The notes: a model not told the origin generated them from the letters alone. A DNA stretch of 64,000 bases from Negativicutes bacterium (GCA_963665275.2 CAXXIN010000016.1:256001-320000), one strand, 5' to 3'; shown: positions 1-64,000, counted from the stretch's first letter. Program-made: numbers and translations.

Positions 1-4
1 TACT

Positions 5-238
5 GTGGAACGAACACATGGGATACAGTTCGAAATACGTTCAAAAGAGCAAGGACACAATGTTCCTCATTGCCATGCTTGTTATGGGAATCAGAACGTC
101 TCCATATCGCTTCTCGATTTTTCAATATTAGCAGGAAATATTCCGTCGCAGAAGGCAAAATTTGCAGCGCGTTGGGTAAGAGATAACATTGATATCCTAA
201 AACCATACTGGAACAAATATCACGCATTGGAAGTATAG
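5..238 (+). CDS. DUF4160-family protein (HicA/DhiT-like small protein), probably 5'-truncated by the window edge
   Basis: Motif EQGHNVPHCHACYG...GNIP...WV...W is typical of DUF4160; frame is open back to position 2. Confidence 0.75.
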   Translation: MERTHGIQFEIRSKEQGHNVPHCHACYGNQNVSISLLDFSILAGNIPSQKAKFAARWVRDNIDILKPYWNKYHALEV

Positions 239-424
239 ATACGAAGTGTTTTCCTCAAACCAGAACTAAAACTGAAATAAGAGGAGACTGCTTAACCCAA
301 CTTTTGGAATTAATATTCTGAGTGTGCAGGAGTCTAGCCGTTAAAGCATAATATAAGCTATGAAGTAATATTTTGTGAAGCATTAAAGCTGTTAATGTAA
401 ATTTATGTAAGATAAGGAGTTTGC

Positions 425-2591
425 ATGAGCCAAAAGACACGACTGTTGATTCTAATCCTCTACATGGGTATTTTGTTGGCAGCGAACTCCATTGCATTTC
501 ACCAGATATTGCCGATCAATGGAGCCAAGGGATTATGGTTTTACTCTGGATTCGCAAGCCTGCTGTTGGGAAACTTGCTTGTAACTCCATATTTCACCAA
601 ACCTGTAGACGCGATATCATATGCGGTCGTTGCCATGATTGCTCTTTATTCCGTGAATGATTGGGACAAATGGATTTGGGTAGATCAGTTTGTATTCAGT
701 GCCGTGATGCTATTCTCTCTTGCAGTTGCCGTCATTGGATTTATTACTATACTTACAAAAGACAACGAAACACATAGAGGCCGGGAGTGGTCAAATACTT
801 TCCGGATTATATCTGATTTTATTGGCAATGAAACGGTTGTTTTTAGCAGCATAATACTTTTTGCGTTGATCGTTTTTCATCGACAATCAGCTTTGGAAAT
901 GTTTGTTATAACTATGGCTTGGGTAATAACAGTTATAATAAAACCAGACCGACATTTTGGAGAATTGTTTGATCGATTAAAAAAAATATGGCAAGATACA
1001 TTTTCTTCTGACATTATTGGAGATGTTGCGGCATACCAAACCCCAAACATTGCTCTAGTTCGGCAACGCAGCAATAATTCAGTGCAGTTTGGAGAAGCGG
1101 TAATTTTTCGCGATCCACATGCACCAACAAAGGTCGGAGTAGCACTAGACTATGTTGGACGTGATGAATCGTTATTGCTACGCACTATGGTATTCGACGT
1201 TCCCGATTCCTGTAGCGAAACGGTTTCGGTTGCATGCAAATTAATCCCGGAAAATACCATGGGACGTTGTGCTCAACTGCTTTCAAATTCTACAGTTAGA
1301 GAATCGATACCAATCTTTAACCAATTACAGGATTTTGTTGGAATTGTTACAACGGAAACGTCGATTGATACCCTTTATTTTGAAGTAGTAAAAGAGGCAA
1401 ATCTCGAAGAGGGTAAGTTAGTTCAAGTTTCTATTAAGGGGAGAACCGGTACTCTATCAGGTTATTGAAGGGTTTACCAAAGAAGAGGTCGTTTTCCAGA
1501 AAAACACATTTGGTTTTGCTCGTGCCAAAGCGCAAAAAATCGGTGCATGGGATGAACGCGAAAAGAAATTCAATCCAGCTAAATGGATTCCAAGTATTAA
1601 TGCGCCGGTTTTTTTGAGAAGCATGGAAACGCGTGAAATCGATATTGCAGCAATAGGACATTTCCCTGGATCAAGTTACAATGTCCGAATCAAGAGTGTT
1701 AGCCATTTGGTTACGCACAACACCGCAATTTTAGGAATTTTAGGCGTCGGAAAATCTATGTTATCCATCGAGCTGGTGGAAAGAATGATTGCCGAGGATG
1801 TTAAGGTAATTTGTTTAGATCTAACCAATCAATATGCACAAGAACTAGTTGATTTCTATGACGCAACAGGTGAAGAAGAGAAGGAAAGAAACCTTGACAC
1901 CATAGGAATGGCAGGGGAGCGTGCAGTTAATCAAAACGTAGAAAACGGAGGTAGCATAAAACAATTTGCTGCTGCAATCGAATTAGATCTTAGGGAATTT
2001 ATCCTGGAATCTCCCAACACGTTGAAAATATATAATCCTGCTAGGTTCACTGTGTGGCGTCAAAGTGGCGGACTTTACCAAGGAAATGCGGCTATGGCGA
2101 GCCTGACTCCCACAGAAATCACCAAGATAGTATCTGAAGCGGCTTTGAAAATTGCTCAAGACTTGGGAATGACAGATAGAGCACGGATATGCTTAGTGTA
2201 TGAAGAGGCACATTCTTTAGTGCCCGAATGGAATTCTGTTGCAGCCGATGGTGATCGTGCAGCTACGAATGGTACTGCCAGAGCCATATTGCAAGGACGC
2301 AAATATGGGCTTGGTTGTTTATTAATAACACAACGAACTGCTAACGTAACGAAAACAATTTTAAATCAATGCAATACGATATTTGCTATGCGTACCTTTG
2401 ATGAAACTGGGAAGGATTTTTTGGCTAATTATATTGGGAACAATTACTCCAGCGTTTTGTCTTCTTTACAAGAGCGACACGCTGTGTTTTTTGGAAAAGC
2501 ATCAAGTTGTGATAATCCAGTTCTTATAAGGCTCAATGACAGAGGCGATTTTATAAGAGTTTTTCGGAAATCCAAGTCTCCTAACTATTAA
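425..2591 (+). pseudogene. Membrane-anchored HerA/DUF87 ATPase (about 721 aa if repaired), frameshifted near 1438-1441
   Basis: ORF 425-1468 has about 6 hydrophobic segments plus a beta-rich region. The downstream frame is stop-free from 1422 to 2591 and has Walker A GILGVGKS, Walker B LVYEEAH, QGRKYG and TQR. Removing one G from the GGGG run gives continuous ...VSIKGEPVLYQVIEG... Confidence 0.8.
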
Positions 2592-2740
2592 CATAATTGA
2601 ATAACCAGATTAAGAATATTGGTTGGATAATTTGAAAGTGAAGACGTTTGGAGTGCAAAGGGAACATAATTTACTATGAGCACTCTTGATTGTTCAAGAT
2701 TATCAAATAAATCTCTTAAATCATTTTAAGGATGTGAACT

Positions 2741-3817
2741 ATGGATAAGCAATCATCCATAATCGGGCTCTCAATTGTTTTGAACCGTGGTTTGAAAACA
2801 GAGCAAGAAACTGCATGTTTTGAAAATGTAACTCATGATATTTTGGTTGAAGGAATAAAGGAATATCTTTTACTTCATGCTAATTTGTTAGGAGACATGC
2901 ATATCGAAACATCTCAGGCATTGAATGATCATGGCGTGGATTTGATCTTAACGTCAAATCAAGTATGTAAAATTGGCATTCAAGTAAAAAGTCACTTTGA
3001 CGTTTCTGAAAAAGATTTTGCTACAAAAGTTAAACGTCAATATGCAGAATCTTTGGCACATGGTTTGGATAAATGGTATTTATTGATCTGTGCTCCTATG
3101 AAATCTGGGAAAAATGATTTTTCCGGAAAAATTAATCATCTTATAAATGAATTGAGCATGTTTAAAACCAAATATCACTGCGTTTTTGGCCCCCAATATA
3201 CTGCTGAAATTTACAAGAATTTTCAACCTATGAGCATAGATGAATTTAATTATTCATTACAAAAATACTCTTATGCGCAAACTGATATTGAAGCAATAAA
3301 AGAACTTATAAAAAATAATTTAAATTCAAGCCCAAAGGAGAATAGGGATAATTTTTCTTATAACGTAGATCCCTACAAGGCCATTGCACCTCAAAGTTGT
3401 AATGGAATTAATAAGGTTTTAGATTGGGGAAATTCAGAAGAAGAACTTAAGTGTGCAAAAAAGGATTTTATTGTATTATTAAATGTTTTGCAAAAAATTC
3501 CATTAAATACAAGGAAGTTCCTATCAATGGCGATAGAAAAGGCTGTTTTAAAGGGTGATAATCTGCATGCTTTAATATTTGAAATTCGTAATTCATGCAA
3601 TATTAGCGAAAAAGAATTTAGCGATCATGCGAAGTTACTTGAAAAATATCGGCTTATGGAACTAGATGGTGATGATTATGACTACATATTCATAAACAAT
3701 GGATCAATTAGGTGGCCCATTATGAAGGATTTAATAGTTTTTGCGGAAAGACAACATATTCCGATTGATCAAATAATTGTATGTTTAAATTTTGGTTTTC
3801 TAGACAAAATACAATAG
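2741..3817 (+). CDS. Putative PD-(D/E)XK (Mrr-like) nuclease-domain protein with a helical/wHTH-like C-terminus
   Basis: N-terminal motif NDHGVDLIL...IGIQVKS (D...QxK); AT-rich; C-terminal IFEIRNSCNISEKEFSDHAKLLEKY resembles an HTH. Confidence 0.55.
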   Translation: MDKQSSIIGLSIVLNRGLKTEQETACFENVTHDILVEGIKEYLLLHANLLGDMHIETSQALNDHGVDLILTSNQVCKIGIQVKSHFDVSEKDFATKVKRQYAESLAHGLDKWYLLICAPMKSGKNDFSGKINHLINELSMFKTKYHCVFGPQYTAEIYKNFQPMSIDEFNYSLQKYSYAQTDIEAIKELIKNNLNSSPKENRDNFSYNVDPYKAIAPQSCNGINKVLDWGNSEEELKCAKKDFIVLLNVLQKIPLNTRKFLSMAIEKAVLKGDNLHALIFEIRNSCNISEKEFSDHAKLLEKYRLMELDGDDYDYIFINNGSIRWPIMKDLIVFAERQHIPIDQIIVCLNFGFLDKIQ

Positions 3818-4004
3818 CCCCAGTGGGGTCGCATCATGTTATCAAACTTCTCAGTGTCCATTCGACTGTCAATGCTAGTCAACTTCATAGAAGGTTGCCG
3901 AAAAGCCCCAAAATTAAGCTTATAATCTGTTTGCGGTCTATGAATCCGATGATTTGAAAATGAGCAATTTTTGAACTGTCTGGGTGTTTATCTGGGTATA
4001 GACA

Positions 4005-4039
4005 GAAAAAAGGCTTCCGACGAAATCGTCGGAAGCCTT
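4005..4039 (-). terminator. Intrinsic terminator downstream of tRNA-Val
   Basis: aaggcttccgacg-aaat-cgtcggaagcctt perfect stem followed by a T-run on the minus strand. Confidence 0.85.
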
Positions 4040-4048
4040 GATTTACCT

Positions 4049-4123
4049 TGGTGGGGCATACTGGTTTCGAACCAGTGACCTCTTGAATGTGAGTCAAGCG
4101 CTCTCCCCCTGAGCTAATGCCCC
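4049..4123 (-). tRNA. tRNA-Val (anticodon CAC)
   Basis: Reverse complement GGGGCATTAGCTCAGGGGGAGAGCGCTTGACTCACATTCAAGAGGTCACTGGTTCGAAACCAGTATGCCCCACCA: 7-bp acceptor stem, CTTGA/TCAAG anticodon stem with CAC, GTTCGAA T-loop, encoded CCA. Confidence 0.97.
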
Positions 4124-4141
4124 AAGCTCTAGTGCTCTTAC

Positions 4142-4170
4142 ATTATACCTGCACTGGAAGCAGAATTCAA
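4142..4170 (-). promoter_or_regulatory. SigmaA promoter of tRNA-Val
   Basis: TTGAAT-17 nt-TATAAT on the minus strand. Confidence 0.8.
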
Positions 4171-4213
4171 CCTGTAGCGCAAGAACTGTAAAAACTAATA
4201 TTTTGGGGATGAA

Positions 4214-4666
4214 TTAGTCGTTGCCTAAAAACGCCACAGGCTGAGCTAATTTTTGCAATAGGGTAGGCGCCAGCTTCAACGTTCGATACCGCTGGCCGGA
4301 GCCGCCATAGACGAAAGGGTGCTGCAAGAGCCTTTTATCAAAGATTCCGGGGAGGGCCAGCCCAACCATCGGGATGTCTCCGGGCGCAAATCCTGTAATG
4401 CTTTGAACCTTATCTTTATCCACCAATTTTACCTTTGACACGCCCAAAATAGTTGCCAGCGCTACCCAGTCTATGCGTTGACGGTCGCCTGAAAAGACAA
4501 GTGAAAAATAATTGTTATCGGCGTTAATAATCAAAGTGGGGGCTGTTTGTCCCGCTTCGATTCCCAAACATCTGACTCCATCCGCTACTGAAATGATCTG
4601 CTGGTCATGATAGATGAATTCATATTCGGTCGTTGAACGATCTAGGAAGCTTTTAATCGCGTCCAT
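4214..4666 (-). CDS. YbaK/ProX-family aminoacyl-tRNA deacylase
   Basis: MDAIKSF...QTAPTLI...TGFAPGDIPMVG...VYGGSG; true start is the ATG at 4666, right after the ggt stop. Confidence 0.85.
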   Translation of the reverse strand: MDAIKSFLDRSTTEYEFIYHDQQIISVADGVRCLGIEAGQTAPTLIINADNNYFSLVFSGDRQRIDWVALATILGVSKVKLVDKDKVQSITGFAPGDIPMVGLALPGIFDKRLLQHPFVYGGSGQRYRTLKLAPTLLQKLAQPVAFLGND

Positions 4667-4667
4667 G

Positions 4668-6275
4668 CTACCAGGCCGCCACAGCGCCGTCGGTGCGGGG
4701 CTCGGTACCTCCTGCGAGTACTCCGTTCTTATCACGCCAAATGATCTGACCCCGTCCCATGGACAAATTGCCAACGGAGCGCTGAATGTTGTGTCCTTTG
4801 CGTTCCAAGGCTTCTGCGATGAATTCGGGGAACAGGTGCTCCACCTCGACGGTTTTGTCTTTTGTCCACTGCCAGCGGGGCGCATCGAGGGAGGCTTGCG
4901 GGTTGAGGGCGAAGTCCACGGTGTTCATGACCATCTGCAGATGCCCCTGCGGTTGGACGAAGGCGCCCATGACGCCGAAAGGCCCGACGGCTTGGCCGTC
5001 CTTCGACAGGAATCCGGGAATGATCGTGTGATAGGGCTTCTTGCCGGGAGCGAGCACGTTGGCATGGGCCGGGTCCAGTGAAAAATTGCAGCCACGATTG
5101 TGCAGGGCAATGCCGGTGCCGGGAACGACGAGACCGGAGCCGAAGCCCATATAGTTGCTCTGAATGTAGGAAACCATATTTCCTTCACCATCAGCCGTTG
5201 CCAGGTAGACCGTGCCGCCTTTGGACGGCGAACCGGCGATCGGTGAGAGCGCCTGAGCGCCGATGAGTTTGCGGCGTTCGGCGGCGTAAGCGTCGGAGAG
5301 CAGGTCTTCCACGCTGGCCTTCATCTGCCGCGCATCAGTGATATATTTCATGCCGTCGGCAAACGCCAGCTTGATGGCTTCGATTTGCCTGTGGTAGGTT
5401 TCGACGCTTTCCTTGGTTTCGAACTCCATCCCCTTCAGGATGTTCAGGGCGAGGAGTGTGACCAGGCCATGACCGTTGGGCGGGATCTCCCAGACATCAT
5501 AGCCGCGATAATTCACCCGGATCGGCTCGACCCATTCGGGCTTGTAGGCTGCCAGGTCTGAGGCGCGGAGCCAGCCGCCATGCTCTTTAGCAAATGCGTC
5601 GATTTTTTCTGCGAGGTCGCCTTGGTAAAAATCTTGAGCGTTGCTGGCTGCGATCATTCGCAAGGTTGAAGCGTGGTTAGGAGAGCGCCACAATTCTCCG
5701 GCAACAGGCGCATGCCCATCGGGTGCAAAAGTATCGAACCAATGATGAAATTCCGGGCCGGTGGCGGCGCTGAAACGTTTGAACCCCAGCTGCCATTGTC
5801 TGCTGATGACCGGCGATACCGGATAACCGGTCTCGGCGTATTCGATGGCCGGGGCCAGAACCTCCGCGAGGGTCAGCTTGCCGAAGCGGGATACGAGTTC
5901 AGCCCAAGCGGCTGGAGTGCCGGGAACGGTGACAGGCAGCCAGCCGTTGGTTGGCAGTTGTTCTTTGCATCCGTGGCTGAGAGCGGTATCGAGCGTGAGA
6001 GCCATTGGGGCCGGGCCACTGGAATTCAGGCCGTAGAGGCGGTCTTTCATCCAGACGAGAGCGAACGCATCGCCGCCAATCCCGTTAGAAGTGGGCTCGA
6101 CGACGGTGAGGCAGGCGGCGGTGGCTACAGCTGCATCGACGGCGTTGCCTCCCTGTCGCAGGATGGATAGGCCCGCTTGTGCGGCTAGAGACTGCGACGT
6201 CGCAACCATGCCGTTTTTTGCATAGACCGTGCTGCGGCGCGACGGGTAAGGGTTGTATAAAGCATCATAATTCAT
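4668..6275 (-). CDS. ggt: Gamma-glutamyltransferase family (YwrD-like, cytoplasmic)
   Basis: GGNAVDAA, EPTSNGIGGD, catalytic Thr in GGTVYLATAD, PYHTIIPG; RBS AAGGAGG before ATG at 6275. Confidence 0.92.
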   Translation of the reverse strand: MNYDALYNPYPSRRSTVYAKNGMVATSQSLAAQAGLSILRQGGNAVDAAVATAACLTVVEPTSNGIGGDAFALVWMKDRLYGLNSSGPAPMALTLDTALSHGCKEQLPTNGWLPVTVPGTPAAWAELVSRFGKLTLAEVLAPAIEYAETGYPVSPVISRQWQLGFKRFSAATGPEFHHWFDTFAPDGHAPVAGELWRSPNHASTLRMIAASNAQDFYQGDLAEKIDAFAKEHGGWLRASDLAAYKPEWVEPIRVNYRGYDVWEIPPNGHGLVTLLALNILKGMEFETKESVETYHRQIEAIKLAFADGMKYITDARQMKASVEDLLSDAYAAERRKLIGAQALSPIAGSPSKGGTVYLATADGEGNMVSYIQSNYMGFGSGLVVPGTGIALHNRGCNFSLDPAHANVLAPGKKPYHTIIPGFLSKDGQAVGPFGVMGAFVQPQGHLQMVMNTVDFALNPQASLDAPRWQWTKDKTVEVEHLFPEFIAEALERKGHNIQRSVGNLSMGRGQIIWRDKNGVLAGGTEPRTDGAVAAW

Positions 6276-6415
6276 GGGGAACCCCTCCTTGCTTTTCACT
6301 CAATACAGTAACATTAGAAGGGGCTTTTTTCAATATGACTTGATTTATTGCACCTCAATGTGTAATCTTGATATATCGTAGCATCGGAGCAAACAAAGGA
6401 GTTGTAGTTGTTACC

Positions 6416-6772
6416 ATGAAAGAAACTTGGAAGTATGTCGGGGTAGGACTCGGCATCGGAGTGCTCAGCGGGTTGCTCGGGGTTGGCGGCGGGATCTTTT
6501 TGGTTCCCATCCTGACCTCTTATTTTGCGGTTGACCAGCATCTGGCGCATGGAACGTCGCTGGCCGTCGTTGTTCCCACAGCCATCATGGGAGCGACTGT
6601 TTATAGCTATCATGGGACGATGGATGTGCCGCTGGCGGCGCAATTGGCGGTCGGGGGCGTGATCGGGGCAGCAATCGGCGCCCGGGTGATGAAGAAAATT
6701 CCGGCGGCGCAGCTCAAGCGGATGTTCGGGGTCATGCTGATCCTGGTGGGCATAAGGATGGTGCTGGCATGA
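6416..6772 (+). CDS. TauE/SafE (TSUP) family half-size membrane protein
   Basis: GVLSGLLGVGGG..LVP, DQHLAHGTSL motifs; only one repeat (about 118 aa). Confidence 0.88.
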   Translation: MKETWKYVGVGLGIGVLSGLLGVGGGIFLVPILTSYFAVDQHLAHGTSLAVVVPTAIMGATVYSYHGTMDVPLAAQLAVGGVIGAAIGARVMKKIPAAQLKRMFGVMLILVGIRMVLA

Positions 6773-7134
6773 ACGAGATGCTGATGATTCTGGCAATGGG
6801 TCTTTCCACGGGGGTTCTTAGCGGGGTGCTGGGCGTGGGCGGCGGAGTTGTCCTGGTTCCCATGATGGTGTTTTTGCTGGGAACCGAGCAGCATCTGGCC
6901 CAGGGGGTTTCGATGTTGTTCATCATTCCGACTGCATTATCCGGTCTCTATCATTTGGTCAAATGCAAACTGGTGGATTTCCGAGTGGCAATATTTATCG
7001 CCGCCGGAGCGCTGGTCGGCACTTTGATCAGCGCCAATTTTGTCCAATACATTGCAGCTGCCGATCTGAAAAAAATGTTCGGCGCTTTCGTCATTTATTC
7101 GGGTATTCGGATGGTTATGCCCAAGAAAAAATAG
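6769..7134 (+). CDS. TauE/SafE (TSUP) family half-size membrane protein
   Basis: GVLSGVLGVGGGVVLVP, EQHLAQGVS; ATGA overlap with the previous gene. Confidence 0.88.
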   Translation: MNEMLMILAMGLSTGVLSGVLGVGGGVVLVPMMVFLLGTEQHLAQGVSMLFIIPTALSGLYHLVKCKLVDFRVAIFIAAGALVGTLISANFVQYIAAADLKKMFGAFVIYSGIRMVMPKKK

Positions 7135-7156
7135 CAGGATCGGAAGGAGAAAATGA

Positions 7157-9541
7157 ATGAAAAAAATACAACTGGCTGACGGCGCCATGGGGACGATGCT
7201 CCAGAGAATGGGGCTCGCACCTGGTGAATCGCCGGACTCTTGGGCTATACGAAATCCTGAAGCTATTTTGGCGGTGCACCGCGCTTATGTGGAGGCCGGC
7301 GCGGAGATGCTGACTTCCTGCACCTTTGGCGCTAATCGCATCAAACTTTCACATTACGGACTGGAAAAAGAAGTATTTGCGCTGAATGCCGCAGCGGTCA
7401 AAATCGCGCGGCAGGCAGGCGGTGATAAGGCGCGTGTAGGCGGGAATCTGGGACCAACAGGCAAACTAATTCGGCCTCTGGGCGAACTGTCATTTGATGC
7501 TGTTTTCGATGTTTATGCCGAGCAGGTAACGGCGCTGACGGAAGCCGGAGTGGACTATTTTATCATTCAGACGATGATCGACATTCAGGAAATGCGGGCG
7601 GCGCTCCTAGCGGCGAAGCAATACGGACGGGCGCCGGTCATTTGTCAGATGACGTTCGAAGCGTCGGGGCGGACGGTAACCGGAACCGACCCGGCGACGG
7701 CGGCAGTTACGCTGGAGGCGCTGGGTGCAGATATGATCGGCGCGAATTGTTCCCTGGGGCCTGATCAACTGCTGCCTGTTATCGAGAAGATGGTGGCGGC
7801 CACGTCGCTGCCTGTGACGTTGCGCCCCAATGCCGGGATGCCTGTGTTGCAGGAAGGTCGGACGATCTTCCCGCTCAGTCCTGAGCAGTTCGCAGCCTGG
7901 GCGCCGCGGATCGTGGATGCGGGCGTGACGGCGATCGGTGGTTGCTGCGGCACGACGCCGGCTCATATTGCAGCGGTGCGGGATGCCTTGCGGGGACTGA
8001 AGCCCATAGATGTTGCTTCGTCGTTGCGAGATGCGCACTGCCTGACCAGTCGTTCCAGCACTGTATATTTCGGCGCCGGATTCCCCATACGGATCATCGG
8101 CGAGAGAATCAATCCTACCGGACGCAAGGCGATGGCAGCCGAACTGCGCGAAGGGAACCTGACGACCGTCAAACGGGACGCGTTGGCGCAGCAGGAAGCA
8201 GGAGCCTCGATTCTGGATGTTAACGCCGGAGTGCCGGGGATCGATCAACCAGCGCTGATGGTGCGGTTAGTGGAGGAACTCTCCCAACTGGTGACGCTGC
8301 CGCTGTCGATCGACACGACCGATCCGGATACGTTGGAAGCAGGATTGCGGATTTATCCCGGCCGTGCGCTGGTCAATTCGGTGTCAGCGGAACCGGAGCG
8401 TCTGGAAAGATTCCTGCCGATTGCCAAAAAATATGGCGCGGCTGTATTGTGCCTGCCGCTGGCGCCTGGCGGTTTGCCGGCGAATGCGCGGGAGCGGGTG
8501 GATACGGTCCGCCGGATCATTGATGCAGCCATGGCGATGGGGTTCCGTCGCAAGGATCTGCTGCTCGATGCTCTCACCACGACTTTGGCGGCCAATCCGG
8601 TCGCTGCATTGGATGTGTTGGAGACTCTTCGCCTTTACGGGGCGGAGCTGGGATTGCCTGTTTCGATGGGCCTCAGCAATGTTTCGCATGGCTTGCCGCG
8701 ACGCGACCTGATGAATTCGCAGTTTTTCGCCATGGCGGCGGCGCAGGGCATGAGCATACCGATTCTCAACCCGCTCGATCCGATGATGAATGATGCGATC
8801 AGCGCCGTGCAGGCACTGCTCGGCAACGACCGGCAGGGACTGGCATACAGCAAACGATTTGCGGCGCAAGGACCGCAGGTATCGGCGCAGGCCAGCACTG
8901 CAACAGTCGCAGCGTCCCCGGTCGACCAATTGCGGCAGGCGGTACTGCAGGGCGAAAAAGAAGCCGTCAAAGGATTCGTCATGGCGGCGATTGCCGAAGG
9001 GCGTGATGCGGCCTATATCATCGACAACGGCCTGACGGCTGCGATGAACCGCCTGGGTGAGGATTTCGGCACTGGCCGCTGCTTCCTGCCGCAGGTGTTG
9101 CTGGCGGCAGAGGCGTTGAAACAAGGATTCCAAGTGCTCCGCGCTGCGCTGCCGGCAGAGAAAACCGAATCTCTGGGCAAAGTCATGCTGGCGACGGTGG
9201 CGGGAGATATTCATGATCTGGGGAAAAACATCGTTGCAGCGCTGCTGGAAAACAACGGTTTCGAGATCATCGACCTCGGCAAGGATGTGCCGGTGGAAAG
9301 AATCGTGGCGGCGGCGCGTGAGCACCAGCCTGATGTTGTTGGTCTGTGCGCCCTGATGACGACGACTTTGCCGCAGATCGACCGCAGCATTGCCGCATTG
9401 AAGGCGGCGGGGATTGCTGTCCGGACGATGGTGGGCGGCGCTGTGTTGACGGCGGAATATGCCAAGAAAGCCGGCGCGGATGTATATGCACCGGATGCGG
9501 TGGTGGCTGTAGCTTTAGCAAAGGGACTCGTGAACCGTTAA
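7157..9541 (+). CDS. metH: Cobalamin-dependent methionine synthase, short form (Hcy + pterin + B12 domains, no reactivation domain)
   Basis: DGAMGT, GANCSLGP, GGCCGT, IIGERINPTG, DIHDLGKNIV. Confidence 0.92.
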   Translation: MKKIQLADGAMGTMLQRMGLAPGESPDSWAIRNPEAILAVHRAYVEAGAEMLTSCTFGANRIKLSHYGLEKEVFALNAAAVKIARQAGGDKARVGGNLGPTGKLIRPLGELSFDAVFDVYAEQVTALTEAGVDYFIIQTMIDIQEMRAALLAAKQYGRAPVICQMTFEASGRTVTGTDPATAAVTLEALGADMIGANCSLGPDQLLPVIEKMVAATSLPVTLRPNAGMPVLQEGRTIFPLSPEQFAAWAPRIVDAGVTAIGGCCGTTPAHIAAVRDALRGLKPIDVASSLRDAHCLTSRSSTVYFGAGFPIRIIGERINPTGRKAMAAELREGNLTTVKRDALAQQEAGASILDVNAGVPGIDQPALMVRLVEELSQLVTLPLSIDTTDPDTLEAGLRIYPGRALVNSVSAEPERLERFLPIAKKYGAAVLCLPLAPGGLPANARERVDTVRRIIDAAMAMGFRRKDLLLDALTTTLAANPVAALDVLETLRLYGAELGLPVSMGLSNVSHGLPRRDLMNSQFFAMAAAQGMSIPILNPLDPMMNDAISAVQALLGNDRQGLAYSKRFAAQGPQVSAQASTATVAASPVDQLRQAVLQGEKEAVKGFVMAAIAEGRDAAYIIDNGLTAAMNRLGEDFGTGRCFLPQVLLAAEALKQGFQVLRAALPAEKTESLGKVMLATVAGDIHDLGKNIVAALLENNGFEIIDLGKDVPVERIVAAAREHQPDVVGLCALMTTTLPQIDRSIAALKAAGIAVRTMVGGAVLTAEYAKKAGADVYAPDAVVAVALAKGLVNR

Positions 9542-9575
9542 CAAATTAATCTGACCCAAGAACTTTTCAAAACAG

Positions 9576-9622
9576 GAAGAGGCTGCAACATTCCGCAAAA
9601 GTCAGAGTGTTGTAGCCTCTTT
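9576..9622 (+). terminator. Hairpin/terminator after metH
   Basis: aagaggctgcaaca...tgttgtagcctctt inverted repeat. Confidence 0.65.
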
Positions 9623-9725
9623 GATTGAATCTGATTCGTGTTCGCAGGATAGCAGGAATTAATTTCGATCACGTGGAATATTCGTGGGATAATAATGAAA
9701 ATTTCGAATAAAAGGATGTTGCAGG

Positions 9726-10490
9726 ATGGTATTCTTTTTCATGAACCTTGTCACGATTTCCGTATTGTCGGTAGCGGCCGTATTCCTGATGCTGTGGCTG
9801 CGGCGGCGGATCGGAACGGAATCGTTGCGACGCAACCATGAAGTAGCCGGCGTCGTATATTCGGTAGTCGGGGCGATATTTGCCGTGACAGTGGCGTTGA
9901 TCGTCGACACGGTGCACGATGAATACATCCTTGCTGACAAAAATGCCGCAACCGAGGCTGTGCAGGTTGCCGGCCTGTATCAACTGGCCGAATGGTTTCC
10001 TGGCGCCGGGGAAATCCGTCTGAAGGGTCAATTGAAACAATATGCACAGATCGTCGTTGAGAAAGAATGGAAACATGCGCTGAAGAATAGGGCAACAGAA
10101 CCAGCGCTGCCTGAAGCTGAGCGGGCTTTTCATGAAGTGTCGAACTCCGTACGAATGCTGGAACCCTTGACGTTGCAGCAACAGGCGGCTTATGGAGAAG
10201 CGGTTCAACGACTGACTGGGCTGCGGGAAGCACGTTACTATCGATTGCATGGGAAACGATCTGACCTGCCGTTCCCGCTGTTGTTTGCTGTCGTTTTCGG
10301 CGGCGTTGTCACGATCGGCTTTGCCATGTTCTTTTCAATGGACAGTTCGCGAGCCCAGATGGCGATGATCTTTTTTTTGTCAGCTCTGATTTGGAGCAAT
10401 GTCCTGGTGATTTCTCAGGTTCAATACCCGTTTAATGGCATCGATATCACGCCGCCGCGGGCTTTCATCGCCTGGTTGAGCAGCAATTAA
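9726..10490 (+). CDS. DUF4239/bestrophin-like membrane protein
   Basis: HEVAGVVYSVVGAIFAV, EA..LY, YAQIVVEKEW, QYPFNG motifs; 4 TM segments. Confidence 0.75.
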   Translation: MVFFFMNLVTISVLSVAAVFLMLWLRRRIGTESLRRNHEVAGVVYSVVGAIFAVTVALIVDTVHDEYILADKNAATEAVQVAGLYQLAEWFPGAGEIRLKGQLKQYAQIVVEKEWKHALKNRATEPALPEAERAFHEVSNSVRMLEPLTLQQQAAYGEAVQRLTGLREARYYRLHGKRSDLPFPLLFAVVFGGVVTIGFAMFFSMDSSRAQMAMIFFLSALIWSNVLVISQVQYPFNGIDITPPRAFIAWLSSN

Positions 10491-10497
10491 CCGGAGA

Positions 10498-11454
10498 CTA
10501 TATACCATCGCCGCAGATTCCCTTCTGAGCCTTCGGCGTGGAAAGTTCCTCCAAGTTAAAGGGCGTTCCCTGATAAACATAGTAGTTGAGCCAGTTGATG
10601 AACAGAAGGTTGGCTGCGCTGCGCCAACGAACGATTGGGGTCTGCTGCGGATCGTCATTGGGATAATAATTGGCTGGAACGTTGATCGGCGTGCCTTGCG
10701 CGATGTCGCGGTCGTATTCGGCCTTGAGCGTGAATGGATCATATTCGGAGTGCCCGGTTATGAACAGGTCCCGATATTTCTTGTCGATTACTGCATATAC
10801 GCCGGACTCCTCCGACTCCGACAGAATCGACAGGCCGGGAACTTTCTCGATATCTTCGCGACGGACTTCCGTATGGCGGGAGTGGGGGACATAGAAAATG
10901 TCGTCAAAGCCGCGAAACAGCATTTTTTCCTTCATATTTACGCGATGCGGGAATACGCCGAACATTTTTTGCGGCAAGGCGTACTTCGGGATCCCGTAAT
11001 GATGGTACAGAGCGGCCTGCGCACCCCAGCAGATGTGGAGCGTCGAGTAAACGTTGCGGCGACTCCAGTCCATGATTTCGCACAGCTCGTCCCAATACTC
11101 GACTTCTTCGAACGGGACTTGCTCCACCGGCGCGCCGGTAATGATCATGCCGTCATATTTGCGGTGCTTGAGTGAGCTGAAGGTTTCATAGAATTTGACC
11201 AGATGCTCTTGTGAAATATTCTTTGGGGCGTAGGTTTCTGTATACATGAAGTCGAATTCCACCTGCAACGGTGAATTTCCCAGCAAGCGCAGCAATTGGG
11301 TTTCCGTGGCTATTTTCGTCGGCATCAGATTCAGCAGCAATATTCGCAGAGGGCGAATGTCCTGTGAATAGGCGCGGTCCTCGTCCATGGCGAAAATGTT
11401 CTCTTGTTCCAGCGTGTGAACGGCTGGCAAATTGTTAGGAATCTTAATCGGCAT
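10498..11454 (-). CDS. metA: Homoserine O-acyltransferase MetA (probably acetyl-specific)
   Basis: MPIKIP, LNLMP, ITGAPVE (Glu at the specificity position), ICWGAQA, GHSEYD. Confidence 0.95.
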
Positions 11455-11540
11455 GCTGTTCGCTCCTTCCTGTCAAATATCCAAAAGGCTTTATTTGCGC
11501 AATCGGCAAATAAAGCCCCATGTTTTTTGTATTATTGAGT

Positions 11541-11570
11541 ATTATACCTTGTAAGCCAATGAAGATTCAA
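11541..11570 (-). promoter_or_regulatory. Putative sigmaA promoter of metA
   Basis: TTGAAT-18 nt-TATAAT on the minus strand. Confidence 0.6.
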
Positions 11571-11641
11571 GCTGTTCATTTATCGTTTGGCGCGTTCCAG
11601 TAAAGGGGCGCTCTTTTTTTGCAAAAATTTATTTAATAAGT

Positions 11642-11670
11642 TTGACAAAATGTATAGTTTATTATACTAT
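11642..11670 (+). promoter_or_regulatory. SigmaA promoter with an overlapping dyad (likely XRE auto-operator)
   Basis: TTGACA-17 nt-TACTAT; imperfect palindrome GTATAG-ttta-TTATAC overlaps the spacer and -10. Confidence 0.65.
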
Positions 11671-11721
11671 TTGCGTGAGAGAAAAAACGGAGTCGGGAGA
11701 GGGAGAGTGAGGGGGCAAACC

Positions 11722-11952
11722 ATGACCAAGACGATGACTCAGCTAAAAGTTGTCAACCGATTGCATGTTTTTCGCGCCGAACAAAGAATCACACAAGACC
11801 AGCTTGCCAAAGAAATCGGGGTAACTCGCGCAACGATTGTCGCAATTGAAGGCGGGGGATATAATCCTTCGCTGGAACTAGCTTTTCGGTTGGCGCGATA
11901 TTTTAAAACGGACATTCAGACTATTTTTTCGGTGGAGGAGGAAGCACAATGA
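11722..11952 (+). CDS. XRE-family HTH transcriptional regulator
   Basis: NRL...R...ITQDQLAKEIGVTRATIVAIEGGGYNPSLELAFRLA. Confidence 0.92.
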   Translation: MTKTMTQLKVVNRLHVFRAEQRITQDQLAKEIGVTRATIVAIEGGGYNPSLELAFRLARYFKTDIQTIFSVEEEAQ

Positions 11953-12545
11953 AAAAGTGGGAATCGATCTTATTGAAGGGTTTTTTGTACGGATTGCCGA
12001 TTTTGGTGGTGTATGCCGTTTTTTCATACTCCATTGATTGGAAAAACGTACCCCAATCCGACAATTTTCTGAGGACGCTTTATGACTTGGGTGGGCTTAT
12101 TCTGGGCGTATGGATGATCTTGGCAGTTTCTTTGAGCCTTCGCCTGCTCTTTTCGGGAACTTTCCGCGAAGCGACTCTGGCAAAGCTTACCCTGATCAAG
12201 GAACGGGACGAACGGGAAAGCTTTTTGACCGGCAGGGCAGCCAAGTCCACCATGTTGGCGTCTATTGCCATCCTGATCTTTTTGTTCTGTTTATCCTGTT
12301 TTCAGGTTTATTACTATACGCTACCGCCGGAACAGGTCGTTGAAGGAAAAACCAAAGCAATTTCGCTGGGGATGCGACTTGATCTGTTTGCGGACGAAGC
12401 GGGCAGGGCCGCAGATACCGCCACTGGGGGCAAGAGTCTGTGGTCGTACAGCGGCTTGCCCTTTTCCAGCTCCAGTATTATCCTTGGGCTTATTATCTGG
12501 CAAATTGGGTTTTATCATTTTTCGATAAAACGAATGATGAAATGA
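11949..12545 (+). CDS. Membrane protein (DUF2178-like, ERDERE motif) paired with the XRE regulator
   Basis: 4 hydrophobic segments, KERDERE motif, ATGA overlap. Confidence 0.65.
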   Translation: MKKWESILLKGFLYGLPILVVYAVFSYSIDWKNVPQSDNFLRTLYDLGGLILGVWMILAVSLSLRLLFSGTFREATLAKLTLIKERDERESFLTGRAAKSTMLASIAILIFLFCLSCFQVYYYTLPPEQVVEGKTKAISLGMRLDLFADEAGRAADTATGGKSLWSYSGLPFSSSSIILGLIIWQIGFYHFSIKRMMK

Positions 12546-12548
12546 CGA

Positions 12549-13238
12549 TTATTGCTTTTCACTCTGTTCTGCAGGGCAAGTTTGCTCCATGATCGGCGGG
12601 GTGGAATTGCGGGCTGCCAGCCACATGGAAACAGCCAGGATGAGCAGACTGCCGATGACGATAGGCAGAGTCCAGAAGGCGGACGGTACGTATTCATAGA
12701 GTCCCAATATACCAAAACAGATGAATAAAATGGCGGCGCCCCACTTCATCGTACGCTCGGGGATCTTTTTACCCAACACGATACCGAATATGATCCCTAG
12801 CCCGTCGGCGACCATCATGCCTGCGGTTGTTCCGAGCCAGACCGGGAGAATGGTATTGAATTTTGCCGCTAAAGCGATGGTCGCAAGCTGGGTTTTATCC
12901 CCCATTTCCGCAATGAAAAAGGCAATGGCAACCGTCCAGAACGGGTTGAATTTGTCTTTTTCCGCTTCGTCACCCAGTTCATCGCCACGAATGGTCCAGA
13001 TTCCAAAAGCGATGAAGGAAATGGCTGCGCCGATTTGAATGTATGATAACGGAATAAATGCGGTCAGATAGTTGCCGACGAGGACGGCGAACAGATGATT
13101 CAGCACGGTAGCGACAAATACGCCCCACATGACGGTTTGCCAGCGAAAGCGGCAGGCGAAAGCCATGGCGAGAAGCTGGGTTTTGTCGCCCATTTCGGCG
13201 AGTACGACAAAGGCAAGGGATGTCAGAAATGCGGTCAT
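12549..13238 (-). CDS. UPF0016/GDT1/TMEM165 Mn2+/Ca2+ exporter
   Basis: Two EMGDKTQL motifs; RBS GGAGG upstream. Confidence 0.93.
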   Translation of the reverse strand: MTAFLTSLAFVVLAEMGDKTQLLAMAFACRFRWQTVMWGVFVATVLNHLFAVLVGNYLTAFIPLSYIQIGAAISFIAFGIWTIRGDELGDEAEKDKFNPFWTVAIAFFIAEMGDKTQLATIALAAKFNTILPVWLGTTAGMMVADGLGIIFGIVLGKKIPERTMKWGAAILFICFGILGLYEYVPSAFWTLPIVIGSLLILAVSMWLAARNSTPPIMEQTCPAEQSEKQ

Positions 13239-13281
13239 CAAAATAAGTCCTCCTTCTTCGAATAGGCAATAGTGCAGGCAA

Positions 13282-13415
13282 AATAAAAAGCGAGACACTT
13301 CGGCCTGACGATATTCGTCAGGCCGAAGGTCTCGCTGATTGACTTTCGCCAACGGTTCGGCCAGGCATTTCTGCCAGTATGTTGACCGGACCTTAGACAG
13401 CTACTCCCCCTCGGG
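13282..13415 (-). ncRNA. yybP-ykoY (Mn2+) riboswitch with overlapping intrinsic terminator
   Basis: Minus strand GGGGAGTAGC...GTCAACATACTGGC...GGCGA...GCGAGACCTTCGG, then long hairpin plus TTTTTATTTT; upstream of a UPF0016 exporter; promoter TTGACA-17-TAGAAT at 13457-13429. Confidence 0.9.
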
Positions 13416-13467
13416 ATTAATAAATCATATTCTATTCATATTGACGACGCTTGTCAAGTAGGTCAAA

Positions 13468-14649
13468 TTATTTTTTCAACAAGTCAATTGCCGCTACCGC
13501 CATCGATGTCGCCATGATGGCAATCGCATCTTCGTCAATAGCAAAGGTTGAGCTATGTCCCGGCGAAGTTAATCCTTTTTCAGGATTGCTGCTTCCAACG
13601 TAGAAAAAGGCGCCGGGGACTTTTTCCAGATAATAAGCCATATCTTCGCCGCCCATTGAAGGATCCGGCCGTTGCGAAACCTGATCGGGTCCCCATACGC
13701 GTTTTAGAGTATTTTCAACATGCCCGGTTATTTCAATGTTGTTGACGAGCGGCGGATAGCCGAAGTGATAGGAAAATCGATAATCAGCCCGCATGCTGGA
13801 GGTAACACCTGCGATGACTCGCTCGATACGCTCCGGCAGGCTTTGGCGCAGCTCCGGGTCTATCGCCCTCACGGTGCCTTTCATATTGATTTCATCCGCA
13901 ATGATGTTGTAAGCATATCCGCCGTTGATCATGCCGATCGAAACAACCACCGGCTTTATCGGGTTGATTTCCCGACTGGCAATTGTCTGCAAGGCATTTA
14001 CAACCTGACAGGCGACCGCTACGGCGTCCACGCCTTGATGCGGCGCCGCTCCATGGCAGCCTTTGCCGACAATGGCAATATCAATGGCGTCGAGACAGGC
14101 CATCGCCGGACCATAGCGGACCGCTAATTTCCCTACCGGCATATCCTGCCAAACGTGAGCGCCGACGATCGCATCGACACCTTCCAGCACACCTTGCTCA
14201 ATCATAGGTTTGGCGCCGCCCGGTCCTTCTTCGGCCGGCTGGAAAATGAGTTTGACTGAACCGGACAACTCTTGGCGAATTTCGCCCAGAACCATGGCAG
14301 CTCCCAGGAGCGAGGCTGTATGCACGTCATGTCCGCAAGCATGCATGACTCCTTCATTAACGGAGGCATAAGGCAAGCCTGTTTTTTCGGTCAGGGTCAG
14401 CGCATCCATGTCTGCACGCAGAGCAACCATTTTGCCGGGTTTTCCTCCATGAATAACAGCTACGACACCGGTCTCGGCAATGCCTGTTTGGTGTTCAATG
14501 CCCAGGTCGGTCAGTACTTTGCTGACATACCGGGCGGTGTCATGCTCTTGAAATCCAATCTCCGGGTGCTGGTGGAAATGCCGACGCATCTCGATTAGCT
14601 TGGGCTCCAGTTCTTTCACTCTTTGCTTGATCCAACTATCAGTTAGCAT
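13468..14649 (-). CDS. M20D amidohydrolase
   Basis: RRHFHQHPE, LRADMDAL, MHACGHD, FQPAEEG, GGEDM. Confidence 0.92.
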   Translation of the reverse strand: MLTDSWIKQRVKELEPKLIEMRRHFHQHPEIGFQEHDTARYVSKVLTDLGIEHQTGIAETGVVAVIHGGKPGKMVALRADMDALTLTEKTGLPYASVNEGVMHACGHDVHTASLLGAAMVLGEIRQELSGSVKLIFQPAEEGPGGAKPMIEQGVLEGVDAIVGAHVWQDMPVGKLAVRYGPAMACLDAIDIAIVGKGCHGAAPHQGVDAVAVACQVVNALQTIASREINPIKPVVVSIGMINGGYAYNIIADEINMKGTVRAIDPELRQSLPERIERVIAGVTSSMRADYRFSYHFGYPPLVNNIEITGHVENTLKRVWGPDQVSQRPDPSMGGEDMAYYLEKVPGAFFYVGSSNPEKGLTSPGHSSTFAIDEDAIAIMATSMAVAAIDLLKK

Positions 14650-14676
14650 TGGCTCAGATCCTTTCTTTATTCTAAA

Positions 14677-15639
14677 TTAACCGGCAAAACTGCCAGTCAG
14701 GTGACACGCCACGAACCCGCCCTGGTTGTTAGGCAGTAACGCAGGTGCGGTCTCTTTGCAGATATCTTTGCGATACAGGCACCTGCCATAGAAACGACAG
14801 CCTGGAGCCGGATTGATGGGGCTGGGAATATCCCCGCAGAGGATAATCCGGTTCCGGCTGACATCCAGTTTGGGAATAGGGACAGCCGATAACAGCGCCT
14901 GCGTATAAGGATGCTGCGGTCGTTCAAAAATCGTTTTATTGTCGGCCAGCTCGACGATTTTCCCCAGATACATAACGGCAATTCTTTTGCTCATATGCTT
15001 CACTACGCTTAAATTGTGCGAAATAAACAAATAGGTAAGTCCGAAATCGCGTTGCAAGCCGCGCAAAAGGTTCAATATCTGCGCCTGGATGCAAACGTCC
15101 AAAGCCGACACGGGTTCATCCAATACGATGAATTCCGGATCCAGCGCCAAGGCTCTGGCCACCCCTATCCGTTGACGCCTGCCGCCATCCAGTTCATGCG
15201 GGTAGCTATTGATAAGCCTTGCCGCCAAGCCGACGGTATTCATCAGAAACAGGATTCGATCCTGAACTTGTTGCCGGGTTTGAAAAACGTTATTAACGTA
15301 CAGCGGCTCGGCGATCAGCTCGAACACTGTCAGGCGCGGATTCAGTGAAGAGTAGGGATCCTGAAACACGATTTGCATTTTTTTTCGTGCTTCTTTTACC
15401 TGCGCTTTATTCAATGCCAGCACATTGACGCCGTTATACAGGACTTCCCCGCCTGTCGCCTCCAATAAGCGAATCAACAGGCGCCCTGTTGTGGATTTGC
15501 CGCAGCCTGATTCCCCAACAAGCCCTAAAGTCTCCCCTTTGTCGATATGAAAATTTACATCATCCACCGCATGCAGAAGTCCTTTTTTTGTCGGAAAGTA
15601 TTTTTTAAGGTTTTTTACTTCCATCAACTTGTCTGTCAT
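14677..15639 (-). CDS. Oligopeptide ABC transporter ATP-binding subunit (OppF/DppF)
   Basis: GESGCGKS, LDGGRRQR, HPYTQALL, C-terminal Cys motif. Confidence 0.93.
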   Translation of the reverse strand: MTDKLMEVKNLKKYFPTKKGLLHAVDDVNFHIDKGETLGLVGESGCGKSTTGRLLIRLLEATGGEVLYNGVNVLALNKAQVKEARKKMQIVFQDPYSSLNPRLTVFELIAEPLYVNNVFQTRQQVQDRILFLMNTVGLAARLINSYPHELDGGRRQRIGVARALALDPEFIVLDEPVSALDVCIQAQILNLLRGLQRDFGLTYLFISHNLSVVKHMSKRIAVMYLGKIVELADNKTIFERPQHPYTQALLSAVPIPKLDVSRNRIILCGDIPSPINPAPGCRFYGRCLYRKDICKETAPALLPNNQGGFVACHLTGSFAG

Positions 15640-15657
15640 AAAATCCTCCCGAGGTTA

Positions 15658-16620
15658 TTACTCAAACAAAAAACATGAAACATGGTGACCGGGATCCACT
15701 TCAATCCTGCGAGGGATCGATTGCGAGCAGCGGGGCAGGGCCGCGGGACATCGTGGATGAAAGGCGCAGCCTGGCGGTAGGTTGGTCGGATCGGGCATCT
15801 GTCCCTTGATTACTTGCAGATCCTCCTGCTCCCCGTCAATATCGGGAATGGAGTTAAACAGACCGATGGTGTAAGGGTGACGCGGCTGGGTGAACAGAGC
15901 GCGTTTGTCGGCGTACTCGACAACGTTCCCGGCGTACATAATGGCAACTTTGTCGCACGTGTCGGCAACAATTCCCAGATCGTGCGTAATCAAAAGCATA
16001 GAAGTTCCGATTCGGTCTTTAAGTTCTTGCATGAGCGCCAAAACTTGCGCTTGGATGGTAACGTCCAAAGCGGTTGTCGGCTCATCGGCAATCAGTAGGA
16101 CAGGATTGCAGGCCAAAGCTATCGCAATCACCACGCGTTGTTTCATGCCGCCGCTGAACTGGTGGGGATAGTCTTTCGCTCTTTCTGCTTGAATATCCAC
16201 CATTTCCAGCATTTTTTCGGCTTTTTCCATCGCTTGTACTTTGCCGATTTTCTCGTGAATTATGATCATTTCCGCGATTTGTTCGCCCACGGTCATATTC
16301 GGGTTTAATGAGGTCATAGGGTCCTGAAAAATCATGGCGATTTTTTTGCCGCGGATCGCTCTGATCTCGTCAACGGATGTAAGCAGCAAATCCTGCCCCT
16401 CAAAAAGGATCTGTCCCTGGATGATTCGGCCTGGCGACTCAATAAGGCGCATAACGGCCAAAGCTGTTGTCGTTTTCCCTGCCCCTGTCTCACCAACGAA
16501 TCCTAAGGTTTCACCAAAACCAAGCTCCATATTCAGATGATCGACGGCTCGAACCGTCCCATCCTCGACAGCATATTGTACAACCAGATCTTTTATTTCC
16601 AACAAGGGTGTCTGTGTCAT
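15658..16620 (-). CDS. Oligopeptide ABC transporter ATP-binding subunit (OppD/DppD)
   Basis: GETGAGKT, FSGGMKQR, DEPTTALD. Confidence 0.93.
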   Translation of the reverse strand: MTQTPLLEIKDLVVQYAVEDGTVRAVDHLNMELGFGETLGFVGETGAGKTTTALAVMRLIESPGRIIQGQILFEGQDLLLTSVDEIRAIRGKKIAMIFQDPMTSLNPNMTVGEQIAEMIIIHEKIGKVQAMEKAEKMLEMVDIQAERAKDYPHQFSGGMKQRVVIAIALACNPVLLIADEPTTALDVTIQAQVLALMQELKDRIGTSMLLITHDLGIVADTCDKVAIMYAGNVVEYADKRALFTQPRHPYTIGLFNSIPDIDGEQEDLQVIKGQMPDPTNLPPGCAFHPRCPAALPRCSQSIPRRIEVDPGHHVSCFLFE

Positions 16621-16639
16621 AGCGAACCCCTTTCAACGC

Positions 16640-17521
16640 CTAATTTTTCAATTTCGGGTCAAGCGCATCACGCAGCCCATCACCAAGTAAGTTAAGGCCG
16701 AAAACAGTGATCATGATCGCCATGCCGGGGAAAACCGTCATAAACCAATAGTTCCGGATGAACGACCTGCCGCCGGATAACATCGCCCCCCACTCAGGGA
16801 CTGGCGGCTGTATTCCCAACCCGATAAAGCTGAGGGCGGCCGCGACGATGATGGCCGTAGCGACACCCAAGGTGCTCTGGACAATCAACGGAGCTAAACA
16901 ATTTGGCAGAATGTGCTTGAATATGATTCGGAGGTCACTTGAGCCAACCGCACGAGCAGCTTCCACAAATTCATAGTCGCGGATGGTCAAGACTGACGCA
17001 TGAACAATTCTCGCATAGCGCGGAATCGATGAAATCCCAACTGCGATCATGAGGTTGACTAAGCCCGGCCCCAGCGCGGCGACGATGGATATCGCCAACA
17101 AAATCGAAGGGATGGATAAGAGGATATCCATGGAACGCATGATCAATTGATCCAGCTTGCCGCCATAGTAACCGGCAATCGCGCCGAGAAAGCCCCCGAT
17201 AATAATGGAAATCCCGACGGAAAGAAAGCCGACCTCCAGCGAAATTCGGGCCCCATAGACTATTCGGCTAAAAATATCGCGGCCAAAATCATCGGTTCCA
17301 AACAAATGTTTAATACTAGGATATTGAAACGTCTCCTTGAGGTTTTGCTGGGCATAGGGATAGGGCGCAATAAATTCAGCAAAAATTGCAGTAACAAACA
17401 ACAAACCGATGATCACCAAACCGCACATGGCCATTTTGCTTCTTTTCAACCGACGCCACGTGACAAACAGCTGGCTTTGCTTCTTGGGGATTTTTTCAAC
17501 TATATCGCTTTGAGAACTCAC
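16640..17521 (-). CDS. Oligopeptide ABC transporter permease (OppC/DppC)
   Basis: LFGTDDFGRDIFSR, EFVEAARAVG; likely GTG start at 17521. Confidence 0.9.
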   Translation of the reverse strand: MSSQSDIVEKIPKKQSQLFVTWRRLKRSKMAMCGLVIIGLLFVTAIFAEFIAPYPYAQQNLKETFQYPSIKHLFGTDDFGRDIFSRIVYGARISLEVGFLSVGISIIIGGFLGAIAGYYGGKLDQLIMRSMDILLSIPSILLAISIVAALGPGLVNLMIAVGISSIPRYARIVHASVLTIRDYEFVEAARAVGSSDLRIIFKHILPNCLAPLIVQSTLGVATAIIVAAALSFIGLGIQPPVPEWGAMLSGGRSFIRNYWFMTVFPGMAIMITVFGLNLLGDGLRDALDPKLKN

Positions 17522-17534
17522 CTGATTCACCCCG

Positions 17535-18465
17535 TTATTTATATTGAGATCGAATTCGCGGATTGACATACGCATACAGCAAATCGACGATGAGGTTAAT
17601 CACACAGAATGCAATGGCAATGACCAAAACTCCCCCTTGAACGATGGGGAAGTCCCGCATTTTTATCGCTTCGACCATTAACCTCCCCAGCCCCGGAATC
17701 GAAAAAATCGTTTCCGTCAGAACCGCGCCACCTAACAAGCTGCCGAATTGAAGGCCGACCACCGTGATGATAGGGACCAGTGCATTGCCTAACGCATGCC
17801 GCAGAATGATGACCGACTCGGTCTGCCCTTTGGCGCGGACCGTTCGGATATAGTCCTGCCGAATCACTTCCAGCATGCTGGACCGGGTCATTCTCGCAAT
17901 AATCGCCGTCGATAGACCGCCGAGAGCGATCATGGGCATGATCATTTGATCGATGCGGTCATAACCGGAAGCAGGCAACCAATTGAGCTGAACTGTAAAG
18001 AGTAGAATGAGCAATAGGCCCAGCCAGAAAATCGGCATGGAAGTTCCGATAAGCGCCAGAATCATCGCCACAGTATCAATGAGCGAATACGGTTTAATTG
18101 CAGAGATGATGCCGGCGGGAATCCCGATGACCATGGAGAAAATCACAGCCGTTGGTCGCCAATTTCATCGTGATGAAGAAGGCAGGGATTATTTCATTGA
18201 GAACCGGGCTGTTGCTGATATACGAACGTCCGATGTCTTGAAAAAGAATCAGGTTTTTCAAGAAAGTCGCGTATTGCACGATAAAGGGTTGATCCAATCC
18301 CATTTCCTGCCGCAATAGCAGGACTTGATCCGGGCTGGCCTGCGTACCCAAAATCAAGGCGGCAGGATCGCCTGGCGTCAGATAAAGCATGGTAAAAACG
18401 ATGAAAGTGACTCCCAAGATAACGGGTACTAAAAAAAGAATGCGGCGAAAAACATATTTTAGCAT
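17535..18465 (-). pseudogene. Oligopeptide ABC transporter permease (OppB/DppB) with a +1 frameshift near 18152
   Basis: N-half MLKYVFRR...PGDPA...GLDQP and C-half ...RMTRSSMLEV...DYIRTVRAKG lie in different frames; deleting one base gives ...MKLATTAVIFSMVIG... Confidence 0.85.
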
Positions 18466-18548
18466 TAGTACCTCCAAAACATACCTAACTCACTTGCAAG
18501 AACTAAGGGGCATAGCTTGGCTACACCCCTTGGTCAATCAGATTAATA

Positions 18549-20111
18549 TTATTCGAATGAGACGTTAAACAAATTGTGGACAGCACCGGGGCTGGCTTTA
18601 AAGCCTTTGACGTTCTTTTTGGCTCCGATCACCTGTTCGCCGTTCAAAAGGGGTAGGTAGGGAAGATCAGCCATGATAATCTGCTGAATTTCCTGATAAG
18701 CTTGTTTTTTTGCATCTCCGTCATCCATTGCTTTGGCCTTAACGATGAGCGCATCAACTTTGGGGTTGGAATAGAACGCTCTGTTTCCGGCTGCACCGAG
18801 GTTCTTGGAGTTGAATAGGGGGTCCAGGATTTGATCAGGGTCGTTGATCGAGACGGTCCAACTCATCAGGAACATGGAGTGTTCCCCTTTGCCGGTCTTC
18901 TCGAAATAAGCGCCCCATTCAAACACTTTGATCTCAATTTCAACGCCGACTTCTTTTAACATGTTCTGCATGATCTGCGCCATATCAATTCTTTCTTTGC
19001 GGTCATTGGTCCAGATTTCGAGTTTCAAGCCACTGGCATAGCCGGCTTCTTTCAAGAGCTGCCGTGCTTTTTCCGGATTGTATTCGTGCTGTTTCAGTGA
19101 ATTATCGGCATAAATCAAGTTGGGGGCGACCATTCCTGTCGCTGGTTTACCGACTCCGCGCCACGCAGATTCGACGACCGACTTGGTATCGATTGCATAG
19201 GAGAAGGCCTGCCGAACCCGGATGTCATCAAAAGGTTTTTTACCGGCGTTAAAGCCCATGTATGTCACAGAGTTGTCGATTACGCGGAAAAGTTGCAGAC
19301 CTTTATTATCTTCAACTCGTTTCACGTCATTGGTAGTAACATCCAGGGCGATGTCGACGCCACCGCTCTCCAGTTCAATCACCCGATTGGTTCCTTCGGG
19401 AATGATCCGAATGACAACGTCCTTAATTTTGCTTTTTTCGCCGTAATAATCATCAAAGCGAGTCAACGCGATTTGGTTGCCTCTCTTCCAGCTGACAAAC
19501 TTGTACTTGCCGGTTCCAACCGGATTTTGCCCATAGTCTTTGCCGGCACTTTTCACGGCTTTCTCATTTAACATCGACAAATTATCGGCGGAAAGAACCG
19601 CCAAAAATCCTGGATAGGGAGTTTTCAATTTGATGATAATGGTATAATCATCCACCACTTTGATGCCGCCGACATCGATATTGCTGACCAGCGAGCCAAT
19701 GGAAGCGCCCGCAGGCGTAACGGCGCGCTCGAAGGTGAACTTCACATCGCTGGCTTTGAATATTTCCCCGTTGTGGAATTTGACGCCTTTTCTCAGTTTA
19801 AACTCATAAGTCAAATCATCAATTTTTTTGTAAGACTCTGCCAATGCTGGTACAATTTTGTTACTTGCTTCATCCATTACCAGTAACGTATTGTAGATTT
19901 GGCGATTAATCTGGTTGGAAAAAATATCCCGGCTTCCCTGCGGGTCTAGACTTTTGGCATCCGATCCCATCGCTACTGTAAGGATGTCCTTTGTTTTCGC
20001 AGCGTCCGGCTTGCTCCCGGACCCCCCGCAACCGGCGATGACAGCCGCACTTACTACCAGCAAGATGATGAACAAACAAGCCCTGATGATTTTACCCATT
20101 CTTCCCAACAA
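18549..20111 (-). CDS. Family-5 solute-binding lipoprotein (DppA/GsiB-like)
   Basis: Lipobox IAGC; SLDP, LAESY, LRKGVKFHNG, PVGTG, VRQA; start may be ATG at 20099. Confidence 0.92.
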   Translation of the reverse strand: MLGRMGKIIRACLFIILLVVSAAVIAGCGGSGSKPDAAKTKDILTVAMGSDAKSLDPQGSRDIFSNQINRQIYNTLLVMDEASNKIVPALAESYKKIDDLTYEFKLRKGVKFHNGEIFKASDVKFTFERAVTPAGASIGSLVSNIDVGGIKVVDDYTIIIKLKTPYPGFLAVLSADNLSMLNEKAVKSAGKDYGQNPVGTGKYKFVSWKRGNQIALTRFDDYYGEKSKIKDVVIRIIPEGTNRVIELESGGVDIALDVTTNDVKRVEDNKGLQLFRVIDNSVTYMGFNAGKKPFDDIRVRQAFSYAIDTKSVVESAWRGVGKPATGMVAPNLIYADNSLKQHEYNPEKARQLLKEAGYASGLKLEIWTNDRKERIDMAQIMQNMLKEVGVEIEIKVFEWGAYFEKTGKGEHSMFLMSWTVSINDPDQILDPLFNSKNLGAAGNRAFYSNPKVDALIVKAKAMDDGDAKKQAYQEIQQIIMADLPYLPLLNGEQVIGAKKNVKGFKASPGAVHNLFNVSFE

Positions 20112-20185
20112 CTCCCCTTCTATATTTCAATGGCAATAACACACAAACGGGATAAAACTGAAGCAAAGTGCACACATAAATAAGT

Positions 20186-20344
20186 AAAAAAATGAAGCCA
20201 TACGCATTAAAATGCGATGGCTTCGTGCCACCAAAACTCATGCGAAAAAAGAAAGTCATTCTCCTGAAAGAGGTTGATTTTTCTGGTAGCATGGAGTGTA
20301 GTGAATTATGACTGATTTTAGCAAAATCACCCGGCGAATGTCAA
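20186..20344 (-). promoter_or_regulatory. Promoter plus leader with intrinsic terminator (attenuator) upstream of the dpp operon
   Basis: TTGACA-18-TAAAAT with TG extension; leader hairpin GAAGCCAT-CGCAT-ttta-ATGCG-t-ATGGCTTC followed by ATTTTTTT. Confidence 0.65.
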
Positions 20345-20435
20345 TACGCCGGATCCTTGCGAGCGCTTGCTGTTGTCAGGATGCATCGGTATAGTATAAT
20401 GTAGTGCCATTATAAAAAGGATGAGGGGTAACCGA

Positions 20436-22055
20436 ATGCCAGGCAATGAAACAACCCATAACGCACCGGAGAAATCAGGGCGGCGGTTTCTGCAAGGGGC
20501 GTTGATTCTGACTATCGCCGGTGTGGTAGTGAAAATCATCGGCAGCTTGAACTGGATATTTTTGTCATGGATTCTCGGCGGGGAAGGCATCGGCATCTAT
20601 CAGATCGCTTTTCCGCTTTATTTATTGGCGCTGAGCCTATCGGAAGCGGGGATTCCGGTCGCGGTGTCGATCCTCACGGCGGAGCGGGCCGCGCGACGCG
20701 ATTTTCGGGGCGCAACGAGGGTGTTCCACCTATCTTTTCTGCTGTTGGCAGTTACCGGTCTTGTGCTGAGCCTTTTGCTGTATTTCGGGGCGGATTGGCT
20801 GATCGATCACCGGGTGATTCGGGATGCCCGGGCCTATTACTCGATTATCGCGCTGACGCCGGCGATTTTCCTGGTGACAGTGCTGTCTAGTTTCCGTGGT
20901 TACTTGCAGGGTTGGCAGATGATGACGCCGACGGCGGTCTCGCAAATCGTCGAACAAATGTTGCGCGTTTTCACCATGCTGTTGTTTGCCCATCTGCTAT
21001 TGCCGCGCGGCCTGGAGTTCGCAGCCGGCGGAGCCAGTCTGGGTGCGGCGGTCGGTGCGGTGGGGGCTTTGCTCGTGCTGATCTGGTATTACTACCGGCT
21101 GCAGCGCAAGCTGCAACCGGAAATGCAGACTCAACAGGAGCTTCAGAGCCAGGAAGGCAGTTTGCCTCTGCTGCGCCGCATTGCATCCCTCGCGCTGCCT
21201 GTTGCCTTGTCCAGCCTGATGCTGCCGGTAGTGGCCAACCTGGACCTGTTCATTGTGCCGCTGCGGCTCGAAGTGGCAGGCTTCACGGTGGGACAGGCTA
21301 CAGAGCGGTTCGGTTATCTCACGGGGATGGCTGTGCCGCTGGTCAATCTGGCGACCATCGTAACGGCATCGCTCGCCGTCAGCCTGGTACCCGCAATTTC
21401 GCAGGCCAAATCACTGGGTCAGCTGCAGGAAGTCGCTTACCGCACAGCGGGAGCGATGCGCCTGGCGAACATCACGACGATCCCGCTCAGTGTAATGCTG
21501 TGGATCATGGCGGAACCCGTCGTTACGATGATCTACCATGCGCCGGGGGCTGCCGGGGTTACCAAAGTAATGGCTTTCTCCATTTTTCTGCTCGGATTGC
21601 ACCAAGTTACGACCGGTGTACTGCAGGGAATGGGACGTACCAGTATCCCGGTCATCAACATGGGATTGGCTGCTGGAGTAAAAGTGGTCCTGAACTGGGT
21701 GCTGACGGCGATTCCCAGTCTCGGAATCCAGGGCGCCGCACTGGCGACGCTAGCAGATCTGGGATTGGCCGCTGCTCTGAACTTGTATTTTGTGTATCGT
21801 TATACCGGCTATTTCTTTGACTGCGGCGATCTGATGAAAAACATCGTTTCGGCTGCAGTAATGGGAGCGGTGATGCACTTCGGCTATCCTCCGGTGATGG
21901 ACTTGCTGGATAATCGATTTTTGGCGGTAGGTTTCGTTTCGTTGGTAGGAGCCTTCACTTACTTGGGCGTGATGATCCTGACAGGTGGCTTGAACCGGAG
22001 GGATTTGGCGCGGATTCCCGTGATCGGACCGAGAGTGTTCAAAGAAGTGGCGTAA
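20436..22055 (+). CDS. SpoVB/MurJ-like MOP flippase (polysaccharide biosynthesis protein)
   Basis: FLQGALIL...GEGIGIYQ..P...GIPVAVS, RGYLQG..M.PTAVSQIVEQ; about 14 TM segments. Confidence 0.9.
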   Translation: MPGNETTHNAPEKSGRRFLQGALILTIAGVVVKIIGSLNWIFLSWILGGEGIGIYQIAFPLYLLALSLSEAGIPVAVSILTAERAARRDFRGATRVFHLSFLLLAVTGLVLSLLLYFGADWLIDHRVIRDARAYYSIIALTPAIFLVTVLSSFRGYLQGWQMMTPTAVSQIVEQMLRVFTMLLFAHLLLPRGLEFAAGGASLGAAVGAVGALLVLIWYYYRLQRKLQPEMQTQQELQSQEGSLPLLRRIASLALPVALSSLMLPVVANLDLFIVPLRLEVAGFTVGQATERFGYLTGMAVPLVNLATIVTASLAVSLVPAISQAKSLGQLQEVAYRTAGAMRLANITTIPLSVMLWIMAEPVVTMIYHAPGAAGVTKVMAFSIFLLGLHQVTTGVLQGMGRTSIPVINMGLAAGVKVVLNWVLTAIPSLGIQGAALATLADLGLAAALNLYFVYRYTGYFFDCGDLMKNIVSAAVMGAVMHFGYPPVMDLLDNRFLAVGFVSLVGAFTYLGVMILTGGLNRRDLARIPVIGPRVFKEVA

Positions 22056-22084
22056 AAAGCGCTGTACTATTTGGACTATTTGAG

Positions 22085-23290
22085 CTACATCGATTCAAGC
22101 AGTTGCCGCGCAGCTGCGAGAACACCCTCGGCGTCCGCCGTGGGCGCACCTCCCTGCGCTTGGGTTGCAGTGCCGCCTCCCTTGCCGCCGAAGGGAGCGA
22201 AGCTTTTTTTCATCAGCTCGTTCATGGCGACTGTTGCATCCGGCGCGGCCGCGAATATGAAAGCAGTGCGCTCGCCGGTCCCGTCCGCCGCGGCCAGCAG
22301 GCAGATGCTGCCGGAAACCGCAGTGATGCGTAGAGCGAAATCCTGCAGGTCGGCCGTTCCGTAACCGGAAAACACGCGGGATATGATTCGCCTGGGACCT
22401 AGCGGTGTTGCTTCGGACAGCAGTCTCGCCGCCAGTTCCTCATGATAGGCTTTGCGGGCGACGCTCAGCTCTCGTTGGAGGGCTTCCTGTTTTTCGAGAT
22501 TTTTTTCGAATGCGCGTAGCGCCGCGTCGACCGGAGTAGAAAAACGAGTGGCCAGCGCCCGGGAAATTTCGTGTTTCAGCCGATAATCTTCCAGTGCTCT
22601 AGCGCCGCAGACGAATTCCACGCGGATATTGTTCTTGCGTTTTTCCCAGCCGCGAATTTTGAGCAGCCCCACTTCGCCGGTATGGCTGGCGTGGGTGCCG
22701 CCGCAGGGGCAGCAATCGCAGTTCGCGATGGAAACCAGCCGAATTTGTTCGAATTCCGGACCGGGCTCCTTGCGCATGGAGTAGGCGCTGAGTTCGGCAT
22801 TTTCAACGAATTTCGCGTCAATCAGACGATTCTCGAAAATGACGGCATTGGCGGCTGTTTCGACCGCATAGGCCTGCTCTGTCGAGAAGGCAGGTAGCGT
22901 TACGTCGATCTGGCAGGTGGCGGCTGTGAGGTGGAATCCGACATTTTCCGCCTGAAAATTGGACAGGAAAATGCCTGAGAGAATATGCTCTCCGGTATGT
23001 TGCTGCATGTGGTCAAAGCGCCGCTGCCAGTCGATCCGCCCCGTTACCGGTCCGTCGCCGGGGTCGCCGGCAGTGGTGTGGATAATTTCGCCGTCCCGCA
23101 TCTGGACACTGAGGACTGCTGTTTCGCTCAGAGTCCCGGTGTCACAGGGTTGACCGCCGCCTTCCGGATAGAAGGCGGTACGGTCCAGCACGATCGCATA
23201 TTGACCGCCAGACTGCGGTGTTTTGCTGAGGATGTTCGCTGTAAATTCCCGCAGATAGGCGTCCTGGTAATATAATTTTTCAGTCTGCAC
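22085..23290 (-). CDS. AlaX-L-type alanyl-tRNA editing protein with DHHA1 domain
   Basis: FYPEGGGQP, HMQQHTGEH, CGGTH, GGKGGG. Confidence 0.9.
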   Translation of the reverse strand: MQTEKLYYQDAYLREFTANILSKTPQSGGQYAIVLDRTAFYPEGGGQPCDTGTLSETAVLSVQMRDGEIIHTTAGDPGDGPVTGRIDWQRRFDHMQQHTGEHILSGIFLSNFQAENVGFHLTAATCQIDVTLPAFSTEQAYAVETAANAVIFENRLIDAKFVENAELSAYSMRKEPGPEFEQIRLVSIANCDCCPCGGTHASHTGEVGLLKIRGWEKRKNNIRVEFVCGARALEDYRLKHEISRALATRFSTPVDAALRAFEKNLEKQEALQRELSVARKAYHEELAARLLSEATPLGPRRIISRVFSGYGTADLQDFALRITAVSGSICLLAAADGTGERTAFIFAAAPDATVAMNELMKKSFAPFGGKGGGTATQAQGGAPTADAEGVLAAARQLLESM

Positions 23291-23314
23291 AGATGTTTCC
23301 CTTGCCTTTCGCTG

Positions 23315-23812
23315 TTATTCGATCCAGGTGGACAGGATCTGGCCGAAGTACATCGTGTGATAGTCGCCGCTGGCATAGCAAGCGCTGTTCAAAGCGCCAT
23401 CTAGTGCAGGCGGGTTCATCGGTTGCTTGTACACTACCTTGCACTCGTAATGCAGACCGGCTCCGCCAATCACCGGAGTGGCGATTTTGAGTCCGGGCAG
23501 TTTCACCAGCCCGGCAGCGGCGAACTTATCGAGGTCGCGACCGGACTTGCTGCCGCAGATGCCAAGCGCCTTGCCCATGTCGGTGCGTGGAACGCTGACG
23601 GTGAATTCGCCGCTGGCCTCCAGCAGACCATAGGTGAAACGGGAGGGGCGAACCAGTACGCTGAAGATTGGCTGACTCCAGATGACACCGAGGGTTCCCC
23701 AACCGATGGTCATCGTATTGTCGCGACCGCCATGGCTAACAGTGAGAAAAGCCCCTTTGGGCAAAGTTTGAATGACTTGCGGCGCGTATTGATCAAAGGC
23801 TATTTCTTTCAT
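23315..23812 (-). CDS. Flavin reductase family protein (flavoredoxin-like)
   Basis: NTMTIGWG, VRPSRFT, CGSKSGRDLDK, DYHTMYFG. Confidence 0.88.
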   Translation of the reverse strand: MKEIAFDQYAPQVIQTLPKGAFLTVSHGGRDNTMTIGWGTLGVIWSQPIFSVLVRPSRFTYGLLEASGEFTVSVPRTDMGKALGICGSKSGRDLDKFAAAGLVKLPGLKIATPVIGGAGLHYECKVVYKQPMNPPALDGALNSACYASGDYHTMYFGQILSTWIE

Positions 23813-23977
23813 GCTGAAAACCTCCTAGAATTAATAATATCTGTATTGGCTTTTTTTGTGCAAAATCCTTGTTTGAATTGACTGCGAACATTTCAAGGCG
23901 CCTGTCTGCAGGCGGAAACCTAAAAAAACGCGGTGCAGCCGGAAAAACAAGTCGTCTTGTGTCGTGCAAAAAGACAC

Positions 23978-24006
23978 TTGCATTATGCCAAAGCATACAG
24001 TATAAT
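23978..24006 (+). promoter_or_regulatory. SigmaA promoter of the ser operon
   Basis: TTGCAT-17 nt-TATAAT. Confidence 0.75.
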
Positions 24007-24024
24007 CAATTATAAATTTATTCA

Positions 24025-24255
24025 GTGCAACGCGATGAACGGGATACTGCTGGTTACAGGATTTCAGAGAGCCGCCGGTTGGTGTGAGGCGGTAATCCAG
24101 ACAGACAGGTCCACCCGTGAGCGGCCGGTGATGAATCAGGACGGGGGCCGCCCGATACAGCGGACAGAGTCGGCCGAACTTCGGCAACTTGGGTGGCACC
24201 GCGGGAGAACCTCTACCTCTCGTCCCTATTATTGGGACGGGAGGTTTTTATTTTT
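24025..24255 (+). ncRNA. T-box riboswitch, serine specifier UCC
   Basis: AGAGAG...GGTGTGA stem-I motifs, TCC at 24110-24112, T-box GGGTGGCACCGCG at 24191, terminator CCTCTCGTCCC-tattatt-GGGACGGGAGG plus T-run. Confidence 0.92.
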
Positions 24256-24284
24256 ACCGCAAAATATGAATTGGAGTGATGATG

Positions 24285-25382
24285 ATGTCAACAACGGCAA
24301 AACGGGCGTACAATTTCAATGCCGGCCCTTCTGCATTGCCCTTGGCGGCATTACAGAAAGCGCAGGCGGAACTGTTGGATTTCCAGGGCGCTGGCATGTC
24401 CATCCTGGAGATGAGCCACCGCGGCAAGGAATATGAAGCGGTGCACAATCAGGCGATCGCACTGCTGCGTGAGCTGCTGGCGATTCCCGAAGACTATGAA
24501 GTGCTGTTCCTTCAGGGCGGCGCCAGCCTGCAGTTCGCGATGGTCCCGATGAATTTTCTCCCGGCGGGAAAACGTGCTGCGTATGTGATGACCGGCGTTT
24601 GGTCGGAAAAAGCCTACGCCGAGGCAAAACAACTGGGTGAAGTCTACGAAGCGGCCAGCAGCAAGAGCGACAAGCACAACCGCATTCCCTCATTCGATGA
24701 ACTGAAGGTTGACGCGGATGCGGCCTATCTGCATATTACTTCCAACAATACAATATACGGAACGCAGTGGCGGGACTTCCCCGATACCGGCGCTGTCCCG
24801 CTGATCGCCGATATGTCGAGCGATATTCTCTCCCGGCCTTTTGATGTCAGCAAGTTCAGTCTGATCTATGCCGGAGCGCAGAAGAACCTCGGACCGGCGG
24901 GTGTCACCGTCGTCATCATTAAACGCGATTTCCTGGCCACCGCGAACCCCAACATTCCGACGATGCTCCGCTACGGCACGTTCGCCAAGGAAAACTCGCT
25001 CTACAACACGCCGCCCACCTTCGGCATCTACCTGATGGGTCTCGTGCTGGAATGGATCAAGGAACAGGGCGGATTGGCGGCAATCACCCGGCGTAATGAA
25101 GAAAAAGCAGCCCTGATCTATGATGTCATCGATGCGAGCAATGGTTTCTACAAAGGCCATGCCGTTCCGGCAGATCGTTCGCGTATGAATATCACCTTCC
25201 GTCTGGCAAATGAGGAACTGGAAAAGAAATTCCTGGCAGAGGCGAAGCAGGCTGGCTTCGTGGGGCTTGCGGGCCATCGTTCGGTCGGCGGCTGTCGCGC
25301 TTCGGCTTATAATGCGGTGCCGGTGGAAGCCTGCCGGGCATTGAAGGACCTGATGCTGAAATTCCAGCAAGCAAATAGCTGA
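24285..25382 (+). CDS. serC: Phosphoserine aminotransferase
   Basis: YNFNAGPS, EMSHR, DMSSD, AGAQKNLGP, GHRSVGG. Confidence 0.96.
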   Translation: MSTTAKRAYNFNAGPSALPLAALQKAQAELLDFQGAGMSILEMSHRGKEYEAVHNQAIALLRELLAIPEDYEVLFLQGGASLQFAMVPMNFLPAGKRAAYVMTGVWSEKAYAEAKQLGEVYEAASSKSDKHNRIPSFDELKVDADAAYLHITSNNTIYGTQWRDFPDTGAVPLIADMSSDILSRPFDVSKFSLIYAGAQKNLGPAGVTVVIIKRDFLATANPNIPTMLRYGTFAKENSLYNTPPTFGIYLMGLVLEWIKEQGGLAAITRRNEEKAALIYDVIDASNGFYKGHAVPADRSRMNITFRLANEELEKKFLAEAKQAGFVGLAGHRSVGGCRASAYNAVPVEACRALKDLMLKFQQANS

Positions 25383-25428
25383 GTTGGCGCATAATAAACG
25401 AAATGATAATTTTGGAGGGAAAGACAAC

Positions 25429-27021
25429 ATGCCGAAGATACTCGTAAGCGATCCCGTGGCAAAAGCCGGGGTCGAGATTCTACAAAAGGTATATCCTGTC
25501 GATAGCCGGCAAAAATTGACCCCGGAAGAACTCATCGCCATCATTCCTGAATATGACGCGCTGGTCGTTCGCAGCGAGACCAAGGTGACCAAGGAAGTCA
25601 TCGCGGCGGCGAAAAATTTGAAGGTCATCGGCCGGGCCGGCGTCGGTGTGGACAACATCGATGTGGAGGCAGCCACTCAACGCGGAATCATCGTACTGAA
25701 CGCGCCGGAAGGCAACACCATCGCGGCTACCGAACATACGATGGCGATGATGATGGCCCTGGCCCGTAATGTGCCGCAGGCATACGCTTCCTTGCAAAAT
25801 GGCCTGTGGGAGCGATCGAAATTCACCGGAGTGGAAGTCCGTGGCAAGACCTTGGGGATTCTCGGTTTGGGAAGGATCGGCAGCGGTGTCGCCAAGCGGG
25901 CGCTGGCGATGGAAATGAAAGTAGTGGTCTATGACCCATTCATCCGGGCGGAACAGGCCGAGGCGCTCGGCGTCGAAATCGCCGATCTGGACGAGATCTT
26001 TGCCCAGGCGGATTTCATCACCCTGCATTTGCCCTTGACCGCCGACACCAAGAAATTGCTCAACAAAACAGCTTTCGCCAAAATGAAAAAAGGCGTGCGT
26101 ATTATTAATGTAGCCCGTGGCGGCGTGATCGACGAAGCAGATCTGGCGGCAGCGATCGAGGAGGGGATCGTGGCAGGCGCGGCGATTGATGTATTTGAAA
26201 AAGAACCGGTCGATCCCAACAACCCGCTGCTGAAATCTCCCAAAGTCATTGCAACCCCTCATCTCGGCGCTTCCACGGCGGAAGCCCAGGTCGGCGTGGC
26301 GGTTGACGTGGCTCATGGAGTGCTGGCCGCCCTGCGGGGTGAACCGGTGACAACGGCTGTCAACATGGCGCCGATTCCGGCTCATGTAATGGAAGTCATT
26401 CGTCCTTTCTTCAACCTGGCGGAGCGGATGGGTTGTCTGTCGGCAACGCTGGCGAACGGCCGCATCCAGTCAATTGATGTGGAATTCGCCGGCAACATCA
26501 GCGAAGTCGACACCAAAATGCTGACTGTGGCCGTGATCAAAGGTGCGCTCAGCCCCTTCCTACAGGAGTCGGTCAACTACGTGAATGCGCCGGGCCTCGC
26601 CAAGAGCCGCGGCATCAAGATCAAGGAAGTCAAGATCAAGGAGACCGACAATTTTGCCAACCTGCTCAAGGTTCGGGTGGTGACCGACAAGGATTACTGC
26701 TGCGTGAAAGGCACGTTGTTCGGCAAAGAAGGCCGCATCGTCATGATCAACGATTACCGGGTCGACTTTGTGCCGCAAGGCTGGCTGATGATCGGACCGC
26801 ATATCGACCGTCCGGGTATTATCGGCAAGGTCGGCACGTTCCTCGGCGCCAGCGGAATCAATATTGCGAGCATGCAAGTGGGCCGTTCCGAGAAAGCGGG
26901 CAACCAGATGATGGTGCTGTCAGTGGAATCCGCTATTCCGCAGACTGTTTTGGAACAGCTCAAGTCGGTCGACGGCATTCTGGGCGCCACGATGGTAAAT
27001 TTCGAATCCCTGCGCATGTGA
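25429..27021 (+). CDS. serA: D-3-phosphoglycerate dehydrogenase (with ASB and ACT domains)
   Basis: RAGVGVDNID, GLGRIG, TPHLGAST, DRPGIIG. Confidence 0.96.
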   Translation: MPKILVSDPVAKAGVEILQKVYPVDSRQKLTPEELIAIIPEYDALVVRSETKVTKEVIAAAKNLKVIGRAGVGVDNIDVEAATQRGIIVLNAPEGNTIAATEHTMAMMMALARNVPQAYASLQNGLWERSKFTGVEVRGKTLGILGLGRIGSGVAKRALAMEMKVVVYDPFIRAEQAEALGVEIADLDEIFAQADFITLHLPLTADTKKLLNKTAFAKMKKGVRIINVARGGVIDEADLAAAIEEGIVAGAAIDVFEKEPVDPNNPLLKSPKVIATPHLGASTAEAQVGVAVDVAHGVLAALRGEPVTTAVNMAPIPAHVMEVIRPFFNLAERMGCLSATLANGRIQSIDVEFAGNISEVDTKMLTVAVIKGALSPFLQESVNYVNAPGLAKSRGIKIKEVKIKETDNFANLLKVRVVTDKDYCCVKGTLFGKEGRIVMINDYRVDFVPQGWLMIGPHIDRPGIIGKVGTFLGASGINIASMQVGRSEKAGNQMMVLSVESAIPQTVLEQLKSVDGILGATMVNFESLRM

Positions 27022-27050
27022 TTTCGCGCAGCACTGAGGAGTAGATAACG

Positions 27051-28283
27051 ATGGCCACAGTCAAGCCTTTTCGGGCCTTGCGCCCAGCTGCGGCGAACGC
27101 AGCCGATTTCACATCCCTCCCTTATGACGTGATGGATGCCGCCGAAGCGCGGGAGATGGTCGCGCAAAAGCCGCAAAATTTTCTGCGGGTAACCCGGGCG
27201 GAAGTCGACCTGCCGCCGGAAACGGACCCCCACTCCCCGGAAGTGTACGGTCAAGCCAGGAAAAAACTGGCGGAATACAGGGCATCCGGAATAATGAAAC
27301 AGGATTCAGGCAACTGCTATTACGTATATCGTCAGCAGATGGGAAAATTCGTTCAGACCGGCATTGGCGCCGTCTGTCAGGTGGCGGAATACGAAGCGGG
27401 CATTGTCCGCAAACACGAGCTGACGCGCCCGGACAAGGAACAGGACCGTGTGGAGCACATTCTGGCAACCGGTGCGCAGACGGGGCCGGTGTTTCTCGTG
27501 TATCGCCGCAACGCGGCAATTGCGGCGCAAGTGGCGTCGGTCATGGCCAAGGAGCCAGCCTGCGATTTCACGACCGAAGACGGAATCCGCCATACACTGT
27601 GGGTGATGGAGGATCCAGAGTCTATCTTCGCTGTTGAGCAGGCCTTCGCCGGAATGGACAGGCTGTATATCGCCGATGGTCATCATCGTGCTGCTGCGGC
27701 GGCCCGGGTGAGCCGCCTGAGTGATGGAAAAGGCGCAGGCAGTTTCCTGACTGTGCTTTTCCCTGACGATGAGGTGCATATCCTCGACTACAACCGGGTG
27801 GTTTATGATTGGGGCAATCTGTCGCCGGAAAAATTTCTCACTGAAATTGCGCAGAAATTCATCGTCGAGCCGGCCCGCGCCAAAGGCACCGATACGGGTA
27901 AGCCCGATCGCCTCCACGGTTTTGGCATGTATCTGGACGGGAGCTGGTATCAGCTGACGACTAAGCCCGGCAGCTTCGATCATAACAACGCCTTGGCGCG
28001 GCTCGACGTGAACATCCTGCAGAACAATCTGCTGGCCCCGGTGCTCGGCATCCAGGATCCGCGGACCGACAACCGGATCGGTTTCGTCGGCGGCATCCGC
28101 GGGATGGGCGAACTGAAAAAACTTGTCGATTCCGGGCGGGCCGTGGTGGCATTCTCACTGTTCGCGACTTCCATCGAAGATCTGATGTCAGTGGCGGATG
28201 CGAACGAGATCATGCCGCCCAAGTCAACCTGGTTCGAACCCAAGCTGCGTGACGGGCTGCTCGTGCACCTGATTGACGGATGA
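27051..28283 (+). CDS. DUF1015 family protein
   Basis: KPFRALRP...LPYDV, HELT, YIADGHHR, MPPKSTWFEPK. Confidence 0.92.
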   Translation: MATVKPFRALRPAAANAADFTSLPYDVMDAAEAREMVAQKPQNFLRVTRAEVDLPPETDPHSPEVYGQARKKLAEYRASGIMKQDSGNCYYVYRQQMGKFVQTGIGAVCQVAEYEAGIVRKHELTRPDKEQDRVEHILATGAQTGPVFLVYRRNAAIAAQVASVMAKEPACDFTTEDGIRHTLWVMEDPESIFAVEQAFAGMDRLYIADGHHRAAAAARVSRLSDGKGAGSFLTVLFPDDEVHILDYNRVVYDWGNLSPEKFLTEIAQKFIVEPARAKGTDTGKPDRLHGFGMYLDGSWYQLTTKPGSFDHNNALARLDVNILQNNLLAPVLGIQDPRTDNRIGFVGGIRGMGELKKLVDSGRAVVAFSLFATSIEDLMSVADANEIMPPKSTWFEPKLRDGLLVHLIDG

Positions 28284-28294
28284 AATGATCCAGA

Positions 28295-28346
28295 AAGAGG
28301 CTCCGGTTTCCGCGCCGAAAATGGCAGGACCGGAGCTTCTTTTTTT
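28295..28346 (+). terminator. Terminator of the ser operon
   Basis: gaggctccgg...ccggagcttc followed by T-run. Confidence 0.75.
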
Positions 28347-28487
28347 GCGGGAACTATCATATATAGAATATAGCACAAGAAAAGATGACAAAATTATCAG
28401 TTTTATAAGCAGGAAATAAGAGTTGGAAATTGAATACAATATAATAAAACTAGAATGGAAAATGTTTGCAAAAAAAGGGGACGATTA

Positions 28488-29057
28488 ATGATGAAGAAAC
28501 AGACACGCTGGGCACTCGTATCGGTATTGGCAATTTTGGCGGGAATCATGATGGGCGGGATCGCCGGGGCTGTCGGGCTGTCGGAACCTATTTTTGAATC
28601 ACCGGTACTGATCACTTCGATCGGTCAGAGCGCTGACGGGCAATTGGTCAAGGTGCTCGCAGACCGCGTCGGCATCAGCTATCAATATGACTCGTTGGCG
28701 CCGGCATCTGCGGTCGGTGACTACAAGACCGCTATTTTGGTCGTGGGAGGCAGCTCCAAAGGGCTGGGAGCCGCCGGTATCAACCAGGACCAGGAAGAAT
28801 CCAGAGCTAAAGCCATTATCGATGCAGCCAGATCTGCCGGAACCAAGATTTTGTTCATGCATGTGGGCGGAGATGCCCGTCGCGGGGATCTCACCGACCG
28901 TTTCGTCACGATCACCGCACCGGCGGCCCAGTACCTGATCGTGGTCGCCGACGGGAATAAGGACAACTTCATGACCAATGCCGCCGGCGGTGCGCCGATG
29001 GATATGGCGGATACCTTGGGTGATGCGGGAAGGCTGCTGAAAGCCGCATTCAAATAA
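28488..29057 (+). CDS. DUF6305-like exported protein (putative solute-binding)
   Basis: Signal peptide; PVLITSIGQSADG, GGSSKGLGAAG, HVGG..RRG, DGNKD motifs. Confidence 0.75.
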   Translation: MMKKQTRWALVSVLAILAGIMMGGIAGAVGLSEPIFESPVLITSIGQSADGQLVKVLADRVGISYQYDSLAPASAVGDYKTAILVVGGSSKGLGAAGINQDQEESRAKAIIDAARSAGTKILFMHVGGDARRGDLTDRFVTITAPAAQYLIVVADGNKDNFMTNAAGGAPMDMADTLGDAGRLLKAAFK

Positions 29058-29078
29058 GCGAAAAGAGGAAACGGAAGC

Positions 29079-30353
29079 ATGTCACATGAATCCTGGCTGC
29101 TGGGGCTGATGCTGGTGGCGTTTCTTGGGATGGTTTCCGGCCTGAAATGGCCGGTAGGGCTGTCACTGGCTGCAACCAGCGTCGTCGTCGCTGCCGCCGA
29201 TGGTCACGGAATCCCCCTGCGCCACCTAGTGGAAGGGATGTTCGGCTATATCGATGTTTCTCTGGTCCTGATCACGGCCATGATCTTCATGAAGGTCATC
29301 GAAAAAAACGGCTTACTCGATGCCTTGACCTGTGATCTCATGTTGCGGTTCGGTCGTTCGCCGGCGATGATGTTGACGATGATGACGATTATCATCATGT
29401 TCCCCGGAATGATCACCGGTTCCTGCACTTCTTCGGTACTCTCGACCGGTGTGTTGTTAGTGCCGGTGCTGCTGAAGATGAACATGCCGCGGGAAACAGC
29501 CGGAGCGATCGTGGCCATGGCCGCAGTCTACGGCATGATCGCGCCGCCGGTCAATATCGTGGTCATGATCATCGGCGGCGGTATTGATATGCCTTATATC
29601 GGTTTTGACTTGCCGCTTCTCTATATGACCCTGCCGCTGGCGATTTTGACAACGCTTTATCTGGGTTACGGCTATGCCCGCCGCGCTGATATGGCTTCCG
29701 TGGTCGAGGAGTTCGCCTGCCGGGAACGTGCGCCCGGCGGTTTTCTATTGTATCTGCCGCTGCTGACAGTCGTGGTTCTGATGATCGGCCCCAAGGCGCT
29801 GCCGGGCTGGTTCCCTGACCCGCGTCTACCGCTGACATTCGTGATCGGCGCTGGTCTGGCTCTCTTGTCCGGGCGAAAATTCAGCCTGCTCGAAGCCGCG
29901 CAGAATGGGGTGACGGAGATTCTATCGGTGGTCGGCATCCTCATGGGTGTTGGCATGCTGATCCAGATCATGACGCTGACCGGGATTCGCGGCGATATCG
30001 CCGTGACCAGCCTGAGTCTGCCGCCGTATCTGCTATTGGCTGGAATCGCAATCATGCTGCCTCTGTTCGGCGGGATCTCGGTATTCGGGGCCGCCAGCGT
30101 TCTGGGCGTGCCGTTTATCCTGACAATGCTGAGTCAGAACCTCATCATCACAGCTGCAGGAATGTCGTTGATCGCCGCTATGGGCAGTTTCATGCCGCCG
30201 GTGGCGCTGACCGCCGTTATCGCAGCGCAAGTCGTTGACGAGCCGGATTATCTGAAAATCGTGAAGCCCCTGATCCTTCCGTCCCTGGTCGCTATCGGTG
30301 TCGGGGTGCTCATGATCAAATACGCCACACAGATAGCGAGGATTGTACTATGA
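29079..30353 (+). CDS. TRAP DctM-like / ion-transporter superfamily permease
   Basis: About 12 TM segments; RHLVEGMFGY, PGMITGS, GMIAPP, MPPVAL. Confidence 0.8.
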   Translation: MSHESWLLGLMLVAFLGMVSGLKWPVGLSLAATSVVVAAADGHGIPLRHLVEGMFGYIDVSLVLITAMIFMKVIEKNGLLDALTCDLMLRFGRSPAMMLTMMTIIIMFPGMITGSCTSSVLSTGVLLVPVLLKMNMPRETAGAIVAMAAVYGMIAPPVNIVVMIIGGGIDMPYIGFDLPLLYMTLPLAILTTLYLGYGYARRADMASVVEEFACRERAPGGFLLYLPLLTVVVLMIGPKALPGWFPDPRLPLTFVIGAGLALLSGRKFSLLEAAQNGVTEILSVVGILMGVGMLIQIMTLTGIRGDIAVTSLSLPPYLLLAGIAIMLPLFGGISVFGAASVLGVPFILTMLSQNLIITAAGMSLIAAMGSFMPPVALTAVIAAQVVDEPDYLKIVKPLILPSLVAIGVGVLMIKYATQIARIVL

Positions 30354-30366
30354 GAGGTGCGTCGTC

Positions 30367-30513
30367 ATGATGACCATCGTGTATCGGTTGATTTTGGTGG
30401 CGGCGGTCGTATTGATCGTCCGCGGCCTCTTCCAGGAAAAAGAGCTTAAAATGCAAATCAATGCCGCCTGGGTTCTGATACCGTTTATTTTACGCGCATT
30501 GATGCTGGCGTGA
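30367..30513 (+). CDS. 48-aa two-TM small protein (below the ORF-track cutoff)
   Basis: RBS GAGGTG; MMTIVYRLILVAAVVLIVRGLFQEKELKMQINAAWVLIPFILRALMLA; fills the intra-operon gap. Confidence 0.8.
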   Translation: MMTIVYRLILVAAVVLIVRGLFQEKELKMQINAAWVLIPFILRALMLA

Positions 30514-30532
30514 GGGAGGGGCAGGTAGGACT

Positions 30533-31648
30533 ATGAAAGCAAGTAAGCTCACGGCAGCAGTTCTTTTGGCGCTCACGATCGGCATCGTCGCACTGGTGAC
30601 GCCGGATTTTCGGCGGATGCATGAGGAAGAGCCGATCCGCAAAGGCGCCGGCGTAACTACAGTAAAACAGCTGAGTGATTATTTTGAAGGGTTGAAGGGG
30701 ACCGCCGGCGATACGCAGGTTTTTGTACTCGATAGCGGCATTCCCGGCGGGACAGCGCTGTTGCTCGGTGGCACGCACCCCAATGAACCGTCGGGATTTT
30801 TGAGCGCAGTGCTGCTGATTGAAAATGCCAAGCCGACCAAGGGTCGCATGATCATCATCCCCCGCGCGAACAATAGTGGATTTTCCCACACTGATTACAC
30901 CGAGGGGGCTCCTCAGCGATTTCATCTGAAAGCCGCTTCCGGTGAGCGCTGGTTCCGGTTCGGATCCCGGGCCACCAATCCCACCGACCAATGGCCGGAC
31001 CCTGATATATATGTCCATGCAGCCTCGGGCCAGAAGCTCTCCGGCTCCGAGACGCGCAACCTGAACCGGGCTTATCCGGGAAGAGCAGATGGCACGTTGA
31101 CCGAGAAAGTGGCTTTCGGCATTGTTCAGTTGATTCGCCAGGAGAAGGTCGCCATGGCGATCGACCTGCACGAAGCCTCGCCGGAATATCCGGTTATCAA
31201 TGCGATCGTAGCCCATGACCGGGCCATGGATATCGCGGCGGAAGTGACGATCGGCCTGCAGATGGACGGCCTCAAGATCGGCCTGGAACCTTCGCCGAAA
31301 AGCCTGCGCGGACTGTCGCACCGCGAATGGGGCGATGCCACCGACACGTTGGCCATCCTGATGGAAACGGCCAACCCGGCGCAAGGGCGACTGCGTGGCG
31401 CTACGAACGAGCAGCTGGTGCTGACAGGCAAAGATCCGATGTATGAGCGGGCGGCAAAGCTGAACCGGCTGTTTGTTCCTTACGATGCGAAGGGGCAGCC
31501 GATTGAGTTGCGGGTGGCCCGACATGTTACAGCTGTGAACGAATTTCTGATGGTGCTGTCCAAGAAGAAACCACAGCAGGCCGTCGTTCTGGCCAAAGTT
31601 CCTTCCTATAGCGACATGGTGAAAAAAGGCATCGGACCCTACTTCTAG
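30533..31648 (+). CDS. Exported M14-like zinc deacylase (succinylglutamate desuccinylase/aspartoacylase family)
   Basis: GGTHPNE, NLNRAYPG, IDLHEA; N-terminal hydrophobic anchor. Confidence 0.85.
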   Translation: MKASKLTAAVLLALTIGIVALVTPDFRRMHEEEPIRKGAGVTTVKQLSDYFEGLKGTAGDTQVFVLDSGIPGGTALLLGGTHPNEPSGFLSAVLLIENAKPTKGRMIIIPRANNSGFSHTDYTEGAPQRFHLKAASGERWFRFGSRATNPTDQWPDPDIYVHAASGQKLSGSETRNLNRAYPGRADGTLTEKVAFGIVQLIRQEKVAMAIDLHEASPEYPVINAIVAHDRAMDIAAEVTIGLQMDGLKIGLEPSPKSLRGLSHREWGDATDTLAILMETANPAQGRLRGATNEQLVLTGKDPMYERAAKLNRLFVPYDAKGQPIELRVARHVTAVNEFLMVLSKKKPQQAVVLAKVPSYSDMVKKGIGPYF

Positions 31649-31697
31649 CGGCTACCTATGAAACGTTGCAACAAAAAATTAATAGGGGAGGCAAAAA

Positions 31698-33437
31698 GTG
31701 ATGCGTAAACTGAGATCCTGGCTTTCTTTGTCCCTGGTAGTGCTGTTCATGTTGTCGGTCGTCGCGACAGCGGTGGCCGGACCCTACGATCCACCCGAAA
31801 AAAGGGATGTGATCGCCAAGAATGGGGTGGTGGCGGCCGCGCATCCCCTGGCTGCCCAAGCGGGGCTGGAGGTGTTGAAGAAAGGCGGCAACGCCTTCGA
31901 CGCAGCCATTGCGACTTCGTTCATGCTGAACGTGGTTGAACCCAATGCTTCCGGCATGGGCGGCGGCGGATTCGCCGTCATCTATACAGCTAAGGACAAG
32001 AAAACCTATTTCGTTGATTACCGAGAAATGGCGCCGGCCAAAGCCCGGCCCGATTTTTATCCCGTCGATGAAAATAACAAGGTAAAGGACATGGCGACGA
32101 CCGTCGGCTACTATGCGAGCGGCGTTCCCGGTCAGTTGCGCGGCGTGGAGATGCTGCACGGCAAATTTGCCACGATGCCCTGGGCGGACCTGGTCGCTCC
32201 AGCCATCAAGCAGTCGGAAGCCGGACTGCCGGTGACCAAAAACCTGAATGGCATTATCATGGACAACGTGGATCGTTTCGAGAAATTTTCCCCTTCATTG
32301 GCGACTTTCAAAGAAATCTTCTATAAAGACGGATTGCCGGTGCAGGAAGGCGACGTCGTCAAGAACGTCCTGCTGACCTCTATGCTGAAAAAAGTGGCGC
32401 AGGGCGGAGCCGATGTTTTCTATAAAGGTGAAATCGCTGACAAAATCGACGCCTTCTACGCGAAAAACGCCGACGGCTGGATCACCAAAGCCGATCTCGC
32501 CAATTATAAAGCCAAGCTGCGTGAACCGGTCAAAGGAACCTACCGGGGTTATACGCTGATCACCTCGCCGCCTCCGTCTTCCGGCGGACTGACGGTCGTG
32601 AACATGCTCAACATTATGGAAGGGTTCGACGTGGCGAAGATGGGCCGCAGTTCGACCGATTTTCTCCATACGTTCATCGAATCGCAAAAACTGGCTTTTT
32701 CGGACCGGAATAAATTCATGGCGGATTCGGACTTCGTGAACGTTCCGATGTTCGGTATGGTGGACAAAGCCTATGCCGCTGAACGCCGGAAAATGATCGA
32801 CATGGAAAAAGCCAATAATGCAGTGAAGTTCGGTGATCCGGCGAAGTATTCCGCCGGCAGCACCACCTCGTTCTCCGTCATTGACAAGGACGGCAACATG
32901 ATCACCATGACTCAGACCATCAATGATTTCTTCGGCTCCGGCGTCATCGTGGACGGAACGGGAATCCTGATGAACGATGAGATGGATGATTTCGTTGCCA
33001 ACAATCCGACGCACAACAATGCACCTGCTCCCGGCAAGCGTCCGCTCAGCAGCATAACTCCGATGATCGTGCTCAAAGATGGAAAACCCTTCATGACGCT
33101 TGGGACGCCTGGCGGGCCCCGCATCATCACAACGGTGGCAGGTATTGTGATGAATGTCATTGACTTCAAGATGGACCTGCAAAGCGCCATCCTGGACCCA
33201 CGATCCCATAATCCAAACGCGCCTGTCGTGCAATTGGAAAAACCGGTGGTCGAATATAAGTTTGCCGACCACATGGATTCCTTCGTGCGGGAACTTGAGG
33301 CGCGAGGGCATAAAGTGAACCTGCGGCCCGAACGTTCCGCCTTCTTCGGCGGCGCCCAGGGTATCATGATTCTGCCGGATGGCAGCCTCCACGGCGCAGC
33401 CGATAATCGGCGCCTCGGCCAGGCCTTCGGGTACTGA
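31698..33437 (+). CDS. ggt: Exported gamma-glutamyltransferase (GGT/CapD family)
   Basis: Signal peptide; GGNAFDAA, DYREMAP, GSTTSFSVID (catalytic Thr), KRPLSS, GTPGG. Confidence 0.93.
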   Translation: MMRKLRSWLSLSLVVLFMLSVVATAVAGPYDPPEKRDVIAKNGVVAAAHPLAAQAGLEVLKKGGNAFDAAIATSFMLNVVEPNASGMGGGGFAVIYTAKDKKTYFVDYREMAPAKARPDFYPVDENNKVKDMATTVGYYASGVPGQLRGVEMLHGKFATMPWADLVAPAIKQSEAGLPVTKNLNGIIMDNVDRFEKFSPSLATFKEIFYKDGLPVQEGDVVKNVLLTSMLKKVAQGGADVFYKGEIADKIDAFYAKNADGWITKADLANYKAKLREPVKGTYRGYTLITSPPPSSGGLTVVNMLNIMEGFDVAKMGRSSTDFLHTFIESQKLAFSDRNKFMADSDFVNVPMFGMVDKAYAAERRKMIDMEKANNAVKFGDPAKYSAGSTTSFSVIDKDGNMITMTQTINDFFGSGVIVDGTGILMNDEMDDFVANNPTHNNAPAPGKRPLSSITPMIVLKDGKPFMTLGTPGGPRIITTVAGIVMNVIDFKMDLQSAILDPRSHNPNAPVVQLEKPVVEYKFADHMDSFVRELEARGHKVNLRPERSAFFGGAQGIMILPDGSLHGAADNRRLGQAFGY

Positions 33438-33442
33438 ACCGG

Positions 33443-33574
33443 ATGCTGCCAATACTCGGACTTTTGGCTGCCTGTGTGCTGATGGCGGTCGGAAACGTCC
33501 TGGAAAACGATACGATTTTCTTGTTATCCAGTATCATGCTCCTTGTATTTGGGGTGATGTATTTCAAACGATAA
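33443..33574 (+). CDS. 43-aa two-TM small protein (below the ORF-track cutoff)
   Basis: MLPILGLLAACVLMAVGNVLENDTIFLLSSIMLLVFGVMYFKR; starts 5 nt after the ggt stop and ends just before the operon hairpin; weak RBS. Confidence 0.55.
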   Translation: MLPILGLLAACVLMAVGNVLENDTIFLLSSIMLLVFGVMYFKR

Positions 33575-33590
33575 TTGGAATGTGACTCAT

Positions 33591-33631
33591 TCAGAAGAAG
33601 GACAGGGGCCCTCGCCCTGTCCTTCTTCTGA
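33591..33631. terminator. 17-bp perfect stem-loop closing the DUF6305-ggt operon
   Basis: tcagaagaaggacaggg-7 nt-ccctgtccttcttctga; no clear U-tract. Confidence 0.65.
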
Positions 33632-33759
33632 CAGTACTATTATTTGGATATGGGTCTTCAAAAGATAAAAGCGGGAAAATGGTGTTGTTTGCAGGAAAAC
33701 TCCATTCAGCCGCAAAATATATATATGTTAGACAATATCAATTTGGAGGCGGTAATCAC

Positions 33760-34614
33760 ATGGCAATCAAAAAAGTACTCGTAATCGGGGCCGGTCAGAT
33801 GGGCAGCGGTATCGCCCAGGTCATGGCGCAAGGCGGCAGGGATGTCGTCATCAGGGATATCAAGGACGAATTCGTCCAGAGAGGTATCGCCGGAATCAAT
33901 AAAAACCTGACCAAGTCCGTCGAAAAAGGCAAGCTCTCCGCTGAAGAAAAAGAAGCGATCATGAAGCGGATCTGCGGCGTCGTGGACCTTGATGCAGCGG
34001 CCTGCAACGTGGACCTAGTGGTCGAAGCCGCCGTGGAAAACCTGGTGCTGAAAAAAGAAATCTTCCAGACCCTGGACAGCTTGTGTCCGGCGCATACGAT
34101 CCTGGCCTCGAACACGTCTTCCCTACCGATTACGGTGCTGGGCTCGCTGACGAAACGTCCGGCTCAGGTCATCGGCATGCATTTCTTCAATCCGGCCCCG
34201 GTGATGAAGCTGGTGGAAGTGATCAGCGGCCTGGCTACATCGACGGAAACCTTTGAAGCCGTCAAAGAGCTGGCCGTAGGGCTGGGCAAATCCCCCGTCA
34301 ACGTATCGGATGCGCCGGGATTCATCGGCAACCGGATCATGATCCCGATGATCAACGAAGCGATCTTCACGCTGGCCGAAGGAGTAGGCAGCGCGGCGGA
34401 CATCGACACGGTGGCCAAGCTGGGCTTCAACCATCCGATGGGACCGCTGGAACTGTCGGATTTGATCGGCAACGACACGATCCTCTACATCATGGAAGTG
34501 CTGTATGACGGATATGGCGATACCAAATACCGTCCCTGTCCGCTGCTGAAAAAGATGGTGCAGGCCGGATATCTGGGACGCAAGAGCGGCAAGGGCTTCT
34601 ACGACTACAAATAA
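33760..34614 (+). CDS. hbd: 3-hydroxybutyryl-CoA dehydrogenase
   Basis: [41 protein letters not shown]. Confidence 0.94.
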
Positions 34615-34652
34615 GCGGATAACGCAATAAACGGGAAAGGGTGTATGTGAAA

Positions 34653-35435
34653 ATGAAAACTTTCAAAAATCTACTGTTCGAAAACCAGGAAGGTATTGGC
34701 GTCCTGACAATGAATCGACCGTCGGCTCTGAACTCTCTGAACCAGGAAACGATCAACGAGCTCGCCGAAGCATTCGGCGAAATCGGCAAGGACGCGGCTG
34801 TCAAAGTCCTGATCATCACCGGTGCGGAGAAAGCCTTTATTGCCGGCGCGGATATTAAAGAAATGCTGCCGATGTCGGCCGCTCAGGCGCAGGCTTGGTG
34901 CCTGACTGCCCAGAGCGTCTTCAATATGCTGGAAAACCTGCCTCAGCCTGTGATTGCAGCGGTCAATGGGTTCGCTCTCGGCGGTGGTTGTGAGATGGCG
35001 ATGGCCTGTGACATCCGGATCGCTTCCGAAAAAGCCAAATTCGGACAACCGGAAGTATCCTTGGGCATTATCCCGGGTTTTGCCGGCACGCAGCGTTTGC
35101 CGCGCCTGGTTGGCAAAGGGATCGCGAAGGAATTGATTTACACGGGCGATATGATCGACGCGCAGGAAGCGCTGCGGATCGGCCTCGTGAACAAGGTGAC
35201 GACACCGGATGAACTGTTGCCGAGCGCCAAAGCTATGGCGCAGAAGATCATGACGCGTGGAATGTTCGCGGTGCAGATGGCGAAATCCGCCATTCATAAC
35301 GGACTGAACACTGATCTTGCGACAGGCTCTGCTTATGAAGCGGCCCTCTTTGGGGTAACCTGCGCGACCGAAGACAAAAAAGAAGGAATGACTGCGTTCG
35401 TAGAAAAACGGAAACCAGTATTCCCCGGGAAATAA
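34653..35435 (+). CDS. crt: Short-chain enoyl-CoA hydratase (crotonase)
   Basis: AGADIKE, NGFALGGGCE, GQPEV.LG, GTQRLPRLVG. Confidence 0.92.
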   Translation: MKTFKNLLFENQEGIGVLTMNRPSALNSLNQETINELAEAFGEIGKDAAVKVLIITGAEKAFIAGADIKEMLPMSAAQAQAWCLTAQSVFNMLENLPQPVIAAVNGFALGGGCEMAMACDIRIASEKAKFGQPEVSLGIIPGFAGTQRLPRLVGKGIAKELIYTGDMIDAQEALRIGLVNKVTTPDELLPSAKAMAQKIMTRGMFAVQMAKSAIHNGLNTDLATGSAYEAALFGVTCATEDKKEGMTAFVEKRKPVFPGK

Positions 35436-35451
35436 AAACCAAAAGGATTGG

Positions 35452-35488
35452 ATGCCTCTGTATGCCTGATCATACAGGGGCATTTTTT
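35452..35488 (+). terminator. Terminator after crt
   Basis: atgcctctgtatg...catacaggggcat plus T-run. Confidence 0.75.
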
Positions 35489-35508
35489 ACCAAGGGAGGG
35501 AGAAGTCA

Positions 35509-36063
35509 GTGACAAGATTTGCGCCGCTCAAGAAAAAAGGCAGTGTTCTGGTCGTGGTCGATGTTCAGGAGAAATTGCTGCCAGCTATTCATGAATTTGC
35601 GTCTGTGCTTGAACGATCGGTGAAGATGGTCAAGGTGGCTCAAATGTTGGAAGTGCCGATTCTGTTCACCCAACAGTATACAAAAGGTCTGGGAGGCACC
35701 CATTCGGCTTTGACCAGCTTGTTTCCAGAGTTTACCTTCGTTGAAAAAACCTCATTCAACTGTTTTGGCGAGCCGAGATTCGCGGAACGGTTGGCTGAAT
35801 TGAACGCAAAAACCTTGGTCATTGTCGGGACCGAGGCCCATATTTGCGTTTGCCAGACTGCTTTGGATGCGCTGCAACGGGGTTTCGACGTTCACGTTGT
35901 GGCGGATGCAGTGGGATCCCGTACGACGCAGAACAAAGAAATCGGCCTGGGGAGAATCCGTCAGGCTGGCGGAATCATCACAGGAACGGAGCTCACCATT
36001 TATGAATGGATCGAACGAGCCGACTCCGAGGCTTTCCGCAAGATGCTTCCTCTATTGAAGTAA
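35509..36063 (+). CDS. Isochorismatase-family hydrolase (YcaC-like)
   Basis: VVDVQEKL, EKTSF, GTEAHICV.QT, DAVGSR. Confidence 0.88.
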   Translation: MTRFAPLKKKGSVLVVVDVQEKLLPAIHEFASVLERSVKMVKVAQMLEVPILFTQQYTKGLGGTHSALTSLFPEFTFVEKTSFNCFGEPRFAERLAELNAKTLVIVGTEAHICVCQTALDALQRGFDVHVVADAVGSRTTQNKEIGLGRIRQAGGIITGTELTIYEWIERADSEAFRKMLPLLK

Positions 36064-36107
36064 GGATTCCCTATCCGGTTAATCAATTTGATGAGGAGGT
36101 CAGGAAG

Positions 36108-36674
36108 ATGGAACTCCTACAAGCAATCAAAGAACGCCGGACCATTCGGAAATTCAAGTCCGACCCAGTTCCCAAGGAACTACTCGAAAAACTCATCAAA
36201 AATTCCATGTGGGCGCCTTCGGCCATGAACATGCAACCCTGGAAGTTTTACGTTTTTACTGAGGATGCCAGACAGGGGCTGATTTCGGTTGCGGAAGGAT
36301 GTCTCGATCAGCTCGATTCCAGGATGGATAAGATGTTCGACGGGCCGATGAAGAACATGATCCGCGGCTACTTCAAAGATTTCGGCGGCGCTCCGGCCAT
36401 TGTGGTTGTGGTATCTTCCCTGCCGGCAGAAGCAGTGTACCAAAAGGCCAGTCTGTATGCGGCCTGCGCAGCGATGCAGAATTTATTGCTGCTGGCGCAC
36501 GAAGCTGGACTTGGAACCTGCTGGATGATGGGCCCTCTATGGGTAGAGGCCGATATCATCAACTACCTGAACTGCCCGGGGTGGGGGCTTGTCGGTATCA
36601 CGCCGATCGGCTGGCCGGAACAGACGCCTCCTGCTCCTCCGCGCAAAGAAGAAAACATCGAATGGCGTGATTAA
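36108..36674 (+). CDS. Nitroreductase family protein
   Basis: RRTIRKF, APSAMNMQPW, MQNLLLLAHEAGLGTCW. Confidence 0.92.
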   Translation: MELLQAIKERRTIRKFKSDPVPKELLEKLIKNSMWAPSAMNMQPWKFYVFTEDARQGLISVAEGCLDQLDSRMDKMFDGPMKNMIRGYFKDFGGAPAIVVVVSSLPAEAVYQKASLYAACAAMQNLLLLAHEAGLGTCWMMGPLWVEADIINYLNCPGWGLVGITPIGWPEQTPPAPPRKEENIEWRD

Positions 36675-36680
36675 GAGATG

Positions 36681-36727
36681 AAAAAACGGGCCTGCAATGT
36701 GCTGATGCACGTTGCAGGCCCATTTTT
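36681..36727 (+). terminator. Terminator after nitroreductase
   Basis: gggcctgcaa...ttgcaggccc plus T-run. Confidence 0.75.
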
Positions 36728-36800
36728 ATCTTTTCAATAGCAGGGGCAGGGGAAAAAAGGCGTAGGCGCGAAATAAATAGTGCAGTAGCGGAGGTGCATT

Positions 36801-37532
36801 ATGCGCATTATCGTTTTAGTGATTGCGTTTTTTTTATCGATCCTGCCGATTGGCGATGCGGCGGCTGAGCGCTTCACGTTGCAGGCCGGAACGCAATGGG
36901 AGACCTATGGCTGTATCGCGGATTCTGGACAGGCTGGCCCGAACGTGTTGATCCTCGGCGGTGTTCACGGCAACGAACCTGCCGGGGCGGCAGCGGCGGA
37001 GAAGGTGTGCGGTTTTTCTCCGATCCTCGGCAAAATCGTGGTCGTTCCGCGGGTGAATCCGCTCGGCCTGAAGGAACAAGTGCGTTATTTGCCGGAAATT
37101 GGCGATATGAACCGGGTATATCCACCCCAGGGCGAGAATACGCCGGCGGAACAAATGGGTATGGAAATCATACGCCTCATGCAGCGCCAGAACATCGCCA
37201 TGCTGATTGATCTGCATGAAGCGCGGACCTTTCACCGTCTCGATGCGACTTCACTGGGGCAGACGCTCCTGTTCGCCAACAATGGCGTGAGTGCGGAACT
37301 GGCAATGGACACGGTGGATACCGTCAATCGCACAATCAGTGAAGAGGTCCGCAAATTTGCGCTAGTGGGACATCCGATCCGAAGCAGTTCCGCCTGGTAT
37401 GCAGGGAAATATCTGGGGATTGCGGCGTTCACGGTGGAAACGAGCTCCCAGCAGCCTCTGGAGGACCGAGTGGAAGAGCATCTGGCCATCGTAAGGGAAC
37501 TGCTCACAGAAGGCGGTTGGCTGCGGCGATGA
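36801..37532 (+). CDS. Exported M14/M99-like zinc peptidase/deacylase, first gene of the pgs operon
   Basis: Signal peptide; GGVHGNE, DMNRVYP, IDLHE, TVET; ATGA overlap with pgsB. Confidence 0.82.
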   Translation: MRIIVLVIAFFLSILPIGDAAAERFTLQAGTQWETYGCIADSGQAGPNVLILGGVHGNEPAGAAAAEKVCGFSPILGKIVVVPRVNPLGLKEQVRYLPEIGDMNRVYPPQGENTPAEQMGMEIIRLMQRQNIAMLIDLHEARTFHRLDATSLGQTLLFANNGVSAELAMDTVDTVNRTISEEVRKFALVGHPIRSSSAWYAGKYLGIAAFTVETSSQQPLEDRVEEHLAIVRELLTEGGWLRR

Positions 37533-38701
37533 TTTCGGCGCTTGGAACGGCGCGGGCCGGGTTCCTGTTTTGCGTTGCCTTGTGGCTGTTATGGCTCGCC
37601 TGGCTGGCTTGGGAAAAAATGAGGCATCAGCGGAACTTGACCGCTTTACGGTTGCGGATCCATGTCAATGGCACCCGCGGCAAGTCAAGTGTGACCCGAC
37701 TGATTGCAGCCGGCCTGCGCGCCGGCGGGATTCGGACCCTGGCCAAGGTGACAGGCACCGAAGCGAAATTCATCGATCCTGATGGAACGGAGCGGGCGGT
37801 GAAGCGGCGCGGACCGGCTAACATCCGTGAGTATCTGGGGACTGCCGACGTAGCTGTTGCCTGCGGCGCCGAGGCGCTGGTCTGCGAATGCATGGCGCTG
37901 CAACCGGAACTGCAGACCTTCTGCGAACAGCGGTTGATGCGTTCCCATATCGGCGTTATCACAAACGTCCGCCATGATCATGAAGAAATCATGGGCCGGG
38001 ATCTGCCTGAAATCGCCGCGACGCTCGGCAGGACGACGCCGGAGTGCGGCAGACTGGTCGCGACGGCAGAGACTGCAGCCTTGCTGCGAGTTGCCGGCGT
38101 ACTGACAGGCAGCGAGGCGTTGCTGACGCTGGCGGATTCGAAGGGGGCGCCTGCGGCGCAACTGGACGGGTTTCCATTCCCTGTGGAACCGGAGAATGTG
38201 GCGCTGGCGCTGGCGGTCTGTGAACTGGCCGGTGTGGAGCGGGAGCAGGCATTGGCAGGGATGCGGGCTTCGCAGGCGGATGGGGGAAACCTGACGGTTA
38301 GCGAGTATCGGGTGGACGACCGCATTTTTCGGTTCGTCGATGCCCTGGCCGCCAACGATCCGGATTCGACGCGCATCCTTTGGACCCGATATGTGGGTGA
38401 TGGAGCGGCGGCGGGAGTATTGTTGCATGCCAGGTGCGACCGCCGGCTACGGACCCGCAAGTTGTGCGAACTACTGACGGAGCTGCATACAGGGCCGTAT
38501 TACCTGACAGGAGATACGGCCTTCGCGTCGCACTGCCTGAGGAGCCATGGAGTTTCAGCCGAGCGCCTGCTTCTGCCCAGGGCGGCCAGACTGGACGAGG
38601 TTCTGCGGATGGCGGCAGAGGTGATGCATCGCCAGGGGAGTGGCGCGCAGGCGGCACAGACCCTATTCGCGGCAGGGAACAGGAAAGGATTCGTGGTGTA
38701 G
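37529..38701 (+). CDS. pgsB: Poly-gamma-glutamate synthase PgsB/CapB
   Basis: RIHVNGTRGKSSVTRLIAAGL, ECMALQP, ITNVRHDH, AANDPDST. Confidence 0.92.
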   Translation: MISALGTARAGFLFCVALWLLWLAWLAWEKMRHQRNLTALRLRIHVNGTRGKSSVTRLIAAGLRAGGIRTLAKVTGTEAKFIDPDGTERAVKRRGPANIREYLGTADVAVACGAEALVCECMALQPELQTFCEQRLMRSHIGVITNVRHDHEEIMGRDLPEIAATLGRTTPECGRLVATAETAALLRVAGVLTGSEALLTLADSKGAPAAQLDGFPFPVEPENVALALAVCELAGVEREQALAGMRASQADGGNLTVSEYRVDDRIFRFVDALAANDPDSTRILWTRYVGDGAAAGVLLHARCDRRLRTRKLCELLTELHTGPYYLTGDTAFASHCLRSHGVSAERLLLPRAARLDEVLRMAAEVMHRQGSGAQAAQTLFAAGNRKGFVV

Positions 38702-38708
38702 CAAGCGC

Positions 38709-39143
38709 ATGCATTTTTTATTTATCGGGATTCTGGTCTCTTTGTTCATTACGGAAGCAACTGGATTTTCACCCGGCGGCGTGGTCGTAGCCGGTTATCT
38801 GGCGTTGTTCGCCCTGCAGCCGATGTGGCTGGGAGGCACGCTCGCGGTGGCGCTGGCGACCTGGGGATTGGTTCGGTTGCTGGGCCGCGGCCTGTTGCTC
38901 TATGGCCGTCGTCTTTTTGCCATGCATCTGCTCACAGGGATGTTGCTGGGACAGGCAGTGATGCTGGCGGGGCGGGGGATGACCCACTGGGACTGGGGAG
39001 TATCGGTCATCGGCTGGATTGTGCCGGGGCTGCTTTCACGCGATTTTGATCGTCAGGGTTTTCTGCCGACGGTTGCAACTACTGCACTGGCCGTCGTCGT
39101 TATAAGGTTGATATCCCTACTGGGGGATGGATTGTTATGGTAA
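38709..39143 (+). CDS. pgsC: Poly-gamma-glutamate biosynthesis protein PgsC/CapC
   Basis: E.TG.SPGG.VV.GYLAL, LLYGRR, IGWIVPGL....DRQG. Confidence 0.9.
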   Translation: MHFLFIGILVSLFITEATGFSPGGVVVAGYLALFALQPMWLGGTLAVALATWGLVRLLGRGLLLYGRRLFAMHLLTGMLLGQAVMLAGRGMTHWDWGVSVIGWIVPGLLSRDFDRQGFLPTVATTALAVVVIRLISLLGDGLLW

Positions 39144-40129
39144 GGCGACTGTCCCTTCTGTTGGCAGCGAACTTGGCCTTTTTCATTGTGTGTCTGATGT
39201 TTCTGCAGACTTCGCCGACGGCGCATCAGATGGAAAAACAGGCGGCAGTTGCTCTGGCGGTTCGGGCGCAGGCCGTTTTGGGTTCCCGGATCTCCGGGCC
39301 GGAATTCACGTTGATCACGACGACGCTGGCGCCGCATGAGGCCAAGCTCCTGTCGCGGCATCCCGATTTTTCGGCGGTGGTGGTGGGTTGGCTGGCTGAA
39401 GCAGGGGTTGGAAAAGGCAACCGGGTGGCGGTGAATCTGTCCGGTTCTTTTCCGGCGCTGAACATTGCCGTACTGGCTGCGATTCAGGCTGTAGGCGCGG
39501 AACCGGTCATTACCAGTTCCGTGGGAGCTTCCACATGGGGTGCGACTGATCCGGACTTCACCTGGCTCGACATGGAACGGCAACTGAGAGAGTCCGCACT
39601 CTGGCTGTGGAAGTCTGCTGCAGCCTCACCGGGCGGAGTCGGTGACCGAGGCGGTGGACTGGCCCCGGAAGGGAAGGCGCTGGCAATTGCTGCCATAGGG
39701 CGCAATGAAGTGCCGCTCATGGAGTCTGCCGATCTGGCGGCAGGCGTTAAGCGGCGGCTTGAGTTGTACCGAGGATCATCGGGAGAATTGCCGCCGGTAC
39801 TGGTGAATGTGGGCGGAAGCCATGTCGTTTTCGGCGAGTCCGGTCACCGTTCGCCGTTGCCGCAGGGACTGAATGTCGGCTATCACCCGCTGCTCGCCGC
39901 GCATGACGGATTGGCCGCAGCTTTTCTGCAATCGAACCGGCCTGTCATCCATATCCTCAATATCGCCCAATTGGCCGCCCAATACGGAATCCGGCCGGAT
40001 ACGCCGCCAGGGAAGAGCGGCGCGTTCCTGTCCCGACAGCTGCCATTGTGGCTGCGGATAGCGGTGGGAGTGTGGGTGATCGGCTGTTTAATGATCCTGT
40101 GGCGTGGGCGGCCGCAAAAAGAACTTTGA
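39137..40129 (+). CDS. pgsW: Poly-gamma-glutamate system protein PgsW
   Basis: GPEFT.ITTT, AK....PDF, SGSFPALN, SSVGASTWGATDP, NVGG, PVIHILNI. Confidence 0.85.
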   Translation: MVRRLSLLLAANLAFFIVCLMFLQTSPTAHQMEKQAAVALAVRAQAVLGSRISGPEFTLITTTLAPHEAKLLSRHPDFSAVVVGWLAEAGVGKGNRVAVNLSGSFPALNIAVLAAIQAVGAEPVITSSVGASTWGATDPDFTWLDMERQLRESALWLWKSAAASPGGVGDRGGGLAPEGKALAIAAIGRNEVPLMESADLAAGVKRRLELYRGSSGELPPVLVNVGGSHVVFGESGHRSPLPQGLNVGYHPLLAAHDGLAAAFLQSNRPVIHILNIAQLAAQYGIRPDTPPGKSGAFLSRQLPLWLRIAVGVWVIGCLMILWRGRPQKEL

Positions 40130-40228
40130 GCTGCGACAGGAATTTGGGAATGGAAGTCAAATAGTATATACAAGAATTGTTAGCGCGAACAGAAGCGTTT
40201 GCAGAACCAGGGGAAATGGAGGGGTTGT

Positions 40229-40753
40229 ATGAAAAAGTGGTGGGGCGCCTTGTGTTTGGTCGCAGTCCTGCTGGTGGGAACCGGCTTGGCCCAGGCCCAA
40301 GCGGAACCTGTTCGCCGTGTTGAAATAGTCCGCAAACCGGGGATCGATTTTCGGCAGTTCAAATCGGTGGGGACGGATGTTGCCGTCAGTTTTCAGCCTT
40401 CCTCCAGCTGGGCGATCGACAAGGGAGATCCATACCTGGAACAACGGATTCAGGAATTGTCGCTGAAAGCGGCTAAAAATCAAGGCTGGGTGCCTATTGA
40501 TAATGTGAGCGCCGATGTGAAGCTGTCGGTGAAAATATTGGACTGGGGACGCCTGCGGAACTCTCAGGGTGATAATCTGATGGAGTATGTTGCCTTTGAG
40601 CTCAAAGTATATACGAATGCCACAGAGGGTCCGGTTTTTCGCGGAACAGGCAAATACAGCCAGAACGCTCCGACGGAACCCAATCTGGAATTAGCTGGCA
40701 ATGCTTATGAATCGATGCTGGAGGATCTCCTGGCGGCACTGCGCACGAATTGA
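40229..40753 (+). CDS. Exported hypothetical protein (DUF4136-like)
   Basis: Signal peptide ending AQA; PGIDFRQFKS, VFRGTG. Confidence 0.55.
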   Translation: MKKWWGALCLVAVLLVGTGLAQAQAEPVRRVEIVRKPGIDFRQFKSVGTDVAVSFQPSSSWAIDKGDPYLEQRIQELSLKAAKNQGWVPIDNVSADVKLSVKILDWGRLRNSQGDNLMEYVAFELKVYTNATEGPVFRGTGKYSQNAPTEPNLELAGNAYESMLEDLLAALRTN

Positions 40754-40777
40754 GGTCAAGAAAGGCCCTCAAGTGAT

Positions 40778-40902
40778 GCGAAATATGCCGCATTGCCGGC
40801 GAAAGCGTCGGCCTGCATCGAGTGCGGGGTTTGCGAGACCCGGTGCCCCTACGACCTGCGATTCGTGATCGATTGAAACAAATTGCCCAGGAAATGGGCT
40901 AA
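40778..40902 (+). pseudogene. 3' relic of an aldo/keto-reductase-type gene (C-terminal 4Fe-4S motif)
   Basis: AKYAALPAKASACIECGVCETRCPYDL[frameshift]IRDRLKQIAQEMG*; no start codon; stop overlaps the RBS of the next gene. Confidence 0.75.
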
Positions 40903-40914
40903 GGAGGGACCAAC

Positions 40915-41778
40915 ATGGCAGATCAACTTTTTGACATAGCAATTGTCGGGGCGGGGCCGGCCGGCTTATCCGCCGCCCTGACGGCGAGGGTCCGCAACAA
41001 GACTGTCGCCCTGTTCGAACATATGGATTTCAGCCCCAAACTGCAAAAAGCCCATACGATTCACAATTATCCGGGCCTGCCGGCGACGCCTGGAAAAGAC
41101 CTGATGAAACAGATCTCCGATCACGCTATGGCCAAAGGCCCGACGCTGATCAAGGAAAAAGTGACGAATATCTTTGCCGGAGATACCTTCACTCTGCTGA
41201 CACCCAATGATACCTATTCGGCCAAAGCTCTTGTACTGGCCATTGGTGTGAGCAACTCGGCGATGATCACAGGCGAAAAGGAACTGGTCGGCAAGGGCGT
41301 CTGCTATTGCGCGACCTGCGACGGCATGCTGTACCGTGACAAGCCGGTGGCGGTCATTGCCTATACGGAGGAGGGTGAACATGAAGCAAACTTCCTCGGC
41401 GAAATCTGCTCTGCCGTGTATTTCATGCCGCAGTACACGACTGAATTCCAGCCATCCCAACCGACGGTGCAGGTGCTGAAGGCACGCCCGCAGGCGGTGC
41501 TGGGAACGGACGAAGTGACGGGGCTGATGACGGATGCAGGTGAATTGAAGGTGGATGGGATCTTCATTCTGCGGCAGTCCGATCCCGCAGAGACCCTATT
41601 GCCGGAACTGGAGATGGACGGTCCGTTCGTGAAAGTGAACCGGGACCAGGCGACCAACGTTCCCGGCGTCTACGCAGCCGGCGACTGCACAGGGAAACCC
41701 TGGCAAATCGCCCGTGCGACCGGCGAAGGACTGACGGCGGTGCTCAGCGCCATCGGATATATCGACAGCAAGAAGTAG
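40915..41778 (+). CDS. Thioredoxin-reductase-like FAD/NAD(P) oxidoreductase
   Basis: GAGPAGLSAA, GVCYCATCDG, GVYAAGD; lacks the second GxGxxA motif. Confidence 0.88.
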   Translation: MADQLFDIAIVGAGPAGLSAALTARVRNKTVALFEHMDFSPKLQKAHTIHNYPGLPATPGKDLMKQISDHAMAKGPTLIKEKVTNIFAGDTFTLLTPNDTYSAKALVLAIGVSNSAMITGEKELVGKGVCYCATCDGMLYRDKPVAVIAYTEEGEHEANFLGEICSAVYFMPQYTTEFQPSQPTVQVLKARPQAVLGTDEVTGLMTDAGELKVDGIFILRQSDPAETLLPELEMDGPFVKVNRDQATNVPGVYAAGDCTGKPWQIARATGEGLTAVLSAIGYIDSKK

Positions 41779-41927
41779 CCTCCAAACAGGCCGAAGACTT
41801 TGGAAATATAGCGCTTGGATTCTCGCGGGAATTCGGGCGCTTTGTTTTCTCAAGGCTGATTTAATGGGCTTGATCAGATATTTATGCAAAAATTGCAGCA
41901 TAAAAATACATTTGTCTTTAAAACGCA

Positions 41928-41959
41928 ACATTTCGTGTTACACATTTCGTGTTACACAT
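41928..41959 (+). repeat. 14-bp perfect tandem repeat (about 2.3 copies)
   Basis: ACATTTCGTGTTAC ACATTTCGTGTTAC ACAT. Confidence 0.85.
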
Positions 41960-42107
41960 AATGACGTACACGGTTTCTTATGGTATGATTTTAGCGTTGG
42001 GCGCGTGCTGTTGCCGGAAAATCATGAGATTTGGACAGAATTCTTCTGTAATTTGTTGAAAAACTGTAGAAATTGAAGGGCATAGGGGAAAAATGGAGGT
42101 TTTACAC

Positions 42108-43277
42108 ATGGATCAAATCAAGGAAACTGTAGCGAAATACCAGGAATATGTGATTGCCACGCGACGGCATTTTCACATGAATCCTGAAACCAGCGGGGAA
42201 GAATTCGCAACACAACAGACCATCATGGAAGAACTTTCCAAGATTGGTCTGTCGCCGCGTAAAGCAGCCGGTACCGGTGTGATCGCCGATATTGTCGGAG
42301 CTTTGCCGGGGAAGACGGTTGCGCTGCGCGCCGACATCGATGCGTTGCCGCTGCAGGATGAAATCACTCAACCGTATCGTTCCCAGGTCGCTGGCAAATG
42401 CCACGCCTGCGGGCATGATGGACATATGGCGATGCTGCTCACAATGGCGAAGGTCTTCGTTGATTTGCAACCGGTGCTGCCGGGCAATATTCGCCTTTTG
42501 TTTCAACCGACCGAAGAGAAGTTCCCCGGCGGTGCGGAAGCTATGATTGCCGACGGCGCCATGGATGGAGTCGACTTCGTGCTGGGAACCCATGTCTGGC
42601 AGACTCTTGCCGCGGGTGTGGTAGGAATCGCATATGGCCGGATGATGGCGGCGCCGGATGAGTTCACGATCAATATCCAGGGCAAAGGCGGTCACGGTTC
42701 AATGCCGCAGGACACAAACAGCGCATTGACTACGGGGGCGGAGATTGTCTGCATGCTCAACGCGATCGTCGCTCAAGCTGTCGATCCGATTGAATCGGCA
42801 GTGCTTTCCATCGGCATGTTCCGTTCCGGCGAAGTTTTCAATATCATTCCGGACAGTGCGGTGATCAAGGGCACAATTCGGTCTTTTGACCAGGCGGTCA
42901 GGATGCGCGTCTGGGATCGAGTGGACCAGATCTGCAACGGCGTGTGCCAGGCGATGGGCGCAACATACACCTTGGACAAGATTTTCGGCTATCCGCCGGT
43001 CATCAATAACCCGGTGGTTGCGGCAGTTGTCGCTGAAGCTGGCCGGGAATCGACCGATCCGGCCATGGTTCAGGAAATTCGGCCCTGCATGGGCGCCGAA
43101 GATTTCTCCTATTATTTGCAGAAAGCACCCGGCATGTTTCTGTTCCTCGGCATCGGCAATCCGGCGACAGGTGCGGCATTCCCACACCACCATCCGAAGT
43201 TCGACATGGATGAGTCGGCCCTGATCACCGGCGTGGAAGTCATGGTACGGGCCGCCCTGAAGCTGAAAGCGCAATAA
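42108..43277 (+). CDS. M20D amidohydrolase
   Basis: RRHFHMNPE, LRADIDAL, HACGHD, AEDFS, PHHHPKFD. Confidence 0.92.
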   Translation: MDQIKETVAKYQEYVIATRRHFHMNPETSGEEFATQQTIMEELSKIGLSPRKAAGTGVIADIVGALPGKTVALRADIDALPLQDEITQPYRSQVAGKCHACGHDGHMAMLLTMAKVFVDLQPVLPGNIRLLFQPTEEKFPGGAEAMIADGAMDGVDFVLGTHVWQTLAAGVVGIAYGRMMAAPDEFTINIQGKGGHGSMPQDTNSALTTGAEIVCMLNAIVAQAVDPIESAVLSIGMFRSGEVFNIIPDSAVIKGTIRSFDQAVRMRVWDRVDQICNGVCQAMGATYTLDKIFGYPPVINNPVVAAVVAEAGRESTDPAMVQEIRPCMGAEDFSYYLQKAPGMFLFLGIGNPATGAAFPHHHPKFDMDESALITGVEVMVRAALKLKAQ

Positions 43278-43316
43278 CTGCCCCAAATAGAATAAATAGC
43301 GAAAGGAGGTGTCTGT

Positions 43317-43511
43317 ATGAAACTGAACCGAGTGATCATCACCCTGATTCCGTTTATCTGGTCAGTAGGCATGGTTCCTTTTGTTAACAAGTCCAAACCT
43401 ATCATTATGGGGTTGCCGTTTTTGGCATTCTGGGAAGTTGCCGGGATTTTCGTCGCGTTTGCCTGTATCGGAGCGCTATACCATCTGGATCAACAGGACA
43501 AAAAAAAATAG
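43317..43511 (+). CDS. DUF3311 small membrane protein (SSS accessory)
   Basis: PFVN..P.IMGLPFL.FW; directly precedes a sodium:solute symporter. Confidence 0.85.
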   Translation: MKLNRVIITLIPFIWSVGMVPFVNKSKPIIMGLPFLAFWEVAGIFVAFACIGALYHLDQQDKKK

Positions 43512-43526
43512 AAAGGAGGTAACCGC

Positions 43527-44987
43527 ATGTCTAACGAAGTCATGTCCCTGGGTATAATTTTTAGCTTTGTTTTATTTGCTACTGTGATTGGCATGTTGCC
43601 CGGCTTGAAAGAAAAAATGAGTCTGGAAGGTTGGGCCATAGGCGGCCGCGGCTTTGGTCGTTGGCTGAGCTGGTTTATTCTGGCTGGTGAAATCTACACC
43701 GCGTTTGCGTTTTTGGGCGCCAGCGGCTGGGCCTATGCACGAGGCGGTCCTACTTTCTATATTCTCGGCTATGGCGGCTTGGCCTATATGGCATCTTACT
43801 GGATTTTGCCTGCGGTTTCGCCGATCGGCAAAAAATTCAACCTGATGACCCAACCGGACTTTATCCAGCATCGCTACAGCGATAAATGGCTGGGCGTTGT
43901 AGTGGCCTGTATTGGCGTAGCCTTCCTGGTGCCTTATCTGCAATTGCAGCTTACGGGCCTAGGTTTGATCGTTGAAACTTGTTCCTATGGTCTGATCGGC
44001 CGTAACGCGGCGATGATGATGGCCTTTGTCATGGTGGCGGCGTTCGTTTACCTGAGCGGCCTGAAAGGCGTCGCGACGACGGCGGTCATCAAAGACGTCA
44101 TCATGATCGTGGCGGTTGCTTTCTTTGGACTGTACCTTCCGTTCCATTATTTTGGCGGACTCGGGCCGATGTTCGAGGCGATCGATGCGGCGAAGCCTGG
44201 CTTTCTCGCACTGCCTGGCGGTACCAAAAACCTTGATGTGAGCTGGTTCATGTCGACTCTGCTGCTGACAAGCCTCGGCTTCTACATGTGGCCGCATATC
44301 TTTGCCAATAGCTTCAGCGCCAAAAATCCTGACGTGCTTCGGCACAATGCGGTATTTCTCCCCTTGTACCAGATCTGCATGCTGTTCCCGATGCTGATTG
44401 GATTCACCGCATTGATGATTCTGGTTCCTGCGTTAAAAACACCTGATATGGCGTTCATGACCATTGTACAGCAGACCCTGCCCGGCTGGGCTCTCGGTCT
44501 GGTGGGCGGCGCCGGTGCGCTGGCCTGCATGATTCCGGCCGCGGACCTTCTGCTGACGATGTCCATGCTGTTCTCCCGCAACGTAGTGGGCAAGAGCATG
44601 AATATTCATGATGACCACACCCTAATGGCGAAAATGGCCAAGCTCGTAGTGCTGGGTGCAACCGGTGTTGCGCTGGCGCTGGCGATATTCGCTCCGAGCA
44701 TGCTCGTCGAGCTGCTGCTGACAGGTTACTCCGGCGTTACCCAGTTCTTCCCGATGATCGTACTGGGTCTCTTCTGGAAAAAATCCACCCGGACAGCGGC
44801 CTGGGTTTCGCTGGTCGTTGGTGAAGCGATCGTTTTCACTCTCATCCTTGGTAAAATGGATCCGTTCGCTATCGCCGGTATGAACCTCAACGCCGGTTTC
44901 GTGGCGCTGGTTATCAACCTGATCGTATTCGTTCTCGTAAGTCTCGCGACTTTCAAAGGAACCGATTCGCAGGCTTGGAAAGCCTAA
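43527..44987 (+). CDS. Sodium:solute symporter (YhjB/MctP-like)
   Basis: W.IGGRGFG, AGEIYTAFAFLG.SG.AY, YMWPH; about 13 TM segments. Confidence 0.9.
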   Translation: MSNEVMSLGIIFSFVLFATVIGMLPGLKEKMSLEGWAIGGRGFGRWLSWFILAGEIYTAFAFLGASGWAYARGGPTFYILGYGGLAYMASYWILPAVSPIGKKFNLMTQPDFIQHRYSDKWLGVVVACIGVAFLVPYLQLQLTGLGLIVETCSYGLIGRNAAMMMAFVMVAAFVYLSGLKGVATTAVIKDVIMIVAVAFFGLYLPFHYFGGLGPMFEAIDAAKPGFLALPGGTKNLDVSWFMSTLLLTSLGFYMWPHIFANSFSAKNPDVLRHNAVFLPLYQICMLFPMLIGFTALMILVPALKTPDMAFMTIVQQTLPGWALGLVGGAGALACMIPAADLLLTMSMLFSRNVVGKSMNIHDDHTLMAKMAKLVVLGATGVALALAIFAPSMLVELLLTGYSGVTQFFPMIVLGLFWKKSTRTAAWVSLVVGEAIVFTLILGKMDPFAIAGMNLNAGFVALVINLIVFVLVSLATFKGTDSQAWKA

Positions 44988-45017
44988 TTTAGGCGCTCCC
45001 GATAGTGAGATCCTATG

Positions 45018-45070
45018 AAAAATCACCAGTCCGGTCGGCGTCTAACCGACCAGAGCTGGTGATTTTTTTT
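45018..45070 (+). terminator. Terminator after the symporter
   Basis: aaaaatcaccag...ctggtgattttt. Confidence 0.8.
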
Positions 45071-45389
45071 GTTAAGTTAAATACAAGCATCCTGTAAAGA
45101 TTGAGTTTAGGCATTTGAGCGATGAAGAATATTCGGTAGAAGGAGGCGGTGAAGCGGTGCTCATTTTAACGAGAAAGATTAGATTCTTGAAATTGAAGCG
45201 CGTATGTCTGCTGCTTATAGTCCTTGATTTTGCAGTTATCTCATTATATGATTGAAACCGATAAGCTACACTGCCGGCGTCTGCTGAAGCAGGAAGAAGA
45301 GGCTATATACTATGCTTTCGTGATGTTTTATATGCTTTGACTATAGTTGCCGTATTTTGACGTATGGACAGAAAAGGGGTGGCTTGGAC

Positions 45390-46799
45390 ATGACGCTTAT
45401 ATCCAATCCCTGTAAGCAGAACGACAAACTGTCTTACGCAGAAATGGAGGATATCATTAAGCAGTCTTATGATGGGATATTAGTTATTGATCGCAATGCG
45501 GATGTCACCTTTGCCAATGATGCTTATTTTCGTATAACAGGTATTCGCAAGTCAGATATTATCGGTCAAAATTTTCGCGAGTTTATGAAGGATACGCCTT
45601 ATAAAAAAGCTGCCTGTCAAGAAGCGTTGGAAACAAAAAAACAAACGACTCAAACACATTATAATTTAGCGCCGGGCAAGGTAATCATGGTAACATCAAA
45701 GCCCATCTTTGATGCCCAAGGACAGGTACGGCTGGTTGTATCCAACTGCCGGGATATGTCGGAGTTGGTTTGTTTGCGGGAGCAATTGGAGCGCGCTCAG
45801 GAAATTGAAGAACAATACTATAAGAACATGGCGGGAGAAATTGCCGGACCTATTGCTCTGAATAGCAAAATGAAAGCGATATTCGCTGCGTCTTCAAAAG
45901 TCAGTTCTGTAGATATTACAGTGCTGATCACAGGCGAGTCGGGTGTAGGCAAAGATGTAGTTGCTCACTACATCCATAATAATAGCCCCAGAAAAGAGGC
46001 GCCCTTTGTCACCGTGAACTGCGGCGCCATTCCCGAAAATCTGCTTGAATCGGAATTTTTCGGCTATGTTGGCGGGGCTTTTACCGGAGCCGCAAAAAGC
46101 GGGAAAAAGGGCTTAATTGAAGCTGCCGATGGCGGAACGCTTTTTTTAGACGAAATCGGCGACCTGCCATTCGGACTGCAGGTGAAATTGCTACGCGCGC
46201 TGGATACAAGTGAAATCACCCGGGTCGGGGATAACTCGCCAACACCGGTAAATATACGATTATTAGCTGCCACCAACCAAGACTTGGAACATATGGTGAA
46301 AGAACATCGCTTTCGAGAAGACCTTTACTATCGGCTCAATGTGATCAATCTTAAAATTCCCCCGCTTAGGGAAAGACCGGAAGATATTCGTCCCCTCGGC
46401 TTATTCTTCTTGCATAAATGTAATCAGCGATATGGCCAAAATAAACGAATTAGTCCTGATGTATTAATTGTTTTGCAACGTTATAGTTGGCCAGGCAATA
46501 TACGCCAATTAAAACATGTTATCGAACGTATGGTTGTTTTAAGCAATGGAGAATACCTTGAATTGTCCACGTTACCTGCCGATATCGGATTGGAGGAAGT
46601 TTTAATAAGCACTTCGGAGTATATAACCGGTGACGGTTTGATTCCGATTCCTGAAGCAGTGGAAAAAGTCGAAAAACAGATTTTAGGTTATGCATTGAAA
46701 CATTATTCCAGCAGCCGACAAATTGCTAAAGTTACAGGTATCGACCAGACTACAGTGCTGCGTAAAATAAAAAAATACGGTCTGGACCGAAATTCATAA
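45390..46799 (+). CDS. Sigma54-dependent enhancer-binding protein (PAS-AAA+-TyrR-type HTH)
   Basis: PAS N-terminus, GESGVGK, GAFTGA, LFLDEIG, WPGNIRQL, C-terminal HTH. Confidence 0.94.
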   Translation: MTLISNPCKQNDKLSYAEMEDIIKQSYDGILVIDRNADVTFANDAYFRITGIRKSDIIGQNFREFMKDTPYKKAACQEALETKKQTTQTHYNLAPGKVIMVTSKPIFDAQGQVRLVVSNCRDMSELVCLREQLERAQEIEEQYYKNMAGEIAGPIALNSKMKAIFAASSKVSSVDITVLITGESGVGKDVVAHYIHNNSPRKEAPFVTVNCGAIPENLLESEFFGYVGGAFTGAAKSGKKGLIEAADGGTLFLDEIGDLPFGLQVKLLRALDTSEITRVGDNSPTPVNIRLLAATNQDLEHMVKEHRFREDLYYRLNVINLKIPPLRERPEDIRPLGLFFLHKCNQRYGQNKRISPDVLIVLQRYSWPGNIRQLKHVIERMVVLSNGEYLELSTLPADIGLEEVLISTSEYITGDGLIPIPEAVEKVEKQILGYALKHYSSSRQIAKVTGIDQTTVLRKIKKYGLDRNS

Positions 46800-46814
46800 A
46801 AATATCGCCGCTCC

Positions 46815-46872
46815 GAATACTTGACAAAGCGTGGCGCAGAAAATTTTCTGCGCCACGCTTTGTCAAGTATTC
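46815..46872. repeat. 58-bp perfect palindrome between convergent genes
   Basis: gaatacttgacaaagcgtggcgcagaaaa|ttttctgcgccacgctttgtcaagtattc. Confidence 0.95.
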
Positions 46873-46895
46873 ATAATAATATTAAAAACAACTAC

Positions 46896-47696
46896 TTACA
46901 TGGCTTTTTGTTGACAAGATGTTACCAGCATATCTTGCATTGCAATCAGTGCGGCGCCGATCGCTCCCGTAAGCTGGCAGGCGGGAGCTACAATGATGGG
47001 ATGATGGATTTCCGCAGCAAGCGCACTGACAATGCCTTTGTTTTTCGCCACTCCGCCGGTCAAGACCACATCAGGGGATACTCCCACCCGAAAAGCTAAG
47101 CTGGCAACTCTTCTGGCAACCGATTGATGGATACCTGCAGCAACATTCGCAACTTTTTCACCGGAAGCCAGCCGCGAGATTACTTCTGATTCAGCAAATA
47201 CGGTGCAAGTGTTGCTAATCCCGACAATTGAATCGGCCTGCTCGGACAGAGCGCCCAGCTCACTTACGTCGATTTCCAAAATCTTCGCCATTACATCCAG
47301 GAAGCGGCCCGTGCCGGCTGCACATTTATCGTTCATAAGGAAACTGGAGACCAGGCCGGTTGAAGTTAGCGATATCGCTTTTACATCTTGCCCGCCGATA
47401 TCGATAATCGTTTTAACCGACGGAACCAAATGGTGTACGCCAAGTGCGTGACAGGAAATTTCACTGATTTGCTTGTCGGCTTGCGTGAAACTTAATCTTC
47501 CATAGCCTGTTGCGACTGTTTTGGAAATATCACTCCAGTTTAAACCTGATTTTTCAAAGATTTCGGCCACAACTCTGGCGGGCCCTGTTGTGCCGGCGCC
47601 GCCTGTCACAACAGCACTTACCATGATTGTTTTTGATTCGTCAATAATGGCAACTTTGGATGAAGAAGAACCAATGTCGATTCCAAGTGTATACAT
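46896..47696 (-). CDS. hadI: 2-hydroxyacyl-CoA dehydratase activator (HadI/HgdC/FldI family)
   Basis: GIDIGS, TGYGR, IDIGGQD, NDKCAAGTGRF, CTVFAESE. Confidence 0.9.
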   Translation of the reverse strand: MYTLGIDIGSSSSKVAIIDESKTIMVSAVVTGGAGTTGPARVVAEIFEKSGLNWSDISKTVATGYGRLSFTQADKQISEISCHALGVHHLVPSVKTIIDIGGQDVKAISLTSTGLVSSFLMNDKCAAGTGRFLDVMAKILEIDVSELGALSEQADSIVGISNTCTVFAESEVISRLASGEKVANVAAGIHQSVARRVASLAFRVGVSPDVVLTGGVAKNKGIVSALAAEIHHPIIVAPACQLTGAIGAALIAMQDMLVTSCQQKAM

Positions 47697-47762
47697 TTTT
47701 CGTCTCCTTTTATTGTGTTGGTTGAAATAAATACATGATTATTGGCTATCACATAATGTTAA

Positions 47763-47778
47763 AGCAATTTTCATGCCA
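47763..47778 (-). promoter_or_regulatory. Sigma54 (-24/-12) promoter of the activator gene
   Basis: TGGCAT-GAAAA-TTGCT on the minus strand. Confidence 0.85.
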
Positions 47779-47909
47779 AGAAGAGTATTTTTACATATGG
47801 TTTTACCCCAAATAGGCGAAAATACAGTTAACTATTGAAGTTTTTCTCTCAGGTGACTTTGTTATATGCAATTATTACAGCAGAAATCACTAAATTTGCG
47901 TTAAAATTA

Positions 47910-48015
47910 TGAGGCAAAATCCCTCAGGGCCCAAACGATTAGCGGAATTTTCATATAATTACGGCGGAAGGGAAGGTGCTGAGGCGAATTGCATCGGGTG
48001 AGGCATAATGACTTA
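47910..48015. promoter_or_regulatory. Three candidate enhancer (UAS) sites for the adjacent EBP
   Basis: TGAGGCAAAATCCCTCA (47910), TGAGGCGAATTGCATCG (47980), TGAGGCATAATGACTTA (47999). Confidence 0.6.
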
Positions 48016-48175
48016 AACTCGTCAATTAGCATGTTGGCTTTTCGGATTTATCTCATCGGGGACTGTGTGAAGATCCTGCTGAAATCAGCTTGAACTCCTT
48101 ATTGTATAGGCTGTTTTGATCTACGTAGAAATTTAAATATTAACATTACAATGTGAAGTGTGCCGTTGATTCAAT

Positions 48176-48191
48176 TGGCACACTTTTTGCA
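48176..48191 (+). promoter_or_regulatory. Sigma54 (-24/-12) promoter of the dehydratase operon
   Basis: TGGCAC-ACTTT-TTGCA. Confidence 0.9.
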
Positions 48192-48266
48192 ATTAACTAA
48201 CATTATGGCCGAAGCAAGAACAAGACTTCTTTAAAGGCCAAGAACGATGTTGGAGAGGTGTATATT

Positions 48267-49490
48267 TTGAGTGAAGAAAAACTAACGTCGAAACAGTATC
48301 TAGCCGAGTTGTCCGCCAAACACTATCAAGATGCCATTGATGGAAAAAAGCGCGGCGAATTGGTCGCGTGGTCCTCGTCAATAGCGCCCCAGGAACTTTG
48401 TGAAACCATGGGAATTCATGTTATTTATCCGGAAAATCACGCTGCAGCCATCGGAGCTAAAGGCGGCGCGTTGCCGCTCATCAATTTTGCGGAAGGGCGG
48501 GGATACTCTGTTGACCTGTGTTCTTACGCCCGAATCAGCCTAGCCTACAAAGATATGCAAGATTGCTGTTTCGAAAATGTTCCCTTACCGGATCTGCTTA
48601 TCATTTGCAACAATATCTGTAACACGCTCGTAAAATGGTACGAAAATTTGTCGAAGGAACTGAACATACCCCTTATTTGCATTGATGTTCCGTTTAACAA
48701 TGAATATGAAGTGACAGGTGAAAGAATCGATTACATTAAGGCGCAATTTGTGGAAGCCATCCGCCAATTAGAAGAAATAACAGGAAAACAATTTGATTAT
48801 GATCGATTTCATGAAGTGATGGAAATTTCCAATAGAGCCGCTAAGTCATGGAATAAAGCGATGCAATTTACCAAAATTGTCCCATCCCCTTTGAACGGAT
48901 TCAATATTTTCAATTATATGGCGATGATGGTTACCAACAGGGGCCGGGAATCCTCCGTAAAGTTGTTTGATATGATCGCAGAAGAATTGGGCGAATTGGC
49001 GAAAAATGGTCAGACGCAGTTCCCTGTGGAAGAAAAGTATCGCATTATGTGGGAAGGAATCGCTTGCTGGCCCTATCTCTCCCACAACTTTAAAACATTT
49101 AAGCAGTATGGGATCAACATGGTTGGTTCGACGTATCCTGAAGCTTGGACGTTATTGTATGACGCCGGCGATCTTGACGGAATGGCCAGGGCGTATGCCA
49201 GCGTTATGAACAATTGCAATTTAGCCCGAGGCATTGATTTGAGAGTAAGAATTCTCGAAGAGTGCAAATGCGATGGAGCCGTTTATCATCTGAACCGCAG
49301 TTGCAAACTGATGGATTTCATGCAGTATCAGCTGGCCAAAGAGGTACACAAACGAACAGGTATTCCCTATGTCGTTTTTGATGGAGACCAGACGGATCCC
49401 CGCAATTTTGCCAAGGCCCAATTTGAAACCAGAATCCAGGCACTTGTAGAGACGATGGAACTTAATAAAGCTCAACGCAAACAAAACTAG
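48267..49490 (+). CDS. hadB: 2-hydroxyacyl-CoA dehydratase alpha subunit (HadB/HgdA/FldB family)
   Basis: YPENHAA, GYSVDLCSYAR, CNNICN...KWYEN, NRSCK, FDGDQ.DPR.F..AQFETR; likely TTG start. Confidence 0.88.
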   Translation: MSEEKLTSKQYLAELSAKHYQDAIDGKKRGELVAWSSSIAPQELCETMGIHVIYPENHAAAIGAKGGALPLINFAEGRGYSVDLCSYARISLAYKDMQDCCFENVPLPDLLIICNNICNTLVKWYENLSKELNIPLICIDVPFNNEYEVTGERIDYIKAQFVEAIRQLEEITGKQFDYDRFHEVMEISNRAAKSWNKAMQFTKIVPSPLNGFNIFNYMAMMVTNRGRESSVKLFDMIAEELGELAKNGQTQFPVEEKYRIMWEGIACWPYLSHNFKTFKQYGINMVGSTYPEAWTLLYDAGDLDGMARAYASVMNNCNLARGIDLRVRILEECKCDGAVYHLNRSCKLMDFMQYQLAKEVHKRTGIPYVVFDGDQTDPRNFAKAQFETRIQALVETMELNKAQRKQN

Positions 49491-49503
49491 GAGGTGATAA
49501 AAA

Positions 49504-50646
49504 ATGAAAGTTATTGAAAAAATCATCGAACAAATGAACGCGGTTGTCGAAAACCCAAGCCGAGTGGTGAGTGACTACAAAAAAGAAACCGGTAAAGGTG
49601 TTGTCGGGTGTTTCCCCTACTACACACCGGAAGAAATCGTCCATGCCTCCGGTATGTTGCCGATAGGCCTGTGGGGTGGCGAGACGCAGGTTGCCGAAGT
49701 ACATTCAATTCTACCGGCGTTCACTTGTCCGATTATGCAATCAAATATGGAATTTGCCCTGCGGGGTTTCTATAACGAGCTGGAGGCCGTTATTATCCCG
49801 GCTCCTTGCGATACGCTCAAGTCTGTCGGACAAGACTGGCTCTACGTTATCCCGCAAATCAAGGCAATCCTCCTAGTCTATCCCCAAATGCGAAAAATTG
49901 AAGGGGGTGTGCAATACCTCAAGAGTGAATTTATGCGTGTTAAAAAAGAAATTGAAGCTATTGTTGGAAAAGAAATTTCGGACAAAGCTCTTTCGCAAAG
50001 TATCGACATCTATAATGTGCATCGCGCAGCAATGCGCTCCTTTAGCGAAATGGCGCCATTGTATCCCGTCACTGTTACGCCAAGCATTAGACATTTAGTG
50101 ATCAAAAGCGCTTTCTTCATGGAAAAAAGCCGGCATACCACATTAGTCAACGCACTGATTCAAGAACTACAAAAGCAACCGGTCGAAAAAACGAACTGTA
50201 AAAAAGTAATTTTGACCGGGATCATCGCGGAGCCGAATGGGTTGCTGGAGCTTTTCCAGGAAAACGGTCTTACTGTTGTGGGTGATGATCTTGCCCATGA
50301 ATCCCGACTGTTTAGAACGGACGTGCCGGCCGATGGCGACCCGCTTACTCGCTTGGCACGGCAATGGTCACTCATCGAAGGCTGTTCGTTGGCTTACGAT
50401 CCGGAGAAAAAACGCGGCAATATGATTATCGAACTGGCCAAAAAAACGAAAGCCGACGGTATTATTCTTTGCATGATGAAGTTTTGTGATCCAGAAGAGT
50501 TCGACTACCCAATCCTTGCTTCCGAGTTTGAACAAGCCAAAATTCCGCTGTTATATCTTGAAGTTGATCAACAAAGCCAGTCGTTGGAGCAGCTTAGGAC
50601 TAGGATTCAGGCCTTTGCTGAAATGCTTGTATCTCAGCAGAAGTAG
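49504..50646 (+). CDS. hadC: 2-hydroxyacyl-CoA dehydratase beta subunit (HadC/HgdB/FldC family)
   Basis: PEEIVHA.G.LP.GLWG, CDTLK, DDLAHESR, MKFCDPEEFDYP. Confidence 0.88.
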   Translation: MKVIEKIIEQMNAVVENPSRVVSDYKKETGKGVVGCFPYYTPEEIVHASGMLPIGLWGGETQVAEVHSILPAFTCPIMQSNMEFALRGFYNELEAVIIPAPCDTLKSVGQDWLYVIPQIKAILLVYPQMRKIEGGVQYLKSEFMRVKKEIEAIVGKEISDKALSQSIDIYNVHRAAMRSFSEMAPLYPVTVTPSIRHLVIKSAFFMEKSRHTTLVNALIQELQKQPVEKTNCKKVILTGIIAEPNGLLELFQENGLTVVGDDLAHESRLFRTDVPADGDPLTRLARQWSLIEGCSLAYDPEKKRGNMIIELAKKTKADGIILCMMKFCDPEEFDYPILASEFEQAKIPLLYLEVDQQSQSLEQLRTRIQAFAEMLVSQQK

Positions 50647-50711
50647 CTTGGGGATTAAATTAATCACTATTTAAGATGTGCTCAATAAGTAAAAAAATGG
50701 AGGGACTAGTC

Positions 50712-52055
50712 ATGAATACAAATGTATGGAATGAATATAAAAAGAAAACAGTCAGCGCTGATGAGGCGGTGAAAATCGTAAAATCAGGCGACGAAGTAAT
50801 CATGGGGTCTGTTGACCTCCCGACGATTGAATTAGACAAGGCGTTGGCTAAACGGCGTGATGAATTACACAATGTATATCTACGCGGCACTAGTATTATG
50901 CATTATTCCGAAGCTCCAAAATCTGATCCCACGCATGAGCATTTTATCTTGAATGATCTGTCATTCTCCGTTGACGAAAGAAAAATGCAAGCGGATGGTC
51001 TGGCTTTCTTTATGCCCTGCATGTTGAGCGAAATCCCGGAAATTATCCGCAGGCGTCCGGCAGATGTGCTGTTTGTCGCTGCGACTCCCATGGATGACAA
51101 AGGTTTCTTCAATCTCAGTATTCCTGGCGTCGGCACGGCCGCGGCAATACAAACATCCAAGCGTATTGTGCTGGAAATCCATAAAACAATTCCGCACGTA
51201 TATGGGCCTGAACAATATGTCCACATTTCCGACGTGGATTATGTGGTCGAAGTCGCAGAAAGCAAGCTCCCGATCTACCTGCCCAATATCGAGCCTTCAG
51301 AAATTGACAAGAAGATCGCCATGAATATCATGCCGCTCATTACGGATGGTTCTTGCCTGCAGTTAGGGGTCGGCGGCACACCGAACTATGTTGGGAAAAT
51401 GATAGCCGAATCTGATCTTAAGGATTTTGGCATTCACACGGAGCTATTGGCCAGTGCCTACTTTGACATGTTCAAAGCTGGAAAAATTACCAATGCGAAA
51501 AAAACGCTGAATAAAGGAATCAGCATTTGTACGTTCGTTCTCGGCTCCAAAGAATTATATGAATTCATCGATCACAACCCGCTTATCCAATTATATCCCA
51601 GTGATTATACGAACAATCATCATAACATTATGCAGAACGATAACGTGATATCGATTTGCGGCTGTATCCATATTGACATCTTAGGACAGGTATCCGCCGA
51701 ATCGGTTGGCCGAAAACAGGTTTCCGGCACGGGCGGTCAGGTCGATTTTCATTACTCGGCCTATCATTCCAAAGGCGGAAAAGGAATCGTGTGTGTGCCG
51801 TCGGCTCGTTTTGACAATAAAACCAACAAATACATTTCCAACATACTGCCGGCTTTGGTTCCCGGCACATTGGTCACGACTCCCGCTTCTCTTATCAGTT
51901 ATGTTGCAACAGAAAACGGGCTTGTCGACTTGAAAGGAAAATCTACTTGGGAAAGGGCAGAAGCGTTGATCTCGATCGCACACCCTGAATGTCAGGACCA
52001 GCTTGTTGAAGAATGCAAAAAAGCCAACATTTGGCGTCGCAGCAACAAACGTTAA
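50712..52055 (+). CDS. Acetyl-CoA hydrolase/transferase family CoA-transferase (family I, Cat2/But-like)
   Basis: YKKKTVSADEAV, DGSCLQLGVG, GIHTE, SGTGGQ.DF, ERAEALISIAHP. Confidence 0.9.
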   Translation: MNTNVWNEYKKKTVSADEAVKIVKSGDEVIMGSVDLPTIELDKALAKRRDELHNVYLRGTSIMHYSEAPKSDPTHEHFILNDLSFSVDERKMQADGLAFFMPCMLSEIPEIIRRRPADVLFVAATPMDDKGFFNLSIPGVGTAAAIQTSKRIVLEIHKTIPHVYGPEQYVHISDVDYVVEVAESKLPIYLPNIEPSEIDKKIAMNIMPLITDGSCLQLGVGGTPNYVGKMIAESDLKDFGIHTELLASAYFDMFKAGKITNAKKTLNKGISICTFVLGSKELYEFIDHNPLIQLYPSDYTNNHHNIMQNDNVISICGCIHIDILGQVSAESVGRKQVSGTGGQVDFHYSAYHSKGGKGIVCVPSARFDNKTNKYISNILPALVPGTLVTTPASLISYVATENGLVDLKGKSTWERAEALISIAHPECQDQLVEECKKANIWRRSNKR

Positions 52056-52093
52056 TTAGTATCACATAAAAAAATTCTGGAGGTTGTATCATA

Positions 52094-53260
52094 ATGGACT
52101 TTAGAATCAATAAAAATCAGGAAATGCTTCGGCAAATGGCGCGTGACTTTGCAATGAAAGAAATTACTCCCTTTGCCGCGAAATGGGACAAGGAAGAAAG
52201 TTGTCCCATGGAAACAATTGCCAAATTACATGATATGGGATTGATGTCTATCGCGATTCCGGAGGAATATGGCGGACCTGGGTTGGACAATGTATCGTTG
52301 TGTTTGATTATGGAGGAATTGTCCAAAGCCGATGCAGGCTTGGCTACCATTGTAATGGGGTCTGCATTACTCGGTTCCGATCCGGTTTTGATCGCCGGTA
52401 CGAAGGAACAGAAAAAGTGGTGGTATGACCGTATGTTGGACGGTGCAATTGCCGCTTTTTGCCTGACAGAGCCGGAAGCCGGCACCGATGCTGGAAATAT
52501 GTCCACTCGCTGCGAAAAAGACGGGGATTCTTATGTAATCAACGGAATTAAACAATTCATCTCCAATGGTCAATTCGCGAAGCAATTTTCGCTGATGGCT
52601 ACTCTAGATAAAAAAATGGGCCCCAAAGGTATGTGCGCCTTTATGATTGACAGAGATACTCCTGGGATTTCTATTAGTAAGAAGGAAGAGAAGCTGGGAA
52701 TTCGCAGTAGCGCTACCAATGAAATAGTATTTGATAACGTGCGGGTTCCCGTAAAAAATCTGCTTGGCGCTGAAGGTCAGGGCATGCATATCATCATGCA
52801 AACTTTGGACATAAGCCGCACCGGGGTAGCTGCAATGGCTACCGGAATTTGTCAGGCTTCTTTGGAAGCTGCGGTCAAGTACGCCGGCGAAAGAGTGCAG
52901 TTCGGCAAACCCATCGGCAGTTTCCAGGCCATTCAATTTATGCTGGCCGATATGGCCATGTATACAGAGACGTCAAGGTTGCTTTATTTGAAAGCAGCCA
53001 GTTTGCAAGATGCCAAACTGCCGTTCAAAATGCTTTCATCCATGGCAAAATCATGGGCAGGCGATGCTGCGGTCAAAGTATCCTGCGATGCAATTCAAGT
53101 ATTTGGCGGCTATGGCTACACTAAAGATTATCCGGTCGAAAAATACTATCGTGATGCAAAAATCATGCAAATTTACGAAGGAACAGCTCAAGTTCAAAGA
53201 ATGGTCATTGGTAAAGATTTAACGAAAACTGGTTATACTCCGTTCTATGTCGAGCCATAA
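52094..53260 (+). CDS. Acyl-CoA dehydrogenase
   Basis: FCLTEPEAGTD, KLGIR.S, RVQFGKPI..FQ, QIYEGT. Confidence 0.94.
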   Translation: MDFRINKNQEMLRQMARDFAMKEITPFAAKWDKEESCPMETIAKLHDMGLMSIAIPEEYGGPGLDNVSLCLIMEELSKADAGLATIVMGSALLGSDPVLIAGTKEQKKWWYDRMLDGAIAAFCLTEPEAGTDAGNMSTRCEKDGDSYVINGIKQFISNGQFAKQFSLMATLDKKMGPKGMCAFMIDRDTPGISISKKEEKLGIRSSATNEIVFDNVRVPVKNLLGAEGQGMHIIMQTLDISRTGVAAMATGICQASLEAAVKYAGERVQFGKPIGSFQAIQFMLADMAMYTETSRLLYLKAASLQDAKLPFKMLSSMAKSWAGDAAVKVSCDAIQVFGGYGYTKDYPVEKYYRDAKIMQIYEGTAQVQRMVIGKDLTKTGYTPFYVEP

Positions 53261-53426
53261 CCGTCTTAGCGAAACGCCCCGGTTTATAGTTGAGTGATTA
53301 ATCGAGTTACCCCACAGTAATGTTGTCAGCAAGTCTTATTGTATATACAGTTTGGTCTTGCTGACAATTTTGCCTTGTGCGTTACAACTTCCGCAAAGTG
53401 GCCACATTAAGGAGGAATATAATTAT

Positions 53427-54563
53427 ATGAAAAATGGAATTGGAATTGGATTTTCCATGGCAGCGGTCTGGTTCGCAACTCACTGTGGTGGAGGGTTTGC
53501 CACTGGCAATCAGGAAGTCAATTTTTTTGTGAAGTATGGCTGGTTTGCTGCGTTTTTACCAATCATTGCTATGATTCTGTTGGGCTGGGCTCATCGGAAT
53601 GCGCTTGTTTTGGCTAAAGACTATAAAACCTATAATTATAAGAGTTATGGCGATGCCTTGTTTCATCCTTATGAAAAATATTTTTCCCTCGTGTTTGAAA
53701 TCGGCTTTATTTTACTGGTTGCTTGCGGCGTAAGTACTGCCATTGCCGGCGCCGGGGCCTTGTTGAAGAGCACTATTGGCTTGCCTTACGGAGTAGGCAT
53801 TGTATTGGTAGGGATAATTTTATTGTTCTTGACCACATACGGCGGCGACTTGATTATTAAAGTCTTAAGTCTTAAAACATATTTTCTAATCGTTACATTG
53901 CTGCTGCTTTGCGTGCTGGGTATGCAAATGGGAGCGTTCAGATTTACCAATGTTATCGCTACCGGAGATGCTTTCGGAAAAAGTTTTTGGGAAGCAGTTT
54001 GGTTAATGCTGATTTATGTCGGCTTTCAGGCTTTTACAGCGATGCCTATTATTTCGGTTTCGCATCGGATTAAGACAACGAAAGAGTGTAACTGGTTTAT
54101 GTTTTTTGGCACGCTACTCAATGGAGCATTTTTAGTGGCAATTTGTCTTATGTTGTTAGGTTTTACCCCTGAAGTTCTGGGCGAGACGCTTCCCGTATAT
54201 TATGTTTGTACACAGCTTGGCTTGCCTTGGCTAAAAGTTTTATATAGCGTAATTTTGTTTGTTGCGTTGCTCGGAACGGCCATCTCGCTAGTGTTTTCGG
54301 CAGTGGCTCGGTTTGAAGGGGCTTGGCCTGCCAGAGGTTTTTTTGAAAAGTTGCGGAGACGGCGGATTGCTATTTCGCTGATTACTATGGCAATTTGCAC
54401 TGGCATTTCTGTATTCGGCTTAACCAATATCGTGGTAAAAGGGTATGGTTCCGTTGGGTATATTGGCGTATTCTTTGTTTTAATTCCTGAGTTGATTGTC
54501 GGCACGGTTAAAATCAGAAATAATGCCCGTCGTCGTCAGGAACAAGGAATTATAGAAGGATGA
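53427..54563 (+). CDS. YkvI-like multi-TM transporter
   Basis: VWFATHCGGGFATG.QE; about 10 TM segments; GL..IV..GY. Confidence 0.75.
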   Translation: MKNGIGIGFSMAAVWFATHCGGGFATGNQEVNFFVKYGWFAAFLPIIAMILLGWAHRNALVLAKDYKTYNYKSYGDALFHPYEKYFSLVFEIGFILLVACGVSTAIAGAGALLKSTIGLPYGVGIVLVGIILLFLTTYGGDLIIKVLSLKTYFLIVTLLLLCVLGMQMGAFRFTNVIATGDAFGKSFWEAVWLMLIYVGFQAFTAMPIISVSHRIKTTKECNWFMFFGTLLNGAFLVAICLMLLGFTPEVLGETLPVYYVCTQLGLPWLKVLYSVILFVALLGTAISLVFSAVARFEGAWPARGFFEKLRRRRIAISLITMAICTGISVFGLTNIVVKGYGSVGYIGVFFVLIPELIVGTVKIRNNARRRQEQGIIEG

Positions 54564-54639
54564 GAAAAAACGACAATACCGACCCGGCACGGATTAGTCG
54601 TCGTTGCCGGGCTGGTGCAAGTCACTATGTTCACGATGA

Positions 54640-54762
54640 GCTGGTGGCGGCTCTACCAATGCGGTAGTACATACCTTGGCGCCGGCTGAAGTTATGAGTG
54701 TGAAGTTTGACCTGCAGGATTTTGACCAAGTTCAGTTGTCTGTGCCGGTGGCGGCGTATTGA
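54640..54762 (+). pseudogene. Internal relic of an IlvD/Edd dihydroxy-acid dehydratase gene
   Basis: AGGGSTNAVVHTLAPAEVMSVKFDLQDFDQVQLSVPV matches the family signature GGSTNAVLHLLAIA...L.DFD....VP; no start codon. Confidence 0.7.
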
Positions 54763-54763
54763 G

Positions 54764-54814
54764 AAAAAGACCTCTGGCGTAGATGCTGCAAATCTACACC
54801 GGAGGTCTTTTTTT
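54764..54814 (+). terminator. Terminator
   Basis: aaaaagacctctgg...ccggaggtctttttt. Confidence 0.8.
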
Positions 54815-54892
54815 GTAACAGATTCATTTTCGACATAGAGGCAGGGGATGTGTTAGACTGTTGGTGGAAAATCAAAGTGTGGAGGTGAAGAC

Positions 54893-55783
54893 ATGGAGTT
54901 GCATCAATTGCAGTATGTGGTGGAGGTTGCCAGCCAGAAAAACTTCACTCGGGCTGCGGATAAAATCAATGTTAGTCAATCCACGCTTTCCCAACAAGTT
55001 GCTAAATTGGAAGATGAATTGGGCGTCAAATTGTTTGAACGCAATTCCCGAACCGTAGACTTGACTCAGATCGGGGAAGAATTTATCATTCAGGCGAAAA
55101 TTTTGTTGGACAATCTGGAAAAATCAAAACAAATTGTCATGGAATATAAGGGGCTGATAAAGGGAACATTGCGGATTGGCGTGATCGCTTCGTTAGGCCG
55201 TATTGACTATGGTGACATGATCTCTTCATTCTATAAACAATACCCAGGCGTAAAATTTGAAATCGTGCAGGCGGGAACCTATGAATTGCTTGAAAAGCTC
55301 GCAGCAAAGACAATCGAAGTAGCTTTTGTTGTCATGCCGACGCCTGAGCAGTATCGAGACATCAATTTCCGACATTTAGCCTATGATGATTATGTTCTGG
55401 CACTCCCCCCATCACATCGCTTAGCGGGAAAAGAATCGCTTGATTTAGCAGAGGTGGCTGCAGAGAAGTTTATTTTTCATCCTGCAGCAGATCGCATGTT
55501 TTCCATTTGCATGGAGGCCTGCATCAAAGCGGGCTTTCATCCCAATATCGTATGTGAAAGCAACCACTCACCTACCTGTTTGTCGCTGATTAGTGCGGGT
55601 ATGGGTATTGGTTTTTTTCCTGGGGAAAAACTTAAAGATACACCATTCCCTATTGCAATTGTTCCACTCAAACAACCGCTGAAAAAAGAGATTGTGCTGG
55701 CGTTTGGTAAGCAAGCCACGCTTTCACCAGTGGCGGCAAAGTTTCATAGCTTTGTATCAAAATGGGTGAATTCGTTGGATTAG
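54893..55783 (+). CDS. LysR-family transcriptional regulator
   Basis: MELHQL.Y...NFTRAA...SQSTLSQQ..KLEDELGVKLFER. Confidence 0.95.
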   Translation: MELHQLQYVVEVASQKNFTRAADKINVSQSTLSQQVAKLEDELGVKLFERNSRTVDLTQIGEEFIIQAKILLDNLEKSKQIVMEYKGLIKGTLRIGVIASLGRIDYGDMISSFYKQYPGVKFEIVQAGTYELLEKLAAKTIEVAFVVMPTPEQYRDINFRHLAYDDYVLALPPSHRLAGKESLDLAEVAAEKFIFHPAADRMFSICMEACIKAGFHPNIVCESNHSPTCLSLISAGMGIGFFPGEKLKDTPFPIAIVPLKQPLKKEIVLAFGKQATLSPVAAKFHSFVSKWVNSLD

Positions 55784-55856
55784 CATATTTCAAAAATCAT
55801 AGGTCTTGAACAAGAGGCGCACTGTTGTCTGATAAGACGGCGATGCGCCTCTTGTC

Positions 55857-55871
55857 ATTGATGAAACCGAT
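55857..55871 (+). promoter_or_regulatory. Candidate LysR recognition box upstream of the Fe-ADH operon
   Basis: ATTG-N7-CGAT dyad containing T-N11-A, just after the lysR hairpin (55810-55855). Confidence 0.45.
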
Positions 55872-55992
55872 TGGTGGTATGGATAAGATGATTTGCGATT
55901 ATTCTGTTAATAATTTAAGATTCAGATGACAAGCAGGTGAAGGGTATGGGGGCGGCTGGTTGTCACGCACGATCGTTAAAGGGGAGGGGAAA

Positions 55993-57105
55993 ATGGCAAT
56001 GATAGGTGATTTTACTTTTTTTGCACCGACGAAGATTGTTTTTGGTAAGGGTTGTGTCCAGAAAAACAAAGACAGCATAACCAAGTTTGGCAAAAAGGCT
56101 TACATCATTACCTATAATATTCCGGGCAAGCATTATGCCCTGGACGATGTAAAGGCGATTTTTGACGAGGCCGGTATTGCGTACATCGTGGATACCGATA
56201 TTGAAGAAAATCCTTCGATGGAAACTGTAGAAAGAGCTGCAAACATCGGCAAAAAAGCCAAAGTTGATTTTATGGTGGGTATCGGCGGAGGGTCTCCGAT
56301 CGATGCAGCGAAAGCTATTGGTGTGTTGATTCAGAATCCGGATAAATCTGCGGTCGACTTGTTTGCAGGCGAGCAACTAAAAAGTCTTCCGCTGCTGGCC
56401 ATTCCCACAACTGCCGGGACGGGCGCGGAGGTTGCCCATTGGGCTGTGCTGACCAGAAACGACATTGGCACAAAACAAGCAATCAGTCCCAGGATTTTTC
56501 CGGACATCGCCTTTGTCGATGCCGACTATCTGATGAAAATGCCCATTCGCCTGACCCGCGCGACGGCGCTCGACGCGCTGTGCCATAATATTGAATCCTA
56601 TGTGTCAACTGCCGGCAACTATTTTTCCCGATCTATTTGTGAGATTGCCTTTCGACTTTTCTCCGAATGCGTAGAGGCGATGAAGAAAGATGATTATACC
56701 TACGAAATTCGGGAGAAGCAGATGCTGATTTCCGTAATCGGTGGGTTGGTTAATACACAGACCGGTAGTTGTCTCCCGCATGGTATGAGTTATGCGTTGA
56801 CCCATAATAAAAAGATTCCTCACGGCTTGGCCTGCGCACTACTGGAAAAAGAATATCTGGCGATCTTTAAAAATACGGAAAAGATTGACAGGATTATGAC
56901 ATTGACAGGCTTTAGCAGCTTAAACGAATTCGGAGCCTTTATTGACAGCCTTTTGGAGTTGAATATCAAGGTTACCGAAGAAGAAATGGAAGAGTACGCG
57001 ACCGATTTCGCCGCGCAAAAGCACCGCTTTACAAGGCATCCTGAACCTGCCGGAAAAGCAGAGGTTTTGCAAATCTACCGAAATAGTTTGCTCAAGTATA
57101 ACTAA
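55993..57105 (+). CDS. Iron-containing (family III) alcohol dehydrogenase
   Basis: GGGSPIDAAK, PTTAGTG, DALCH.IE, HGM, HGLA. Confidence 0.9.
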   Translation: MAMIGDFTFFAPTKIVFGKGCVQKNKDSITKFGKKAYIITYNIPGKHYALDDVKAIFDEAGIAYIVDTDIEENPSMETVERAANIGKKAKVDFMVGIGGGSPIDAAKAIGVLIQNPDKSAVDLFAGEQLKSLPLLAIPTTAGTGAEVAHWAVLTRNDIGTKQAISPRIFPDIAFVDADYLMKMPIRLTRATALDALCHNIESYVSTAGNYFSRSICEIAFRLFSECVEAMKKDDYTYEIREKQMLISVIGGLVNTQTGSCLPHGMSYALTHNKKIPHGLACALLEKEYLAIFKNTEKIDRIMTLTGFSSLNEFGAFIDSLLELNIKVTEEEMEEYATDFAAQKHRFTRHPEPAGKAEVLQIYRNSLLKYN

Positions 57106-57166
57106 TGTAATTTGAGCTGTTCGGTCCAATATAGAAGCAACAATTATGTAGAAGGGGAGAAATATT

Positions 57167-58591
57167 ATGGCAAAAGAAATCAACAAAGGACTCACACCGG
57201 TACAACAGGAAGAATTGGATCAAGTTTTTGAAAAGGCGCGCGCCGCCGCAGCGGTGATTGCGACCTACGATCAGGCAAAAGTGGATCGCTTGTGTCAGGC
57301 GGTGGCCTGGTCGGTTGCAAACAAAAAAACATTTTCGAATCTGGTTGCGATGGGGATCGAGGAAAGTGGCTTGGGAGATCCCGTCAGTCGCATGGGGAAA
57401 CGGATGAAAATCCGCGGGATTCTGCGGGACGCGCTGCGTCAAAAAAGCGTCGGAATTATCGAAGAAATTCCCGAAAAGGGTCTCGTAAAATATGGCAAGC
57501 CTGTGGGGATCATTGCGTCCATCATCCCGACCACCAACCCGGATTTAACACCGGCGGGAAATGCGGTTTACGGGATCAAAGCGCGCAATGCCCTGATATT
57601 CTCTCCACATCCCCGGTCGAAAAAGACTTCTTTTGAAACGGTGCGGCTCATGCGGGAAGCGCTTGAACGGGAAGGCGCTCCGGCCGATATCGTCCAGTGT
57701 CTGCAAAACGTCAATATTCCAATGTCTCAAGCTTTGATGGCTAGGGCTGATCTGGTATTGGCTACGGGTGGACAGCCGATGGTTCGCGCTGCTTATTCGT
57801 CAGGTACGCCTGCTTATGGTGTGGGCGCAGGAAACTCCACCATGGTCATTGACGAGACCGCCAATATTGAGGAAGCGGCTCAAAATTCGATGCTTAGCAA
57901 GACCTCCGATTTCGGTTCCGGTTGTTCGGCGGATGGGAATCTAATTATTTCTGCCGCTATTTTTGACAAAATGGTTAAACAACTTGAAAAAGTTGGTGGT
58001 TATGTTGCTTCGGAAGCTGAAAAAGCGAAACTCAAAGTCGTTATGTGGGATGAGGAAGGGCATCGCCTAGGCGATACTGTGGCGATTGCTCCCCAAAAAC
58101 TGGCTGAAATCGCCGGCTTTTCCATTCCGGCAGACCGCAAGTTTATCATCGTTTATGGGGATGGGATCGGCAAAGAATATCCTTTCTCGGGAGAAAAATT
58201 GACCACGCTCATGGCTGTTTACAAATACAACGGCGGATTCGAGAATGCCGTTAAGATGATGCAGGCGATCTATGAGGTGGGCGGTAAAGGCCATTCCTGC
58301 GGTATTTATTCCTTTAACGAGGAACATATTCACCAGCATGCGCTTGCAGCCCCCGTTAGCCGGATCATGGTGCGCCAGCCGCAGTCCAAAGCCAATGCCG
58401 GGGCCTTCAACAACGGTATGCCCATGACATCCAGTCTGGGTTGCGGCACCTGGGGAGGCAATATCATTTCCGAAAATATCAGTTTGAAACACTATATGAA
58501 TACGACCTGGGTTTCGGTCCCAATTCCAGAGGATAAACCGTCCGATGCAGAGCTTTTCGGCGAGTTTTTTGATCCGGACATGGAAAAATAG
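57167..58591 (+). CDS. CoA-acylating aldehyde dehydrogenase (SauS-like clade)
   Basis: KPVG..P.TNP, ATGG..MVRAAYSSG.PAYGVGAGN, catalytic Cys in SGCSAD, GEKL, LGCGTWGGN. Confidence 0.85.
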   Translation: MAKEINKGLTPVQQEELDQVFEKARAAAAVIATYDQAKVDRLCQAVAWSVANKKTFSNLVAMGIEESGLGDPVSRMGKRMKIRGILRDALRQKSVGIIEEIPEKGLVKYGKPVGIIASIIPTTNPDLTPAGNAVYGIKARNALIFSPHPRSKKTSFETVRLMREALEREGAPADIVQCLQNVNIPMSQALMARADLVLATGGQPMVRAAYSSGTPAYGVGAGNSTMVIDETANIEEAAQNSMLSKTSDFGSGCSADGNLIISAAIFDKMVKQLEKVGGYVASEAEKAKLKVVMWDEEGHRLGDTVAIAPQKLAEIAGFSIPADRKFIIVYGDGIGKEYPFSGEKLTTLMAVYKYNGGFENAVKMMQAIYEVGGKGHSCGIYSFNEEHIHQHALAAPVSRIMVRQPQSKANAGAFNNGMPMTSSLGCGTWGGNIISENISLKHYMNTTWVSVPIPEDKPSDAELFGEFFDPDMEK

Positions 58592-58703
58592 AACACACAC
58601 CTTACTTCTATGAAAGGCGGATATCATATGTTTGAGGATATCCGTCTTTCTTTATGTGCTGACCTCAAGGTAAACAATACAAGATGAAAGAGGGGTACAC
58701 ACA

Positions 58704-60137
58704 ATGCCTGCGAATCATAGTGAAAGTGCTTTTGAACACATGCGAAAAAGTTTTGGTTTGCCACTGGCGATTATTGCCCTGTTGGTTGTTTGGTTCTTGC
58801 CTGCGCCTGCCGGGCTGTCATTGGTAGGGCAGCGTGCATTGGCTTTATTCGCCGGAATCTTTATTTTGTATTTAACGGAAGCGCTTCCGTTAGTTGTAAC
58901 CAGCATCGCGATTGTTCCGCTGGCGGTTCTGATGGGCGTCGTTAAAGTCGGACCAGGATTGGCTCCGTTTGCAGCCTCGTCGGTTTTTTTGATGTTTGGC
59001 GCTTTTGTTTTGGCGGCGGCTATGATAAAAACCAAGCTGGCGGAGCGGATTACTTATCTCATATTGAGTATTGTCGGCAGTTCAACGCTTCAAATTACGA
59101 TTGGAATTGTACTTGCCAATACAATATTATCCTTTCTGATTCCGTCCAGCACGGCCCGGACTGCAATACTATTGCCGGTTTGTATCAGCATTATTGCGTT
59201 ATTTAAACCAGAGGGCCGAACCAAATTCGGCGCCAATTTGCTGTTGACGTTAGCTTTTACGAACGCTACGATTAGCGCCGGCATTCTGACGGCTACCGTT
59301 CCGAATCCGGTTACGGTTGAATATATTCAAAAGGCGGGAGGTCCTGTCATTTCATACATTGAGTGGCTGAAAATTGGTTTTCCGCCTGCTGTGTTTATGA
59401 CAATTTTAACGTGGGCCTTTATCCAATTCGTATACAAGCCTGAACATAAAGAAATTCCTGGCGGCGCTGCCTATGTAAAAAATAGGCTCGAAGCCATGGG
59501 AAAAATGAATTATGATGAAAAATATACCCTTGCGATCTTTACTGGTGTGGTGGTGTTGTGGGCAACCGGAACGATAACTAAAATTGATACCACTACTGCT
59601 TGTTTGGTTGCGATAATTCCTTTGTTTTTGCCTAAAATTGGCGTCATGAGTTGGAAAGACGCTTCGCCGCATGTCAGTTATGATGTGCTGCTGATTACTG
59701 GCGGCGGCTTGTGTTTAGGCAGCCTGCTGATGAGCAGCGGCGCTGCCAAATGGATGGCGGCAGCTGCATTTGCAGCTTTTGGCTTAAAGGGAATGGCGGT
59801 GCTCCTGCTCCTCGTGGTGCTCATGTTTATTGTTCAATTCATGCACTTTGTCTTTGTCGGCACGACGGTTATGGCAACTGCCATGTTACCAATGGTTATC
59901 GCTCTAGGGGTTGAAGCGGGGCTGCCGCCGGCGGTGCTGGCGTTGCCAGCCGGTATGATCATCGGCGGCTATCCGATCCTGATGTTCTATTGTACCAATC
60001 CGAACGTGCTAGTATATGGAACAGGTCAATTAACAGTTGCCGATTTTCCGCGCGTGGGCATTCCGGTTTCGATTCTGGCCTGTATCGTATACGGACTTTG
60101 TGCGGCAACTTACTGGCGCTGGATCGGATTGTTTTAG
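58704..60137 (+). CDS. DASS/SLC13 divalent anion:sodium symporter
   Basis: TEALP, PSSTAR, LTATVPN, TNPN.LVYGTG; about 12 TM segments. Confidence 0.9.
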   Translation: MPANHSESAFEHMRKSFGLPLAIIALLVVWFLPAPAGLSLVGQRALALFAGIFILYLTEALPLVVTSIAIVPLAVLMGVVKVGPGLAPFAASSVFLMFGAFVLAAAMIKTKLAERITYLILSIVGSSTLQITIGIVLANTILSFLIPSSTARTAILLPVCISIIALFKPEGRTKFGANLLLTLAFTNATISAGILTATVPNPVTVEYIQKAGGPVISYIEWLKIGFPPAVFMTILTWAFIQFVYKPEHKEIPGGAAYVKNRLEAMGKMNYDEKYTLAIFTGVVVLWATGTITKIDTTTACLVAIIPLFLPKIGVMSWKDASPHVSYDVLLITGGGLCLGSLLMSSGAAKWMAAAAFAAFGLKGMAVLLLLVVLMFIVQFMHFVFVGTTVMATAMLPMVIALGVEAGLPPAVLALPAGMIIGGYPILMFYCTNPNVLVYGTGQLTVADFPRVGIPVSILACIVYGLCAATYWRWIGLF

Positions 60138-60150
60138 CTAAAGGACGTTG

Positions 60151-60198
60151 AAAACACCAAGCATTTCCGCTATTAGCGGGCGCGCTTGGTGTTTTTTT
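60151..60198 (+). terminator. Terminator after the DASS gene
   Basis: aaaacaccaagc...gcttggtgttttttt. Confidence 0.8.
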
Positions 60199-60307
60199 GA
60201 TCATTGAGTTCTGCATTATTGCATTTTCCAGGGATTCATTGGGGCAGGAGCAAAAAAGTGGTACAATACTATTACATAATTTTTCTTGATAGATATTCTG
60301 TGGCATT

Positions 60308-62812
60308 TTGGCGAATTGGAGGGGCAGGGCAGTGGTTGGGCTGGGAAAAATTTTCGCAAAGACGCTGCGGTCAACGTTGTGTAGAGTTATCATTGCCTTT
60401 GCCGTGCTAACCATTGCCGCGATATGGGCGGTTGCCTTGTCGAGAATCGAGTACGAACACCAGGCGGATATTCGCAACACCTTGCGTGCGAGCGAAAATC
60501 TTGCTGCGGCCTTTCAGGAGCATATCCAGCTTCATTTTGACCAAATCGACGAGACGCTGTTGTTCACGAAGCGGCAGTACGAGAAACAGGGTGTCGTCAC
60601 TGAAATGATTATTGAGCGGATGCAAAGCAAAATCTTCGTTCCGGCCATGAACCTGGCGATTATCGATCCGCAGGGAAATTTTCGGATGAGCCTGCTGGCG
60701 AATTCCCAAACCGTCAATGTGAGCGATCGGGAATTCTTCCAGACCCATAGAGTGAAAGACACCGGCAAGCTATATATATCGAAACCGGTTATCAATCGAT
60801 TTACCGGCAAGCCCGCTTTTCATTTGAGCCGGCGGATCAATCGGCCGGATGGCAGTTTTGACGGAGTCGTGGTCTGCGGGATAGATCCCCAATATTTTTC
60901 GGATTTTTACCGCGAGATGAAACTCGGATACAGTTATTCTGTCACTATCATCGGAATGGATGGCGTGGTTCGCGTGCGTCAGACTGCAAGTGGCATGGAG
61001 TCGGGACAGGATGTGTCGGCTTCCTCGAATTTTCGTCAGATGCAGGAAGCCCATTCAGGCTCTTACCTCAGCACTTCGGTTGTCGACTACCAACCGCGAC
61101 TCTTCAGTTATCACCACATGGAACGATATCCGCTGATCGTGCAGGTATCTGTTCTTGAGACAGAAGCGCTGGCGGACTTTCGGGAACGCGAAGTGAAATA
61201 TTTCCGGACCGCCGTATTTACCAGCGTGATCATTCTTTTGTTTTATGGCCTGTTGGTCTTTATGATCTTGAAACGAGAGCAACTTGCAGAAGTCCGACGT
61301 GAAAGCGAAGAACGTTTTGCCGGCGCTTTCGGCCATGCGCCGATCGGTATGGCGCTCATCTCCATTGAAAGGCGTTGGCTCAAGGTGAATGAGTGTCTGT
61401 GCCGGCTGCTCGGTTATGAGGAGTCGGAGCTTCTGGGCCGATCAGTCCTGGAGGTGACGCATCCAGATGACGTGAATGTCAATACAGAACTTCGGCTGCG
61501 GATGCTGGCCGACGAAATCGAAACCTACCGTGTGGAGAAGCGGTATTGCCATAAATCGGGCTTCGCAATTCCTTGCGTGCTGACGACATCACTAATACGG
61601 GATATACAAAAGCATCCGTTATATTTCGTTATCCAGGTGGAAGATGCCACCGCACGGATACAAGCGGAACAAAGGTCTATGTTGGAGAAAAAACGCTTGC
61701 AGGCCATTCTTCAGATAGCACAGATGGAAACAACCTCGGAAAAAGAATTGCTGGACCAGGCGCTGACTGCCATTATCGAGCTGTCGGTGAGTCAATTCGG
61801 CTATATCTATTATTATAGTGAAGAAACGCAAGAGTTTACGCTGCATGCTTGGTCGCAGGGGGTGATGGAAGCCTGCACCATGCCGAATCAACCCACACGG
61901 TATCAACTCGACAAGACCGGATTGTGGGGAGAAGCTGTGCGTCAACGTCAGCCGATCGTTGACAATGATTTTGCAATGCCGGATCTTCTGAAGAAAGGAT
62001 ATCCGCAAGGTCACGCGCCGCTGAAACGCTTTATGACGGCTCCGGTGTTCATTGACGGCAAAATAGTGGCCGTTGCCGGAGTGGCCAACAAGAAGGAAGC
62101 CTATACGGACCTGGATGTAAGCCAGTTGACGCTGATGATGGACTCGCTGTGGAATATCATTGAGCGTAGGCATGCGGAAGAAGCACTGCGGGAAGCAAAT
62201 GAGACCTTGGACCATAAGGTAAAAGAGCGCACACAGGAACTGGACACCGCGAATGAAAAACTGACGGAGCAGAATGAAGAACTGGAAGCGCTGAACGAAG
62301 AACTGCATCGACTGACACTGGCGGACGGGTTGACGGGCATCGCCAACCGGCGCTATTTTGACGAATATCTTGAACGGGCCTGGCGGACCGGGCAGCGGCA
62401 GCAAAAACCCCTGTCACTTATCATGGCTGATATCGATTTTTTCAAGCTCTATAATGATACCTATGGGCATCAGAGCGGCGACGACTGCCTGAAAACCGTT
62501 GCCGGCGTATTGGCAAAAAGCATCAAACGCGGCACGGACCTTGCGGCCCGTTACGGGGGTGAAGAGTTCGCCATTGTGTTGCCGGATACGGATTTGGCCG
62601 GAGCGGTGATTGTCGCCGAAAAAATCAGGAAACGGGTGGCGGACACGCAGATCGAAAACCGCGAAGCGCCTGGCCACTGGGTGACAATCAGTCTCGGCGC
62701 GGCATCCCTGCTGCCATCCGGCAGCGAATCGCCTTCCTCCTTGATCGCACTAGCGGATGCGGCCATGTATAAGGCGAAAAATGCGGGACGCAACCGCGTG
62801 ATGAGCAGCTAA
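60308..62812 (+). CDS. Diguanylate cyclase (dCache-PAS-GAF-GGDEF)
   Basis: TM-dCache (SDREFF)-TM, PAS (THPDD), GAF, DGLTG..NRR, RGTD I-site, GGEEF; start codon uncertain. Confidence 0.92.
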
Positions 62813-64000
62813 TTGGCGGCGTATTCCTCGGTGTATAGCAGTGGAATCACGGCATATACGGCGGCGCAATTGACCAGCTCTTTTTTCCAGGTCCGTTCGT
62901 TGGGAGCGTGGGCCTGATCTTCGTGACCCGGACCGAACCCGATGCAGGGGATGCCGTAGCGGCCCATGATGGATACCCCATTCGTGGAGAATGTCCATTT
63001 ATCGACGATCGGGTTTATCTTGAACAACTTCTTATAGGACTCGACCGTTGCCTGGCAAATTGGATGATCTTCTTCAATCAACCAGGTTGGGAAGTAACAC
63101 TCCGTCGGATAAGCCAACTGCGTATAGGAGGGCCGTGCATATTGATACAGGGCGACCTCCGCCTGGGCGGCTTTTACCGAGGGCAGATTTTTGATCTGCT
63201 GCAGGGCATATTCGCCACTTTCACCGACCGTCAAACGCCTGTCGATGGAAATCCAGCAACTGTCAGCTACGGCGCAGCGAGACGGTGAAGTATGAAAAAT
63301 CTCTGAAACGGTCAGACTGCCCTTGCCCAAAAAAGCATGGTCAAGCAAATTCTCATGCAACGCCTTCAGCTCAGTCAGGATGCCGGCCATTTTATAGATC
63401 GCATTGTCGCCGCGCTCCGGCGCCGATCCGTGACAACTCAGCCCTTTGGTCGTCACCTTGATTTCCATGCGCCCTCTGTGGCCGCGGGTGATTTTGCCGT
63501 CGGTGGGTTCGGTCAGCACCACGAATTCGGGTTTTAACTTATCTTCGTTCAGGATGTATTGCCAGCAAAGTCCGTCACAGTCTTCTTCCTGGACCGAACC
63601 GACAACCACCAGCGTGTAGTCGCCTTCGAGCTGAAGATCTTTGATGATTTTGCCTGCATACACCATGGAGGCCATGCCGCCTTCCTGATCGCTGGCGCCC
63701 AGGCCGATGATGCTGTCGGAATCTTCGTGTCCCTGATAGGGATCATAGCTCCAGTTACCTGCGCTGCCGACGCCCACGGTATCGATATGCGCGTCCATGG
63801 CGATCACATGCTTCCCATGACCGATGGAGCCGAGAATGTTACCCATAGGGTCGATTTCGATTTTATCGAAGCCGACTTTTTCCATTTCTGCTTTGATGCG
63901 GCGGATGACGCCTTCCTCGTGTGTGCTTTCGCTGGGAATGGCAATCATATCCCGCAGGAACTTACTCATCTCCGGTTCATATTTTCGGGCCAGTTCCACC
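62809..64000 (-). CDS. ygeY: YgeY-family M20 hydrolase; 5' end probably lies beyond the window
   Basis: [51 protein letters not shown]. Confidence 0.88.

Follow-up and report, generated by a model that had tools for sequence, protein, structure and literature searches.

The window analysed here, i.e., a stretch of 64,000 nucleotides from a Negativicutes bacterium (GCA_963665275.2 CAXXIN010000016.1:256001-320000), begins with three AT-rich genes, all on the + strand, which close a tRNA-Val island of ~14.5 kb at one end. The middle gene encodes a HerA-type ATPase with an N-terminal membrane domain, here called TM-HerA, and is flanked by a small DUF4160 gene (gene 1) and a gene for a nuclease-like protein with a winged helix (gene 3). 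The features of the locus are listed below in window coordinates, except for the left att copy, which lies in the upstream sequence L002.

1..238, + strand, DUF4160/DhiT-like small gene (gene 1), 3' part
425..2591, + strand, TM-HerA gene, ~721 aa if read through; split in the window into 425-1468 and 1614-2591
425..994, + strand, N-terminal membrane domain, aa 1-190 (AlphaFold model of the homologue P0002, hydropathy)
1010..1625, + strand, beta-rich region, aa ~196-400 (secondary structure of the P0002 model)
1439..1442, + strand, GGGG run with an apparent +1 frameshift (one extra G)
1638..2591, + strand, RecA-like HerA ATPase domain
1734-1757, + strand, Walker A, GILGVGKS
2193-2213, + strand, Walker B, LVYEEAH
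2292-2309, + strand, QGRKYG motif
2328-2339, + strand, TQRT motif
2741..3817, + strand, gene 3, solitary PD-(D/E)XK-type nuclease domain with C-terminal winged helix
2939-2941, 2981-2983 and 2987-2989, + strand, gene 3 motif residues D67, Q81 and K83
4010-4039, - strand, hairpin (13-bp stem) with a trailing T run, just beyond the 3' end of tRNA-Val
4049-4123, - strand, tRNA-Val (anticodon cac), integration target of the island
4053-4090, no strand assigned, right att copy of a 38-bp direct repeat, matching the 3' half of tRNA-Val
L002:9554-9591, left att copy, 10.4 kb upstream of window position 1

The initial annotation had described three co-oriented AT-rich genes at the end of a tRNA island, and this agrees with the ORF scan (5-238, 425-1468 plus 1614-2591, 2741-3817), with the GC content (0.30-0.42 across window positions 1-4000 vs 0.49-0.62 beyond), and with the tRNA-Val gene and its repeats. 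The two att copies share all 38 bases (100% identity; E 1e-16 in a search of 52 kb) and delimit the island, and a tyrosine integrase gene adjoins the left copy. The hairpin at 4010-4039 is probably the terminator of tRNA-Val. NurA, Sir2 and methyltransferase domains, previously stated to be absent, were found neither in the 11 scanned island ORFs on L002 nor in the window genes. A metallophosphatase gene of the island is, like TM-HerA, split between two frames. Gene 1 begins 109 bases upstream of the window, encodes 115 aa in total, and matches Pfam DUF4160 above the gathering score (E 3.9e-12, 46.6 bits, cut-off 23) and NCBIfam toxin_DhiT below the equivalog cut-off (45 vs 100 bits). No + strand ORF of at least 30 aa that could encode a DUF2442-type partner is present between 238 and 425, and the gene is separate cargo of the tRNA-Val island, apart from TM-HerA.

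The TM-HerA frame is interrupted at the GGGG run, yet the read-through protein aligns gap-free and with 88% identity to the intact 718-aa homologue P0002, relative to which it contains no further stops or indels. Contigs assembled from four public runs (X1-X4; two samples, two studies; depths 3.6, 8.1, 38.5 and 2) are one letter shorter at 1438 and otherwise agree with the window throughout 501 bases; these intact-frame contigs may share their source sample with the deposited assembly, X3 representing the second sample and study. Because the contigs of all four runs drop one letter and are otherwise identical, the frameshift is most likely an error of the deposited assembly, and TM-HerA is therefore probably intact in the organism. 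Thus, the frame break that had been noted is real in the window, but the repair proposed for it is probably needless, since independent assemblies have the intact frame. The opposing view, i.e., that TM-HerA is a true pseudogene without function in its source organism, draws on the frameshift in the deposited sequence and on the second split gene of the island. Two split genes in 15 kb are, however, equally compatible with assembly indels as with decay, and the intact frame in contigs from two samples, together with the lack of additional lesions in comparison with P0002, makes this view highly improbable.

The AlphaFold model of P0002 (pLDDT 83.4) and hydropathy place six hydrophobic helices (about residues 3-25, 34-48, 60-76, 85-111, 136-151 and 156-172) and two amphipathic helices (117-133 and 174-190) in the N-terminal domain, which conforms to the earlier count of about six TM helices in the first ~190 aa. 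The next region, at ~196-300, is an extra beta domain without counterpart in solved HerA proteins, with structural alignments starting at ~residue 300, and after it comes a HAS-barrel-like domain at ~303-400. From its homology to solved HerA proteins, TM-HerA should assemble as a hexameric ring, and because the spacer from the amphipathic helix after TM6 to the first beta domain comprises only about five residues, the non-ATPase end of this ring should be positioned near the inner membrane face.

Assignment of the C-terminal part as a HerA/DUF87 ATPase, originally made from the motifs GILGVGKS, YEEAH, QGRKYG and TQR, is upheld by sequence and structure comparisons. All four motifs were recovered, and Walker A, Walker B and the conserved Arg/Lys after Walker B are intact; across 37 family members, G437, L439, G440, G442, K443, E593, E594, A595 and H596 are invariant, as are Q623-K626, G628 and Q636-T638, and a few motif positions vary. 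Pfam DUF87 (PF01935) matches the C-terminal ORF of the window with 33.4 bits, above the gathering score of 23.2, and almost all of the homologues listed carry a precomputed PF01935 match. In Foldseek, solved HerA proteins are the best structural matches of the model (SIR2/HerA 8wod, E 4.7e-17; Sulfolobus HerA 4d2i, E 3.3e-16), with E values of 5e-17 to 1e-12 for SIR2/HerA, Sulfolobus HerA, HerA-NurA and HerA-DUF4297, and the VIA comparison with 4d2i aligns 322 residues (model residues 303-711) with a Z score of 22.5 and rmsd of 3.5. TM-HerA belongs to the HerA clade of the HerA/FtsK superfamily.

HerA ATPases are emerging as a hub of anti-phage systems; to our knowledge, every characterised HerA defence ATPase is soluble and acts via a separate effector protein. 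The Sir2-HerA and DUF4297-HerA systems (Gao_Her/Nezha; 8wod, 8j4u, 9c1m, 8zis), which share the HAS-barrel, the RecA-like ATPase and the defence-island setting with TM-HerA, are its best structural matches (Foldseek E as above, VIA Z 18.7-21). Their HerA depends on a neighbouring gene for a Sir2 or DUF4297 effector, whereas TM-HerA has no partner and instead carries a fused six-helix membrane domain and the extra beta domain. The NCBIfam models HerA_antiphage and HerA_antiphage_2 score 45-54 bits on TM-HerA, below their cut-offs of 800 and 850, with the HerA_antiphage matches covering only the last ~120 residues. The archaeal and bacterial HerA-NurA end-resection machines have the same ATPase fold and motifs (4d2i, 9x1m and 7f6d; Z 22.5, 17.7 and 17.1), but TM-HerA differs in being membrane-anchored, without a NurA neighbour (none among 138 immediately adjacent ORFs), and accessory rather than core; NCBIfam helicase_HerA reaches 32-36 bits, below its cut-off of 970.

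The TM-HerA family is large, with more than 1,353 clusters of homologues, and the best 120 of these range in length from 660 to 803 aa (most 700-800) and in identity from 48 to 88%, with a query coverage of 97-100% in most cases. A one-genome-per-species collection contains 261 relatives, which according to record titles represent at least 15 phyla. TM-HerA was found in one of 60 relatives and in none of 11 same-genus genomes; it is an accessory gene that moves horizontally. The fusion had been put forward as an undescribed polytopic TM-HerA protein; it proves to define a strongly conserved family for which there is no dedicated PADLOC or NCBIfam model, and our literature search found no paper on it. 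Four full-length members compared with PADLOC-DB 2.0.0 gave no full-length match to any system-specific model, and hence to no system named there; partial matches were limited to models for HerA in general, of which the best reached 86 bits across ~120 residues, and to mad8 (4e-11).

A search with the membrane domain alone returned 291 matches among 1.84 billion representatives, N-terminal every time, and 148 newly listed proteins from this search comprise 48 full-length collinear HerA proteins, 85 truncated collinear and 15 short partial ones; over these representatives the domain is known only from the N-terminus of the TM-HerA family. Its overall conservation (0.58) is similar to that of the beta-rich region at residues 196-400 (0.57) and below that of the ATPase (0.73), but the segment TM2-loop-TM3 (residues 34-76) reaches 0.72-0.80, and the polar residues Q3, R6, T54 and H152 are invariant. 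Judged from this sequence pattern, the membrane domain appears to do more than anchor.

Gene 3 had been annotated with a D...QxK nuclease motif and a possible winged helix, and both assignments hold. Its nuclease domain (aa ~22-167) contains D67, Q81 and K83, which are invariant in 25 aligned sequences (the window protein and 24 homologues), and in the model (pLDDT 85.3) D67 precedes the strand 68-72 while Q81 and K83 lie within the strand 76-83. Structural matches of the nuclease part are EcoT38I (E 8.8e-3) and SfsA, Hjc and XPF (E 0.07-0.26) in Foldseek, and LlaBIII (Z 8.1 over the N-terminal residues 14-175) and 1xmx (Z 7.8) in VIA, where such Z scores rank as middling. The C-terminal half (winged helix at aa ~250-340) is predicted to adopt a winged-helix fold, with matches to ArsR-type repressors in Foldseek and to wHTH proteins in VIA (Z 8-9.6). 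With its D...QxK motif on a nuclease-like alpha/beta core and a DNA-binding winged helix C-terminal to it, the protein resembles Mrr and type IV-like nucleases, but Pfam Mrr_cat remains below the gathering score (12.9 vs 21 bits), and gene 3 forms a small, separate family of 28 clusters.

The initial annotation had joined TM-HerA and gene 3 into one candidate module. In the window, 150 bp separate these two co-oriented genes, known HerA systems couple the ATPase with an effector, and the closest gene 3 relative (in L084, 40% identity) is located ~1 kb from a HerA gene, although this HerA is soluble and paired with SIR2. The module is nevertheless unsupported, because relatives of gene 3 occur in none of 80 TM-HerA loci; conversely, TM-HerA occurs in none of 30 loci with a gene 3 relative, one of which contains an ordinary soluble SIR2+HerA pair, and the gene 3 family has varied defence-island contexts of its own, with FRG, MksE, HEPN, RES, OLD-like and ParE genes. 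A joint two-gene defence system is thus very unlikely, and gene 3 is an unrelated neighbour and separate island cargo, not a conserved partner of TM-HerA.

Across the 80 loci, R-M-type genes directly adjoin TM-HerA in 22, and R-M-type domains are found in 28 of 138 adjacent ORFs as compared with one of 71 ORFs at least 5 kb away (Fisher p = 7e-5; the control ORFs are from the same loci, which are partly non-independent). Further defence-type neighbours, classed from Pfam names, occur in another 14 loci, including Mrr_cat, HNH, DarT, HEPN, TIR, RhuM, AbiJ, AbiGi, KAP, Shedu and SLFN, and TM-HerA of an Aminobacter plasmid is flanked by AbiEi/Eii and two reverse-transcriptase genes. The homologue neighbourhoods, whose inspection was proposed at the outset, thus abound in R-M and other defence genes. 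By our own classification, however, 44 of the 80 loci, or about half, lack an adjacent gene of defence type, and in three loci the scanned neighbours are plainly housekeeping genes encoded on the other strand, namely purA (L029, L068) or folD with an amino-acid kinase gene (L063). The R-M enzymes are of type I, type IIG and SNF2+methylase type, often in the same orientation as TM-HerA and tightly spaced, and in eight loci (L009, L010, L024, L045, L053, L069, L072 and L073) TM-HerA sits between parts of one system; on an Arcobacter plasmid the order is HsdS-HsdM-RhuM-HsdS-hyp-SLATT-[TM-HerA]-x-HsdR. When R-M adjacency (19 rows) is mapped onto a tree of 75 family members, no fewer than 15 changes are required, as against 16-19 in the 10 of 200 label shuffles with listed values, and the associations are therefore largely independent. 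No partner ORF of at least 70 aa is conserved beside TM-HerA in the 80 loci, nor is any short ORF (25-90 aa) in the flanking 700 bp, and Sir2 or DUF4297 effector genes are absent from the 138 immediate neighbours as well as from the island of the window.

Some of these neighbourhoods would also suit a role outside defence, in which TM-HerA serves mobile elements (transfer, partition or uptake) or the stabilisation or regulation of R-M systems. Recombinases, transposases and an integrase occur beside the gene on islands and plasmids (L016, L031, L038, L044, L051, L054); the Aminobacter plasmid has the type MPF_T; among 12 plasmid records with a match, five are classed as conjugative, though the matches in these are mostly distant relatives; and L040 has a relaxase gene at least 5 kb from TM-HerA. 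The Pfam models TrwB_AAD_bind (16.6 bits vs 20.5) and TraG P-loop (14.5 vs 25.8) give weak matches below threshold. However, the search for a conjugation context found no VirB4, T4CP, relaxase or pilus gene directly adjacent to TM-HerA among the 138 ORFs scanned, 50,697 phage records contain no match, and the best matches in structure and sequence are with the HerA clade rather than with T4CP, VirB4 or FtsK. The association with several unrelated R-M types disfavours a role tied to one enzyme, and a non-defence function overall is improbable.

Another alternative retains defence without killing: a membrane-tethered hexamer would act as a DNA pump or trap that seizes, stalls or expels DNA entering by phage injection, conjugation or transformation. 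The HerA/FtsK superfamily consists of DNA translocases, some of them membrane-anchored, and FtsK/SpoIIIE, TrwB and VirB4 are, like TM-HerA, P-loop pumping ATPases with N-terminal membrane helices and structural neighbours of the model. Their folds lie further from the model than that of HerA (Z 15.9-19 vs 22.5), and TM-HerA is distinguished from them by its short spacer after the membrane domain and by the lack of adjacent division or conjugation genes. The frequent co-orientation and close spacing with R-M enzymes would fit a pump, and the next co-oriented gene encodes a nuclease in eight of 81 loci, from six different families (Mrr_cat in L011, HNH_2 in L019 and L042, RmuC in L073, Shedu in L079, RNase_T in L008, DUF559 in L072, and the PD-(D/E)XK gene of the window). 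Captured DNA might possibly be passed to a nearby nuclease or R-M enzyme. In addition, a proposal from the Aravind laboratory describes 'HerA/FtsK capture systems' that deliver invader DNA to nucleases (PMC12839542). On the other hand, phage DNA comes in via the phage's own conduit, no result indicates a DNA-wide pore, the nuclease partner is not conserved, the scanned neighbours of TM-HerA in several loci are all housekeeping genes, and the conservation of the membrane helices suits a pump no better than an effector. We regard such a pump or trap as unlikely.

We favour, at about even probability, the interpretation that TM-HerA is an autonomous single-gene anti-phage or anti-plasmid defence in which the membrane domain takes the place of the effectors, because the gene is accessory and mobile and has many independent insertions at R-M and defence genes. 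With the family sitting alone, often within R-M operons, TM-HerA looks like a hitherto undescribed single-gene defence. R-M, BREX and Hma systems can likewise harbour foreign genes between their subunit genes (HEC and PDC candidates; PrrC), and embedding has a precedent as the basis for inferring defence, seven of nine embedded candidates assayed having given phage protection (Payne et al., 10.1101/2024.01.29.577857). The main text of 10.1101/2024.01.29.577857 mentions no HerA/DUF87 membrane protein of the TM-HerA kind, the 145 candidates being tabulated in its supplement.

The partners of HerA in solved complexes are docked at its HAS-barrel face. In the single-gene defence that we favour, the ~721-aa chain would combine, in this order, the six-helix membrane domain, the extra beta domain, the HAS-barrel-like domain and the HerA-type ATPase, and the membrane domain would occupy the docking place of the soluble Sir2, DUF4297 or NurA; this effector role is proposed on the basis of its conservation and of that docking mode. 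The HerA ring would sense or engage foreign DNA, ATP binding or hydrolysis would alter the ring that the membrane domains form, and the altered ring would breach or gate the membrane, resulting in abortive infection. Tmn (Gao_Tmn) is likewise a single protein with membrane helices and an NTPase, and is the closest precedent for this possible working mode. Its membrane helices are inserted within the NTPase, which is of another class (KAP/YobI family), and a sequence relation to TM-HerA was not detected in PADLOC or Pfam. Tmn reportedly acts at the membrane upon sensing a phage protein (PMC13001434).

A more elaborate version, which we consider doubtful, is that a DNA-translocating hexamer built into the membrane constitutes a novel form of single-protein immunity, in which a 36-helix ring would form a gated passage in line with the HerA channel, so that captured foreign DNA would be expelled, or the pore opened and the membrane potential collapsed. 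Sensor and effector would then be contained in one chain, and would provide a second line within R-M operons once restriction fails.

For the source genome, these results mean that the break in TM-HerA probably arose in assembly and that the three genes represent independent cargo rather than an operon-level system. For the family, TM-HerA is a clean case for 'guilt by embedding', given its repeated nesting in operons of the type I, type IIG and SNF2-methylase kinds. If the favoured interpretation is true, TM-HerA adds a partner-less, single-gene system to the HerA repertoire that is easily assayed, and it would represent a new coupling of a DNA motor to the membrane, a poorly understood side of phage defence.

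The first 4000 nucleotides of the window are AT-rich (GC 0.30–0.42, versus 0.49–0.62 further on) and contain three genes in one orientation. The initial annotation placed them at the end of a tRNA-Val island, and this island is real, since a perfect 38-bp repeat of the tRNA-Val 3' half recurs 14.5 kb to the left beside a tyrosine-integrase gene, on L002, the stretch that holds the rest of the island. The features of the island are as follows.

ORF beginning 109 bases before the window: gene 1, DUF4160 (Pfam E 3.9e-12), DhiT-like, below the NCBIfam equivalog cut-off
Window 425–1468 and 1614–2591, plus strand: gene 2, TM-HerA, in two pieces
Window 2741–3817: gene 3, 358 aa
Window 4010–4039: perfect 13-bp-stem hairpin between gene 3 and the tRNA-Val 3' end, followed on the minus strand by a T run
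Window 4049–4123, minus strand: tRNA-Val(cac)
Window 4053–4090 and L002:9554–9591: the two copies of the 38-bp repeat
L002:8618–9481: gene of a 287-aa tyrosine integrase, a small one for its class, with the left repeat directly after it
L002:10269–10712 and L002:10705–11343: calcineurin-like metallophosphatase, two overlapping ORFs in different frames
L002:12291–13379: DUF6765 protein
L002:15923–17125 and L002:17149–18423, minus strand: two adjacent proteins of 400 and 424 aa, no Pfam family, hydrophobic stretches seen by eye
L002:18876–19538: DJ-1/PfpI gene, GC about 0.54

Because its T run follows on the minus strand, the hairpin is likely the tRNA-Val terminator. The integrase gene lies just outside the left att repeat rather than within the island, which may reflect islands inserted in tandem at tRNA-Val or an integrase that has decayed. 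Eleven ORFs from the remainder of the island were scanned for families; several belong to none, and NurA, Sir2 and methyltransferase domains are absent from all eleven. A 363-aa protein near the 400-/424-aa pair gives a weak SAP-like match. The higher GC content of the DJ-1/PfpI gene within the otherwise AT-rich island suggests a mosaic origin, and the split metallophosphatase may be an assembly indel error, the second after that in the HerA gene.

The two TM-HerA pieces lie in frames differing by +1, with the switch inside a GGGG run at 1439–1442. Read through with a four-letter step at this run, the product gives an ungapped 661-residue alignment, at 88% identity, to P0002, an intact metagenomic homologue of 718 aa, and the frame junction reads SIKGEPVLY, compared with SIKGDPVLY in the homologue. 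Logan contigs from four public runs all lack one letter at 1438 and are otherwise identical over 1200–1700; none of the runs listed as containing the stretch is an RNA run. The frameshift is thus probably not biological; as judged from contigs rather than reads, an indel introduced by this assembly is its most likely source, and the organism's own gene is probably intact and encodes about 721 aa. The four runs comprise two samples from two studies, at depths of 3.6, 8.1, 38.5 and 2; some may be the assembly's own source, and one (X3) is from the other sample and study.

The architecture of TM-HerA was derived from an AlphaFold model of P0002 (37-sequence alignment, pLDDT 83.4, pTM 0.68) read together with hydropathy, in P0002 numbering.

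About aa 3–25, 34–48, 60–76, 85–111, 136–151 and 156–172: six hydrophobic helices
aa 117–133 and 174–190: two amphipathic helices
aa 196–300 (window about 1010–1325): extra β-rich domain, after the membrane domain and before the HAS-barrel-like one
About aa 303–400: second β domain, HAS-barrel-like
aa 405–718: RecA-like ATPase

This agrees with the earlier description of about six TM helices in some 190 residues fused to a HerA/DUF87 ATPase. Foldseek retrieves SIR2/HerA, Sulfolobus HerA, HerA-NurA and HerA-DUF4297 structures at E values of 5e-17 to 1e-12, and an all-against-representatives structural search ranks Sulfolobus HerA first (Z 22.5 over 322 residues, model residues 303–711), with TdpAB, other defence HerAs and DndH-C next and VirB4 (19.0), TrwB (16.8) and FtsK (15.9) after them. 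Across 37 family members the Walker A, Walker B, QGRKYG and TQR motifs are invariant at most positions, among them the Walker A lysine K443 and the Walker B glutamates E593 and E594, and all four motifs occur in the window sequence. With the whole 718-aa model the structural alignments begin only near residue 295–300, which suggests that the membrane domain and the 196–300 domain, as modeled, have no counterpart in solved HerA proteins.

Pfam returns only DUF2306 for the N-terminal ORF (E 0.11), which was not taken as an assignment, the membrane domain has no usable match in the ESM Atlas, and a four-copy complex prediction of this domain (aa 1–195) scored 0.04 against a mark of 0.42, a value given no weight either way. 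The membrane domain carries invariant polar residues (Q3, R6, T54 and H152) and is conserved to the same degree as the β-rich region at aa 196–400 (0.58 and 0.57), while its TM2-loop-TM3 segment (0.72–0.80) is conserved like the ATPase (0.73). This pattern argues for a membrane domain under more constraint than a plain anchor would need.

A word-indexed protein search gave more than 1,353 TM-HerA clusters, of which the best 120 are mostly 700–800 aa long, most covering 97–100% of the query at 48–88% identity and named, where at all, 'DUF87 domain-containing', 'helicase HerA domain-containing', 'ATP-binding protein' or 'hypothetical'. Relatives are encoded by 261 stretches in a collection with one genome per species, and the best 80 of these span at least 15 phyla as judged from record titles. 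The gene is nevertheless patchy, occurring in one of 60 relatives of the window's genome and in none of 11 genomes of the same genus; together with strong conservation, such a distribution is what an accessory gene that moves horizontally would show. A phage collection contained no match to TM-HerA.

Searched alone against 1.84 billion representatives, the membrane domain gave 291 matches, N-terminal every time; the 148 newly listed proteins comprise 48 collinear HerA proteins of full length, 85 collinear pieces that are truncated, most likely by contig ends, and 15 short partial matches. With matches that are N-terminal and mainly collinear HerA pieces, the domain seems exclusive to this family. 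A single longer form, P0152 (1,273 aa), has a C-terminal extension of about 500 aa without a Pfam family, perhaps a partner fused to it or an error of gene calling. Two full-length paralogues share one relative genome, L116 (G058:C116) and L119 (G058:C103), with open frames of 754 and 705 aa and 58% and 29% identity to P0002, and similarly distant DUF87 proteins (24–28% identity) are found on Bradyrhizobium plasmids; divergent subfamilies thus exist.

Genomic neighbourhoods were compared by calling ORFs in 80 homologue loci and in the window's own locus and clustering them all against all. Apart from shadow ORFs within the HerA gene, no cluster occurs in more than 14 loci and none at a fixed place, and small ORFs (25–90 aa, within 700 bp) are conserved only as shadow ORFs of hsd genes. 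A Pfam scan of the 138 immediate neighbours (at least 120 aa, within 1.5 kb) showed that restriction-modification (R-M)-type genes, i.e., Methylase_S, N6_Mtase/HsdM_N, Eco57I-type, N6_N4_Mtase, DUF1156 methylase, HsdR and SNF2 helicases accompanying a methylase, adjoin TM-HerA in 22 of the 80 loci. In several of these loci, and on two plasmids, the arrangement is as follows.

L010, L024, L053, L069: TM-HerA between HsdS and HsdM, gaps −18 to +202 bp
L045: TM-HerA between hsdS and hsdR
L009, L072, L073: TM-HerA between SNF2 helicase and methylase
Arcobacter plasmid, 33%-identical member: HsdS, HsdM, RhuM, HsdS, hypothetical, SLATT, TM-HerA, RNA-binding protein, HsdR
Aminobacter plasmid: member flanked by AbiEi/AbiEii and two reverse-transcriptase genes

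Fourteen further loci have other neighbours of defence type by our own reading of Pfam names (Mrr_cat, HNH_2/HNH_5, HEPN-NTase, TIR_2, RhuM, AbiJ, AbiGi, KAP NTPase, Shedu, SLFN, T5orf172, ORF6N), and DarT is a neighbour in L028, an R-M locus. In L074, where TM-HerA stands at the end of a type I R-M operon, the gene immediately downstream of it encodes an ArdA anti-restriction protein (L074:7983–8489), an unusual combination of defence and anti-defence genes. Six loci have recombinases, transposases or an integrase beside TM-HerA, and the remaining loci have neighbours of no known kind or housekeeping genes; in L029, L063 and L068 these neighbours (purA, folD and an amino-acid kinase) are on the opposite strand, so the scanned neighbours there suggest no partner.

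The enrichment was measured against the nearest ORF at least 5 kb from TM-HerA on each side in the same loci, a control that is conservative because it samples the same islands. R-M-type domains occur in 28 of 138 adjacent ORFs versus one of 71 distal ORFs (Fisher p = 7e-5), the single distal case being an NgoFVII/PLD nuclease in L059. In a FastTree phylogeny of 75 members, at least 15 state changes are required to explain the 19 rows with R-M adjacency, and label shuffles gave 16–19 in the 10 of 200 whose values were printed, which points to an association that arose many times rather than one inherited within a single clade. No conjugation or secretion gene is present among the 138 immediate neighbours; one relaxase lies at least 5 kb from TM-HerA, in L040, and conjugative typing applies to five of the 12 matching plasmid records, in most of which the match is a distant relative (24–28% identity).

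The initial annotation proposed TM-HerA and gene 3 as a candidate defence module, with the ATPase acting alone or with the nuclease. None of the 80 TM-HerA loci contains a gene 3 relative, and the two genes are chance neighbours within the island; on these sequence comparisons gene 3 appears not to be the effector of TM-HerA. The gene 3 family is small (28 clusters in the protein search; 30 metagenome loci, some with the N-terminal half only), and N62, G65, D67, G79, Q81 and K83 show no variation across 25 aligned sequences, so that D67, Q81 and K83 form a predicted D...QxK nuclease motif. This resembles the '(D/E/Q)xK' motif cited for NERD nucleases (10.1101/2024.01.29.577857). In the predicted model of gene 3 (pLDDT 85.3) the N-terminal domain has weak, coherent Foldseek matches to EcoT38I, SfsA, Hjc and XPF (E 9e-3 to 0.26) and a weak structural match to the N-terminal region of LlaBIII (Z 8.1), and residues ~250–340 match winged helices of the ArsR/MarR type (Z 8–9.6). 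Assignment to XopAX was rejected, the NCBIfam match being partial (aa 21–142, the nuclease-like domain) and scoring 32.7 bits against a cut-off of 350; this sub-threshold match hints that XopAX proteins may share the nuclease-like domain.

Relatives of gene 3 occupy varied surroundings of defence type, beside FRG, MksE, HEPN, SIR2-HATPase, RES, ParE, an OLD-like ATPase-TOPRIM, a kinase-helicase and an integrase, with no recurrent partner in the loci scanned. The closest relative (40% identity), in L084, is located about 1 kb upstream of an ordinary pair of SIR2_2 and soluble HerA.

L084:5980–7083: gene 3 relative
L084:8110–9165: SIR2_2
L084:9183–10961: HerA

We read the relative and the SIR2/HerA pair as two tenants of one defence island. 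The same stretch also holds an FRG-domain gene and an AAA_15/AAA_21 ATPase. Gene 3 is plausibly a solitary nuclease of the type IV-restriction kind.

A match of TM-HerA to an already named system was looked for, and only partial or sub-cut-off matches were obtained. With PADLOC-DB 2.0.0, four full-length members gave partial generic HerA matches (at most 86 bits over ~120 residues) and a mad8 match at 4e-11; the two anti-phage HerA equivalogs of NCBIfam scored 45–54 bits against cut-offs of 800–850, and Pfam detects DUF87 alone. No description of a membrane-anchored HerA in defence was found within the literature searched. The 'guilt by embedding' preprint places 145 untested candidates in its supplementary tables, of which this family might be one; its main text does not use the term HerA or DUF87 (10.1101/2024.01.29.577857). 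Assignment of TM-HerA as the ATPase of an Hma system was rejected on this ground and because TM-HerA accompanies many R-M types that are unrelated to one another and is also found by itself. A functional precedent is Tmn, a membrane NTPase reported to act in defence as a single chain (PMC13001434).

The data support a HerA fold with intact motifs, a conserved polytopic N-terminal domain seemingly confined to this family, the lack of a conserved partner, accessory and mobile spread, and repeated independent nesting in defence operons based on modification, and we consider it somewhat more likely than not that TM-HerA serves defence in one way or another. In solved HerA complexes the partner, i.e., NurA, Sir2 or DUF4297, docks on the HAS-barrel face. 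TM-HerA differs in that its membrane domain and extra β domain are fused on this very side, which favors the membrane domain itself as the effector. TM-HerA would form a hexamer. In the model the helix at 174–190 is followed after only about five residues by the first β strand at 196, which probably brings the non-ATPase end of the ring near the membrane, and six membrane domains would form a ring of about 36 helices. Once foreign DNA or some other sign of infection is engaged by the ring, the ATPase would gate this effector, and the outcome would be membrane damage and abortive infection. We regard this mechanism as tentative and rather doubtful in its particulars. Its main rival is a non-lethal pump or trap for DNA at the membrane, which may pass the DNA on to nucleases or R-M enzymes encoded nearby. 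A co-oriented nuclease gene comes next to TM-HerA in 8 of 81 loci; these nucleases belong to six different families, a pattern consistent with loose cooperation or with co-residence alone. A third reading, a function in element transfer or in the upkeep of R-M systems, is less likely.

The earlier observation is confirmed and its interpretation was half right: the module with the nuclease does not stand, and the TM-HerA fusion does. TM-HerA alone is a defence candidate, an unnamed, widespread and easily testable variant of HerA-based systems.
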